Positions 1 through 46,367 of a DNA stretch of 46,367 nt are shown here, one piece after another. The position numbers and the translations under genes are program-made. Every line of letters begins with the position of its first letter. Positions within the stretch are counted from its first letter, which is position 1. Under the pieces are notes generated by a model. That model made no database searches. It was not told where the DNA came from and worked only from the letters and a program-made list of their open reading frames with translations. The DNA comes from Coleofasciculus chthonoplastes F2-STO-03 (lineage in GTDB: Bacteria; Cyanobacteriota; Cyanobacteriia; Cyanobacteriales; Coleofasciculaceae): contig JAVJWO010000175.1 in NCBI GenBank assembly GCA_040222015.1, positions 1-46,367 of the forward strand, read 5' to 3'.

Positions 1-24
1 CAATACTTGCTGACAACCGTACAA
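1..24 (-). CDS. tnpB: IS200/IS605-family RNA-guided endonuclease TnpB, N-terminus only (runs off the window)
   Basis: The minus strand reads TTG TAC GGT TGT CAG CAA GTA TTG = MYGCQQVL, the typical start of one cyanobacterial TnpB clade. It is preceded by a GGAGG RBS, an extended -10 TGATATAAT (52-60, minus strand) and an IS605-type hairpin. Not in the ORF track. Confidence 0.75.
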
Positions 25-150
25 GAATACTACCTCCCTGTAATGGGTTTTATTATATCACTTGAGGAGGTTATTGCGGGATAAATCCCCCTGTCTTCAC
101 GACTTGCTCGGTTTCATCCCTCGGATGAATCGCGAGGGAACTTTCACCAT
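1..150 (-). mobile_element. Left end of an IS200/IS605 (IS1341-like, tnpB-only) element
   Basis: Subterminal hairpin TCCCTCG(117-123)...CGAGGGA(133-139) in a GTTCCC...GGGATGAA context (minus strand), directly upstream of the tnpB start with no room for tnpA. The exact boundary is uncertain. Confidence 0.65.
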
Positions 151-244
151 CGCTTTTCTGTAAATGGATGGTAATTTGCACAGAACATCCTCCAGTTTCT
201 CAAGTTTGGCTTAGGCGACAACATGGAATACTCGACTCGACAAG

Positions 245-364
245 CCGTCAGTAGTAAGGACTTTAGTCCTCTCATGGCGAATAGAGCGCCTACAACAAAC
301 TCCGTCAGTAGTGAGGACTTTAGTCCTCTCATCAATAATGGCGAATATAGCGCCTACTACAAAC
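245..364. repeat. Tandem pair of GTAG-type REP-like units (GTAGTGAGGACTTTAGTCCTC...GCGCCTACTACAAAC)
   Basis: Two ~60 bp near-identical units (245-300, 302-364) with an internal AGGACTTTAGTCCT palindrome; same family as 1894-2015. Confidence 0.85.
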
Positions 365-402
365 AAACTCGGAGCGATCGCCCATAGACAGATGAGGTAA
401 AC

Positions 403-438
403 CCAATTCGGCGTGTAAGACCAATTCGGCGTGTAAGA
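403..438. repeat. Perfect 18-bp tandem duplication CCAATTCGGCGTGTAAGA x2
   Basis: 403-420 and 421-438 are identical. Confidence 0.9.
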
Positions 439-469
439 TATAAAAAGAGATAAATCTTAAAAAAAATTC

Positions 470-1993
470 ATGATTGTGTCCGCCTCTGGCTTCGATCGCG
501 TTAAACAAGCCGTTAAAGATAAAGTCTTTTTTGGCAATGAACCCACACCGGAGTTGATTGCCATCCTCATCGTCTACTTTGTCCAGGGTATCCTGGGGCT
601 AGCCCGTTTAGCGATTAGCTTCTTCCTCAAAGACGAACTCGGTTTAAGTCCCGCCCAAGTCGCAGCCCTAATCGGGATTGCGGCGTTACCTTGGGTAATT
701 AAACCCCTATTTGGCTTTCTTTCCGACGGACTTCCCTTGTTTGGCTATCGTCGCCGCCCCTATCTAGTCTTGTCTGGATTGATGGGAACAGCGGCGTGGT
801 TAAGTTTGGCAACGGTAGTCCATACAGCTTGGGCTGCAACCCTTGCCATTCTCCTCAGTTCCCTCTCCGTCGCCATTAGTGATGTCATCGTAGACTCACT
901 GGTGGTGGAACGGGCAAGGCGGGAATCATTAAGCGATTCCGGTTCTCTGCAATCCCTGACGTGGGGAACTTCTGCATTAGGAGGATTGATTACGGCGTAT
1001 CTGAGTGGTTGGCTACTGGAGGCGTTTAACACCCAAACCGTTTTTGGCATTACCGCCACCTTTCCCCTACTTGTCTCTGGCGTGGCGTGGTTAATTGCCG
1101 AAGAATCCGTTAGTTCTGGGTTAAATACCGCCACGGTTACCCACCAAATTAAGCAATTGCGCCATGCGGTGACTCAAAAAGCCATCTGGCTACCCACAGC
1201 CTTTATCTTTATCTGGCAAGCCTCACCCACCGCAGATTCAGCCTTTTTCTTCTTCTCCACCAATGAACTCGGATTTGAGCCGGAATTTTTGGGGCGGGTG
1301 CGTTTAGTCACCAGTTTGGCGTCTCTGGTGGGGGTTTGGGTATTTCAACGGTTTTTAAAGGGTATCCCTTTCCGCACGATTATGGGATGGACAACTGTCC
1401 TGTCGGCTGTTTTGGGGATGACGACTCTCATCCTCGTCACCCATGCGAATCGGGCATTAGGTATTGATGATCACTGGTTTAGTTTAGGCGACAGTTTGAT
1501 TCTGACGGTGATTGGACAGATTACATTTATGCCCGTACTTGTGCTTTCAGCCAGACTCTGCCCATCGGGAGTAGAAGCGACTTTATTTGCCCTGCTGATG
1601 TCGATATGGAATTTATCCGGATTGTTATCTCATGAATTGGGGGCGTTATTAACCCACTGGCTAGGGGTGACAGAACATAACTTTGATCGCCTGTGGTTAT
1701 TACTGACAATTACCAACCTTTCTAGCTTATTACCCCTGCCTTTCTTAGGCTGGTTACCTGCGGCTGATCCGCAAACTGAAATTAAAGGCACAACGGAGTC
1801 TAAATCACTACCGCCAGCAGAAATATTTGAACATCATACGTCGGGTTCTCTATCTGAACAGCCATTCCTCCCTGATGTTGTACCCGAGTTTATCCGGGTT
1901 GGTAGTGAGGACTTTAGTCCTCTTGTCAAAGGCGCTAAAGCGCCTGCTACAAACCGGGTTGGTAGTGAGGACTTTAGTCCTCTGGATCAATAG
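470..1993 (+). CDS. Folate/biopterin (FBT/BT1) family MFS transporter
   Basis: Polytopic membrane protein with YFVQG and PWVIKPLFGFLSDGLPLFGYRRRPY, characteristic of cyanobacterial FBT transporters; C-terminus extended by REP repeats. Confidence 0.9.
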   Translation: MIVSASGFDRVKQAVKDKVFFGNEPTPELIAILIVYFVQGILGLARLAISFFLKDELGLSPAQVAALIGIAALPWVIKPLFGFLSDGLPLFGYRRRPYLVLSGLMGTAAWLSLATVVHTAWAATLAILLSSLSVAISDVIVDSLVVERARRESLSDSGSLQSLTWGTSALGGLITAYLSGWLLEAFNTQTVFGITATFPLLVSGVAWLIAEESVSSGLNTATVTHQIKQLRHAVTQKAIWLPTAFIFIWQASPTADSAFFFFSTNELGFEPEFLGRVRLVTSLASLVGVWVFQRFLKGIPFRTIMGWTTVLSAVLGMTTLILVTHANRALGIDDHWFSLGDSLILTVIGQITFMPVLVLSARLCPSGVEATLFALLMSIWNLSGLLSHELGALLTHWLGVTEHNFDRLWLLLTITNLSSLLPLPFLGWLPAADPQTEIKGTTESKSLPPAEIFEHHTSGSLSEQPFLPDVVPEFIRVGSEDFSPLVKGAKAPATNRVGSEDFSPLDQ

Positions 1994-2015
1994 CGCTAAA
2001 GCGCTTACTACAAAC
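1894..2015. repeat. Tandem pair of 60-bp REP-like units inside the 3' end of the FBT gene
   Basis: CCGGGTTGGTAGTGAGGACTTTAGTCCTCT at 1894 and 1954, translated as RVGSEDFSPL twice; the stop codon lies in the second unit. Confidence 0.9.
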
Positions 2016-2041
2016 ACGATTCAATAACGAGGGAATACAAG

Positions 2042-3523
2042 ATGATTGCAACTGAACAATTTTTAGACTCAAAATCTGCCCGTTCTTATGATCAGGAAGG
2101 ATGGAAACGGGGGTATCAATCTCAACCGAATGAATACGATTACTGGATTGAGGACATTGAAGGGGAAATTCCACCAGCGCTGAATGGCACGTTGTTTCGC
2201 AATGGTCCAGGTTTACTCGATGTCCATGGTCAACCTCTGCATCACCCCTTTGATGGGGATGGTATGATCTGTGCGATCGCCTTTGATCAAGGTCGTGCTT
2301 ATTTCCGCAATCGCTTTGTCCGTACTGAAGGCTTTCTCAAAGAACAAGAAGCCGGAAAAATGCTGTATCGCGGTGTTTTTGGTACGCAAAAGCCCGGAGG
2401 GTGGCTAGCGAATGCCTTTGATATTGATATCAAAAATATTGCTAACACAAATGTGATTTACTGGGGAGGTAAACTATTAGCTCTTTGGGAAGCGGCGGAA
2501 CCTTATCGGTTAGACCCCAAAACTTTAGACACTCTAGGGAAAGAAACTCTAGATGGGATTTTGGCTGAAGGTGAGGCATTTGGCGCCCATCCTTGGATTG
2601 ACCCAAGCTGCAACCAAGATGGGGGTGCGCCTTGTTTGGTTAATTTTGCGATTAAACCGGGTTTTTCCACCAAAATCACGATTTATGAATTAGATGAAGC
2701 TGGGAAATTGAAACGGCGTAAAAGTCACACGGTTCCGGGTTTTGCCTTTATCCATGACTTTGTGATTACGCCCAATTACTGCATCTTTTTCCAAAATCCT
2801 GTCACCTATAATCCCGTTCCCTTCCTGTTGGGATTAAAAGGGGCGGGTCAATGTGTAGAATTGAAAGCCAACGCACCGACTCGGATTTTAGTAATTCCGC
2901 GTCATGGTAATAAACCGATGCAAGTGCTGGAAGCTGACGCTGGGTTTATTTTTCACCATGCAAATGCGTTTGAGCAAGGGGAGCAAATTTGTGTGGATTC
3001 AATTTGCTATGAATCATTAACTCAAGTGGACTCAGAGATAGATTACCGGGACGTAGATTTTGATGCGCTTCCACCCGGACGACTGTTTCGGTTTACACTG
3101 AATTTAGCGGATTCTACGGTACAACGACAGCAACTATTCGCGCGTTCCTGTGAGTTTCCCTATGTTCATCCCAACCATGTTGGACGCCCTTACCGTTATG
3201 TATACATGGGAGTGACTCATAATCCCACCGGAAATGCTCCACTTCAAGCCATTGCTAAATTAGATTTAACCACAGGAGAGGAACAAGTTTGGAGTGCAGC
3301 CCCCCATGGCTTTGTCAGTGAACCGATTTTTGTTCCCCATCCTGAGGCGAAGCGAGAAGATGAGGGTTGGGTGTTGATGTTGGTGTATGATTCCAGTCAC
3401 CATCGCTCTGATGTGGTGATTTTAGATGGTCGAGATTTGAGCCACGGCGCGATCGCACGACTACATCTGTCGCACCATATTCCTTACGGATTGCACGGAA
3501 GCTGGACGCCAACCGTCTTTTAA
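2042..3523 (+). CDS. Carotenoid cleavage oxygenase (RPE65 family, apocarotenoid oxygenase-like)
   Basis: GTLFRNGPG, HPFDGDGM, KNIANT, EFP and IPYGLHGSW motifs; four candidate Fe-ligand His (AHP, IHD, FHH, LHG) present. Confidence 0.92.
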   Translation: MIATEQFLDSKSARSYDQEGWKRGYQSQPNEYDYWIEDIEGEIPPALNGTLFRNGPGLLDVHGQPLHHPFDGDGMICAIAFDQGRAYFRNRFVRTEGFLKEQEAGKMLYRGVFGTQKPGGWLANAFDIDIKNIANTNVIYWGGKLLALWEAAEPYRLDPKTLDTLGKETLDGILAEGEAFGAHPWIDPSCNQDGGAPCLVNFAIKPGFSTKITIYELDEAGKLKRRKSHTVPGFAFIHDFVITPNYCIFFQNPVTYNPVPFLLGLKGAGQCVELKANAPTRILVIPRHGNKPMQVLEADAGFIFHHANAFEQGEQICVDSICYESLTQVDSEIDYRDVDFDALPPGRLFRFTLNLADSTVQRQQLFARSCEFPYVHPNHVGRPYRYVYMGVTHNPTGNAPLQAIAKLDLTTGEEQVWSAAPHGFVSEPIFVPHPEAKREDEGWVLMLVYDSSHHRSDVVILDGRDLSHGAIARLHLSHHIPYGLHGSWTPTVF

Positions 3524-3566
3524 TGCAGGCAGATTTTTTGAATTCGTTTATTTAATATAGAAGATA

Positions 3567-4564
3567 ATGATCACAACAGAAAAAGAATCCGAACTATCTT
3601 TTGATCGCGAGGGATGGAAAGGGTGGTATGAATCCCAGCCAAATGAATATGATTACTTGATTGAGAATATTGAAGGGGAAGTTCCGCCAGAACTGAAGGG
3701 CACATTATTTCGCAACGGTCCAGGTTTATTCGATATTAATGGTCAGCGACTGCATCACCCCTTTGATGGGGATGGTATGGTATGTGCGATCGCCTTTGAC
3801 CAAGGTCGTGTCCATTTCCGCAATCGCTTTGTCCGTACTGAAGGCTACCTCAAAGAGAAAAAAGCGGGAAAAATTCTTTATCGCGGCGTTTTTGGAACGC
3901 AAAAGCCTGGGGGTTTGTGGGCAAATATTTTTGATATTAAACTCAAAAATATTGCTAACACCCATGTGGTTTACTGGGGGGGTAAACTGTTAGCCATGTG
4001 GGACGCTGCTGAACATTATCAGTTAGACCCAAAAACATTAGAAACTCTAGGGAAAGACGATCCTGATGGTATTTGGGCAAAGGGGCATTTCAGTAAAACA
4101 CACTCTCGGATTGACCCAAGCTGTGATCAAGATGGCGGTGTCCCCTGTTTGGTGAGTTTTACGATTAAACTGGGTCTTCTTAATTCCAAAATCACCATTC
4201 ATGAACAAGCACCAGACGGGAAATTGCGGCGTAGTTACTCTCACACTGTCCCCGGTTTTGCTGCGATGCACGACTTGGTGATTACGCCCAACTACTGTAT
4301 CTTTTTCCAAAATCCTGTGACATTTAATCCCATTCCCTTCATCCTAGGATTAAAATCAGCGAACCCATTTTTATTCCCCATCCTGACGCGAAGCGAGAAG
4401 ATGAGGGTTGGGTGTTGACGTTGGTGTATGATTCGAGTCATCATCGCTCTGATGTGGTGATTTTGGATAGTCGAGATTTGAGAGTTGGCGCGATCGCCCG
4501 ACTACATCTCAAGCACCATATTCCTTACGGATTGCATGGAAGCTGGACTTCGACAGTCTTTTAA
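3567..4564 (+). pseudogene. Tandem paralog of the carotenoid oxygenase with a ~475-bp internal deletion and frameshift
   Basis: The N-terminal ~260 aa are colinear with 2042-3523. At 4355/4356 the sequence jumps to the equivalent of position 3315. The C-terminal part (EPIFIPHPDAKREDEGW...HIPYGLHGSWTSTVF*) continues in another frame to TAA 4562-4564. Confidence 0.88.
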
Positions 4565-4591
4565 TTTTATTTATCTGTCATTTGTCATTTG

Positions 4592-4657
4592 GTCGGGGCG
4601 GGTTTTGCAGCCAAGCTAGGGATAACAATCAATATTAGTCCCTAAACCCGCCCCTAC
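4592..4657. repeat. REP-like inverted pair GTCGGGGCGGGTTT...AAACCCGCCCCTAC
   Basis: Inverted repeats; the same family recurs at 13215-13332. Confidence 0.8.
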
Positions 4658-4691
4658 ACACAGACGCTTCTGTCATCACTCTAGAACAAGA

Positions 4692-4795
4692 CTTCCCCAT
4701 CTTCCCCATCTTCCCCATCTTCCCCATCTCCCTCATCTTCCCCAGCTCCCTCATCTTCCCCAGCTCCCTCTGCTTCCCCTGCTTCCCCTGCTTCA
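4692..4795. repeat. 9-bp short tandem repeat array (CTTCCCCAT / CTCCCTCAT / CTTCCCCTG variants)
   Basis: About 11 units; the same motif occurs at 39398-39446. Confidence 0.85.
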
Positions 4796-5080
4796 TCGTA
4801 TCTACGAAGCTGCTCAAGTATTTTTGCCGCGCTGCACTAGGGTTCAATCGCGTAAAATTATGAATATCAATAGCTAATCGTATTGTCCAAATCTTAACCA
4901 AACCCAAAACAGGTTAAAACAAAATCTGGACGATACCGATGCTTAGATCAGTCGATGTGCATTTAAATTGGATATTTCTGTTCCCTATTCCCCGTTCCCT
5001 GTTCCCATTGAGGAATTTAGACATCCTGATCTAAATGCTGGATAGCTAATCGAGGCAAAATAATTTTGGTGGAGAAGGGT

Positions 5081-6064
5081 ATGAAATTTAGCATCGTCAT
5101 CACGACTCATAATCGTCTCACCTTACTCAAGCGAGCAATTGACAGTGCGTTAGCTCAAACGATACCGTGCGAAGTAATTGTGGTGGATGATGGCTCGTCT
5201 GATGATACGGATATGTATGTCCAGGGGCGACGGAAAGAACTCTTGGACATGGGTGACACCCGTTTAATTTATTATCGAAATTCGACGAATTTGGGTCACT
5301 CAGGAACGGTCAATCAGGGTGTAGCATTGGCGACAGGAGAATGGGTAAAACTGGTAGATGATGACGACTACCTTGCCCCGAATTGTATTGAAGAAATGGT
5401 TAAGGCGATCGCAGGGCGTCCAGATGCTGTGATTTGCTCCTGTCGAGCCATTCAGATCAATGAGAATGAGAAAGAAATCAGCAGAAGTCGGCACGTTGGC
5501 AAGGGAACACTTGTATATGTTCCCCAAGCCGAGATTCATTACGCCATGCTGTTGGAACTCTTGCCATTTGGCACGCCTGTACAAGTAGCCTTTTCCCGTT
5601 CAGCTTTCCTTAAGTCAGGCGGATGGGATACTAGATTCGATACGAATTATGATGATATTGATTCCTGGATTAAAATTGCCCAGTTTGGCGATGCTGTTTT
5701 GATCAATAAATGTCTGGCTTACCGGACTATTTGGCAAGGTTCATTTCATAGCAAGTTTACTTTTGATAAACGCCTGGAAATTAATCTAATTATTAAAGAA
5801 AATATTTATTCGTGTATTAGCCCAAAATATCGTCATACTTTACCAGAACTATCAGAAATTAAGTCGTCGATAAAAATCCATTGGGGATTTGCTGCCCTCA
5901 AAAAAAGAAAATTTGTCAGCGCGGTAAGAATTTGGTTAAAAACGGATTTATCTATAGCGTCTGCAAGGTTATTTTTAAAACGAATCATTGCCAGAAATTG
6001 TTTAGATGAATTACTACAAGAGTCTCAGAGAACGCCCATTTTATTAGTGCGTGAACATAACTGA
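5081..6064 (+). CDS. Glycosyltransferase family 2
   Basis: FSIVITTHNR, VIVVDDGSSD and DDDD motifs; ATG at 5081 follows GGAG. Confidence 0.88.
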   Translation: MKFSIVITTHNRLTLLKRAIDSALAQTIPCEVIVVDDGSSDDTDMYVQGRRKELLDMGDTRLIYYRNSTNLGHSGTVNQGVALATGEWVKLVDDDDYLAPNCIEEMVKAIAGRPDAVICSCRAIQINENEKEISRSRHVGKGTLVYVPQAEIHYAMLLELLPFGTPVQVAFSRSAFLKSGGWDTRFDTNYDDIDSWIKIAQFGDAVLINKCLAYRTIWQGSFHSKFTFDKRLEINLIIKENIYSCISPKYRHTLPELSEIKSSIKIHWGFAALKKRKFVSAVRIWLKTDLSIASARLFLKRIIARNCLDELLQESQRTPILLVREHN

Positions 6065-6156
6065 GTTATTTAAACCTAAAGGTAACTCCAAGAAGCAAGT
6101 GCGACCGTATCTGCCCTAACCCAGACAAAATCCCTAACAATAGGCAAGGGTTTTGA

Positions 6157-7206
<1,050 letters not shown>

Positions 7207-7336
7207 TCATTGGTCATTAGTCATTTGTCCGTTGTCCTTTGTTATTTTTTGGCAAGACAATTGGCAAATGACATCAGTCTTGATCACCCAGTCCGCGTAG
7301 GCGGACTTTGTTTGTGTAGCCGTGATTTCAATCGCC
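7207..7336. repeat. STRR-type heptamers (TCATTGG/TCATTAG/TCATTTG) followed by a small dispersed repeat (AGTCCGCGTAGGCGGACT...TTTCAATCGCC)
   Basis: Heptamer periodicity directly after the ilvC stop; palindrome AGTCCGC-GTAG-GCGGACT near 7290. Confidence 0.7.
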
Positions 7337-7399
7337 TTGGCAAAAGGGGGCTTATTCAGCAAACCCCAATTATCATGAACGGGTAAATGCGTAGCGCTA

Positions 7400-8371
7400 A
7401 TGACAACAAATAAACTCGAATTAACCCAATCAAAAATAGACTCACCGCAAAAATGGACGGCATTAATCTTATTATCAGTCGCCTTAATTGCTTTGTCGCT
7501 AACCGCCATCTTTATCAAAATATCGGTTCAGGAAATTAGCGCCAATGCCACGGTATTCAATCGCCTCTGGATAGCAACAATTATCTTTGGGTTGTGGAAT
7601 GGCTTTAAGCAACTCCAAAATAAGGAGTTGGATGAGCCATCTGCCACCAATTCACGCTATCAGATAAGTGAAATCATGCTTCTGTTGGGTGTCGCTATTG
7701 TTCATGTCATGGGTCGATTCTTGTGGACGTGGTCACTGACTCAAACCAATGCGGCAAATGCGACGGTTCTGTCTAATATGCCTCCCCTATTCACCGCGTT
7801 AGGCGGATGGTTGTTTTTCGGTCAGCGTTTTGACCGGAGATTTGTGTTTGGGCTAGGAATTGCTCTGGCTGGAGCGATTGGATTGGGATTAGAGGATTTC
7901 TTTCTATCAGATAATAGCTTGTTCAGTGAAACCGCGTTTATTGGTGATGCAGCGGCGTTATTATCTGCCATGTTCTATGCTGCCAGTTTTTTAATCCTAG
8001 AACAACTTCGCAGTCGATTAGCGGTTCAAAATATCCTCCTGTGGCGCTGCTTGTTGGGTACGTTGTTTATGATACCCGTTGTGCTGATGGTGGAAGACCA
8101 AGTATTTCCAATATCTTGGCAAGGGTGGCTAGCGGTGTTCGGTTTGGCGGCTATCTGTGAAGGATTAGGACATGGGTTAATTGTCTATAGTCTTAAGTAT
8201 TTCTCTTCCGCATTTGTCACCGTGGTTCTGTTGCTTGAACCCGTGATGACTGCCGTTTTTGCCTGGATACTTTTCTCAGAAGGTTTAAGTCTTCTAAACC
8301 TATTAGCTTTTGCCGTGATTCTAGAGGGTATCTATTTAGCCAAAACCGGCAAGGGAGCTGATAAGGCGTGA
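7400..8371 (+). CDS. EamA/DMT family transporter
   Basis: About 10 TM segments in two EamA-like halves; paralog of 20538-21544. Confidence 0.88.
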   Translation: MTTNKLELTQSKIDSPQKWTALILLSVALIALSLTAIFIKISVQEISANATVFNRLWIATIIFGLWNGFKQLQNKELDEPSATNSRYQISEIMLLLGVAIVHVMGRFLWTWSLTQTNAANATVLSNMPPLFTALGGWLFFGQRFDRRFVFGLGIALAGAIGLGLEDFFLSDNSLFSETAFIGDAAALLSAMFYAASFLILEQLRSRLAVQNILLWRCLLGTLFMIPVVLMVEDQVFPISWQGWLAVFGLAAICEGLGHGLIVYSLKYFSSAFVTVVLLLEPVMTAVFAWILFSEGLSLLNLLAFAVILEGIYLAKTGKGADKA

Positions 8372-8439
8372 AACCGGCTATCCGGTAACTTAGTATTAAT
8401 TCTTCTTAGGCGACATGATAATAATACGCCTTCTTGTAC

Positions 8440-8802
8440 TCATATCGGCAAGCGCCTCACCCGAAACGCTTCATCACTCACAGAAATAATTGCTCCCGCA
8501 GCTAAATCCTCCTCAAAGTGATTCAAGGCTTCCATTAAACGATCGTTAATCATCTCATAACGTTCATTACCCAGTCTAAATAAAATTACGCTGGGTAATG
8601 TTTCCCCACTCACCGCCAACAAATAACCAAAATCTAAATCAACAGTTAAAAGAATTCGCCCTTCCTCACGAGCTTTTACAAGAATTTCATCATCGGCTAA
8701 TCGTTCCAAACCCTCTTCAACTAAATGTATGGCATCATAACCAGCAGCTTTTAACCAATTAACAGTACGTGGCGAGATACCCATATCCGCTAAAAATCTC
8801 AT
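8440..8802 (-). CDS. DUF5615 PIN-like toxin (VapC45-like)
   Basis: MRFLADMGIS, D-D-E and LLTVDLDFG acidic PIN motifs; overlaps the upstream DUF433 gene by 4 bp. Confidence 0.85.
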   Translation of the reverse strand: MRFLADMGISPRTVNWLKAAGYDAIHLVEEGLERLADDEILVKAREEGRILLTVDLDFGYLLAVSGETLPSVILFRLGNERYEMINDRLMEALNHFEEDLAAGAIISVSDEAFRVRRLPI

Positions 8803-9038
8803 CCGACTTTCTCACCCACGATAGGGAAAACCTGCTCTCGTGCCAGCCATGCAGCATACAGCAATGACTGTTGAATATCTTCAGGTTCCAAATAGGGATA
8901 ATCTTCGATAATTTCCTCCACTGTTTTACCATTTGCCACTAAATTTAAAACTAATGAAACCGGAACTCGCATTCCCCGAATACATGCAACTCCTGCCATG
9001 ATACGTGGATTAAACGTAATTCTATCTAAATTCAACAT
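8799..9038 (-). CDS. DUF433 antitoxin (VapB45-like)
   Basis: RITFNPRIMAGVACIRGMRVPVS...EIIEDYPYLEPEDIQQSLLYAA. Confidence 0.9.
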   Translation of the reverse strand: MLNLDRITFNPRIMAGVACIRGMRVPVSLVLNLVANGKTVEEIIEDYPYLEPEDIQQSLLYAAWLAREQVFPIVGEKVG

Positions 9039-9076
9039 AAATTAGTCCTCCAAAACGACTAGATTAGTTTGAACCG

Positions 9077-9619
9077 CTATGCTGAAAGAGTCTTGATTTG
9101 AAATCCCTCAAAGACAACTTGAAACCCTTCCCGTTCCGGTGACGCACACATTAAACCCACTTGCACTGTTTCGGCTTCGGTCAAATAAGCCAATCTCATC
9201 ATTGTAAAGTGTTCGCCGTCAAGGGAATATTTTACTTCTACTGCACCTCGACTACATTGTAGTTCTAACCATAAGGATGGAGGATTTTCCGGAATACCCA
9301 CCACAGACCAATCCGAATACTCTCGCGTGACCACCGTGCTGGCATATTGTACACCGTCAACAAACTCAATTCCACACTTTAACCACGTCTGATCATTTTC
9401 GCGGATCATTAACCCTGCTTGGTCATAAAGTTCCTGATACTGTCCAGTGATTTTCACGACAGCCATAAAATCACCGGTTATCTCCTGATAATAAAAATGT
9501 CCTGTATCACGGATAAATCCGTAATGCGTCTTGCGCCAGAAGTCGGTTTTTAGTCCTGACGTGACTGTAATTACTTGCTCTTGCTCATTCCAGACAGGCG
9601 GTTCATTATACCATTTCAT
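9077..9619 (-). CDS. DUF1349 domain protein (concanavalin-like fold)
   Basis: KTDFWRKTHYGF, LYDQAGLM, WLKCGIEF, GLMCASPE. Confidence 0.85.
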   Translation of the reverse strand: MKWYNEPPVWNEQEQVITVTSGLKTDFWRKTHYGFIRDTGHFYYQEITGDFMAVVKITGQYQELYDQAGLMIRENDQTWLKCGIEFVDGVQYASTVVTREYSDWSVVGIPENPPSLWLELQCSRGAVEVKYSLDGEHFTMMRLAYLTEAETVQVGLMCASPEREGFQVVFEGFQIKTLSA

Positions 9620-9632
9620 GGAAATTTATCTC

Positions 9633-9654
9633 TAAGTAGGTGGACACAATTAAA
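9633..9654. repeat. Dispersed MITE-like end TAAGTAGGTGGACACAATTAAA
   Basis: Identical 22-mer at 36549-36570. Confidence 0.75.
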
Positions 9655-9817
9655 AGCGGGCGGTGGAGAACTCGCTACCCTTGAGAAGCAAGCTAAGTCA
9701 TGCGTCCTTCGTCATGCGTCCTTCGTCCTTTGTAAGGGTTTGAGGTCTATTTACAAAACTTATGATATACCGTAGGGTGGGCATTGCCCACCAGCATACC
9801 AGTCAGTACCATTCGGC

Positions 9818-10798
9818 TTAAAAGAACCTTCGCAGCGTTTGTGATGGCGACTCACCAAACATTTCTTTATAGTCTCTGGAAAAATGTCCGGCACTCCAAA
9901 ATCCCCATTTTAGAGCCACACCCATCACCGTTTCTGTCTTCGAGTCAGCCTTTTTTAAAGCGCGACTTACCCCATTGAGTCGTTGAATCTTGATATACGC
10001 CATTGGACTCATGCCAAACATTTCTTGAAAGCCATAAAATAAGGCGGTACTGCTAGTTCCTAATTCGTCGCCGAGTTGTTGGAGTGTTAACGGTTGATCA
10101 CGATAGGCTCTAGCCACCGCTTCGGCTTTCTTGACCAGGGCATAACGGCGGAAGGTTTTGGGCTGCTGTCGGTTGTTTGTGGTGCTATTTCCCAGGGTAT
10201 TGATCAGCAAGGGCAAAAAATCTTCCCGCACCAATGATTGCATCTCTGATTGCATTAATAATGATCGTTGGCTACTCAGGATATGAGCGATTTGCTGATA
10301 GTACGCCTTCAACGGAGGTAATGAGGCAGCATGTAAGCGCTGGTAATTCTGGTTCATAAACCTTTGCCCTAAATAGTATCCCATCTTCTCGGCTAGGGAA
10401 TGGAAAGCTTGCTTATTCACAGTGGCGATGACGATGTGGGCATTTTTCCCAACCATGACATCGTTTTCTCGGTTGGGATCGAACCCAAATATATCCTGTT
10501 TTTTGATTGGGCAACCATGAGACACCACTGGTGTCTGTTCGGCTTGAAGTGCGATCGCAAATACAAGACCGTGAGCCGACTTGGAGCCGATTGCTCTAAC
10601 CATTTGATTTTGATTAATGTGAGTAAACTCCAGACTGCCAAAGTTGGCAAAATTAACCGTTCCCAGAAAACCGCCCGGTGTTAACTGGTCAACCTTGATA
10701 TCCAAGGGTTTGATGGCTTCGGCAAAGGCATCGATATCATCAAACTGGCGATTCATCACCATAGAGTCTGCGTGGGAGTGATAGTCAGTCACGGACAT
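9818..10798 (-). CDS. AraC-family transcriptional regulator (EutR-like)
   Basis: C-terminal double HTH (LFYGFQEMFGMSPMAY, VALKWGFWSAGHFSRDYKEMFGESPSQTL); divergent from the sugar cluster. Confidence 0.9.
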   Translation of the reverse strand: MSVTDYHSHADSMVMNRQFDDIDAFAEAIKPLDIKVDQLTPGGFLGTVNFANFGSLEFTHINQNQMVRAIGSKSAHGLVFAIALQAEQTPVVSHGCPIKKQDIFGFDPNRENDVMVGKNAHIVIATVNKQAFHSLAEKMGYYLGQRFMNQNYQRLHAASLPPLKAYYQQIAHILSSQRSLLMQSEMQSLVREDFLPLLINTLGNSTTNNRQQPKTFRRYALVKKAEAVARAYRDQPLTLQQLGDELGTSSTALFYGFQEMFGMSPMAYIKIQRLNGVSRALKKADSKTETVMGVALKWGFWSAGHFSRDYKEMFGESPSQTLRRFF

Positions 10799-11570
10799 GG
10801 ATTGGGCTTTTGACTATTGAAACTCATTCAGACGTAGTTTGAGCCAAGCCAGGAACAGATTAACGGTAATTATACACTCTTGCTTTGCCGCACGGCAGAA
10901 CTCATTGAGACCTGAGTTCGATGTAGCAAGGGGGACTGAAAACCAAACTTGACAATGATTCTATCGATTAATCGTGTTTATTGAGAATACCCTGGGCGGA
11001 ATAGCTCCAACTTGGAAAAGTTGAAATTTTGGAATACTCGTTGTCCTCAAGTCGTGACACAATTAGAAATTCAACGGTACGATCCATCTCGATAGTGGGG
11101 ATTTTTTCCCAGATTGGGAATCCGATAAAGGTACACCAAACTGTCGGTAACCCAAGCTTGCGCCCTCACATCGGGATTCCGGGAAACAGGGAATTTCTGT
11201 CGTCAGATTGACTTTGTTAAGTTTTGTAAAAAAATAATTCAGTCCTTGTTTTGTATGATGCAATTAATCTATACTTAACCCTGGCATAAACGTTAGATCG
11301 CCTGATCTTAATTGTGACTCTGCCTAACAATCACTTTTGCACCCCGATCGGTAACAACTCCAAACAAGTACTCTGACGAATAAAGTGTGGGCTTCAGAAG
11401 CAGTTTTTTCCAAGAGCCTGAGTACTTTTTAACCTCAGAAGCACTACGTTATTTGAGAATGTAGAGATGCGTTATGGCGTGTCTGTCATAGCTGTGATGG
11501 CATGGCTTTTACCTGTTGTTTTCCAACATCTCTATCGTTTGAGTTAACTGTTTAGAAAGGTGAAATAGCG

Positions 11571-11951
11571 GTGAACTCCGAGAAAATTTCCTGTTACCTG
11601 AATCGCTTGGATCATAGAGGTTCATTTTTGGGGCTGATCAATCAAGGCTCTTGGCAAGAAGTAAATTTTGTCGCCACCCAGGCGGGTCAAGTTCGGGGGG
11701 GTCATTTTCATACCAGAACCCACGAAGTCATCTTTTTAGTGCGTGGGAAAGCCGAGGTAGAACTGCAACATTGCCATAATCCCCAGCAAAAAGAACAATT
11801 TATTTTGAACTCAGGGGAAGGCATTCAAATCAAGCCTTACATGCTGCACACCTTGCGTTATTTAGAAGACAGTGAGCAAGTTGCCCTATTAGATGTTCCC
11901 TTTGATCCGGAAAATCCTGATCTTCACACCTTGGCTGCAATTAACTCATAA
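11571..11951 (+). CDS. Cupin, WxcM/FdtA-like NDP-sugar 3,4-ketoisomerase
   Basis: DHRG, VRGGHFH and H-x-L cupin motifs; directly upstream of a DegT aminotransferase. Confidence 0.7.
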   Translation: MNSEKISCYLNRLDHRGSFLGLINQGSWQEVNFVATQAGQVRGGHFHTRTHEVIFLVRGKAEVELQHCHNPQQKEQFILNSGEGIQIKPYMLHTLRYLEDSEQVALLDVPFDPENPDLHTLAAINS

Positions 11952-12056
11952 GGCAAGTCGAAATTATATGGATTGGCTAGATAAGTTTAATCCGTTCTCG
12001 TCGGAAAAAGGCTAGAGCAAGTCTCTTCGTACAAATATTTGGGAAAAAGATAAGCG

Positions 12057-13190
12057 ATGATTCCTCAAATTCAACCGTGGATCGATGATAGTGAATGGCT
12101 CGAAGTTAAACGGGTTATCGAATCAACGTACTTAACCGAAAATAAAGTTACAGCGAAGTTTGAAGAAGGGATTAAAGAATTAACCGGGGCAAAACACGCG
12201 ATCGCGGTTTGCAATGGTACCGCCGCATTGTATTGTGCCTTAAAGGCTCTAGACATTGGTCATGGGGATGAAGTGATTGTCCCCAACTTAACCTTCGTGG
12301 CGTCCGCGAATGCCGTAATTATGGCAGGCGCCAAGCCCATTTTTTGTCCGGTAAAAGCCGATACCCTGTGCATTGATGTAGACGCCGCCGCTGGGTTAGT
12401 CACAGACAAAACCAAAGCGATCATGCCCGTGCATTTGTATGGTCAAAGTGCGGATATGGACGCCGTATTGACCTTTGCGAACCGATTTGAATTAAAAATA
12501 ATTGAAGATGCCGCTCAGGCAATTGGAGTTGAGTTTAACAATCGCCATGTCGGCTACTACGGAGACGCTGGTGCTTTTTCCTTCTATGGCAACAAAACCA
12601 TGACCTGTGGTGAAGGCGGGATTATCCTCACCAATAGTGATCGTATTGCCCAAACCTGTCGCCGCCTGAAAAATCATGGTCGCTCCCATCGAGGTACCTT
12701 TGTCCATGAACATATTGGCTTTAACTTTGCCATGACGGAAATGCAGGCGGCTGTTGGTATCGCCCAGCTCCGAAAATTGCCTGCCATTATTGAGCGCAAA
12801 CGGCAAATTTATCACGCCTATATCACCGGTTTAGCCGATGTCCCCCAGTTACAACCTGTCTTTATTGATCCACGCTGTAAACCCGTCCATTGGTTTACCT
12901 CGTTTTATGCCGAAAACCGGGCTGAACTCGCTGACTATTTAGCCGATCAAGGGATTCAAACCCGACTCTTTTTCTGTCCACTCCATCTCCAACCGTGCTA
13001 TCAAGGCTGGGCTGATCCCCAGATGAATTATCCGGTGAGTACATCCGTCTATGAGCAAGGGATTTCTTTACCTTCGGCGTATGGTTTGACTGACGATGAG
13101 CAAGAGTTCATCATTGCCCAAATTCGTCAATTTTATCAGCTTAAGACTTCTGCAAAACCTTTAGCCGTAGGGTGTGTTAGCGAAGCGTAA
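12057..13190 (+). CDS. DegT/DnrJ/EryC1/StrS NDP-sugar aminotransferase
   Basis: NGTAAL, IMPVHLYG, IEDAAQAIG, FSFYGNKTMTCGEGG (PLP lysine). Confidence 0.93.
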   Translation: MIPQIQPWIDDSEWLEVKRVIESTYLTENKVTAKFEEGIKELTGAKHAIAVCNGTAALYCALKALDIGHGDEVIVPNLTFVASANAVIMAGAKPIFCPVKADTLCIDVDAAAGLVTDKTKAIMPVHLYGQSADMDAVLTFANRFELKIIEDAAQAIGVEFNNRHVGYYGDAGAFSFYGNKTMTCGEGGIILTNSDRIAQTCRRLKNHGRSHRGTFVHEHIGFNFAMTEMQAAVGIAQLRKLPAIIERKRQIYHAYITGLADVPQLQPVFIDPRCKPVHWFTSFYAENRAELADYLADQGIQTRLFFCPLHLQPCYQGWADPQMNYPVSTSVYEQGISLPSAYGLTDDEQEFIIAQIRQFYQLKTSAKPLAVGCVSEA

Positions 13191-13196
13191 CGCACC
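13167..13196. repeat. 30-bp GTAG REP-like unit GTAGGGTGTGTTAGCGAAGCGTAACGCACC, supplying the aminotransferase stop codon
   Basis: Exact reverse complement of 23417-23446. Confidence 0.85.
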
Positions 13197-13214
13197 CCAT
13201 TGGTTGTCAAGAAT

Positions 13215-13332
13215 GTAGGGGCGGGTTTGACAGATAACTTATGGCGACAACTTTGTCGGGGCGGGTTTAGTCATATCTCTTGTGCAACCCTAAATGATAG
13301 TAGTAAAACCAGCCCCTACACTAAACCCGCCC
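13215..13332. repeat. Nested REP-like inverted repeats (GTAGGGGCGGGTTT x2 ... AAACC(A/C)GCCC x2)
   Basis: Two forward and two reverse half-units. Confidence 0.75.
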
Positions 13333-13352
13333 TTGGGGAAACATTATGAACT

Positions 13353-14330
13353 ATGAACGAGCAAAACCTGGTTGAGTCTCCAGCTTCTGAATATCTTGAG
13401 TATCGAGATCAGGTGGCTGCAGCGGTTGCTGATTTACCTCACAGTAAAGCCCTGGCGGAGGCGCTAATCACCGATCGCAATGTTCTGCACTTGGTTTATC
13501 CCGATGACGTGACAGGCGTGAGTCGAATTCAGGTGCGGCAAGGGCATGGTCCAAAAAGTCTAGATAATGACGCGATCGACACTCACTTCCACGCCTACCT
13601 CGACACCGTAATTAATCCCCAAATTCGCTCCGGTATCCTCACCGATGGCACCCATCCAGGAGACTATGACGATCGCAAACTGCGTTGGTCCGGCGCTGGA
13701 GTCGCTGGATTTTGGTTTCGCCATCAGGATATCTTCACTCTAGAGGTTGGTCCGACTAGCTATCCTCGTTATCGATTGGATTTAGATCGTCATCCCTTGG
13801 CGGCGCTAAAGCTGATGCAGCAAGGGCTAGAAAAGTATCACGATCCCTATGCTTATTTTGCCCGGGGAATTGGGGTAGCTGTTGTCCCCCTGACGACGGA
13901 TGGCAGTGTCTATATTGGCGAGCGATCGGCTCATGTTGATTACCCCGGTGTTCTTAATTTTGTGGCAGGTTTGGCGACATTTTATGACAGGGTTGAAGAG
14001 ATTAACTTCTATCAGGATGCTCAACGAGAGCTGTGGGAAGAAATCGGCGTGGCGATGACTTTAGATGAGCGGAATACTCAGTTTATTGGTATGTCGGGAA
14101 ATCCGCTAACTGGAGAGGTGGACTTGGTTTTCGTCGTCCAAACCCAAATGTGCGATCGCTATTTCCAGTCTGGGCAATGGCAAGAACATTCTCGATTGGT
14201 TCGCATTGGTAATAAAACTGAAGCTGAAGCGCTGCTGGAACAGGGGCGGTTACCTGGAGCCAAAGAACCCAAATCCTTGATGTTTTCCTCTCGGTTTGGC
14301 TTAGAATACTTGGTTCAAAAGTATTGGTAA
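13353..14330 (+). CDS. Nudix-fold protein with a large N-terminal domain
   Basis: Nudix-box-like AG...AQRELWEEIGV, preceded by VVPLTTDGSVYIGERS. Confidence 0.7.
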   Translation: MNEQNLVESPASEYLEYRDQVAAAVADLPHSKALAEALITDRNVLHLVYPDDVTGVSRIQVRQGHGPKSLDNDAIDTHFHAYLDTVINPQIRSGILTDGTHPGDYDDRKLRWSGAGVAGFWFRHQDIFTLEVGPTSYPRYRLDLDRHPLAALKLMQQGLEKYHDPYAYFARGIGVAVVPLTTDGSVYIGERSAHVDYPGVLNFVAGLATFYDRVEEINFYQDAQRELWEEIGVAMTLDERNTQFIGMSGNPLTGEVDLVFVVQTQMCDRYFQSGQWQEHSRLVRIGNKTEAEALLEQGRLPGAKEPKSLMFSSRFGLEYLVQKYW

Positions 14331-14367
14331 ACGATTTAACGGTCACAAATTTGGAAGCAAGCTATCT

Positions 14368-16014
14368 ATGTCATTTTCAGGGAGAGAGCAATGGATCAGA
14401 TATATTTTTGGATTAGCTGCTATCACCTTTATTGCTCACTTTTGGCAATACCAGAATCTGGGTTTGTATGAAGATGATTATTTTTTAATCGCTCAGCCAA
14501 TGTCCATGAACATGGACGAAGTTGGTGATTTCATGACCTGGCATATTTTCAACTTCAATGCCACCGAAGCCCGTCCTCTGCTTTATATTATTGAGTTTTC
14601 TGTTGGTTTCTTAGGTAAGTTAATTGGAGATTTCCATGGGCTTTACTGGATTAATTATGGTGTTATTTTAATTAACAATATTTTGGTGGGTGTTTTTCTT
14701 AAATCCCTTTGGAATCAACCGATTTTTGTGATAACTGGAACCCTAGGGTTTACCCTATTTCCAGCAGAAACCACTCACGCTTATTTAACTCATATCTCTC
14801 TCTATTCTTCTTTAACCCTTTTACTTCTGGCTTTTCTTAGCTATTTGTCCCACAAAAAACTATTGTCATACTTGCTTATTTTTTCGTCGCTTTTATGCTA
14901 TGAAACGGTGTTTCCCGTTTTTATTACGGCTCCCCTATTTAAAAACAAGTGGGATAGAACCCTGTTCCAGAAGATGCTCAGACATACCCTGATTTTGGCA
15001 GCGATGTTAGGCGTAATTGTTATCGCGCGAAAGATAACAGGTGAATCCAGAATTGAACAGCTAGATTTTATGACACTGCTTTGGACTCCGGTTCGTCAAA
15101 TGCTGATTGGTCCAGTTGTCAGTTTGAGTATGTTTTTCTATCGTCCGACTCAGACGTTGCTCAATCTAAACGGAGAATTATTAATCATTGTACCTTTATT
15201 TTTTGTCGGGTTTATTTTACTTTTATCGAACCTAAAAACTAAACCTGATCCGGATTTTTATACGGACGAAACTATCACAGTTTTGTCACCGATTAAAAAA
15301 TTAACCGTTTTGGGACTAACCTTGTTAATCTTGGCTTATCCCTTAAATTTTACCCGTGCCGCCACGGCAATTAATGGGCGAGATTCGCGGGTACATATGA
15401 CCGCCGCGATCGGAGCCGCTATTCTGGTGGGTTTGTTTTGTTACCTAATCGTTAATATAGCTAAACATAAGATAACTCAAACTATCGTTAATAGCGGGTT
15501 AGCGGTATTTTTCTCCTTATTAGTCGGATTTTGCATAACAGTACAGCACGAAAATCAGCTCAGTTGGGACTATCAACGAGCATTTTGGACAGACGTGATT
15601 CACCTTTGTCCAGATATTACGCCAAACACGATTATTTTAGTGGATGCTCCTCTAAATACAGGAAAACAGTTACACTCGTTTATTCAATGGGGTGTACCGA
15701 TGACATTGAGGCAAATTTATAAATTTCCTAAAACCTGGGAGCGTCTTGATGAATTACCGAAAACTGATGATCAGCCGAGATGGTACTTTTGGCGCAAGTA
15801 CACACTTTATCCCAAAGTCTATCGGTTAAAGCCCAATTGGCAAGACTTAATCGTCAATCAAGGTCAATTCGATTTCAGTCCTAAAAACAAGGCGTTTGAT
15901 TATTTTCTCCAATGGGAAACCCCCCGTCTTGTTGATAGTCATGATATTATTTTGTTAGAAGCCAAAAATGGTAAATTAGTCCGCCAAATTAAACCGTTAA
16001 TGATTGGTAATTGA
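14368..16014 (+). CDS. Polytopic membrane protein, putative GT-C fold glycosyltransferase; possible premature TGA
   Basis: GLYEDD acidic loop after TM1, RPL, many TM helices and a soluble C-terminal domain; the frame stays open for 40 more codons after TGA, to TAA 16135-16137. Confidence 0.6.
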   Translation: MSFSGREQWIRYIFGLAAITFIAHFWQYQNLGLYEDDYFLIAQPMSMNMDEVGDFMTWHIFNFNATEARPLLYIIEFSVGFLGKLIGDFHGLYWINYGVILINNILVGVFLKSLWNQPIFVITGTLGFTLFPAETTHAYLTHISLYSSLTLLLLAFLSYLSHKKLLSYLLIFSSLLCYETVFPVFITAPLFKNKWDRTLFQKMLRHTLILAAMLGVIVIARKITGESRIEQLDFMTLLWTPVRQMLIGPVVSLSMFFYRPTQTLLNLNGELLIIVPLFFVGFILLLSNLKTKPDPDFYTDETITVLSPIKKLTVLGLTLLILAYPLNFTRAATAINGRDSRVHMTAAIGAAILVGLFCYLIVNIAKHKITQTIVNSGLAVFFSLLVGFCITVQHENQLSWDYQRAFWTDVIHLCPDITPNTIILVDAPLNTGKQLHSFIQWGVPMTLRQIYKFPKTWERLDELPKTDDQPRWYFWRKYTLYPKVYRLKPNWQDLIVNQGQFDFSPKNKAFDYFLQWETPRLVDSHDIILLEAKNGKLVRQIKPLMIGN

Positions 16015-16201
16015 GTGTTTGAATTTAAACCTGTTTCTCCGTCAACACTTGATTCCTTTCAACGCGGGGTTCTCTATAATTCTTTAATCAAACCCGATAA
16101 TCAAGCTCAAATTAATTATTTTAACCAGGTGTTTTAACAAATCAATCGCTTGTTTTAAATAACGAACATAAAACGTTTAATTTTTCGATAGTGAGACGAC
16201 A

Positions 16202-17368
16202 ATGATAACAATTAAAACAATTGCTACGGTAACAAAAGACTGTGACGTAACCATTAAAGTTCCGGCGAGCATTCCTCCTGGAGAACACAAAATGGTGCTA
16301 ACGGTAGATGATAAATTAATCGCCGCTCCAACCATCCTGTCAGCCGACGACGCCTTGGCTGAGTTTAGAGCGACGATGGAATCAAGTTTAGAGTCTGTCG
16401 AATTGTCCGTTGTCGTGCCTTTTCACAATGAAGAGTCAAATATTGACCACCTATTTGAGCGGCTATTTTTCGTTCTCAATCGACTCAATCTGACGTATGA
16501 AATTATCTGTGTCGATGATGGCAGCAAGGATAATACGCTAAAGTGTTTGATTGCTCATCACCAGCGAAATCCAGCGATTAAAGTCGTCAGTCTCTCCCGG
16601 AATTTTGGCAAAGAAGTTGCCTTGACAGCGGGGATTGATCACTCTCAGGGAAAAGCCGTTATCCCCATCGATGCGGATCTTCAAGATCCGCCAGAACTTA
16701 TTGAACAACTGATTAATAAGTGGCGCGAGGGGTATGATATTGTTTATGCTAAGCGTCATTTACGCTTAGATGATAGTTGGCTAAAACGCTTAACTGCTCA
16801 AGCTTTTTATTATACAATAGGCAAGTTAAGTCATGTAGATATTCCTGCCAATGTGGGTGATTTTCGCTTATTAGATCGGCGCGTTGTCCAAGCCTTGAAA
16901 CAGATGCCGGAACGCACTCGTTTTATGAAAGGTGTCTTTGCGTGGGTTGGTTTCAAACAATGCTCCATCCTCTATGATCGCCAACCCCGTTACCAAGGAC
17001 AAACCACGTGGAATTATTGGAAACTTTGGAATTTTGCCCTAGATGGAATTATCTCGTTTAGCAACATTCCGCTAAAAATTTGGACGTATGTGGGATTTTC
17101 GTTGGCGGTTTTTGCCTTCTTGTATGCCACGTTTTTGATTATTTTTACCCTAATTGTGGGAATTATGGTACCTGGCTATATGTCGTTAATTGTCGTTGTC
17201 CTCTTTATCGGCGGTGTACAGTTAATCGGGTTAGGCATAATTGGGGAATATTTGGGACGAGTTCATGAAGAGGTTAAACAACGTCCCCTCTATTTAATTC
17301 AAGATCATCACGGTTTTACCAAAGTGCTGAAAAGCCAAAGTATAAGAACGTCAATACCAATGAGGTAG
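16202..17368 (+). CDS. GtrB-like polyprenyl-phosphate glycosyltransferase (GT2) with an extra N-terminal domain
   Basis: DDGSKD, LSRNFGKEVALTAG, IDADLQDPP, GDFRLLDR, two C-terminal TMs, IGEYLGR..E..RP.Y. Confidence 0.9.
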   Translation: MITIKTIATVTKDCDVTIKVPASIPPGEHKMVLTVDDKLIAAPTILSADDALAEFRATMESSLESVELSVVVPFHNEESNIDHLFERLFFVLNRLNLTYEIICVDDGSKDNTLKCLIAHHQRNPAIKVVSLSRNFGKEVALTAGIDHSQGKAVIPIDADLQDPPELIEQLINKWREGYDIVYAKRHLRLDDSWLKRLTAQAFYYTIGKLSHVDIPANVGDFRLLDRRVVQALKQMPERTRFMKGVFAWVGFKQCSILYDRQPRYQGQTTWNYWKLWNFALDGIISFSNIPLKIWTYVGFSLAVFAFLYATFLIIFTLIVGIMVPGYMSLIVVVLFIGGVQLIGLGIIGEYLGRVHEEVKQRPLYLIQDHHGFTKVLKSQSIRTSIPMR

Positions 17369-17376
17369 ATGTAGCC

Positions 17377-18126
17377 ATGGATGCTCAAATGTACCAGCAA
17401 ATGATGGAACTCCAAGACAAACATTGGTGGTTTGTCGCACGACGGTTGATTATCGAGCAAGTAATCCAGACATTAAAATTACCCGAATCCGCAGAAATTT
17501 TTGAAGTCGGCTGCGGCACCGGAGGAAACTTAGAAATGCTTGCTCGCTATGGTGAAGTTTCTGCGATGGAGTTAGATGAAACAGCACGTCTTTTTGCCAG
17601 TGATCTTAAACTCGGAGAGATTCAACCGGGTTGCTTACCCGATGATATTCCCTTCCCTGATAAAACCTTTGATCTGATTGTACTATTAGATGTTTTGGAG
17701 CATTTGGAAGACGCTACAGGATCGTTGCAAGCGTTATCTAAAAAACTTAAACCCTCTGGCTGGTTGTTAATTACTGTCCCGGCTTATCCTTGGCTTTGGA
17801 CTCAACAGGATGAACTCCTGCATCATAAGCGTCGATACCTGCGACGGAATTTGCAGCAAGTTGTTGGTGGTGCGAGTTATCGGGTACAGTTCAGTAGTTA
17901 CTTTAATTTTTTCTTGTTTCCTTTAATTACTGGAGGACGACTCCTGCTAACGTTGTTAAATAAAAACGAGAATGAGCTAGTTATGCCACCAACGCTGATA
18001 AATCAACTGTTAATTAACGTATTTGCTTTTGAGCGCTATTTGATTCGTCGTTTACTTCTCCCGTTTGGGGTATCAATTATGCTTTTAGCTCAAAGAACTG
18101 AGTTAGAGCATATCGCCCAAGTTTAA
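17377..18126 (+). CDS. Class I SAM-dependent methyltransferase
   Basis: HWWFVARR, EVGCGTG, LLDVLEH, LITVPA...HHKRRY; this family is often found beside gtrAB genes. Confidence 0.88.
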   Translation: MDAQMYQQMMELQDKHWWFVARRLIIEQVIQTLKLPESAEIFEVGCGTGGNLEMLARYGEVSAMELDETARLFASDLKLGEIQPGCLPDDIPFPDKTFDLIVLLDVLEHLEDATGSLQALSKKLKPSGWLLITVPAYPWLWTQQDELLHHKRRYLRRNLQQVVGGASYRVQFSSYFNFFLFPLITGGRLLLTLLNKNENELVMPPTLINQLLINVFAFERYLIRRLLLPFGVSIMLLAQRTELEHIAQV

Positions 18127-18324
18127 GTTTTCAACTGGCTGAACCGCTTACCTTTAGCCAATTTATTGGGTCGAATAACTTGCCCAAAAAGAAAAAATGT
18201 TGTATAATTTTAATCTCTATATATTGTGTCAAAAAATAGAGTGTACTATGGATAAAATTTTATCAATCATTCAAGACAATATCTTTATACTAGGGATTAT
18301 TGAAAATGTTACTCGGGGGAAACT

Positions 18325-19929
18325 ATGTTATCAAACTCAAAAACTAGCAAATTTTACCAAGACCAATTAATTTTCTATACAATCATAATATCTGGATTAT
18401 TTTGCCTTATCCTCTTGGTTGATCATTTTCTTCTGGATACGTTTGCTGCGCCAGGGCAATATACATCGTCAGAGCCTGAGTGGAATGCGGATCGTTTAAC
18501 TATGGCATTTTTTGGGAAATACAAATTCAATTTGTATAATCCTGAAGATAGTGTGAGACCCCTGATTAGTGATATGTATGGACCATTACTGGCTTTGGCT
18601 TATTTGCCTGCGACAATCGCTAATTCTCCCACATGGGCGCTTGTTTTAGGTAAATTAATGTCACTAGTATTTTTCTTTATTCCCGTAATTTGGTTATATG
18701 TGAGTGAAATTTGGCAAAAGCAAAAGTTATCCTTATCTATACTCGCCTTAATTGCTTTTTTCTTTTTTACAACAGATATAAGAGCATTATCTTATGATGC
18801 TTTTAGGATTTGTGCGGATTGTCCGGCTTTAGGATTTTCCGCCTTAGCTTGCATCATCATTTACAAAGAACAAAACAAAAGTGAAATTCCTTTATACAAG
18901 TTATTAATCAGTGCCATTTTTGCTGTTTTCGCGGTGTGGACTAAGCAAATTGCTGTCCCGATATTAATTTCTTTGCCACTCTATATAATTCTGGCTTATG
19001 ACACTAAAACTTTTCAACGGTATTTGGCGTGTTTAGTCACCAGCGGAGTTGTCATTTCTGGCATTTTAATCATTGCCTTTAATCCGCAAGGATTATTATT
19101 TAATATGATTACCATTCCCAGTCATCAACCTTGGGAAGGCGGCGATAATAAACTATCGGTTATTTTATCAGGGGCAGAAGAATTAGCTGGCTATTGTCTT
19201 TTACAAGGTGTTATCGTCGGCATTGGCATTTTACTAACTGTACCCAATGACCTTCAGAAAATAAAAGATTGGATCAAAGAAAATCCTTGGATTTTATTTT
19301 TCATTGTCAGTTTATTTTTTATTCCAACTTCTTTATTGGGTCGAGTAAAAGTTGGCGGAGATGCAAATGGAATGTATACGGTTTACTTTTTAACGCTTAC
19401 GGCTAATTTAGTTTTATTACAAAAAGCCACAACTTTATCCACAGAATCAGGCAGAGAAATTTTACAACGTATCAGTCAAACAGGGTTACTAACTATAGTA
19501 ATTATGTTAACAATTTATAATTTAAATCTACCCATTCAGAATATTTATAAAACATTACCTAATTTTTTCAATAATGTTCATCAAGTCGTGTATGACTATT
19601 CTCGCAACCATCCCGGTCAAGTATATTTTCCTTGGCATCCCTTATCGGTTCTCATGGCAGAAAATAAACTCTATCATATTGATTCGGGTCCGTTTGATCG
19701 GTATTTAGCTGGATGTCCGATTAGTCAAGAGGATTTTCTAGCTTATATCCCTGAAAATTTTACCATGATAGCGATACCCGCTTGGGCTGAGGAAAGAGGC
19801 GAGTACGGGAAATTTTATCTTCATTATTTACCCGATTTTACTCAGAAGATTGAAGTGCCAGATTTATCGGGTTTTGTTGTCTACACGAAAGCTTCGAACC
19901 AGAACGTCTCTGATGTAAAAATGCCTTGA
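18325..19929 (+). CDS. Polytopic membrane protein, putative GT-C (ArnT/PMT-like) glycosyltransferase
   Basis: MYGP, R..D and WTKQ motifs in a multi-TM protein next to gtrA/gtrB-like genes. Confidence 0.6.
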   Translation: MLSNSKTSKFYQDQLIFYTIIISGLFCLILLVDHFLLDTFAAPGQYTSSEPEWNADRLTMAFFGKYKFNLYNPEDSVRPLISDMYGPLLALAYLPATIANSPTWALVLGKLMSLVFFFIPVIWLYVSEIWQKQKLSLSILALIAFFFFTTDIRALSYDAFRICADCPALGFSALACIIIYKEQNKSEIPLYKLLISAIFAVFAVWTKQIAVPILISLPLYIILAYDTKTFQRYLACLVTSGVVISGILIIAFNPQGLLFNMITIPSHQPWEGGDNKLSVILSGAEELAGYCLLQGVIVGIGILLTVPNDLQKIKDWIKENPWILFFIVSLFFIPTSLLGRVKVGGDANGMYTVYFLTLTANLVLLQKATTLSTESGREILQRISQTGLLTIVIMLTIYNLNLPIQNIYKTLPNFFNNVHQVVYDYSRNHPGQVYFPWHPLSVLMAENKLYHIDSGPFDRYLAGCPISQEDFLAYIPENFTMIAIPAWAEERGEYGKFYLHYLPDFTQKIEVPDLSGFVVYTKASNQNVSDVKMP

Positions 19930-19984
19930 AATTTATCATTAATAATGGTATGTTTAGTTGATCAAGTCGGCTGTGGAGTAATCA

Positions 19985-20491
19985 ATGCCAGAAACAGGAT
20001 TTTCGTCAAAAATTGTTAAATTCATGATCGGCGGAGGTGTGACAACCTTATTTAATCTCATCTTAATTTTTCTACTGATTGACTGCTGGGGATGGAATAC
20101 TCTTCTACTCCACAATGTCGCCAATGCTGTCTCAATTGAACTGTCTGTGTTATTGAGTTTTTTCATTTACCGCCTTTGGGTATGGACAGAAGGAGAATGG
20201 ACGATTAAAAATGTTTTATTTAAGCAAATCCCCCTGTTTCATGTAGCGGCGGGAACGGTGATCGCTTCTCGAATTCTTTTTCTATTTCCGCTATTAGATT
20301 ATTTCAATGTTGATCCAAAAATCAATACATTGGCTGGTGGTTTATTGGGTGCTGCGTTGAACTATGTGATCAGCGATCGCCTTGTATTTAAAAATGATAG
20401 TACCGATAAACAAACAGAAACTTTTAATCCCCAAAAACAGGAAAATTATTTATACTTATCTACTCAGGTTTCAGACTCAAATGATTATTGA
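19985..20491 (+). CDS. GtrA family lipid-linked sugar translocase
   Basis: Four TMs; KFMIGG...ANAVSIELSVLLSFFIYRLWVW...NYVISDRLVFK. Confidence 0.85.
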   Translation: MPETGFSSKIVKFMIGGGVTTLFNLILIFLLIDCWGWNTLLLHNVANAVSIELSVLLSFFIYRLWVWTEGEWTIKNVLFKQIPLFHVAAGTVIASRILFLFPLLDYFNVDPKINTLAGGLLGAALNYVISDRLVFKNDSTDKQTETFNPQKQENYLYLSTQVSDSNDY

Positions 20492-20537
20492 TAAATATCC
20501 GCATGAGGCAAAGCACTATTGACATTTTAATTTTTAT

Positions 20538-21544
20538 ATGCACAACAATACTCTTATTCTATCAATGAGAACACTTCAACTGAAATTATCAGATTTAAAA
20601 TTAACCAATTTTTCTCAGGCAATTAATTTTTTATTATTATTTGTTGCTTTGTTTGCCGTATCGTTTACAGCTATTTTTATTAAAATTTCGGTTAGCGAAA
20701 TTAGTTCTAATGCGACATTATTTAATCGCCTTTGGATTGTTACCATTATTTTTGGAATATGGAATGGCTTCAAAAAATTCAATCTCAAAATTCGGAATCC
20801 GCAACCGATTTAACATCCCCAGCACCTAACTTTCAACCCTGGAAATTTTTTAAACAAGGGGGATTTCTGTTAGTAATTGTGGCAACGCTTCATTTATCTG
20901 GACGTTTTATCTGGACTTGGTCTTTAACCCAAACGACTGCAGCTAATGCAACCGTTCTTTCTAATATGACTCCGGTTTTCACGACTTTGGGGAGTTGGCT
21001 ATTTTTAGGTCACTATTTTGATCGTCGTTTTTTAACGGGTTTAAGTCTGGCAATGTTGGGAACAATTACGTTGGGAGCAAGAGATGTATCGTTTTCGGGT
21101 GGGGAATTCATTGGTGATATAGCTGCTGTCTGTTCGGCGATATTTTACTCTATTGGTGGTTTGATTAGTCAAAAAGTCCGTCAGCATTTTGATTCCGCAA
21201 CGATTTTGATGTGGCGATCTTCATTAAGTACACTTTTTATGCTTCCAGTGGTACTAATTTTTGACAAGCAAATATTGCCAATTTCTCCTTTAGGTTGGGT
21301 TGCTGTGATTGGTTTAGCAGCGCTTTCTGAAGCAACCGGTCACGGTTTAGCTATTTATAGTATGAAACACTTTACCGTTAGTTTTTTGAGCGTATTTTTT
21401 CTGTTAGAGTCTGTGGTTACAGCTCTATTAGCTTGGATTATCTTTGCTGAAAAAGTGGGGGTACTGAACTGTTTCGCATTTTTTGCGATTATAGTAGGAA
21501 TTTATTTCGCTAAAACGGGTAAAGGTGCTGAAATTAAGAAGTAA
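20538..21544 (+). pseudogene. EamA/DMT transporter split by a frameshift at an A6 run
   Basis: ORFs 20538-20813 and 20732-21544 align with the N- and C-terminal parts of 7400-8371; one more A at 20772-20777 restores GFKKIQSQN... Confidence 0.85.
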
Positions 21545-21943
21545 TCAGTCGTCACGAATTTGATTAATAATGGTTGACAGGGGCCAATATCCCCAAGATT
21601 CGGTAATTTTCTGATTTTCAATTTTGAAGATTTCTAAGGCTTCAAACTCGACTTTTGCTCCCTTGGGTTCAATACCAACAAATTCACCTAAGTGGGTAGC
21701 ACTAAACCGTCCCCGAAAGACAACCTTATTGCTTTCTTCAATCAGATCATCAATCACGACTTGAATATCGGGAAAACTTTTATGGGTAAGTTTCAATATT
21801 TTTATCGCCGCTTCTGCGCTCTGAAGGGGTAATCCGTGATCAATGTAATCTGGAGCAACATACTTATGTATCGCTTCGTAATCTTTAGTATTGTAGATTT
21901 GAAAAAAACCCGCTACGATTTCCTTATTGGTGAGATCAGCCAT
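21545..21943 (-). CDS. SnoaL-like / ester cyclase family protein
   Basis: SFPDIQVVIDDLI, ATHLGEFVGIEPKG, KITESW; start moved to MADLTNKE. Confidence 0.85.
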   Translation of the reverse strand: MADLTNKEIVAGFFQIYNTKDYEAIHKYVAPDYIDHGLPLQSAEAAIKILKLTHKSFPDIQVVIDDLIEESNKVVFRGRFSATHLGEFVGIEPKGAKVEFEALEIFKIENQKITESWGYWPLSTIINQIRDD

Positions 21944-21981
21944 AAAATTTATCCCAACTGAGTTCGCATTCATTATACCAC

Positions 21982-22084
21982 TATAGCAATCCGAACTGAG
22001 TCGTGACAATTTTCCGAAACCGGCTTCTTTCTATACCTTGTTTTCGAGCCAATCACTTGTTATATTTTAGTGAAGATTGCTATA
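21982..22084. mobile_element. TA-flanked MITE (TATAGCAATC...GATTGCTATA)
   Basis: Perfect 10-bp terminal inverted repeats; related TATAGCA...TGCTATA elements at 39220-39321 and 42421-42525. Confidence 0.65.
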
Positions 22085-22276
22085 ATTTTAAAGGGTCATA
22101 TTCTATCATTAAGGGGTCAAACCTAAATAAACGGTACTGTATCAAGAGAACCAAAATGATTGTCATTTTTAAATCCAGAAAACTTGAACAGTATTTACCC
22201 AAATTGACATAGCGCCCAAAACCTTTGTCCGACTTCTTAATCATTGCCAAATTATATAGCGTTTGTATAAACTAAA

Positions 22277-23314
22277 ATGAAATACAACAAACTAGGGGAT
22301 AGTGACCTACTGGTATCTCAACTTGGCTTGGGAACGATGACTTATGGAAAACAAAATACCCTAGAGGAAGCCCACCAACAATTAGATTATGCGGTTTCTC
22401 AGGGAGTCAATTTTATTGATACCTCGGAAACTTATCCTTTCCCGAATACCATGGAAACCCCTGGAATAACCGAGGACTATATTGGTCAATGGTTAATTCA
22501 TCAACAACGTGATCAGTTAATTATTGCCACTAAAATAGCCGGAGTTCATCCCCAGTTAACATGGATTAGAAACGGTCAAAATCGTATTAATCACGCTAAT
22601 GTGACAGAAGCAGTAGAAGGTAGTCTAAAACGCTTACAAACTGACTATATTGATTTATATCAGATCCATTGGCCCGATCGCTATGTTCCTTTATTCGGGG
22701 AGCCTGACTATGATCCTCAACGGGAGAGGGACACCGTACCGATCGCGGAACAATTAGAAGTTTTTGCTCGTCTAATTAAAGCCGGTAAAATTCGTTATTT
22801 AGGGATTAGTAATGAAACGCCGTGGGGGGTTTGTGAATTTTGTCATATTGCTCAACAGCTCAATTTACCCAAAATCGTTTCGATTCAGCATGGATTTAGC
22901 CTGATTAATCGTAAGTTTCATACAACGTTAGCTGAAATGTGTCGGTTTAATCATGTAGGATTATTAGCTTATAATCCTTTAGGGTTTGGTATTTTAACGG
23001 GGAAATATGTCTCAGAAATTCCCAAAAACTCTCGGCTCGATTTATTTAAAGGAATTTATTGCCCTGATGATTACCCTAATCTCCTAGAAGCGGGACGGAG
23101 TTATGCTAATTTAGCCCATAACTATGGTATCAAACCCGTACATCTGGCATTAGCTTATGTGAGAACCCGTTGGTTTGTCACCAGTACGATTATTGGCACA
23201 ACAAAGCTCGCACAATTACAAGAAAATTTGAGCAGTATTGATGTTGAACTAGATGAGGCAATTTTAAAAGAAATTGATGCTATTCATCGCCGTTATCCTA
23301 ATCCAACTCCCTAA
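22277..23314 (+). CDS. Aldo/keto reductase (Tas-like)
   Basis: LGLGTMTYG, NFIDTSETY, SLKRLQTDYIDLYQIHWPDR, GISNETPWG. Confidence 0.92.
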   Translation: MKYNKLGDSDLLVSQLGLGTMTYGKQNTLEEAHQQLDYAVSQGVNFIDTSETYPFPNTMETPGITEDYIGQWLIHQQRDQLIIATKIAGVHPQLTWIRNGQNRINHANVTEAVEGSLKRLQTDYIDLYQIHWPDRYVPLFGEPDYDPQRERDTVPIAEQLEVFARLIKAGKIRYLGISNETPWGVCEFCHIAQQLNLPKIVSIQHGFSLINRKFHTTLAEMCRFNHVGLLAYNPLGFGILTGKYVSEIPKNSRLDLFKGIYCPDDYPNLLEAGRSYANLAHNYGIKPVHLALAYVRTRWFVTSTIIGTTKLAQLQENLSSIDVELDEAILKEIDAIHRRYPNPTP

Positions 23315-23381
23315 GTTGTCATCGAAATTGCTAATTAAGACTAAGGGGAAGTCGGTCAAGTATATCCTGATCAAGAATAAC

Positions 23382-23470
23382 AGGACTTATGCAGATACTC
23401 CACAGATGGTGGCAAAGGTGCGTTACGCTTCGCTAACACACCCTACACATAGAAGCTTTGCGTAAGTCCT
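23382..23470. mobile_element. MITE with AGGACTTATGCA...TGCGTAAGTCCT ends carrying an internal REP-like unit
   Basis: 11 of 12 bp terminal inverted repeat; internal 23417-23446 is the reverse complement of 13167-13196. Confidence 0.65.
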
Positions 23471-23512
23471 AAGTAAAATACAGGGTTGTTTTTGTTTTAT
23501 TAATTTAAGCGC

Positions 23513-24739
23513 ATGAGAATTCTCTTTGTTATTAACTTGCCTTACAGCAGCATAGAAATCTTAGCACAAGAGGCTCTTTCGGTTCTGGAACCTCAAGGAA
23601 TTGAAAGCCTCTGGGTATATATGAATCAGTTTATAGAACTGATTGATACCTGTCCCGAAATGTTGAAATTCGTGGACTTGATTCATTTTATGATTGATGT
23701 TCAATCCTTCTCGTATGACCATATCAAAAAAGCGGCTGAGTTGCGCCCGATCCTAACCAGCTATCACCATTGGAACTTTAAAGAAATACCAAAACAGTTG
23801 GAGTTAGTTGATCACATATTTTACGTCGCAAAAGGTTTAGAATCAGAAGTACAACAGCTAAAACCTGAAAAAGCCACCACAAGTCTTGTCTGTAATGGAG
23901 TAGATACAAAAGTATTTTGTCCAACTCTCAATCAAAAAAATTATGATAATTTTGTGATTGGGTTTTTCGGAACGCAACGTCCAAATAGTCGTAGCGATCA
24001 CAAAGGGAGTCGGCTACTACTAGAAGCGACAAAAATCATGATTGCATCTGGATACAAACCCGCTTTTTTAATTATGGGTTACGGCTGGAAAAATTTCGTC
24101 CCGGCTCTGAGAAAACTAGGTTGTCAGGTTTCCTATAAAGTCAGTGTTCCACGAGAAGATGTCCCTAAATACTATCATCAACTCGACCTCTATATGATAA
24201 CATCACGCATCGAAGGCGGTCCCTTAACCCTTCTAGAAGCGGGAGCTTGTGGTATTCCAATCATATCAACTCCCGTCGGTATTGCGGTAGAACTTCTTGC
24301 CAAACCTGGATGTGGCAAACTGCTTTCGGGATTCGATAGTCAAGAAATCGCCGAAGCGATCATTTTTAATATGGAAAATCCCCAGATAGCTCAAGCAAGA
24401 GCTGAAGTTTTACTCCAAGAAATCCGTCAATCTTGGACTTGGGAAGAGTCTTATAAAGACTTACCTAAAACGTATTTTGATATCTATAACAGAATAGCTA
24501 AATCAGCGCCGCTAAAGTTATCGAGCATCAATCGGGGTGATATACCCCCCTATCTTAATTTGCAACAAGATGCTGTCTTACAACGAAGCATTGCTAGAAA
24601 CTATGCTTTGTTTTATTTTGCCTTCTGTCTCTATGATCACGGTGAAAAAATCGCCGCTTTACGGACAGGATTACCTCTTTTAAATAAGATAAAACCTAGC
24701 TATTTTTGGCAGGAACTTCAGCGCGAGGAACATTGGTAA
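23513..24739 (+). CDS. Glycosyltransferase family 4 (GT-B)
   Basis: NGVD, HKG, SRIEGGPLTLLEAGACGIPIISTPVG (EX7E). Confidence 0.88.
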   Translation: MRILFVINLPYSSIEILAQEALSVLEPQGIESLWVYMNQFIELIDTCPEMLKFVDLIHFMIDVQSFSYDHIKKAAELRPILTSYHHWNFKEIPKQLELVDHIFYVAKGLESEVQQLKPEKATTSLVCNGVDTKVFCPTLNQKNYDNFVIGFFGTQRPNSRSDHKGSRLLLEATKIMIASGYKPAFLIMGYGWKNFVPALRKLGCQVSYKVSVPREDVPKYYHQLDLYMITSRIEGGPLTLLEAGACGIPIISTPVGIAVELLAKPGCGKLLSGFDSQEIAEAIIFNMENPQIAQARAEVLLQEIRQSWTWEESYKDLPKTYFDIYNRIAKSAPLKLSSINRGDIPPYLNLQQDAVLQRSIARNYALFYFAFCLYDHGEKIAALRTGLPLLNKIKPSYFWQELQREEHW

Positions 24740-24807
24740 AAGCTTCGGTACAGGGGTGAGGGCGCAAGGATGGTGCCCCTACGTTCACACTCCTATAGAC
24801 TGGCGAT

Positions 24808-25452
24808 CTAGATCGGATACTCATATTTTTTAAACCAATCTCGATATTTTTTCTCAATTTCTTCCACTAAATTTTTATCTAAATAGTTAACCCAATAACC
24901 CTTACTACCATCAGTAATATGATTGCTGTGGAAAAGATTAGTCTTGTGGTGAATATCATCCCGCTCACCCTCACTTTCATAAGATAAATTATTGATTTCC
25001 TCAACAATAGCTGATGCGTCCACAGAACCTACCTCACAACGTCGAGCTAATTCCTCTATAACAGTATTTTTTTGATTGAGAATCCGATCATAAGGAACTA
25101 CTATATCAGCCACATTGATCCATTTTTCGTGGGTTTGTATGAGAGAGTCAGCGGATTCAATGGATGGAGGCGTTGTAAATGTTCTCAAATTACTTGCCAG
25201 CACGTCTCGAATATCTCTATACGAATACACAATCAAGTGCGCTTTATTGACGATCATTTCGTTGAAATCATGGATTTTGATCAGCGTGTATTCTTTTTCC
25301 GGTATCTTCTTATACTTCCAATCTCCTGACCATCCACAACTAAAATTATTCTTGATTGTCGGTGAACTACAAAGTACTAGGCGAGTAGCATTATATAACC
25401 ATGTACTCCCAGATCTCAGCATACCTGAAGCGACAAATAACTTTGATTTCAT
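24808..25452 (-). CDS. PAPS-dependent sulfotransferase
   Basis: 5'-PSB loop GMLRSGSTW, KIH, 3'-PB YRDIRDVLAS. Confidence 0.82.
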   Translation of the reverse strand: MKSKLFVASGMLRSGSTWLYNATRLVLCSSPTIKNNFSCGWSGDWKYKKIPEKEYTLIKIHDFNEMIVNKAHLIVYSYRDIRDVLASNLRTFTTPPSIESADSLIQTHEKWINVADIVVPYDRILNQKNTVIEELARRCEVGSVDASAIVEEINNLSYESEGERDDIHHKTNLFHSNHITDGSKGYWVNYLDKNLVEEIEKKYRDWFKKYEYPI

Positions 25453-25538
25453 GGCAATACATCCCTTTTTTTGCGTAAAACCCTGAGATTCTTTAACTCA
25501 TTATATAGGGTGTTGTTTAAATTGATCATAAACTTAGT

Positions 25539-26897
25539 TTAAATCCTGTCTTCCCGAAAGGGAGTCCTGGATAATCCATCGGTTAAGTTTATCACTAAAT
25601 AGACCAATAGTGCAACGGTTTTGACCAACAAAAATAATGTCATTGATAACCATAAAACATGGTTATTATGCAAATACCACGTGGCTACAGCCGGTGGGAT
25701 AAATCCCCAAACACTAGCCAGCAAACTGGTATCACGAACGACTTTTCCATCCGCTAAACCGACAAAATATCCTTCTAACATTGTAGAAGCTGAGGCAAGG
25801 GTTAATAGAAAAAACAACCACCAAATATAAATATGTATCTGGCTATTAATTTCTGATTTATTGGTGAATATAGAAAATATAGTGTGAGGGAACAAAACAC
25901 AAATTATAGCAATAGTTAAAGCTAGTATTAAGCTACTAATCATGGCGACCCTTAGTAAAGGCAAAAACTTTTCTGAGGATTTTTGACCTTTGAAGTTTCC
26001 GGATAATGTTTCTGTGGCAAATACCAAGCCATCCGTTAAATAAACACTAAGATGGCTGATTTGTCCGAGTAAGAAATTCTGAGTAAACGTAATCGTCCCC
26101 ATCATGGCACTTAATTTACCAAAAAATGCTAATACTGATAATTCACTGATGTTGCTGATCAAGATATCCCGATTAAAAGAAAACGTTTGTTTAATGGCAG
26201 ATGGCTCGAAAATTTGTGTTATTCCTGTTTTTATTTCTTGCCAGGAAAAGTCTCGATTAGAAAAGATTAAAGCGATAAAACACATAAGATATTGACTACA
26301 AGCCAGAGACGTTCCTGCCCCTTTGCTCTCCCAATTCAATTGAAGAATAAATACATAGTCTAAAAGAACATTAAAGGCATTGCCAAAAAATGATAAGATT
26401 AAGACTTGACTGTTTTTCTCTCTGCCCAGAAGCCAACCGATCAGCACAAAGTTAAGTAACACGGCTGGTGCGCCCCAAATCCGAGCATTAAAATAATTAA
26501 TCGCTGACTCTTTTACCGTTACGTCAGCATTCAACAACGAAAAACCGATCTCTCGTAAAGGATACTGACAAATAACCAGAATCATCCCTAATGTCAAAGC
26601 GATTAATCCATTTCTTAATCCTATTAATAGTATTTCTTGTCGGTCATCGGCTCCCACAGCTTGAGCCGTAACCCCTGTGGTTGCCATGCGTAAGAACGCG
26701 AGCGTTAAATAAACGACATTAAAGATGATATTCGCTAAAGAAACCCCGGCTAAGGAACTAATTTCACTGAGATGACCCAAAAAAGCAACACTGATTAAAC
26801 CTGCTAAGGGAATCATCAAATTGGAAAGAATATTAATGATCGCTAGTCGATAAAAGCGAGGAATAAAATCATAGTGATTCGTCAGTATTAAGGTCAT
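25539..26897 (-). CDS. MATE (DinF-like) efflux transporter
   Basis: LSNLMIPLAGL..AFLGHL, FLRMATTGVTAQA, NARIWGAPA; about 12 TM. Confidence 0.9.
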   Translation of the reverse strand: MTLILTNHYDFIPRFYRLAIINILSNLMIPLAGLISVAFLGHLSEISSLAGVSLANIIFNVVYLTLAFLRMATTGVTAQAVGADDRQEILLIGLRNGLIALTLGMILVICQYPLREIGFSLLNADVTVKESAINYFNARIWGAPAVLLNFVLIGWLLGREKNSQVLILSFFGNAFNVLLDYVFILQLNWESKGAGTSLACSQYLMCFIALIFSNRDFSWQEIKTGITQIFEPSAIKQTFSFNRDILISNISELSVLAFFGKLSAMMGTITFTQNFLLGQISHLSVYLTDGLVFATETLSGNFKGQKSSEKFLPLLRVAMISSLILALTIAIICVLFPHTIFSIFTNKSEINSQIHIYIWWLFFLLTLASASTMLEGYFVGLADGKVVRDTSLLASVWGFIPPAVATWYLHNNHVLWLSMTLFLLVKTVALLVYLVINLTDGLSRTPFREDRI

Positions 26898-27076
26898 AGG
26901 TTAAGAGACTTCACTTTTACAGCAAATTTCAAGTTGATGAATTACAGTCTATGCCAGCCAAAACCCCGACCTCTTCAAGAAGTCGGGGATCTTTGTACTA
27001 AGAATTAATTTAATACAGTACAGGGCTACTGAAAGCTTACATCATAATCCTTGATTTGATGAGTAAACTAGGTCGT

Positions 27077-27289
27077 TTACCTCTGTTCTAATTGCTCAAC
27101 TTCCTTTTCAGTACGTTCGTTCGGGTTGGTGGGATTCCAGTCGGGAAATAGCCCAACGAAGAATTGATTGATGCTGGTGCGGGTGTTGCGGCTAGCATCA
27201 TCTAGCGGTGCAGGTAGGACGCGATCGCCTAAGGTGATAAACAGCAAGGCTAGGATAAACAATGGTCCGAGAAGATTTTTGAAACGCAT
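27077..27289 (-). CDS. Small cyanobacterial hypothetical protein with an N-terminal hydrophobic segment
   Basis: GGAGG RBS before ATG 27289; MRFKNLLGPLFILALLFITLGDRVLP... Confidence 0.65.
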   Translation of the reverse strand: MRFKNLLGPLFILALLFITLGDRVLPAPLDDASRNTRTSINQFFVGLFPDWNPTNPNERTEKEVEQLEQR

Positions 27290-27586
27290 GACTCGCCTCC
27301 CAGTCGCATCAATAAATTGTGATTGATTACTGCTAGTTTTCCCATAGGTCAAGATAAAACTAGCATTTTTTAAATATTCTTTACATTCTAGGTAAAACCA
27401 GGTTCCCCTGCGCCCTCTGCTCCCCCAGCGTCCAGACGCGCCATGGCACGTCTCTACATTGCTTCCCCTGCTTTTCAGTTTAAGTTGACACCAATACGGT
27501 CAAACCCGCCTCTACACACTCCCTCAATCTAGACGTCGGTTCAGATAGTGCGCTATGATTAGAGGCTGTGATTTTTTTAAAAAACC

Positions 27587-27949
27587 ATGAATGCTCAAGA
27601 GGTTATTCGCTCCATAGAAGCGGAACAGCTTAAATCCGACTTACCGACAGTCCATGTTGGTGACACAGTTAGAGTCGGTGTCCGTATTCGCGAAGGGAAC
27701 AAGGAACGGGTTCAGCCCTACGAAGGTACCGTGATTGCCATGCGTAACGGGGGTATCAACCAAACGATTACCGTGCGGCGTATCTTCCAAGGTGTTGGTG
27801 TAGAACGGGTTTTTCTGCTCCATTCCCCCCGAATTGCCAGTATTAAAATTGTGCGACGAGGTAAGGTGCGTCGGGCGAAGCTCTTTTATTTGCGAGAGCG
27901 TGTGGGTAAAGCGACTCGGGTTAAGCAGCGCTTTGACCGGGGGATTTAG
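27587..27949 (+). CDS. rplS: 50S ribosomal protein L19
   Basis: [33 protein letters not shown]. Confidence 0.98.
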
Positions 27950-28041
27950 ATTTTTTTGGATATTGGCTTGGTATTCATGCCCTCAGTGCGTTACACTAAG
28001 TAAAGCAAAGGGGATAAATTCACCTCTACCAGCCAACCCAA

Positions 28042-28114
28042 GCGCTCTTAGTTCAGTTGGTAGAACGCAGGTCTCCAAAACCTGATGTCGGGGGTTCAAG
28101 TCCTCCAGGGCGCG
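28042..28114 (+). tRNA. trnW: tRNA-Trp (CCA)
   Basis: 73-nt cloverleaf; anticodon arm CAGGT-CTCCAAA-ACCTG; GGTTCAAGTCC T-arm; canonical position before secE. Confidence 0.97.
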
Positions 28115-28267
28115 TTCTAAATCTATAAAATATTAAAAGGCTGGGGGAGCATCAGCGGTTCTACCCAGATCTTGTCAACTTCACGGATGAGTGAAGCAGG
28201 TTAATATGAGTGATGAACGCTGGGTTGAACAGCTCTGATAATCAGTAGAAGGGGGAAGTCAACTATT

Positions 28268-28498
28268 GTGGCAAAGAAAACTAAAACGGAAACAGAGTCT
28301 CAGCAAAAAGCCTCTGGGTTTAATGTTGTAACGTTTCTTCAAGACACCAAAGAAGAACTCAGTAAAGTCGTCTGGCCCTCTCGGCAGCAACTGATTAGCG
28401 AATCGGCTGCCGTGTTATTGATGGTCGTTCTATCAGCCACCCTAATCTATTTAGTGGATGGCTTATTCTTGTGGGCATCACAACAGGTATTTGGATGA
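28268..28498 (+). CDS. secE: Preprotein translocase subunit SecE
   Basis: ELSKVVWPSRQQL plus one TM. Confidence 0.96.
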   Translation: MAKKTKTETESQQKASGFNVVTFLQDTKEELSKVVWPSRQQLISESAAVLLMVVLSATLIYLVDGLFLWASQQVFG

Positions 28499-29112
28499 GT
28501 TTTGCAGCAAACGAATCATACGATCGCGATTCACAGTTTCAAGAATCCCCATCTGCCCGTTGGTATGCGGTTCAGGTGGCATCCGGCTGTGAGAAGCGGG
28601 TAAAGACAAATCTAGAACAGCGAGTGCAAACCCTAGATGTCGCTGACCGAATCTTGAGAGTTCAGATTCCCCAAACCCCGACGGTAAAAATCCGTAAGGA
28701 TGGATCTCGCCAGCACTCTGAAGAAAAGGTCTTCCCTGGCTACGTCTTGGTCGAAATGGTCATGGATGATGAAAGCTGGCAGGTTGTCAAAAACACACCC
28801 AATGTGATTAATTTTGTAGGGGCAGAACAGAAACGTCGCTATGGACGGGGGCGAGGTCACGTTAAACCTGTACCCTTGAGTCCAGGGGAAGTCGAACGGA
28901 TCTTCAAGCAAACCGAAGAACAAGAGCCAGTCATTAAAGTGGACATGGCTGTTGGTGACAAAATCATCGTGCTATCAGGTCCGTTTAAAGACTTTGAAGG
29001 CGAAGTGATTGAAGTTAGCCCCGAACGCAGTAAGCTCAAGGCGTTACTCTCCATTTTTGGGCGAGATACGCCAGTGGAACTAGAATTCAATCAGGTGGAA
29101 AAAACAGGCTAA
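28495..29112 (+). CDS. nusG: Transcription termination/antitermination factor NusG
   Basis: [44 protein letters not shown] overlap with secE. Confidence 0.97.
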
Positions 29113-29114
29113 GA

Positions 29115-29540
29115 ATGGCAAAAAAAATCGTTGCAGTTATTAAGTTGGCGCTCCCTGCGGGGAAAGCCAACCCGGCTCCCCCAGTAGGACCAGCACTCGG
29201 TCAACATGGGGTGAATATTATGGCGTTTTGTAAAGAATACAACGCCAAGACCGCCGACCAAGTGGGAATGGTTATCCCTGTGGAAATCTCGGTGTTTGAG
29301 GATCGTAGTTTTACCTTTATCCTCAAAACCCCGCCCGCATCCGTGCTGATTAAAAAAGCAGCCGGGATTGAAAAAGGCGCCAGTGAACCCAATCGGCAAA
29401 AAGTCGCCACGATTACAAAGGCGCAACTCCAAGAAATCGCCCAGACGAAAATGCCTGACCTCAATGCTAATGATATTGAAGCAGCCATGAAAATCGTCGA
29501 AGGGACTGCCCGGAATATGGGCGTCGCGATCGCAGAATAG
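29115..29540 (+). CDS. rplK: 50S ribosomal protein L11
   Basis: [22 protein letters not shown]. Confidence 0.98.
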
Positions 29541-29600
29541 TCCCTGGGTTGAAGTTTAAGTGCCATCAACCCGCAATTGCAGACCGTTGTCAACCTAATT

Positions 29601-29635
29601 TGGGGGAGAGGCGAGACGCTTCGTTAGTCACCCCA
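29601..29635 (+). promoter_or_regulatory. Putative L1-binding autoregulatory mRNA site before rplA
   Basis: GGGGAG-hairpin-CGTTAGTCACCCC resembles the L1 target motif and sits directly before the rplA RBS. Confidence 0.55.
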
Positions 29636-29645
29636 GGAGAGATAA

Positions 29646-30362
29646 ATGCCTAGAAAACTGTCACGTCGATTACAAGAATTACAAAGCAAGGTCGAAGAAC
29701 GACCTTATGAACCTACAGAAGCCCTGAAGCTGTTAAAAGAAACCGCAACGGCAAAATTCCCGGAATCCGCCGAAGCCCATATCCGCTTGGGAATTGATCC
29801 CAAATACACCGATCAGCAACTGCGGACAACCGTATCCCTACCCAAAGGAACGGGTCAGGTGGTGCGAGTCGCCGTCATAGCCAAAGGCGAAAAAGTCACC
29901 GAAGCGACTAATGCGGGAGCAGATATTGCCGGTTCGGAAGAATTAATTGGCGAAATCCAAAATGGGATGATGGATTTTGACCGCTTGATTGCCACACCAG
30001 ACATGATGCCCCAAGTGGCGAAGTTAGGACGCCTCCTCGGACCCAGGGGCTTGATGCCTTCCCCAAAAGGCGGTACTGTTACCTTCGACCTAACTCAGGC
30101 GATCGAAGAATTCAAAGCAGGTAAACTTGAATTTCGTGCCGATCGCACAGGCATCGTTCATGTTATGTTTGGTAAGGCATCGTTTCCAGCGGAAGATTTG
30201 TTGGTTAATCTAAAGTCTTTACAGGAAACGATTGACCGCAATCGTCCCTCCGGGGCGAAAGGTCGCTTTTGGCGCAGTATATTTATCAGTGCGACCATGG
30301 GACCGGCGATTGAAGTCGATATCCCTAGCTTACGGGACATGAAAACAGCTGAAGCTGCGTAA
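29646..30362 (+). CDS. rplA: 50S ribosomal protein L1
   Basis: [28 protein letters not shown]. Confidence 0.98.
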
Positions 30363-30413
30363 TCTGAACCGTTATTTTTGCAGTCTACAATCCAATAATT
30401 GCATTGGCTTGTA

Positions 30414-30546
30414 CCAAAGACAGCAGGTGTTCATCACTTAATATCCTGCCGAGGTCAACGCCCGAAGTATCCACTGTCACTTTACATCTAAACCAAAGTA
30501 CAGGTATTAAAGATACTCAGCGTAACCCCGGCATGTCCGGGGTTTC
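30414..30546 (+). ncRNA. Ribosomal protein L10 leader
   Basis: CCAAAGACAGCAGG...TTAATATCCTGCCGAGG core and a downstream CCCCGG...CCGGGG hairpin, upstream of rplJ. Confidence 0.8.
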
Positions 30547-30611
30547 GTTATGGCTGAGGGCAGGATTTTCCCACTGGCAACTCTGAAAGGAAAAAAGGAG
30601 GTGAAACAAGC

Positions 30612-31178
30612 ATGGGCAGAACCCTAGACAACAAAAAGGAAGTCGTCGCTGATCTCAAGGAACTCTTGAGTGAATCTCAACTCGCTATCGTCATTGACTA
30701 CCAGGGACTTTCTGTGGCGCAAATTACCGATTTGCGGAATCGGCTGCGTCCCACAGGCACAGTCTGTAAGGTCACAAAAAATACCCTGATGCGACGGGCG
30801 GTTGAGGATGATGAAAACTGGAAACCCATGACCGAATTCTTGGTCGGTTCCTCCGCCTTCATGTTAGTCAAAGACGACGTAGGCGGTGCAATTCGGGCAT
30901 ATCAGGACTTCCAGAAAGCCACCAAAAAAACCGACTTCAAGGGTGGCGTAATGCAAGGTCAAGCCCTGAGTCAAGACCAAGTTAAGGCGATTGCCGACTT
31001 GCCGTCTAAGGAAGAACTCATCGGACAGGTTGCGGGGGCGATTAATTCCATCGCCACCAAACTGGCTGTGGGTGTTAACGAAGTACCTGCATCTTTGGGT
31101 CGCAGTGTCAACGAGATTCCTGGGTCACTGGGTCGCGTTTTACAAGCGCTCGCCGCTCAGAAAGAAGGTGGCGATTAA
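30612..31178 (+). CDS. rplJ: 50S ribosomal protein L10
   Basis: DYQGLSV...LRNRLR...KNTL, LPSKEEL. Confidence 0.97.
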   Translation: MGRTLDNKKEVVADLKELLSESQLAIVIDYQGLSVAQITDLRNRLRPTGTVCKVTKNTLMRRAVEDDENWKPMTEFLVGSSAFMLVKDDVGGAIRAYQDFQKATKKTDFKGGVMQGQALSQDQVKAIADLPSKEELIGQVAGAINSIATKLAVGVNEVPASLGRSVNEIPGSLGRVLQALAAQKEGGD

Positions 31179-31204
31179 TCCCAACCTGGACGGTCAAAAC
31201 ACTT

Positions 31205-31246
31205 GCCCTGAGCGTAATCGTTACCCTGAGCGTAGTCGAAGGGTAA
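31205..31246. repeat. CCCTGAGCGTAGTCGAAGGG-type small dispersed repeat, partly duplicated
   Basis: CCCTGAGCGTA occurs twice; hairpin TTACCCT...AGGGTAA. Confidence 0.65.
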
Positions 31247-31277
31247 CACGTAAACAATCAAACAAAGGAGTTTATTC

Positions 31278-31682
31278 ATGTCTGCTACAACCGACGAAAT
31301 TTTGGAAAAGCTAAAATCCCTGACGTTGCTCGAAGCGTCAGAATTAGTTAAGCAAATCGAGGACACCTTTGGTGTTAGCGCGGCCGCTCCTGCGGGTGGC
31401 ATGATGATGATGCCCGGAATGGCAGCGGCTGGTGCGCCCGGAGCTGCGGCGGAAGAGGTGGAAGAGAAGACGGAATTTGATGTCATCTTGGAAGAAGTTC
31501 CCGCTGATAAGAAGATTGCTATCCTGAAAGTCGTGCGAACCATGACTGGGTTGGGACTCAAGGAAGCCAAAGATATGGTCGAGTCTGCGCCCAAGCCGAT
31601 TAAAGAAGGGGTAGCAAAAGAATCCGCAGAAGAAGCCAAAAAGCAGCTTGAAGAAGCTGGTGCTAAGGTTTCCGTGAAATAG
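31278..31682 (+). CDS. rplL: 50S ribosomal protein L7/L12
   Basis: [22 protein letters not shown]. Confidence 0.98.
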
Positions 31683-31736
31683 AACTCTGTCGGGGCAAGT
31701 CATGAATTGCCCCCACAATCGATACCTTGAATTCAT

Positions 31737-31774
31737 CCCCCGGATCAACACGAACGGGGGGTTTTTTCATTTTT
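31737..31774 (+). terminator. Putative intrinsic terminator after rplL
   Basis: CCCCCG...CGGGGG stem followed by T runs. Confidence 0.55.
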
Positions 31775-31828
31775 GGGTTGTTGGTGGAGACATATAGCCT
31801 TACTAAGGCAGGTTAGGACATTTTCTAC

Positions 31829-31924
31829 TGTTCCCTGTTCCCTGTTCCCTGTTCCCTGTTCCCTGTTCCCTGTTCCCTGTTCCCTGTTCCCTGTTCCCTG
31901 TTCCCTGTTCCCTGTTCCCTGTTC
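31829..31924. repeat. Perfect heptamer STRR array (TGTTCCC) x13.7
   Basis: 96 bp of uninterrupted 7-bp periodicity. Confidence 0.95.
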
Positions 31925-32240
31925 AGGGAATTCTCATCCGGAAAAAATAAAAAAAAATGTGACAGTTAATCAATAGTCTACTGGCTGATCACAAATTATG
32001 AAAAGCTAACTATAATTTCCCATTCTTTTAATAATATTTACCTTTGTTTCTATGTTTATGGAAAAATTTAACAAAAAAGAATCAAAGGTTTTTCCTGAAA
32101 AGCTTAATCCTTAAGATGTCTAAGGATTCTTCGTAAATTCATTTATCAAAAAATCGCTAAACCTGGAACATTGACTCGATTAAAAACGACTTGAATAGTA
32201 ACAACGCAACACTACACCCTACCTATTGATGGATGTTACT

Positions 32241-32771
32241 ATGAAACGCAACCTTAAGTCTTTTGTTACCTTTTCAACCCTAGCCGCTACCGCGATCGCG
32301 CCTGTTTTATTATCGGCTGATATGGCGTCTGCCAAGCCCACGGGAACTGATGCCAACTATATCGGTGCTGGTGTCGCCGCAGGCGTGACCAACGGTGGAG
32401 GAGATAATGATGCCGCAACATTTGGCGGGAATATTCAAGGTCGTGTAACGACTTCAAAAGCGCCAGTTTCTCTGCGCGGTGCTGTTCTATTCAGCGATGA
32501 TACCAGCGCCATTATGCCAATTGTTTCCTACGATGTTCCGGTCACCAATAATGCTAATGTTTACGTTGGTGCTGGATATTCCTTCGTTGAAGAAGACGGA
32601 CAACCGACCCCATTAGGAAACAAAAATGCGCCTGTGGTAACCGTCGGTGCTGAAGCTCAATTTGGTCGCAACATTGTGGTTTATGGCGATACAAAACTCG
32701 GTATCGAAGCCTACGAAGATAGTCCAGCGTCTGCGGTTAGTATCCAAGCGGGTGCGGGTTACCGCTTCTAA
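32241..32771 (+). CDS. Secreted outer-membrane beta-barrel protein
   Basis: Signal peptide ending MASA, alternating beta-strand pattern, C-terminal AGAGYRF. Confidence 0.78.
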   Translation: MKRNLKSFVTFSTLAATAIAPVLLSADMASAKPTGTDANYIGAGVAAGVTNGGGDNDAATFGGNIQGRVTTSKAPVSLRGAVLFSDDTSAIMPIVSYDVPVTNNANVYVGAGYSFVEEDGQPTPLGNKNAPVVTVGAEAQFGRNIVVYGDTKLGIEAYEDSPASAVSIQAGAGYRF

Positions 32772-32797
32772 ACAATGACGCTCTGGTGAACTAACCC

Positions 32798-32827
32798 TGT
32801 AGAGACGTAGCATGCTACGTCTCTACA
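32798..32827. repeat. Palindromic GTAG REP TGTAGAGACGTAGCATGCTACGTCTCTACA
   Basis: Perfect palindrome; relatives near 11460, 27433-27458 and 42458-42482. Confidence 0.85.
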
Positions 32828-33005
32828 CTACAGATTTTTCTGTTCAGGAATAATATTTAATAAAAATTCATAAAGATAACCCCATAAAAATGACGGATAT
32901 CTTTACCATAAAATTACAGCCAAATTTGTTTTCAGAAATACAAAGCGGTTAAACTTGAAATAGAAAAGCAGCGTAACCTAATAAAAAATTATTGAGGTAA
33001 AGATC

Positions 33006-33125
33006 ATGACTACTGAACTCAGCCAAGTTTTATCGATGATTTTGATCGTTTCTGTTTTCTCAATTGTTCTGTCACCCGTGTTGTGCTGGATTCTTCCCAA
33101 CCGCACTCCCAAAAAAATCGTGTAG
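33006..33125 (+). CDS. Putative 39-aa single-TM small protein
   Basis: GAGGT RBS; MTTELSQVLSMILIVSVFSIVLSPVLCWILPNRTPKKIV*; shorter than any ORF in the track. Confidence 0.55.
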   Translation: MTTELSQVLSMILIVSVFSIVLSPVLCWILPNRTPKKIV

Positions 33126-33372
33126 GAGGGGTGTTGAATCAGCTATCAGAGTCTTTAACGCTACATCAACAGGCTCTCAACATCGTTACTAGCAGGTACG
33201 AGCAAGCAACGCATTCATCAGGGTCATTTCATGAAACTTATAGGTCTATTAGCCCACCGTCTCCCGGTGGGTTAATTGTTGATTTGACCTAAAATGTATA
33301 AAAATCGCCCGACTTGTCAGAGTATAGTGGGAAGAACATTACGTTTTGGGAGCCATTCTCGGAACGCCACCG

Positions 33373-36300
33373 ATGTATCACAAGCTCAAACAGCTCTGGC
33401 TAGCAATTACCAACCACCAAGGCGATAACCATCCGCGATCGCCTAATTCTCCTCTGCAAACTCCTATCCCCCTGTTATTTTACCCTGAGACTCAATCCCC
33501 AGCCGACAACTCAGACGAGATCCAGGAATTAAAACAGATCAATCAGCAACTGCGGCGCGAGATTGCTGAACGAGAACAGGTTGAACAGGTATGGCGAGAG
33601 CGAGCGGCTTATTATCGTAACATTGTCGAAAATGCCAATAGCCTGATTTTACGCATCGATACTCACGGCAAAATCACCTTTTTAAACGAATTCGCCCAAC
33701 AGTTTTTTGGTTACCCGGAAGCAGAAATCTGCGGACATTCTGCGGCGGGAACCATTATTCCAGAAACCGAGACATCGGGACGAGACTTGACCAACCTGAT
33801 CCAAGACATCATCCAACACCCGGATCAATACCGCTACCACGAAAACGAAAATATTCGCCGGGATGGGAGTCGCGTTTGGGTAGGGTGGACGAATAAAGCG
33901 CTGATGGATGAATCGGGACAAGTAGCGGGTATTCTCTGTATTGGTCACGATATCACCGAGCGTCATTTAGCTCAAAACGCCCTGCGCTTGATGAATGAAC
34001 AATTGGAACAGCGAGTTGCTGAACGCACAGCGGCGTTAACCATAACCAATGAGCAATTGCGTCAGGAAATTACTGAACGTCAACGGGCGCAGGAGACAGA
34101 ACAGCAGTTAATCGCGTCACTGCAAGCGGCGAAAGACCAGTTACAAGCGATTTTAGATGCTGTACCCGGATGTGTATCCTGGATGGGGACAGATTTAAAG
34201 TACCAAGGTGTTAACCGTTATCTGGCTAAGACATTCAGATTATCCGCCGCAGCATTTGTGGGGAAGGAACTGGGGTTTATGAATTCCACCCCCGGATTTA
34301 AGGACTTTATTGCCCAGTTTTTTGCTAGTCCCCTCCAGGAAGCCAAGCGAGAAATTGAAACCTTGATTGGTGATAACTGTCGGTATTATTTATTAGTTGC
34401 CCAGAAATACCAACAGGGTCAAGCGGCTGTCTGTGTCAGCGTGGATATTACTGAACTCAAGCGCACGGAAGAGGCGTTACGGTTGAGCGAGGAAAAGTTT
34501 GCTAAAGCCTTTCGCTGTTGTCCAAATTCGATCACGATTAGCACGTTAGCAGATGGACGGTATATCGAGGTCAACGAAACCTTTATGCGGTATTCTGGGT
34601 ATGAACGCCAAGAGGCAGTTGGTCGCACCGCTGAGGAATTGAATATCTGGGTGAATCCTGAGGATCGCGATCGCATGGTTCATAGCCTACAGCACAACGG
34701 TACGATTACGAACCAAGAATATGAGTTTCGCACAAAATCGGGCGAGATTTTAATCGGTTTGCTTTCCGCTGAGATTATTAATTTAAGGGGAGAACGTTGC
34801 TTACTAGCCCTCACCCATGATATTACCCAGCGTAAATTAGCAGAACAGCGTCTCAAAGAGAGTGAAGTTCAATATCGGGCAATCTTTGAAGCCACGACGG
34901 ATGGCTTAATTATTAGCGATTTAGACGGACAACTGGTGGAGGTGAATCCAGCCACGTGTCAAATGCATGGCTATTCCTATTCAGAGTTTATCCATCTTGA
35001 GCCCGAACGTTTTATTCATCCGGACTCCCATTCAATATTTTACGAGTATCTTACTGCTGTCAGACAGGGGGTTCCCTTTCAGCGGGAAGCGGTGGATTTG
35101 CGTTCCGATGGTACGCCGTTTCCCATTGAGGTACGGGGAACCGGGTTTATGTACAAAGGGAAACCCCATCTTTTAGCCGTGGTGCGGGATATTACGGAGC
35201 GAAAGCAAGCCGAAGCCCGGTTACGAGAAGCGGCTGAACGCGATCGCTTGTTGGGAGAAATTGCGGCTCGAATTCGCCGATCCTTGGATCTGAATGAAAT
35301 TCTGAATACGACTGTGGCAGAAGTGCGCCAGTTCCTGCAAGCGGATCGGGTTCTGATTAGTTATATGGATGGGACGATGCATGGCAAAGTTGTGGCGGAA
35401 TCCGTGGCGGATACTTTTCCCTCTTGCTGGGATTTAGCGGTGGAAAATGATGAGTATTTTCAGGAGTTAATTGCTTTATTTGAACATACTGATGTGCAAG
35501 TTATTAACGATACCGCTCTTTTGGAAACGTCCCCGGAACGCGCCGAATATTTGGATCAATTTCAAGTGAAAGCAGCATTAGCCGTGGCGATTGTCGTGGA
35601 TGAGCAAATGTATGGCTTATTAGTGGCACATCAATGCACAAGTCCGCGTCAGTGGCAACCCTTGGAAGTGGATTTACTGCGCCGTCTAGCGACACAAGTA
35701 GCCATTGCGATTAAGCAGGGACGATTATACCAACAGCTTAGCGAACTGAATACGAATTTAGAGCATCAAGTCGAAGAAAGAACGGCACAATTGCAGCAAA
35801 AAATGCAGGAACTGCAAGAACTGAATCAACTCAAGGATGTGTTCTTACATGCGGTATCTCATGATTTACGTACACCCGTGATGGGGATGTTAATGGTGCT
35901 GAAGAATTTACTTAATAGTTACTCCTCTCCTGAGAACCAAGAATTCCAGACATACGACAAAAAACAACAGACAATTCCTGTCTCGCGTTCTATTGTAGAA
36001 CGGATGATTCAAAGTAGCGATCGCCAGCTTAATTTAATTAACTCGTTATTGGAAATTCACGCGGCTGAATCTTATGGGATTCCCTGTGAGTGCGAACCCT
36101 TGCAATTGAGTCAACTCATTCAAGAAATTTTGACAGAGTTGCAACCGTTATTGGCAAAAAATCAAGTGACGTTGACCAATCAAGTTCCCGATGATTTACC
36201 CTTCGTGAGTGCTGACGCCAAGCAATTGTGGCGAGTGTTTGAGAATATAATCACTAATGCGATGAAACATAACCCGCCCGGAATTCACCTAACCCTGAGT

Positions 36301-36555
36301 GCGACGGTGGTGGAGGATACTGTTGAAGGGGAGAAAGTTCGCTGTGCGATCGCGGATAATGGGGTAGGGATGGATCAACAGCAGTGCGATCGCCTTTTTG
36401 ATCTCTACTATCGCGGCGCTTCTTCTCGCAGTTTAAGTGGTATTGGCTTAGGATTGTATCTGTGTCGGCAAATTATTAAAGCACACGGCGGCGAAATTGG
36501 CGTGATTAGTTCTCCAGGAGAGGGAACAACATTTTGGTTGACTTTAATTAAGTAG
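33373..36555 (+). CDS. Cytoplasmic multi-PAS/PAC + GAF sensor histidine kinase
   Basis: Four PAS/PAC units (DITER, DITEL, DITQR), GAF (ADRV...LLVAHQC..PRQW), H-box VSHDLRTP, N/G boxes NAMKH, DNGVG, GIGLGL; the start could be TTG 33346. Confidence 0.92.
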   Translation: MYHKLKQLWLAITNHQGDNHPRSPNSPLQTPIPLLFYPETQSPADNSDEIQELKQINQQLRREIAEREQVEQVWRERAAYYRNIVENANSLILRIDTHGKITFLNEFAQQFFGYPEAEICGHSAAGTIIPETETSGRDLTNLIQDIIQHPDQYRYHENENIRRDGSRVWVGWTNKALMDESGQVAGILCIGHDITERHLAQNALRLMNEQLEQRVAERTAALTITNEQLRQEITERQRAQETEQQLIASLQAAKDQLQAILDAVPGCVSWMGTDLKYQGVNRYLAKTFRLSAAAFVGKELGFMNSTPGFKDFIAQFFASPLQEAKREIETLIGDNCRYYLLVAQKYQQGQAAVCVSVDITELKRTEEALRLSEEKFAKAFRCCPNSITISTLADGRYIEVNETFMRYSGYERQEAVGRTAEELNIWVNPEDRDRMVHSLQHNGTITNQEYEFRTKSGEILIGLLSAEIINLRGERCLLALTHDITQRKLAEQRLKESEVQYRAIFEATTDGLIISDLDGQLVEVNPATCQMHGYSYSEFIHLEPERFIHPDSHSIFYEYLTAVRQGVPFQREAVDLRSDGTPFPIEVRGTGFMYKGKPHLLAVVRDITERKQAEARLREAAERDRLLGEIAARIRRSLDLNEILNTTVAEVRQFLQADRVLISYMDGTMHGKVVAESVADTFPSCWDLAVENDEYFQELIALFEHTDVQVINDTALLETSPERAEYLDQFQVKAALAVAIVVDEQMYGLLVAHQCTSPRQWQPLEVDLLRRLATQVAIAIKQGRLYQQLSELNTNLEHQVEERTAQLQQKMQELQELNQLKDVFLHAVSHDLRTPVMGMLMVLKNLLNSYSSPENQEFQTYDKKQQTIPVSRSIVERMIQSSDRQLNLINSLLEIHAAESYGIPCECEPLQLSQLIQEILTELQPLLAKNQVTLTNQVPDDLPFVSADAKQLWRVFENIITNAMKHNPPGIHLTLSATVVEDTVEGEKVRCAIADNGVGMDQQQCDRLFDLYYRGASSRSLSGIGLGLYLCRQIIKAHGGEIGVISSPGEGTTFWLTLIK

Positions 36556-36645
36556 GTGGACACAATTAAAGTTAGCGGTGGAGATTAGGGAACTCTTAAC
36601 AGGGAACACACAATTTAAATGCGTTTTAGCTTAGTCCGCCTGCAC
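36549..36645. mobile_element. Degenerate MITE (TAAGTAGGTGGAC...GTCCGCCTG) that supplies the kinase stop codon
   Basis: 22-bp identity with 9633-9654; imperfect inverted end near 36634-36642. Confidence 0.5.
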
Positions 36646-36650
36646 AGACA

Positions 36651-37142
36651 TTAAAGGGAAAGCTTTACAAGTGCATCTTTGACGGCTGACGGCAATTGTC
36701 GCAGAATCTTGCCTTTCTCCCGGTCAACAGCAACTAACGTCACCCGACCGGTTACATAAAGTTCTTTACTATCGGGCGATTGAACCTGGTAATCCCAATA
36801 GATGCGAACACCGTCCATATCTGTCATCCGGGTTTTGACAATAGCGGTTTGACCCATGCGAAGCGGACGGTGATAACGCACAGAGAGGTCAACCACGGGT
36901 AATTCACATCCCATCGCCACTAAATCAGCATACTCAATGCCGATAGATCGTAAGCATTCCACCCGTGCTTCTTCCATCCAGGTTATATAACTACCATGCC
37001 AAACCACACCCGCATAATCGCTGTGGTGAGGATGCGCCCGCACCGGATATTCATACCAGTGTTCGGTTGTGGCGGTTAACGAATGACTTTGGATGGCGCT
37101 GGTGGGTGGAAGTTGAGCTGAAGATTGAGAGTTGTCAGACAT
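36651..37142 (-). CDS. Acyl-CoA thioesterase (YbgC/4HBT hotdog family)
   Basis: HHSDYAGVVWHGSYITWMEEAR. Confidence 0.88.
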   Translation of the reverse strand: MSDNSQSSAQLPPTSAIQSHSLTATTEHWYEYPVRAHPHHSDYAGVVWHGSYITWMEEARVECLRSIGIEYADLVAMGCELPVVDLSVRYHRPLRMGQTAIVKTRMTDMDGVRIYWDYQVQSPDSKELYVTGRVTLVAVDREKGKILRQLPSAVKDALVKLSL

Positions 37143-37299
37143 AGTATTAAACTAAGCGAGAACGTAACTGTTTCACTACCTAGATAACACAGGAGTAACC
37201 GTAAACCGCAAGCGGGAATAACCGATACATTCAGATTAGATTTAGAACAATAGCTTAGTTTTACGGTTTGTTAATGACCTGTTTTTCTGAGTTTCCATA

Positions 37300-37737
37300 C
37301 TATGTATCCTGAGCTGTTTTTCGTGGACGCCCTCCTCGCTTACCATTCTGGCGAGCTGCTCTTGCTTTAGCTGTTGAAGTTACAGAACCTCCTCTACTAC
37401 CTAATTCAGCCATCCAAGCCTTAGTTCCAAATATTCCGAGTATTAGGGATGGAATACTGAGATCAACATCTAGTGTTTCCCAGTGTAGACCTTCACCGGA
37501 TGGTGTTAATTCAACTTGCGCCAAGTCATCCGGGGAGGCATCGACTAACCCTTGAACTAATTCTGGGGGAAACAAAAAACTAGCTCCATTTTGGAGTTCA
37601 ATAACAGTTCGACCAGATTTGCAATCATAATGAACAGATTGAGCGCGTGGTTCAGAAGCATCGGCAACTTGTGCTGCTGATCTTGCTTGGGCGATCTCAT
37701 CCTTTAATCTTTCTTCATTCAGATCTGTATTTTTCAT
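37300..37737 (-). CDS. DUF2442 domain protein
   Basis: GEGLHWETLDVDLSIP..GIFG and basic tail KARAARQNGKRGGRPRK. Confidence 0.82.
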   Translation of the reverse strand: MKNTDLNEERLKDEIAQARSAAQVADASEPRAQSVHYDCKSGRTVIELQNGASFLFPPELVQGLVDASPDDLAQVELTPSGEGLHWETLDVDLSIPSLILGIFGTKAWMAELGSRGGSVTSTAKARAARQNGKRGGRPRKTAQDT

Positions 37738-37771
37738 GATTAGGCTATGTTTTCTAAAGAGTAAGTGTTAG

Positions 37772-38275
37772 AACCCCTACTTGGAGTTGCCAGACCTGTG
37801 GCATCAAGTCCATAATCGACTTATTGTCGCGATCGCAGATGCCATTACTCCTCAAATCGTTCCTAAATATCGGGTGGCGATTGAGGAACGAATCTATACC
37901 AGCATCGATGACTCGTTACTCTTAGGAATTGCGGATGTGGCGGTTTCCCGTCGAGACTCCACCCGTACTGGTGCAACAGTAACGGCTACCCGGTTAGCTG
38001 AACCCACTCCGGTTAAAGTTCCTGTACCGGAACAGGTTACTGAACGATTTCTGGAAGTCAGATCAACCCAAACGGGTGCTGTTGTCTCTGTGATAGAAAT
38101 ACTTTCTCCTAAAAATGAACCTATTGTAGACCTACAGCAGTTAGTTAACGATATCTATGAGCGTGCTAGATTTGACCTAGCAATTGATTACTCCCAACCC
38201 GTCAAACCAGCCCTTGCACCTGAAGACGCAATCTGGGTTCGCGAAATTTTGGCAAGCGCGATCGCAGATAAATGA
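37772..38275 (+). pseudogene. DUF4058 (PD-(D/E)XK-like) remnant, 5'-truncated and internally deleted
   Basis: NPYLELPDLWHQVHNRLI is preceded by an in-frame TAG instead of the usual MPxPFPGM; IEILSPKN is joined directly to EPIVDLQ, missing the family's central segment. Confidence 0.7.
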
Positions 38276-38495
38276 AATTGATGTCTAAGGGTCAACCTCC
38301 TTCTATTTCCCCACACCTTGCATCCTCTTTAGCTATCTTGTCACCCCTTGAGGGCGATCGCCCCAGGGAATTGTTGTGGCATTGAGACCACTCAATTTAA
38401 CCGCTCAAATGCATAATTGGCATTTGAAAATGTAACTTAAGAAAATTTTTTTTTGTTATACTTGTTTTAAGTACAGTAAAAATTACAATAAAACG

Positions 38496-38963
38496 ATGTC
38501 ACTAAACGTTGAACTGCTGGAAACAAGCTTTAACAAAGTCAAGCCCCACGCCAATGAATTTGCCTCTAGCTTTTATAGCAACTTGTTCACAACTTATCCC
38601 GAAGCCAAGCCTTTGTTTGCCAACACTAACATGAAAGAACAAGGCAAAAAGCTGTTAGCTTCTTTGGTCTTAGTTGTCGAAAATATTCGTAAACCCGAAG
38701 TCTTGAGTGATTCTCTCAAAGGCTTAGGGGCGCGGCACGTTAAATACGGTGCACTTCCTGAACATTATCCCCTAGTTGGGAATGCTTTATTAATGACCTT
38801 TGAGCAATTTTTAAAGGATGATTGGACTCCGGAAACTAAACAAGCTTGGGTTGATGCTTACGGTGCAATTACCGAGATTATGCTTGAGGGTGCTGACTAT
38901 TCCGCCGACGTTCTGAATCTTGATAATCAAACAAGGGCGGATAAAATGAAGCCCGATTATTAA
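38496..38963 (+). CDS. Single-domain globin (flavohemoglobin-type globin domain)
   Basis: FYSNLF..YPE..LF, QGKKL, LGARHVKYG..PEHYPLVGNALL, AWVDAY. Confidence 0.9.
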   Translation: MSLNVELLETSFNKVKPHANEFASSFYSNLFTTYPEAKPLFANTNMKEQGKKLLASLVLVVENIRKPEVLSDSLKGLGARHVKYGALPEHYPLVGNALLMTFEQFLKDDWTPETKQAWVDAYGAITEIMLEGADYSADVLNLDNQTRADKMKPDY

Positions 38964-39199
38964 CCGCAAGATGAACGATTAGAAAGGATGTTTTCTGGGT
39001 CGGTTCTGGCAGTTTGTGATCAAAAAGATAAAAGTAGTAATTAAGCCACAAACCTTGCCCATCCTAGTTTTTAGCTATCCTTCTCTAGGTAAACATTGTA
39101 GGGGCGACCCGCCGTACCCAATCAACAGAACCTAACCCTTAATTTTACTGGGTCGCCCCCCGCTGAATAGGTGGTGAGGTGAGGGGGAAATGGGGGAGA

Positions 39200-39360
39200 T
39201 AGGGGCGAGTCAATATAGGTATAGCAGTGCGCTCTAGCGTAGTTACAGTACAAGTGATATAAAAGCCTCCTGATAAAGCCTCCATTTCTAATGTGTAAAC
39301 ATACAAGCGCTCAGTGCTATAAGTCTTACACCAACTACGATGTGCAGCGACTCGCCCCTA
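39200..39360. mobile_element. Nested repeat: TATAGCA...TGCTATA MITE (39220-39321) inside a TAGGGGCGAGTC...GACTCGCCCCTA REP pair
   Basis: 12-bp outer inverted repeat and inner TA-flanked inverted ends. Confidence 0.6.
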
Positions 39361-39447
39361 CAACCACGATAATCCTATCCTGATCATCTTGATCAGCTTC
39401 CCCATCTCCCTCATCTCCCTCATCTCCCCCATCTCCCCCATCTTCTT

Positions 39448-42402
39448 CTACTTCGCCTCCATCCAATTTTTGCCCTCACTCACATCTACCACCAACGGAA
39501 CAGCTAACTCCACCGCTGATTCCATCGTCTCTCGGATTTTTGGTTGCAACTCCTCCCATTCATTTGGTGGAACTTCAAAGACTAATTCATCATGAACTTG
39601 TAACAGTAATCGCGCCTGGTAATTCTGTAACACCTCATGCATTTTTACCATAGCAATTTTGATAATATCAGCACTAGAGCCTTGTATGGGAGCATTCGCG
39701 GCGGCTCTGAGTAACCCAGCGTCATATTGACCGATTCCTTTGAATTCATCAAGATTAATAGCTTGGGGATTTTTACCTTTAGCATCACGCAGTCTGTTGC
39801 TATTGAACTCAAAGTAACGGCGACGACCTAAAATAGTCTCCACATAACCGTTTGCGATCGCGTCTCGCTTCTTATGTTCTAAATACCCGAAAACTCTGGC
39901 ATAGCGCTGCTTTAATCGGTCAATAAACTCCTTTCCTTCCGCCACGGATACTCCCGCTTCTCTAGCAAATCGTTGGGGTCCCATACCGTAAATTACGCCA
40001 AAGTTGATCGTTTTCCCCAATCGCCGTTCGTCTGGTGTGACGGTTTCTTTTTCAAACAATAATTTAGCGGTTACGGCGTGAACATCCTGATTATTCCGGT
40101 ATGTTTCCACCAGTACGGGTTCTTGACTCAGATGTGCCAAAATGCGTAACTCAATTTGGGAATAGTCTGCTGATACTAATAACCAACCCGATTCCGGTAA
40201 AAATGCTTGGCGAATTTGGCGACTAAATGCCGTCCGAATCGGAATATTCTGTAAATTCGGATTCGATGAGGATAAACGTCCGGTACTGGTTATGGTTTGA
40301 TTAAAATCCGTATGCACGCGCTGGGTGTCTGCATGAACCAGTTTCGGCAAAGCATCAATGTATGTGGATTTTAACTTAGAGAGGGTGCGGTGTTCGAGAA
40401 TGGTATCAATAACCGGATGATCCCCTTGTAGCTTTTCCAATGTGGCATGATCCGTTGAGTACCCTGTTTTCATTTTGCGCGACTTGCGGCGATCGAGATT
40501 CAATTTTTCAAACAGTAATTCACTTAACTGTTTGGGAGATCCTAAATTAAATTCTTCTCCGGCTTGCTTGTAAGCGTTCTGTTCAATGTCTGCGAGTTTC
40601 TTTTCTAGAGATTCTGAGAGTTCTTTGAGGTAAGCCGTATCAATCCGAATTCCCTGATATTCCATCTGGGCTAACACCGGTTCTAGAGGTTGCTCAACCT
40701 CAAGCAACAGCTTCTCTAGCGCTGGAATTGCTTTCAGTTCTTCCCTGAGTTTAGGAACCAGTTGAAACGTGGCATAGACTTGCATCCCGCAGTATTCTGC
40801 CACTGTTTTGCTACTCAATGCAGCAATGGTTTTTGCTTTGGGAATCTTTAAATCTTTGTAGCTTTTTAGCTGAATTTTTGGGACGTAGCGCTCCGTTATA
40901 CTATTGAGATTATGACTATTATCGGGATTGAGAACATAACTGGCTAGCATGGTATCCATAACTACCCCTGCCAGTTTAATCCCCTGACTCTGGAATATCA
41001 GACGATCAAACTTTACATTTTGTAGCACTTTGGGATAGCGATCGCGCTCTAAAATAGGACGCAGTGCTTCTAGAACGGTCTGTTGGTCTAAATTCTGACC
41101 CTGGTTATGGGTGATAGGAATATAGGCAACATCTGCTGGTTCGATTCCCCAGCAGCAGCCAATACCCACCAGTTCGGCGTTCCGTGGCTTTAAAGCGCTG
41201 GTTTCCGTATCCCAAGCCACTGGAGTTTCTATGTTCGTGCAGTTTTCCAGAATATCGACCAGTTGGTCTAATTTATCTTTTGTATCAATAATTCTAGGGT
41301 GAATTGGACAACTGGCTGCCACTTGTTTCTGATAGTCTTCTGTTTCATCGGCTGTCCAGAAAGACAGATCAGGACTACTCTCTTCAACCGAGGGTTCTGA
41401 TTCTGTCCCTACCTCTTCCACCACGTTTCCACCAAAACGCTGCTGAATTTCGTCAATTTTATGTAAGAAAAACTCGAATTCCAGTTTTTGTAAGAAAGGC
41501 TTAAGCACAGAGGGATCAAACCCCTCTAACTTGCCCGCCTTTAATTCCACATCCACAGGTGCATCAAATGCCAATTGCGCTAAGTACTTAGAATGTTCGG
41601 CATCTTGTTTTCCCGTTTCCAGCTTAGTTTTTACTGCACCTTTAATCTGATCAAGGGATGCATAAATGCTTTCCAGGGAACCAAAATCATTCAGTAACTT
41701 AACCGCCGTTTTTTCGCCAATTCCCCTCACTCCGGGAATATTATCGGATTTATCGCCACAAAGGGCTTTGTAATCCACCACCTGTTCTGGTGTAATACCC
41801 AGTTTATTTTTTACCCCTTGGGTGCTATATTCTTCCAGTCCAGTGGAACTGCCGCTTTTTAATGCCTTATGGCTGAGATAGAGAACCGTAATTGACTTTT
41901 GCGGATCAATGAGTTGAAATAGGTCGCGATCGCCAGTTAAAATTTTTACCTGATACCCTTCATCAGTCGCCCGATGTGCCAAGGTTGCTAAAACATCATC
42001 AGCCTCATAGCCCGGAACCGCCAATACGGGTAAATTCAACGCCGTCAGCAATTCTTTGAGATTCTGCAAATCTGGGATAAAATCTTCCGGTGTTTCCGGT
42101 CTATCGGCTTTATAGGTATCATCCGCTTCGTGACGAAATGTGGGCAATTCCAGGTCAAACGCCACCGCCATCGCCTGAGGTTGCTGGGAACTGATCACCT
42201 CTAATAAGGACTTGAGAAAGCCAAAACACACACTTGTGGGTATCCCCGTTTTCGTTCGCAGTCCCCCATCTCGTCCTTTAGCGAAGGCATAATAGGAACG
42301 AAACGCGAGAGAATGACCGTCAACCAGGATAAATAGTGGTTTTTCTGCCGTTCTATGGTCAGCAGAGGGAAAGGCGTTAGGCACAGGCATTGATTGAGAC
42401 AT
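39448..42402 (-). CDS. polA: DNA polymerase I
   Basis: 5'-3' exonuclease (DGHSLAFRSY, EADD, GDKSDNIPGV), 3'-5' exonuclease (WDTET), polymerase motifs TGRLSSSNPNLQNIP, DYSQIELR, NAPIQGS, QVHDE. Confidence 0.98.
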   Translation of the reverse strand: MSQSMPVPNAFPSADHRTAEKPLFILVDGHSLAFRSYYAFAKGRDGGLRTKTGIPTSVCFGFLKSLLEVISSQQPQAMAVAFDLELPTFRHEADDTYKADRPETPEDFIPDLQNLKELLTALNLPVLAVPGYEADDVLATLAHRATDEGYQVKILTGDRDLFQLIDPQKSITVLYLSHKALKSGSSTGLEEYSTQGVKNKLGITPEQVVDYKALCGDKSDNIPGVRGIGEKTAVKLLNDFGSLESIYASLDQIKGAVKTKLETGKQDAEHSKYLAQLAFDAPVDVELKAGKLEGFDPSVLKPFLQKLEFEFFLHKIDEIQQRFGGNVVEEVGTESEPSVEESSPDLSFWTADETEDYQKQVAASCPIHPRIIDTKDKLDQLVDILENCTNIETPVAWDTETSALKPRNAELVGIGCCWGIEPADVAYIPITHNQGQNLDQQTVLEALRPILERDRYPKVLQNVKFDRLIFQSQGIKLAGVVMDTMLASYVLNPDNSHNLNSITERYVPKIQLKSYKDLKIPKAKTIAALSSKTVAEYCGMQVYATFQLVPKLREELKAIPALEKLLLEVEQPLEPVLAQMEYQGIRIDTAYLKELSESLEKKLADIEQNAYKQAGEEFNLGSPKQLSELLFEKLNLDRRKSRKMKTGYSTDHATLEKLQGDHPVIDTILEHRTLSKLKSTYIDALPKLVHADTQRVHTDFNQTITSTGRLSSSNPNLQNIPIRTAFSRQIRQAFLPESGWLLVSADYSQIELRILAHLSQEPVLVETYRNNQDVHAVTAKLLFEKETVTPDERRLGKTINFGVIYGMGPQRFAREAGVSVAEGKEFIDRLKQRYARVFGYLEHKKRDAIANGYVETILGRRRYFEFNSNRLRDAKGKNPQAINLDEFKGIGQYDAGLLRAAANAPIQGSSADIIKIAMVKMHEVLQNYQARLLLQVHDELVFEVPPNEWEELQPKIRETMESAVELAVPLVVDVSEGKNWMEAK

Positions 42403-42420
42403 AGCCTTATTTTAGCGAGT

Positions 42421-42525
42421 TATAGCAACCGCCAAGACGATTAGGAGACATCATTTATGTAGAGACGCGCCATGGCGCGTCTTTAGCACAGTTCATTTGT
42501 CCTAATCGATGTGTCTACTGCTATA
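42421..42525. mobile_element. TATAGCA...TGCTATA MITE carrying a GTAG REP, in the polA upstream region
   Basis: Terminal inverted 7-mers; internal AGACGCGCCATGGCGCGTCT palindrome. Confidence 0.6.
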
Positions 42526-42565
42526 CGTCTGCCTGTCAGGATGTGGTGTTGTTGAGCAACCATCA

Positions 42566-42602
42566 AACAAAAAGCAGTTGGCACTTGCATCCAACTACTT
42601 TC
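42566..42602 (-). terminator. Intrinsic terminator of PEP-CTERM gene 1
   Basis: Minus strand AGTAGTTGG...CCAACTGCT-TTTTGTTT; homologous to 43853-43888. Confidence 0.65.
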
Positions 42603-42645
42603 AGTATCTGGTTAGGTTACAATTTTGAACTCAAACAGCCAGCAA

Positions 42646-43422
42646 TTACCGTTTAACTGCTTTACGGCGACGGCTAATCAAACCTAGCGCACCTAAACCG
42701 AGCAAGGCTCCCACTGTACCGGGTTCGGGGATTGACTCATGTTGAGCTTTTGCTTTAACCACCCAATCTTGGAAGTCATAGTAGAATTCACCATTAGGAA
42801 GAGGGAAGCGAGTATCTTCCATACCGATGAAGTAGTATCCTGGATCAGATACCTCTATGATTGGATTATTTTGGGCTTGATCGGTCAAGCTGGGGAATTT
42901 GAAACTATCTAGCTGAGCCACCCCAAAGGTACGGAACATTGGTGTTCCATTGCCGCTAAAGCCACGCTCCCAAACTCCGAACTGGTATTCAACATCTTTT
43001 TCAAAGGTATAATCAACCATACAGGGTGATTTGATGGTGACGTCACAAGTCCCTTGCCAATCATTGATGAAGGCACTGTTAGGGATATCAAAAGAATTGC
43101 CATTCGGCTTAGCGGCGGTTGGGTTAGCGCCTTCCATAAACAGTGCCGTAAACTGCCCATTGGACATAAAGCCAAAGTCTGAGTAGAATAAACCTCTCGA
43201 ACCTAGCCCATCTGGAGCCATTACACTGAATTTGTAGGTGTAGCCATCACCAAGGAATACATTGGTTTGATGGGGGATGGTTGGAGCGGTTCCCGTCACA
43301 GGGCTATCTTCAACGATATCGATGCCGAGGAAACTAGCAGCTTGTGCTGGAGCGCCAAGTGTAACGAGGGCAGTAGCTGTAGCAGCAGCGACACTTAGGG
43401 TAGAACTGAATAGTAATTTCAT
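42646..43422 (-). CDS. PEP-CTERM surface protein (paralog 1)
   Basis: Signal peptide (PAQAA); C-terminal IPEP-TM-RRRK; GMED...DFQDWVV motif. Confidence 0.9.
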   Translation of the reverse strand: MKLLFSSTLSVAAATATALVTLGAPAQAASFLGIDIVEDSPVTGTAPTIPHQTNVFLGDGYTYKFSVMAPDGLGSRGLFYSDFGFMSNGQFTALFMEGANPTAAKPNGNSFDIPNSAFINDWQGTCDVTIKSPCMVDYTFEKDVEYQFGVWERGFSGNGTPMFRTFGVAQLDSFKFPSLTDQAQNNPIIEVSDPGYYFIGMEDTRFPLPNGEFYYDFQDWVVKAKAQHESIPEPGTVGALLGLGALGLISRRRKAVKR

Positions 43423-43852
43423 CGTTTATCCTTGCTATTAAGACTTTAGTTCTAGATTAGAGCAGATATTAATTATCTAAACTGTGAATAATTATTGCTG
43501 TGTGGGAAGAGTTAAGCTTGAGTCGATGAGCCGAAGCTCTTGGCAACTCCCTTATTTTTCTCCCCTAGTTCCATATTAGACCTTAATAAACTCTCGTTTA
43601 GAGAATCGTCCATCAAAAGGGCGTTTTTCATCAACTCTTCATCAATTCCCCCATTTATATGAAGTTTTCATGAAGAAAGACACCCTCTCTAGTCGGAATT
43701 CCCTCGGAGCTGAAAATATTGATCAATAACCCATCCTCATGACTTGGAAAACAGGATTTGGCTGAGATTGGTTCTCCCATTCAGTGGCTCATCGGCTATT
43801 TCGGCAGGAACAATGTATCCTAAACGACAAAAATGGGTCAGAGAACGAAGAC

Positions 43853-43888
43853 AACAAAAAGCAGTTGGTATTTTTCTCCAACCACTTT
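43853..43888 (-). terminator. Intrinsic terminator of PEP-CTERM gene 2, displaced from its stop by the mini-element
   Basis: Minus strand AGTGGTTGG...CCAACTGCT-TTTTGTT; homologous to 42566-42602. Confidence 0.65.
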
Positions 43889-44031
43889 AAGCCTTGCGAT
43901 TACGTGACGTCCTCCTACACCGACCCTACGGGTACGGTTGTAGGCTTCCTTTGGGGTTCCGTTTCAGAACGACGCTTCCGGCGTTTTATAGTGGGGAATA
44001 CGCAAGAGCCCACTTCTTGCTTATCGCCAGA
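43884..44031 (-). ncRNA. Candidate standalone TnpB omega/right-end guide RNA (scaffold plus ~20-nt flank-derived guide)
   Basis: About 128 nt of multi-hairpin sequence between the predicted TSS and the IS right end, followed by flank and a terminator. Confidence 0.5.
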
Positions 44032-44135
44032 GAATTAATATTAGCTTACAACAAGCAAGTTGTCAATAATAAACTGGCGATTCATCCCACGCTCAATCGA
44101 AGATTAGAGCGTGGGGAACCTATCGCCGGATAAGC
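43904..44135 (-). mobile_element. Non-autonomous miniature IS200/IS605 element (PATE-like) retaining an omega-RNA-like right end
   Basis: Left-end hairpin CCCACGCTC...GAGCGTGGG (44086-44115); right-end hairpin 43914-43944 in a GAAGCC...GTCAC context; no tnpA/tnpB; absent from the paralogous 3' UTR. Confidence 0.75.
44038..44066 (-). promoter_or_regulatory. Sigma70-type promoter TTGACA-N17-TAATAT inside the mini-element
   Basis: -35 at 44066-44061, -10 at 44043-44038, 17-bp spacer. Confidence 0.7.
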
Positions 44136-44168
44136 TAACTTCTAAGTCCAAGAGTGACCCCTGGCTAT

Positions 44169-44942
44169 TTATTTTACCGCTTTGCGGCGACGACTGATGA
44201 TACCTAGGGCGCTTACACCTAACAACGCTCCAACTGTACCAGGTTCAGGTACTGACGCATGTGTAACCTTAACCACCCAGTCTTGGTAGTCATAGTAGTA
44301 GTTGGTAGAATCTTTCTTGAACATTCCATCTTCCATACCAAGAAAGTAAGCACCTTCTTCTGCTACAGTCAAGAATTTGTCAGGGTTATTGGCAACATAC
44401 TCTGGAGTCAGAGGATTGGGATATGACTGATCTGTTGCTGTATTGAACGTGTAACTATCTTTCTGAGCAACCCCAAAGCCAGAGAAGTTACTGGCTCCAC
44501 CACCAAAGCCACGGTCTAATAATCCTAGCTGATATGTCACACCTTCTTCAAAGGTATATTTAACAGTACATTCCTCACCGATACTGATACCACAGGTTCC
44601 TAACCAATCATTGTCGTTACCGGAGCCAGGGTTGTATGGACCTAAGTTTTCTGTAAACAGCGAAGTGAATACTTCCCCAGACATAAAACCGAAGTTTGAG
44701 TAAGTCGCACCTCTAGAACCTAGCCCTGTTGGAACCACAACGCTAAATTCGTAAGTTTTACCATTCCCCTCAAATGTTCCTGTAGCGTGGGGAATAGGCA
44801 TTGGACCGATACCCTTCATAAACGGGCTATTATCAATGACATCAACACCTAGAGTAATAGCGGCTGCAGGAGAAGCAAAACTTGCTAGTGTGGTAGCTGT
44901 GGCGGCAACAATACTTAATGTCGAAATAATTGGTAGTTTCAT
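44169..44942 (-). CDS. PEP-CTERM surface protein (paralog 2)
   Basis: Signal peptide; VPEP-TM-RRRK; shares IPH, GLGSRG, NDW.GTC...C, GMED and DYQDWVVK with paralog 1. Confidence 0.9.
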   Translation of the reverse strand: MKLPIISTLSIVAATATTLASFASPAAAITLGVDVIDNSPFMKGIGPMPIPHATGTFEGNGKTYEFSVVVPTGLGSRGATYSNFGFMSGEVFTSLFTENLGPYNPGSGNDNDWLGTCGISIGEECTVKYTFEEGVTYQLGLLDRGFGGGASNFSGFGVAQKDSYTFNTATDQSYPNPLTPEYVANNPDKFLTVAEEGAYFLGMEDGMFKKDSTNYYYDYQDWVVKVTHASVPEPGTVGALLGVSALGIISRRRKAVK

Positions 44943-45513
44943 AATGGTAATTCCTTCCCTTTAGCGGGTTATATTTGACCAGAGAAAAATTATGCTTAAG
45001 TTAATAAGTTTTCACTTCTGAAAGCCGATTTGCTTTTTCTCTCATAACTCTATATTAGAACACAACAAACTTTTGTCTAGAGATATCCCCCTTAAATGGG
45101 CATTATTTATCAACTCTTTATCAATTTCCTCATTATATATAAAGTTTTTGTGAAGCCAGACATCAATGAGTATAAATTCACAACGAGTCATAACTGTCTA
45201 TCGCTGTTGCCTGTCAAATTAGATACATTCCAAGAAAAAAGGATGATGGACGACATGTTCACCTTGAGCAGTTTGCTTTGGTAACAAACTGATACAACTT
45301 CCTCAATCCAAGAGCAGAAACTTTTCCGAAGGGTTCTCCATCTTGGACTTCCACAGGATTCGTCATTTGGAGGTATAGGCAATTTGTCAAATAATTGTTA
45401 CAATTTTTAATATAGCTTGGGAACGGTTGACCCGTTCACAGAACATAGCCCTTGCCAAATGCAGGCTTGTGTCATCTGAATGTCCATTTTTTCTAGCATT
45501 CAAGGAGATAACC

Positions 45514-45699
45514 ATGTCCCAACCCATGCAACTTTCCCTAGAACAACAATTTAATATCCGCTCGTTTGAAACCCAGGTGCAGAAAATGAGCCGTGAGCAA
45601 GCTCAAGACTTTCTGGTTAAGCTCTACGAGCAAATGATCATGCGTGAAAATATGTACAAGGAGTTTCTCAAACATGAATGGGGTCTAGAACCCAGTTAA
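45514..45699 (+). CDS. nblA: Phycobilisome degradation protein NblA
   Basis: LSLEQQFNIRSFETQVQKMSREQAQDFLVKLYEQM; AGGAG RBS before ATG 45514. Confidence 0.95.
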   Translation: MSQPMQLSLEQQFNIRSFETQVQKMSREQAQDFLVKLYEQMIMRENMYKEFLKHEWGLEPS

Positions 45700-46099
45700 A
45701 AGTACGAGCAGTGGTCCCTGTGTAGTGGGCGACCTCCGTCTCTTGCTCGGTTCCTACGGCGGAAAGGAGCTGGGGATGCTGGGGCGTCAACTCTTATACA
45801 GCTGCAGTGAAAACACAATAAGTCATACAAAGTCATACACTAGAGAGCCAGTCCTGTTAAGGAATTTGACGAATTAACAGTTAGGCGGGTTAAGGACTAT
45901 CGAAGAGTGTCCTGCTTCCTGGGATTTCTACAGGTGTACTACCAACCTCGGATTATTGGATGGGTTGCTAGAATACTTCACTCTCTGAAACCCAAAACGC
46001 CACACGAGTGAGAAGGGAGTGCAGCGAAGAGGCTAAAACGACTAGCTCAACCAAGATTCAGTAAAATTAAGCAAGAATGCTCTTGTGCTGATCTAAGAA

Positions 46100-46367
46100 T
46101 CATCTTTCGCAAGCGGCTGGAGACCCTGGCTTTTAGCGACGGGAGGAAAGCCGCGCCTCCGGTTACCGTTTACAGTTTTTACAGGGAATGTGATAGAATG
46201 TGAGGCATGACTCAACGCGCCTACCGATACCGCTTTTACCCAACGCCGGAACAAGAACAACTCTTGCGCCGCACGTTGGGTTGTGTTCGGTTGGTCTACA
46301 ACTTGGCGTTGCACACCCGAACTGAAGGCTGGTATGAAAGGCAAGAGCGGATTGACTACAAACAGAC
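46100..46367 (+). mobile_element. Left end of an IS200/IS605 (IS1341-like) element
   Basis: CGGCT...AGCCG subterminal hairpin (~46114-46152) and extended -10 TGATAGAAT directly before tnpB; boundary approximate. Confidence 0.75.
46207..46367 (+). CDS. tnpB: IS200/IS605-family RNA-guided endonuclease TnpB, N-terminal part (runs off the window)
   Basis: MTQRAYRYRFYPTPEQEQLLRRTLGCVRLVYNLAL... matches the HTH_OrfB_IS605 start; GAGG RBS. Confidence 0.92.
   Translation, partial: MTQRAYRYRFYPTPEQEQLLRRTLGCVRLVYNLALHTRTEGWYERQERIDYKQ

Follow-up and report, generated by a model that had tools for sequence, protein, structure and literature searches.

The window analysed here, a 46,367-nt stretch from the assembly of Coleofasciculus chthonoplastes F2-STO-03 (7.7 Mb in 219 contigs), carries on its minus strand a 231-bp gene-less element that is almost certainly a PATE of the IS605 family (43904–44134). 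The element lies 30 bp downstream of the stop codon of a PEP-CTERM protein gene, on the same strand and between two PEP-CTERM genes (Table 1). It contains no minus-strand open reading frame (ORF) of 60 amino acids or more, and two short plus-strand frames overlap it. The left-end hairpin with its outer stem has a predicted DNA folding energy of −18.1 kcal/mol (z = −4.75), matched by none of 200 shuffled sequences. In Rfam, the element RNA has no family at gathering score or at a meaningful E-value; across the window, a tRNA elsewhere is the sole gathering-score match, and ten E-value matches fall far below gathering. When the sequence was re-read, the features listed in the original prediction, among them an IS605-type left-end hairpin at 44115–44086, were all present at their minus-strand positions. 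The surrounding DNA (42646–44942) comprises tandem related PEP-CTERM genes with related terminators; at this locus G001 and G003 have one such gene directly before polA, and G008 has two. A short ORF at 45427–45699 resembles what we take to be NblA, the phycobilisome degradation adaptor.

Table 1. Features of the element and its insertion locus (window positions).
Feature	Position	Strand	Description
Gene-less PATE, 231 bp	43904..44134	−	BLAST boundaries coincide across all copies; flanks differ
TTAG target motif (predicted TAM)	44135..44138	−	Host-derived, outside the element; precedes 10/10 complete copies and stays in four sister empty sites
Left-end hairpin	44076..44127	−	Core 44115–44086 plus outer stem GGCGAT/ATCGCC
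Promoter-like site, sigma-70 type	44038..44066	−	TTGACA-17-TAATAT; sits where the tnpB promoter does; no ribosome-binding site
Mini-specific 5′ leader hairpin	44015..44031	−	Mostly TCTTGC-N5-GCAAGA; the window copy has one broken pair
omegaRNA (reRNA) scaffold, 111 nt	43904..44014	−	Stem 1, UAUAAAA strand, variable stem 3, right-end hairpin, pseudoknot
Scaffold stem 1	44014–44009 with 43995–43990	−	
Pseudoknot 5′ strand, GCGT	44000..44003	−	Predicted pairing with ACGT 43910–43907; position as in the ISDra2 pseudoknot
Right end	43904..43948	−	GAAG tetramer 43948–43945, hairpin 43944–43914, terminal TCAC
Predicted guide	43888..43903	−	The 16 nt of host flank next to the element; length assumed as in ISDra2
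Intrinsic-terminator-like hairpin	43853..43888	−	Assigned to the host PEP-CTERM gene; lies next to the element by chance, outside it
Host PEP-CTERM protein gene, 257 aa	44169..44942	−	TIGR02595 above cut-off

A BLAST search of the region against its own genome returned 52 matches. Ten copies, this one included, are complete at both ends and occupy nine or ten different sites: four measure 229–231 bp (C175, C125, C97 and C195), five 301–314 bp (C148, C174, C62, C18 and C214) and one 111 bp (C100). Every complete copy is preceded by TTAG and ends in TCAC, and the left flanks are all distinct, with the right flanks of C97 and C100 identical up to the contig ends. Several further copies are truncated or cut by contig ends; C176 and C108 overlap and represent a single locus. 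Copies with identical ends and differing flanks bear out the proposal that the element is mobile and meets a new flank at each insertion, and the ten complete copies, together with the pair changes described below, mark it as more than a single decayed copy lacking covariation. The same downstream flank, up to the contig ends, follows three right ends (C97, C100 and C62:16323), reflecting either a duplication that carried flanking DNA or an assembly repeat.

Precise empty sites were recovered for four of the five sister copies searched. The C148 site is empty in all five genomes searched and the C195 site in three of five, in each case with the flanks joined exactly after TTAG, and the C18 site is joined in the same way in G001. 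The C174 site is precisely empty in G007 and also appears as a 313-nt skip in metatranscriptome run X4; for C125, a flank-to-flank match is absent in five genomes. Because the sister sites join exactly after TTAG, the element runs from 44134 to 43904 and inserts without target duplication. The right edge first proposed (43904) is thus retained, and the left edge moves from 44135 to 44134, with TTAG at 44138–44135. An exact empty site of the window copy was not found: the element is absent from G001, G003 and G008, and their intergenic sequence differs. In runs X3 and X4, a joint over the window locus skips 290 nt, the sequence in between not being read. One sister insertion, C148:4959–5271 (L015), interrupts a 290-aa gene, presumably encoding a two-domain 6-pyruvoyl-tetrahydropterin synthase, which is 92–100% conserved in five relatives (see also L039); farther along, this gene is also missing 162 bp that the five relatives have.

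Related miniature elements (minis) are present in G001, G003, G005 and G006 at 70–98% identity, as well as in metagenome records, and the C195 insertion is common to G001. Further diverged tnpB-less scaffolds occur at C33:37894, C178:73034 and C163:8823 (60–77 bits with a covariance model); C178:73034 and C163 have approximately 145 nt in common within different flanks, which suggests a second small mobile family. Another scaffold (C178:58148–58284, L087, L088, L098), which has a G-U pseudoknot pair and a 24-nt insert and lacks a left end, occupies one orthologous site in four genomes, each time beside the same flank, and is possibly a fixed, perhaps immobilised omegaRNA relic.

The original prediction held that a cognate protein cannot be identified from the window; none lies within it, but the same genome names two candidates. 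The full-length element C131:21786–20268 has the same two ends and TTAG, and the window element is 89% identical to it over 66 nt at the left end and 82% over 101 nt at the right end. Its 469–470-aa ORF matches the NCBIfam family NF040570 (guided_TnpB; 240.8 bits against a cut-off of 100), its best PDB matches are the TnpB chains 8BF8/8H1J (E 7e-23), and the RuvC residues D233, E318 and D416 are intact. A second full-length element with both ends, C198, encodes a TnpB 79% identical to that of C131, with D-E-D intact and a short in-frame repeat insertion. The tnpB of C49 is broken, and all other TnpB homologues have at most 52% identity. Ends in common with full-length tnpB elements, a length of 231 bp and the lack of genes agree with the description as a miniature IS605 element without tnp genes, and the same ends point to C131 and C198 as the putative partner TnpB. 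Across the genus, 19 elements of 1.1–1.7 kb were found that have both ends and the C-terminal motif of tnpB; all follow TTAG, which the search pattern itself included, with one mismatch allowed overall. Genome-wide, the TnpB zinc-finger family PF07282 has 75 matches and Y1 transposase has 17, and several TnpB families have a similar style of right-end hairpin and a TCAC end.

The promoter-like site agrees with the consensus at 10 of 12 positions. Such a match alone is weak, as six promoter-like sites occur in 2 kb against 3.0 ± 1.7 in shuffled sequences; it gains weight because diverged minis from four genomes keep the 17-nt spacing even as the spacer itself drifts. The −10 box is carried by nine of the ten complete copies, and the −35 box is intact in six and weakened or lost in four. 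Full-length elements mostly carry TATAAT with a weak −35 box (CTGATT or CTGAAT), followed by a ribosome-binding site and a TTG start. The minis have TTGACA, CTGACA or ATGACA at −35, a 17-nt spacing and no ribosome-binding site. The long copies contain 82 extra bases, including decayed tnpB codons for YKAAKAG, and the G001 copy L023 retains a longer piece of tnpB, with a promoter region that by eye resembles that of the full-length element L070. Together, these elements form a deletion series from about 1.5 kb through 301–336 bp to 231 bp. Because the longer copies keep tnpB scraps, stepwise deletion brought the promoter onto the scaffold, and the retained pieces, with the comparison of the boxes between full-length elements and minis, suggest that it is most probably the former tnpB promoter with an improved −35 box. 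The same observations uphold the earlier suggestion that loss of tnpB placed a promoter on the scaffold.

From the −10 spacing, a transcript start is predicted near 44031, giving an RNA of 128 nt to the TCAC at 43904. The short-form RNA would begin with the leader hairpin, which is common to the minis and was not seen in full-length elements; it is predicted in the folds of C125, C195 and C174, and C156 keeps the stem with a different loop. The promoter spacer and left end contain imperfect palindromes that have become more perfect, or have had their arms swapped, in ways that differ from copy to copy (window 44066–44038, C62, C18, C105, C174, C65, C84 and C130). These changes look like template switching in single-stranded DNA and weaken the −35 box in some copies.

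The scaffold retains the architecture of a TnpB omegaRNA over its full length, as had been proposed. With a covariance model built from 18 tnpB-linked right ends only, the window copy (44018–43904) scores 84.2 bits (E 7e-19) and covers model positions 1–112, which shows that it is not truncated; the best minis score 114–118 bits, the highest being C195 (118). The structure was assessed in an alignment of 34 distinct sequences (20 tnpB-linked and 14 minis), from which 8 of 42 had been left out for length (six long-insert scaffolds and two others), and was drawn by analogy with ISDra2 (PMC10097598). In this alignment 94.7% of cells are paired and double changes occur in 14 of 33 pairs, a level reached by none of 500 shuffles, and slid controls are 35–45% paired; these statistics are not probabilities, because the structure was derived from the same, related sequences. 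The fold of a 183-nt stretch has z = −2.47, equalled by 3 of 200 shuffles. In minis of four species-level genomes, pairing is kept in stem 1, in stem 3 and in the pseudoknot, all of which lie outside the right-end DNA hairpin that TnpA requires. One pseudoknot pair (44001 with 43909) is A:U in all 20 tnpB-linked rows; in the 14 minis it is G:C in ten, A:U in three and broken in one. The change to G:C is confined to minis and is one inherited event, not ten. It probably arose after tnpB was lost, because two of the A:U minis have the leader and tnpB scrap typical of this lineage.

The scaffold of the window copy itself has drifted, as judged from its model score and predicted pairing. The outer pseudoknot pair and one leader pair are broken, and a variant in the stem-1 loop, present also in the intact element C198, creates a competing hairpin. 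The predicted probability of stem 1 is 0.2, compared with 0.99 in C195 and 1.0 in C131, and the two folds of the window copy tie at −45.0 kcal/mol in a prediction that includes neither pseudoknots nor protein.

The intrinsic terminator included in the original prediction as a cassette part is present (43888–43853) but belongs to the host gene. The terminator scanner missed this hairpin, which has a loop of 9 nt, and a looser rule found it. The same hairpin stands behind the orthologous PEP-CTERM gene where the element is absent, in G001, G003 and contigs of X3 and X4, and a paralogous one stands behind the neighbouring PEP-CTERM gene (42604–42566). Among 13 element flanks, one has a U-tailed hairpin within 100 nt, with C174 borderline. 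A built-in terminator was rejected on these grounds: the element landed between the PEP-CTERM gene and its terminator, and the host mRNA would consequently also carry the scaffold and guide.

Parts of the stretch are present in twenty metatranscriptome runs, in every case as contigs, and six of the runs were compared with the copies. In run X11, the contigs that are almost identical to the mini scaffold reach depths of 1,053–9,552, and a contig of the promoter and left end has a depth of 12. Cover of the long form in X11 breaks off at an adapter, 17 nt before the predicted start is reached, and there is none from that adapter to the −10 box. Much of the signal runs into the 82-bp insert and therefore derives from long copies, not demonstrably from the window copy. 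Contig ends at 44034 in X11 were considered as a start site and rejected, as 44034 is also the branch point of the short and long forms. In X17 (from the same study as X11) and X15, one contig each stops inside the 82-bp insert, a weak hint at depths of 2.7 (X15) and 6.7 (X17). In X3 and X4, each left-end contig has a depth of a few hundred, near that of the scaffold, and in X1 a single flat contig of depth 7 joins the host gene to the element, placing the same insertion in another sample. As judged from contigs, the contrast of scaffold over left end is thus strong in one run and weak in two, the other three being too shallow, and a sharp 3′ end 16–20 nt into the flank was not seen in the runs compared. 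Because contigs give no strand, start, end or level, and uncovered parts alone prove nothing, these data are a hint that the family, mainly its long copies, is transcribed from the internal promoter.

The 21 right ends examined have 19 distinct flanks, and for none of these was a second TTAG-preceded genomic site found beyond a 12-nt seed; four seed-only matches have 7–9 mismatches in 20. The 20-mer guide of the window copy has no exact match in the viral_contigs or genome_contigs collections, from which this genome or very near ones may be missing. The element has no match in plasmid records, and in phage records only a chance-level match of 29 nt within the promoter region, common to two records of a single phage. 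The guide matches on record thus comprise each copy's own empty site only, as far as these searches reach. An own empty site as the sole target fits the published donor-joint model, in which the joint left by excision is cut by TnpB and the element is regained through repair (PMC10055086), and does not fit a guide library.

We therefore favour an explanation in which the PATE, a deletion derivative of a cyanobacterial tnpB-only element that has kept both ends, a promoter-like site and a whole scaffold, would produce a standalone omegaRNA that loads the TnpB of a sister element and is aimed at the element's own empty site; this is probably correct, and that the element works as a standalone omegaRNA at all is itself rather likely. 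The observations underlying it are the coinciding boundaries, the TTAG motif, the precise insertions, the stepwise deletion, the intact partner ORF and the scaffold architecture. The RNA would be transcribed from about 44031, or within the host PEP-CTERM mRNA reading through to the same terminator, and would be bound by the TnpB of C131 or C198. TTAG would act as the TAM; after excision by TnpA, TnpB would cut TTAG plus flank, and the cut would be repaired from a sister chromosome still carrying the element. As the guide is the local flank at each insertion, each copy would protect itself and nothing else. Such homing is established for other IS605 elements (PMC10055086, PMC10691335).

The state of the window copy, with its competing hairpin and broken outer pseudoknot pair, also fits a different history, in which the minis are TnpA-only parasites or decaying relics whose ends serve transposition, whose promoter is a leftover and whose RNA, at least that of the window copy, no longer guides TnpB. 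The many truncated copies and the impaired −35 box in four of the ten complete ones agree with this, as do copies that lack the promoter or stem 1: the 111-bp C100 and the promoter-less, independent deletion derivatives G001:C32 (L026, 232 bp), G008:C34 (L042, 145 bp), G006:C384 (L066, 173 bp) and G000:C27:17820 (57 bp). We consider this history unlikely, though with an appreciable chance of being right. Pairing of stem 1, stem 3 and the pseudoknot persists in minis of four genomes with a mini-specific compensatory change, deletions end just short of stem 1, and it is the promoter-bearing lineage that multiplied, with the −10 box nearly always kept.

The minis could instead act as decoys or cheaters, their abundant scaffold soaking up scarce TnpB from two genes and lowering the protection of full-length elements, whether or not they guide. 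At least ten complete minis against two intact tnpB genes, a −35 box better than that of the full-length elements, and the very deep scaffold contigs of one run would all be expected of a decoy. We regard it as improbable as the principal explanation; it is compatible with self-directed guiding, and the two are inseparable by sequence alone.

A dispersed guide library was the function suggested in the original prediction; if domesticated, it would serve defence or, through a nuclease-dead TnpB, regulation. The differing flanks, the adjacent guides used by TldR repressors (PMC13565253) and the persistence of some copies, such as the C195 insertion shared with G001, are in its favour, but it is very improbable and largely refuted, because none of the 19 flanks has a second target in the genome and the three close TnpB homologues (two catalytically intact, one broken) include no nuclease-dead member. 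The guide 20-mer of the window copy is likewise absent from viral_contigs and genome_contigs, the element has no meaningful match in phage or plasmid records, the window insertion is absent at the matching locus of three relatives in which the junction was read, and one copy breaks a conserved host gene. Self-protection by homing is thus likelier than a guide library.

Gene-less, omegaRNA-bearing PATEs acting in trans are already in print. In Geobacillus stearothermophilus, PATEs often encode omegaRNAs on which TnpB must act in trans (Meers et al., PMC10055086), and IS200/IS605 elements insert without target duplication (same source). The present element resembles those PATEs in having no protein gene, the ends of tnpB elements of its own genome, TAM-directed insertion and no duplication; it differs in its TTAG/TCAC motifs, its cyanobacterial host, a traceable deletion series, a conserved promoter-like site and the mini leader hairpin, and no cognate tnpA was identified here among the 10 of 17 Y1 matches inspected. 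Standalone omegaRNAs of OMEGA systems have been reported to work in trans, with a biological role called unknown in 2023, as summarised in PMC10691335; like the present minis, they are mobilised without effector or transposase and have effector loci in the same genome, but trans activity is reported there and is here predicted from sequence. In Halobacterium salinarum, the expressed RNA VNG_R0052 likewise derives from a PATE of an IS1341-type tnpB element (PMC4615843); it is 99 nt long, and its transcript includes a fused portion of the left end, whereas in the present element the promoter lies downstream of the left end and the full scaffold is retained. A PATE with IStron ends appears in a figure legend of 10.1101/2023.11.20.567912.

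The order of parts matches that of the ISDra2 omegaRNA, which has a 116-nt scaffold and a 16-nt guide (here the scaffold is 111 nt), a stem-1 loop pseudoknotted with the last bases before the guide, a purine-rich strand following stem 1 and a right-end hairpin (PMC10097598). The ISDra2 omegaRNA lies inside the 3′ end of tnpB and its TAM is TTGAT, and the match here is by position and covariation as opposed to a solved structure. This cyanobacterial TTAG/TCAC family is not described in the literature searched (subscription papers lay outside the search); as the element falls in a known category, general knowledge is unchanged. Its value is as a natural test set for the role of standalone omegaRNAs: one genome offers an intact TnpB partner, ten minis of three sizes, with and without a −35 box, and verified empty sites. 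It also supplies a compact TnpB, whose TAM is predicted to be TTAG, and a guide scaffold trimmed by nature to approximately 128 nt.

The left end of the window copy has GTTC where full-length elements carry AAGC, just before the hairpin core. By the IS608 pairing rule as we understand it, AAGC of the full-length elements specifies TTAG; the right end (GAAG/TCAC) presumably follows this rule, as would the C117 tnpA element with AAAA and TTAT, which has the nearest hairpin type among the Y1 loci inspected. The G000 minis carry GTTC or TCAT yet are located at TTAG sites, and those of G005 and G006 retain AAGC. None of the ten inspected Y1 matches, out of 17 in the genome, is a tnpA with matching ends; with this and a left end that lacks the expected tetramer, present-day excision is uncertain. 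AGGT was considered as a wobble version of the guide and rejected, as it would leave the strict TTAG preference unexplained.

The GTTC/TCAT type of left end occurs in all nine genus genomes, mostly as relics, and in none of the loci read does it adjoin a tnpB gene directly. None of the 17 loci read is a full-length element with a GATAGGTTCCC-type left end; most are left-end-only relics at orthologous sites. The CTAG and TTAA variants are not independent, because they mostly lie at orthologous sites. A bolder scenario, to which we give little credence, is that after tnpB loss the lineage became a dedicated guide gene, with a stronger promoter, a protective 5′ hairpin and a re-paired pseudoknot, whose RNA would flood the cell and commandeer the TnpB of the two remaining elements, while spread to TTAG continued even after loss of the left-end DNA guide that TnpA presumably needs. 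If so, that spread would imply a route or a target choice outside the IS608 model. Strong palindromic repeats lie approximately 5–70 nt downstream of the insertion sites of C215, C174, C166, C62, C176, C18 and C195, and the tnpB of C198 carries a repeat of this kind as an in-frame insertion.
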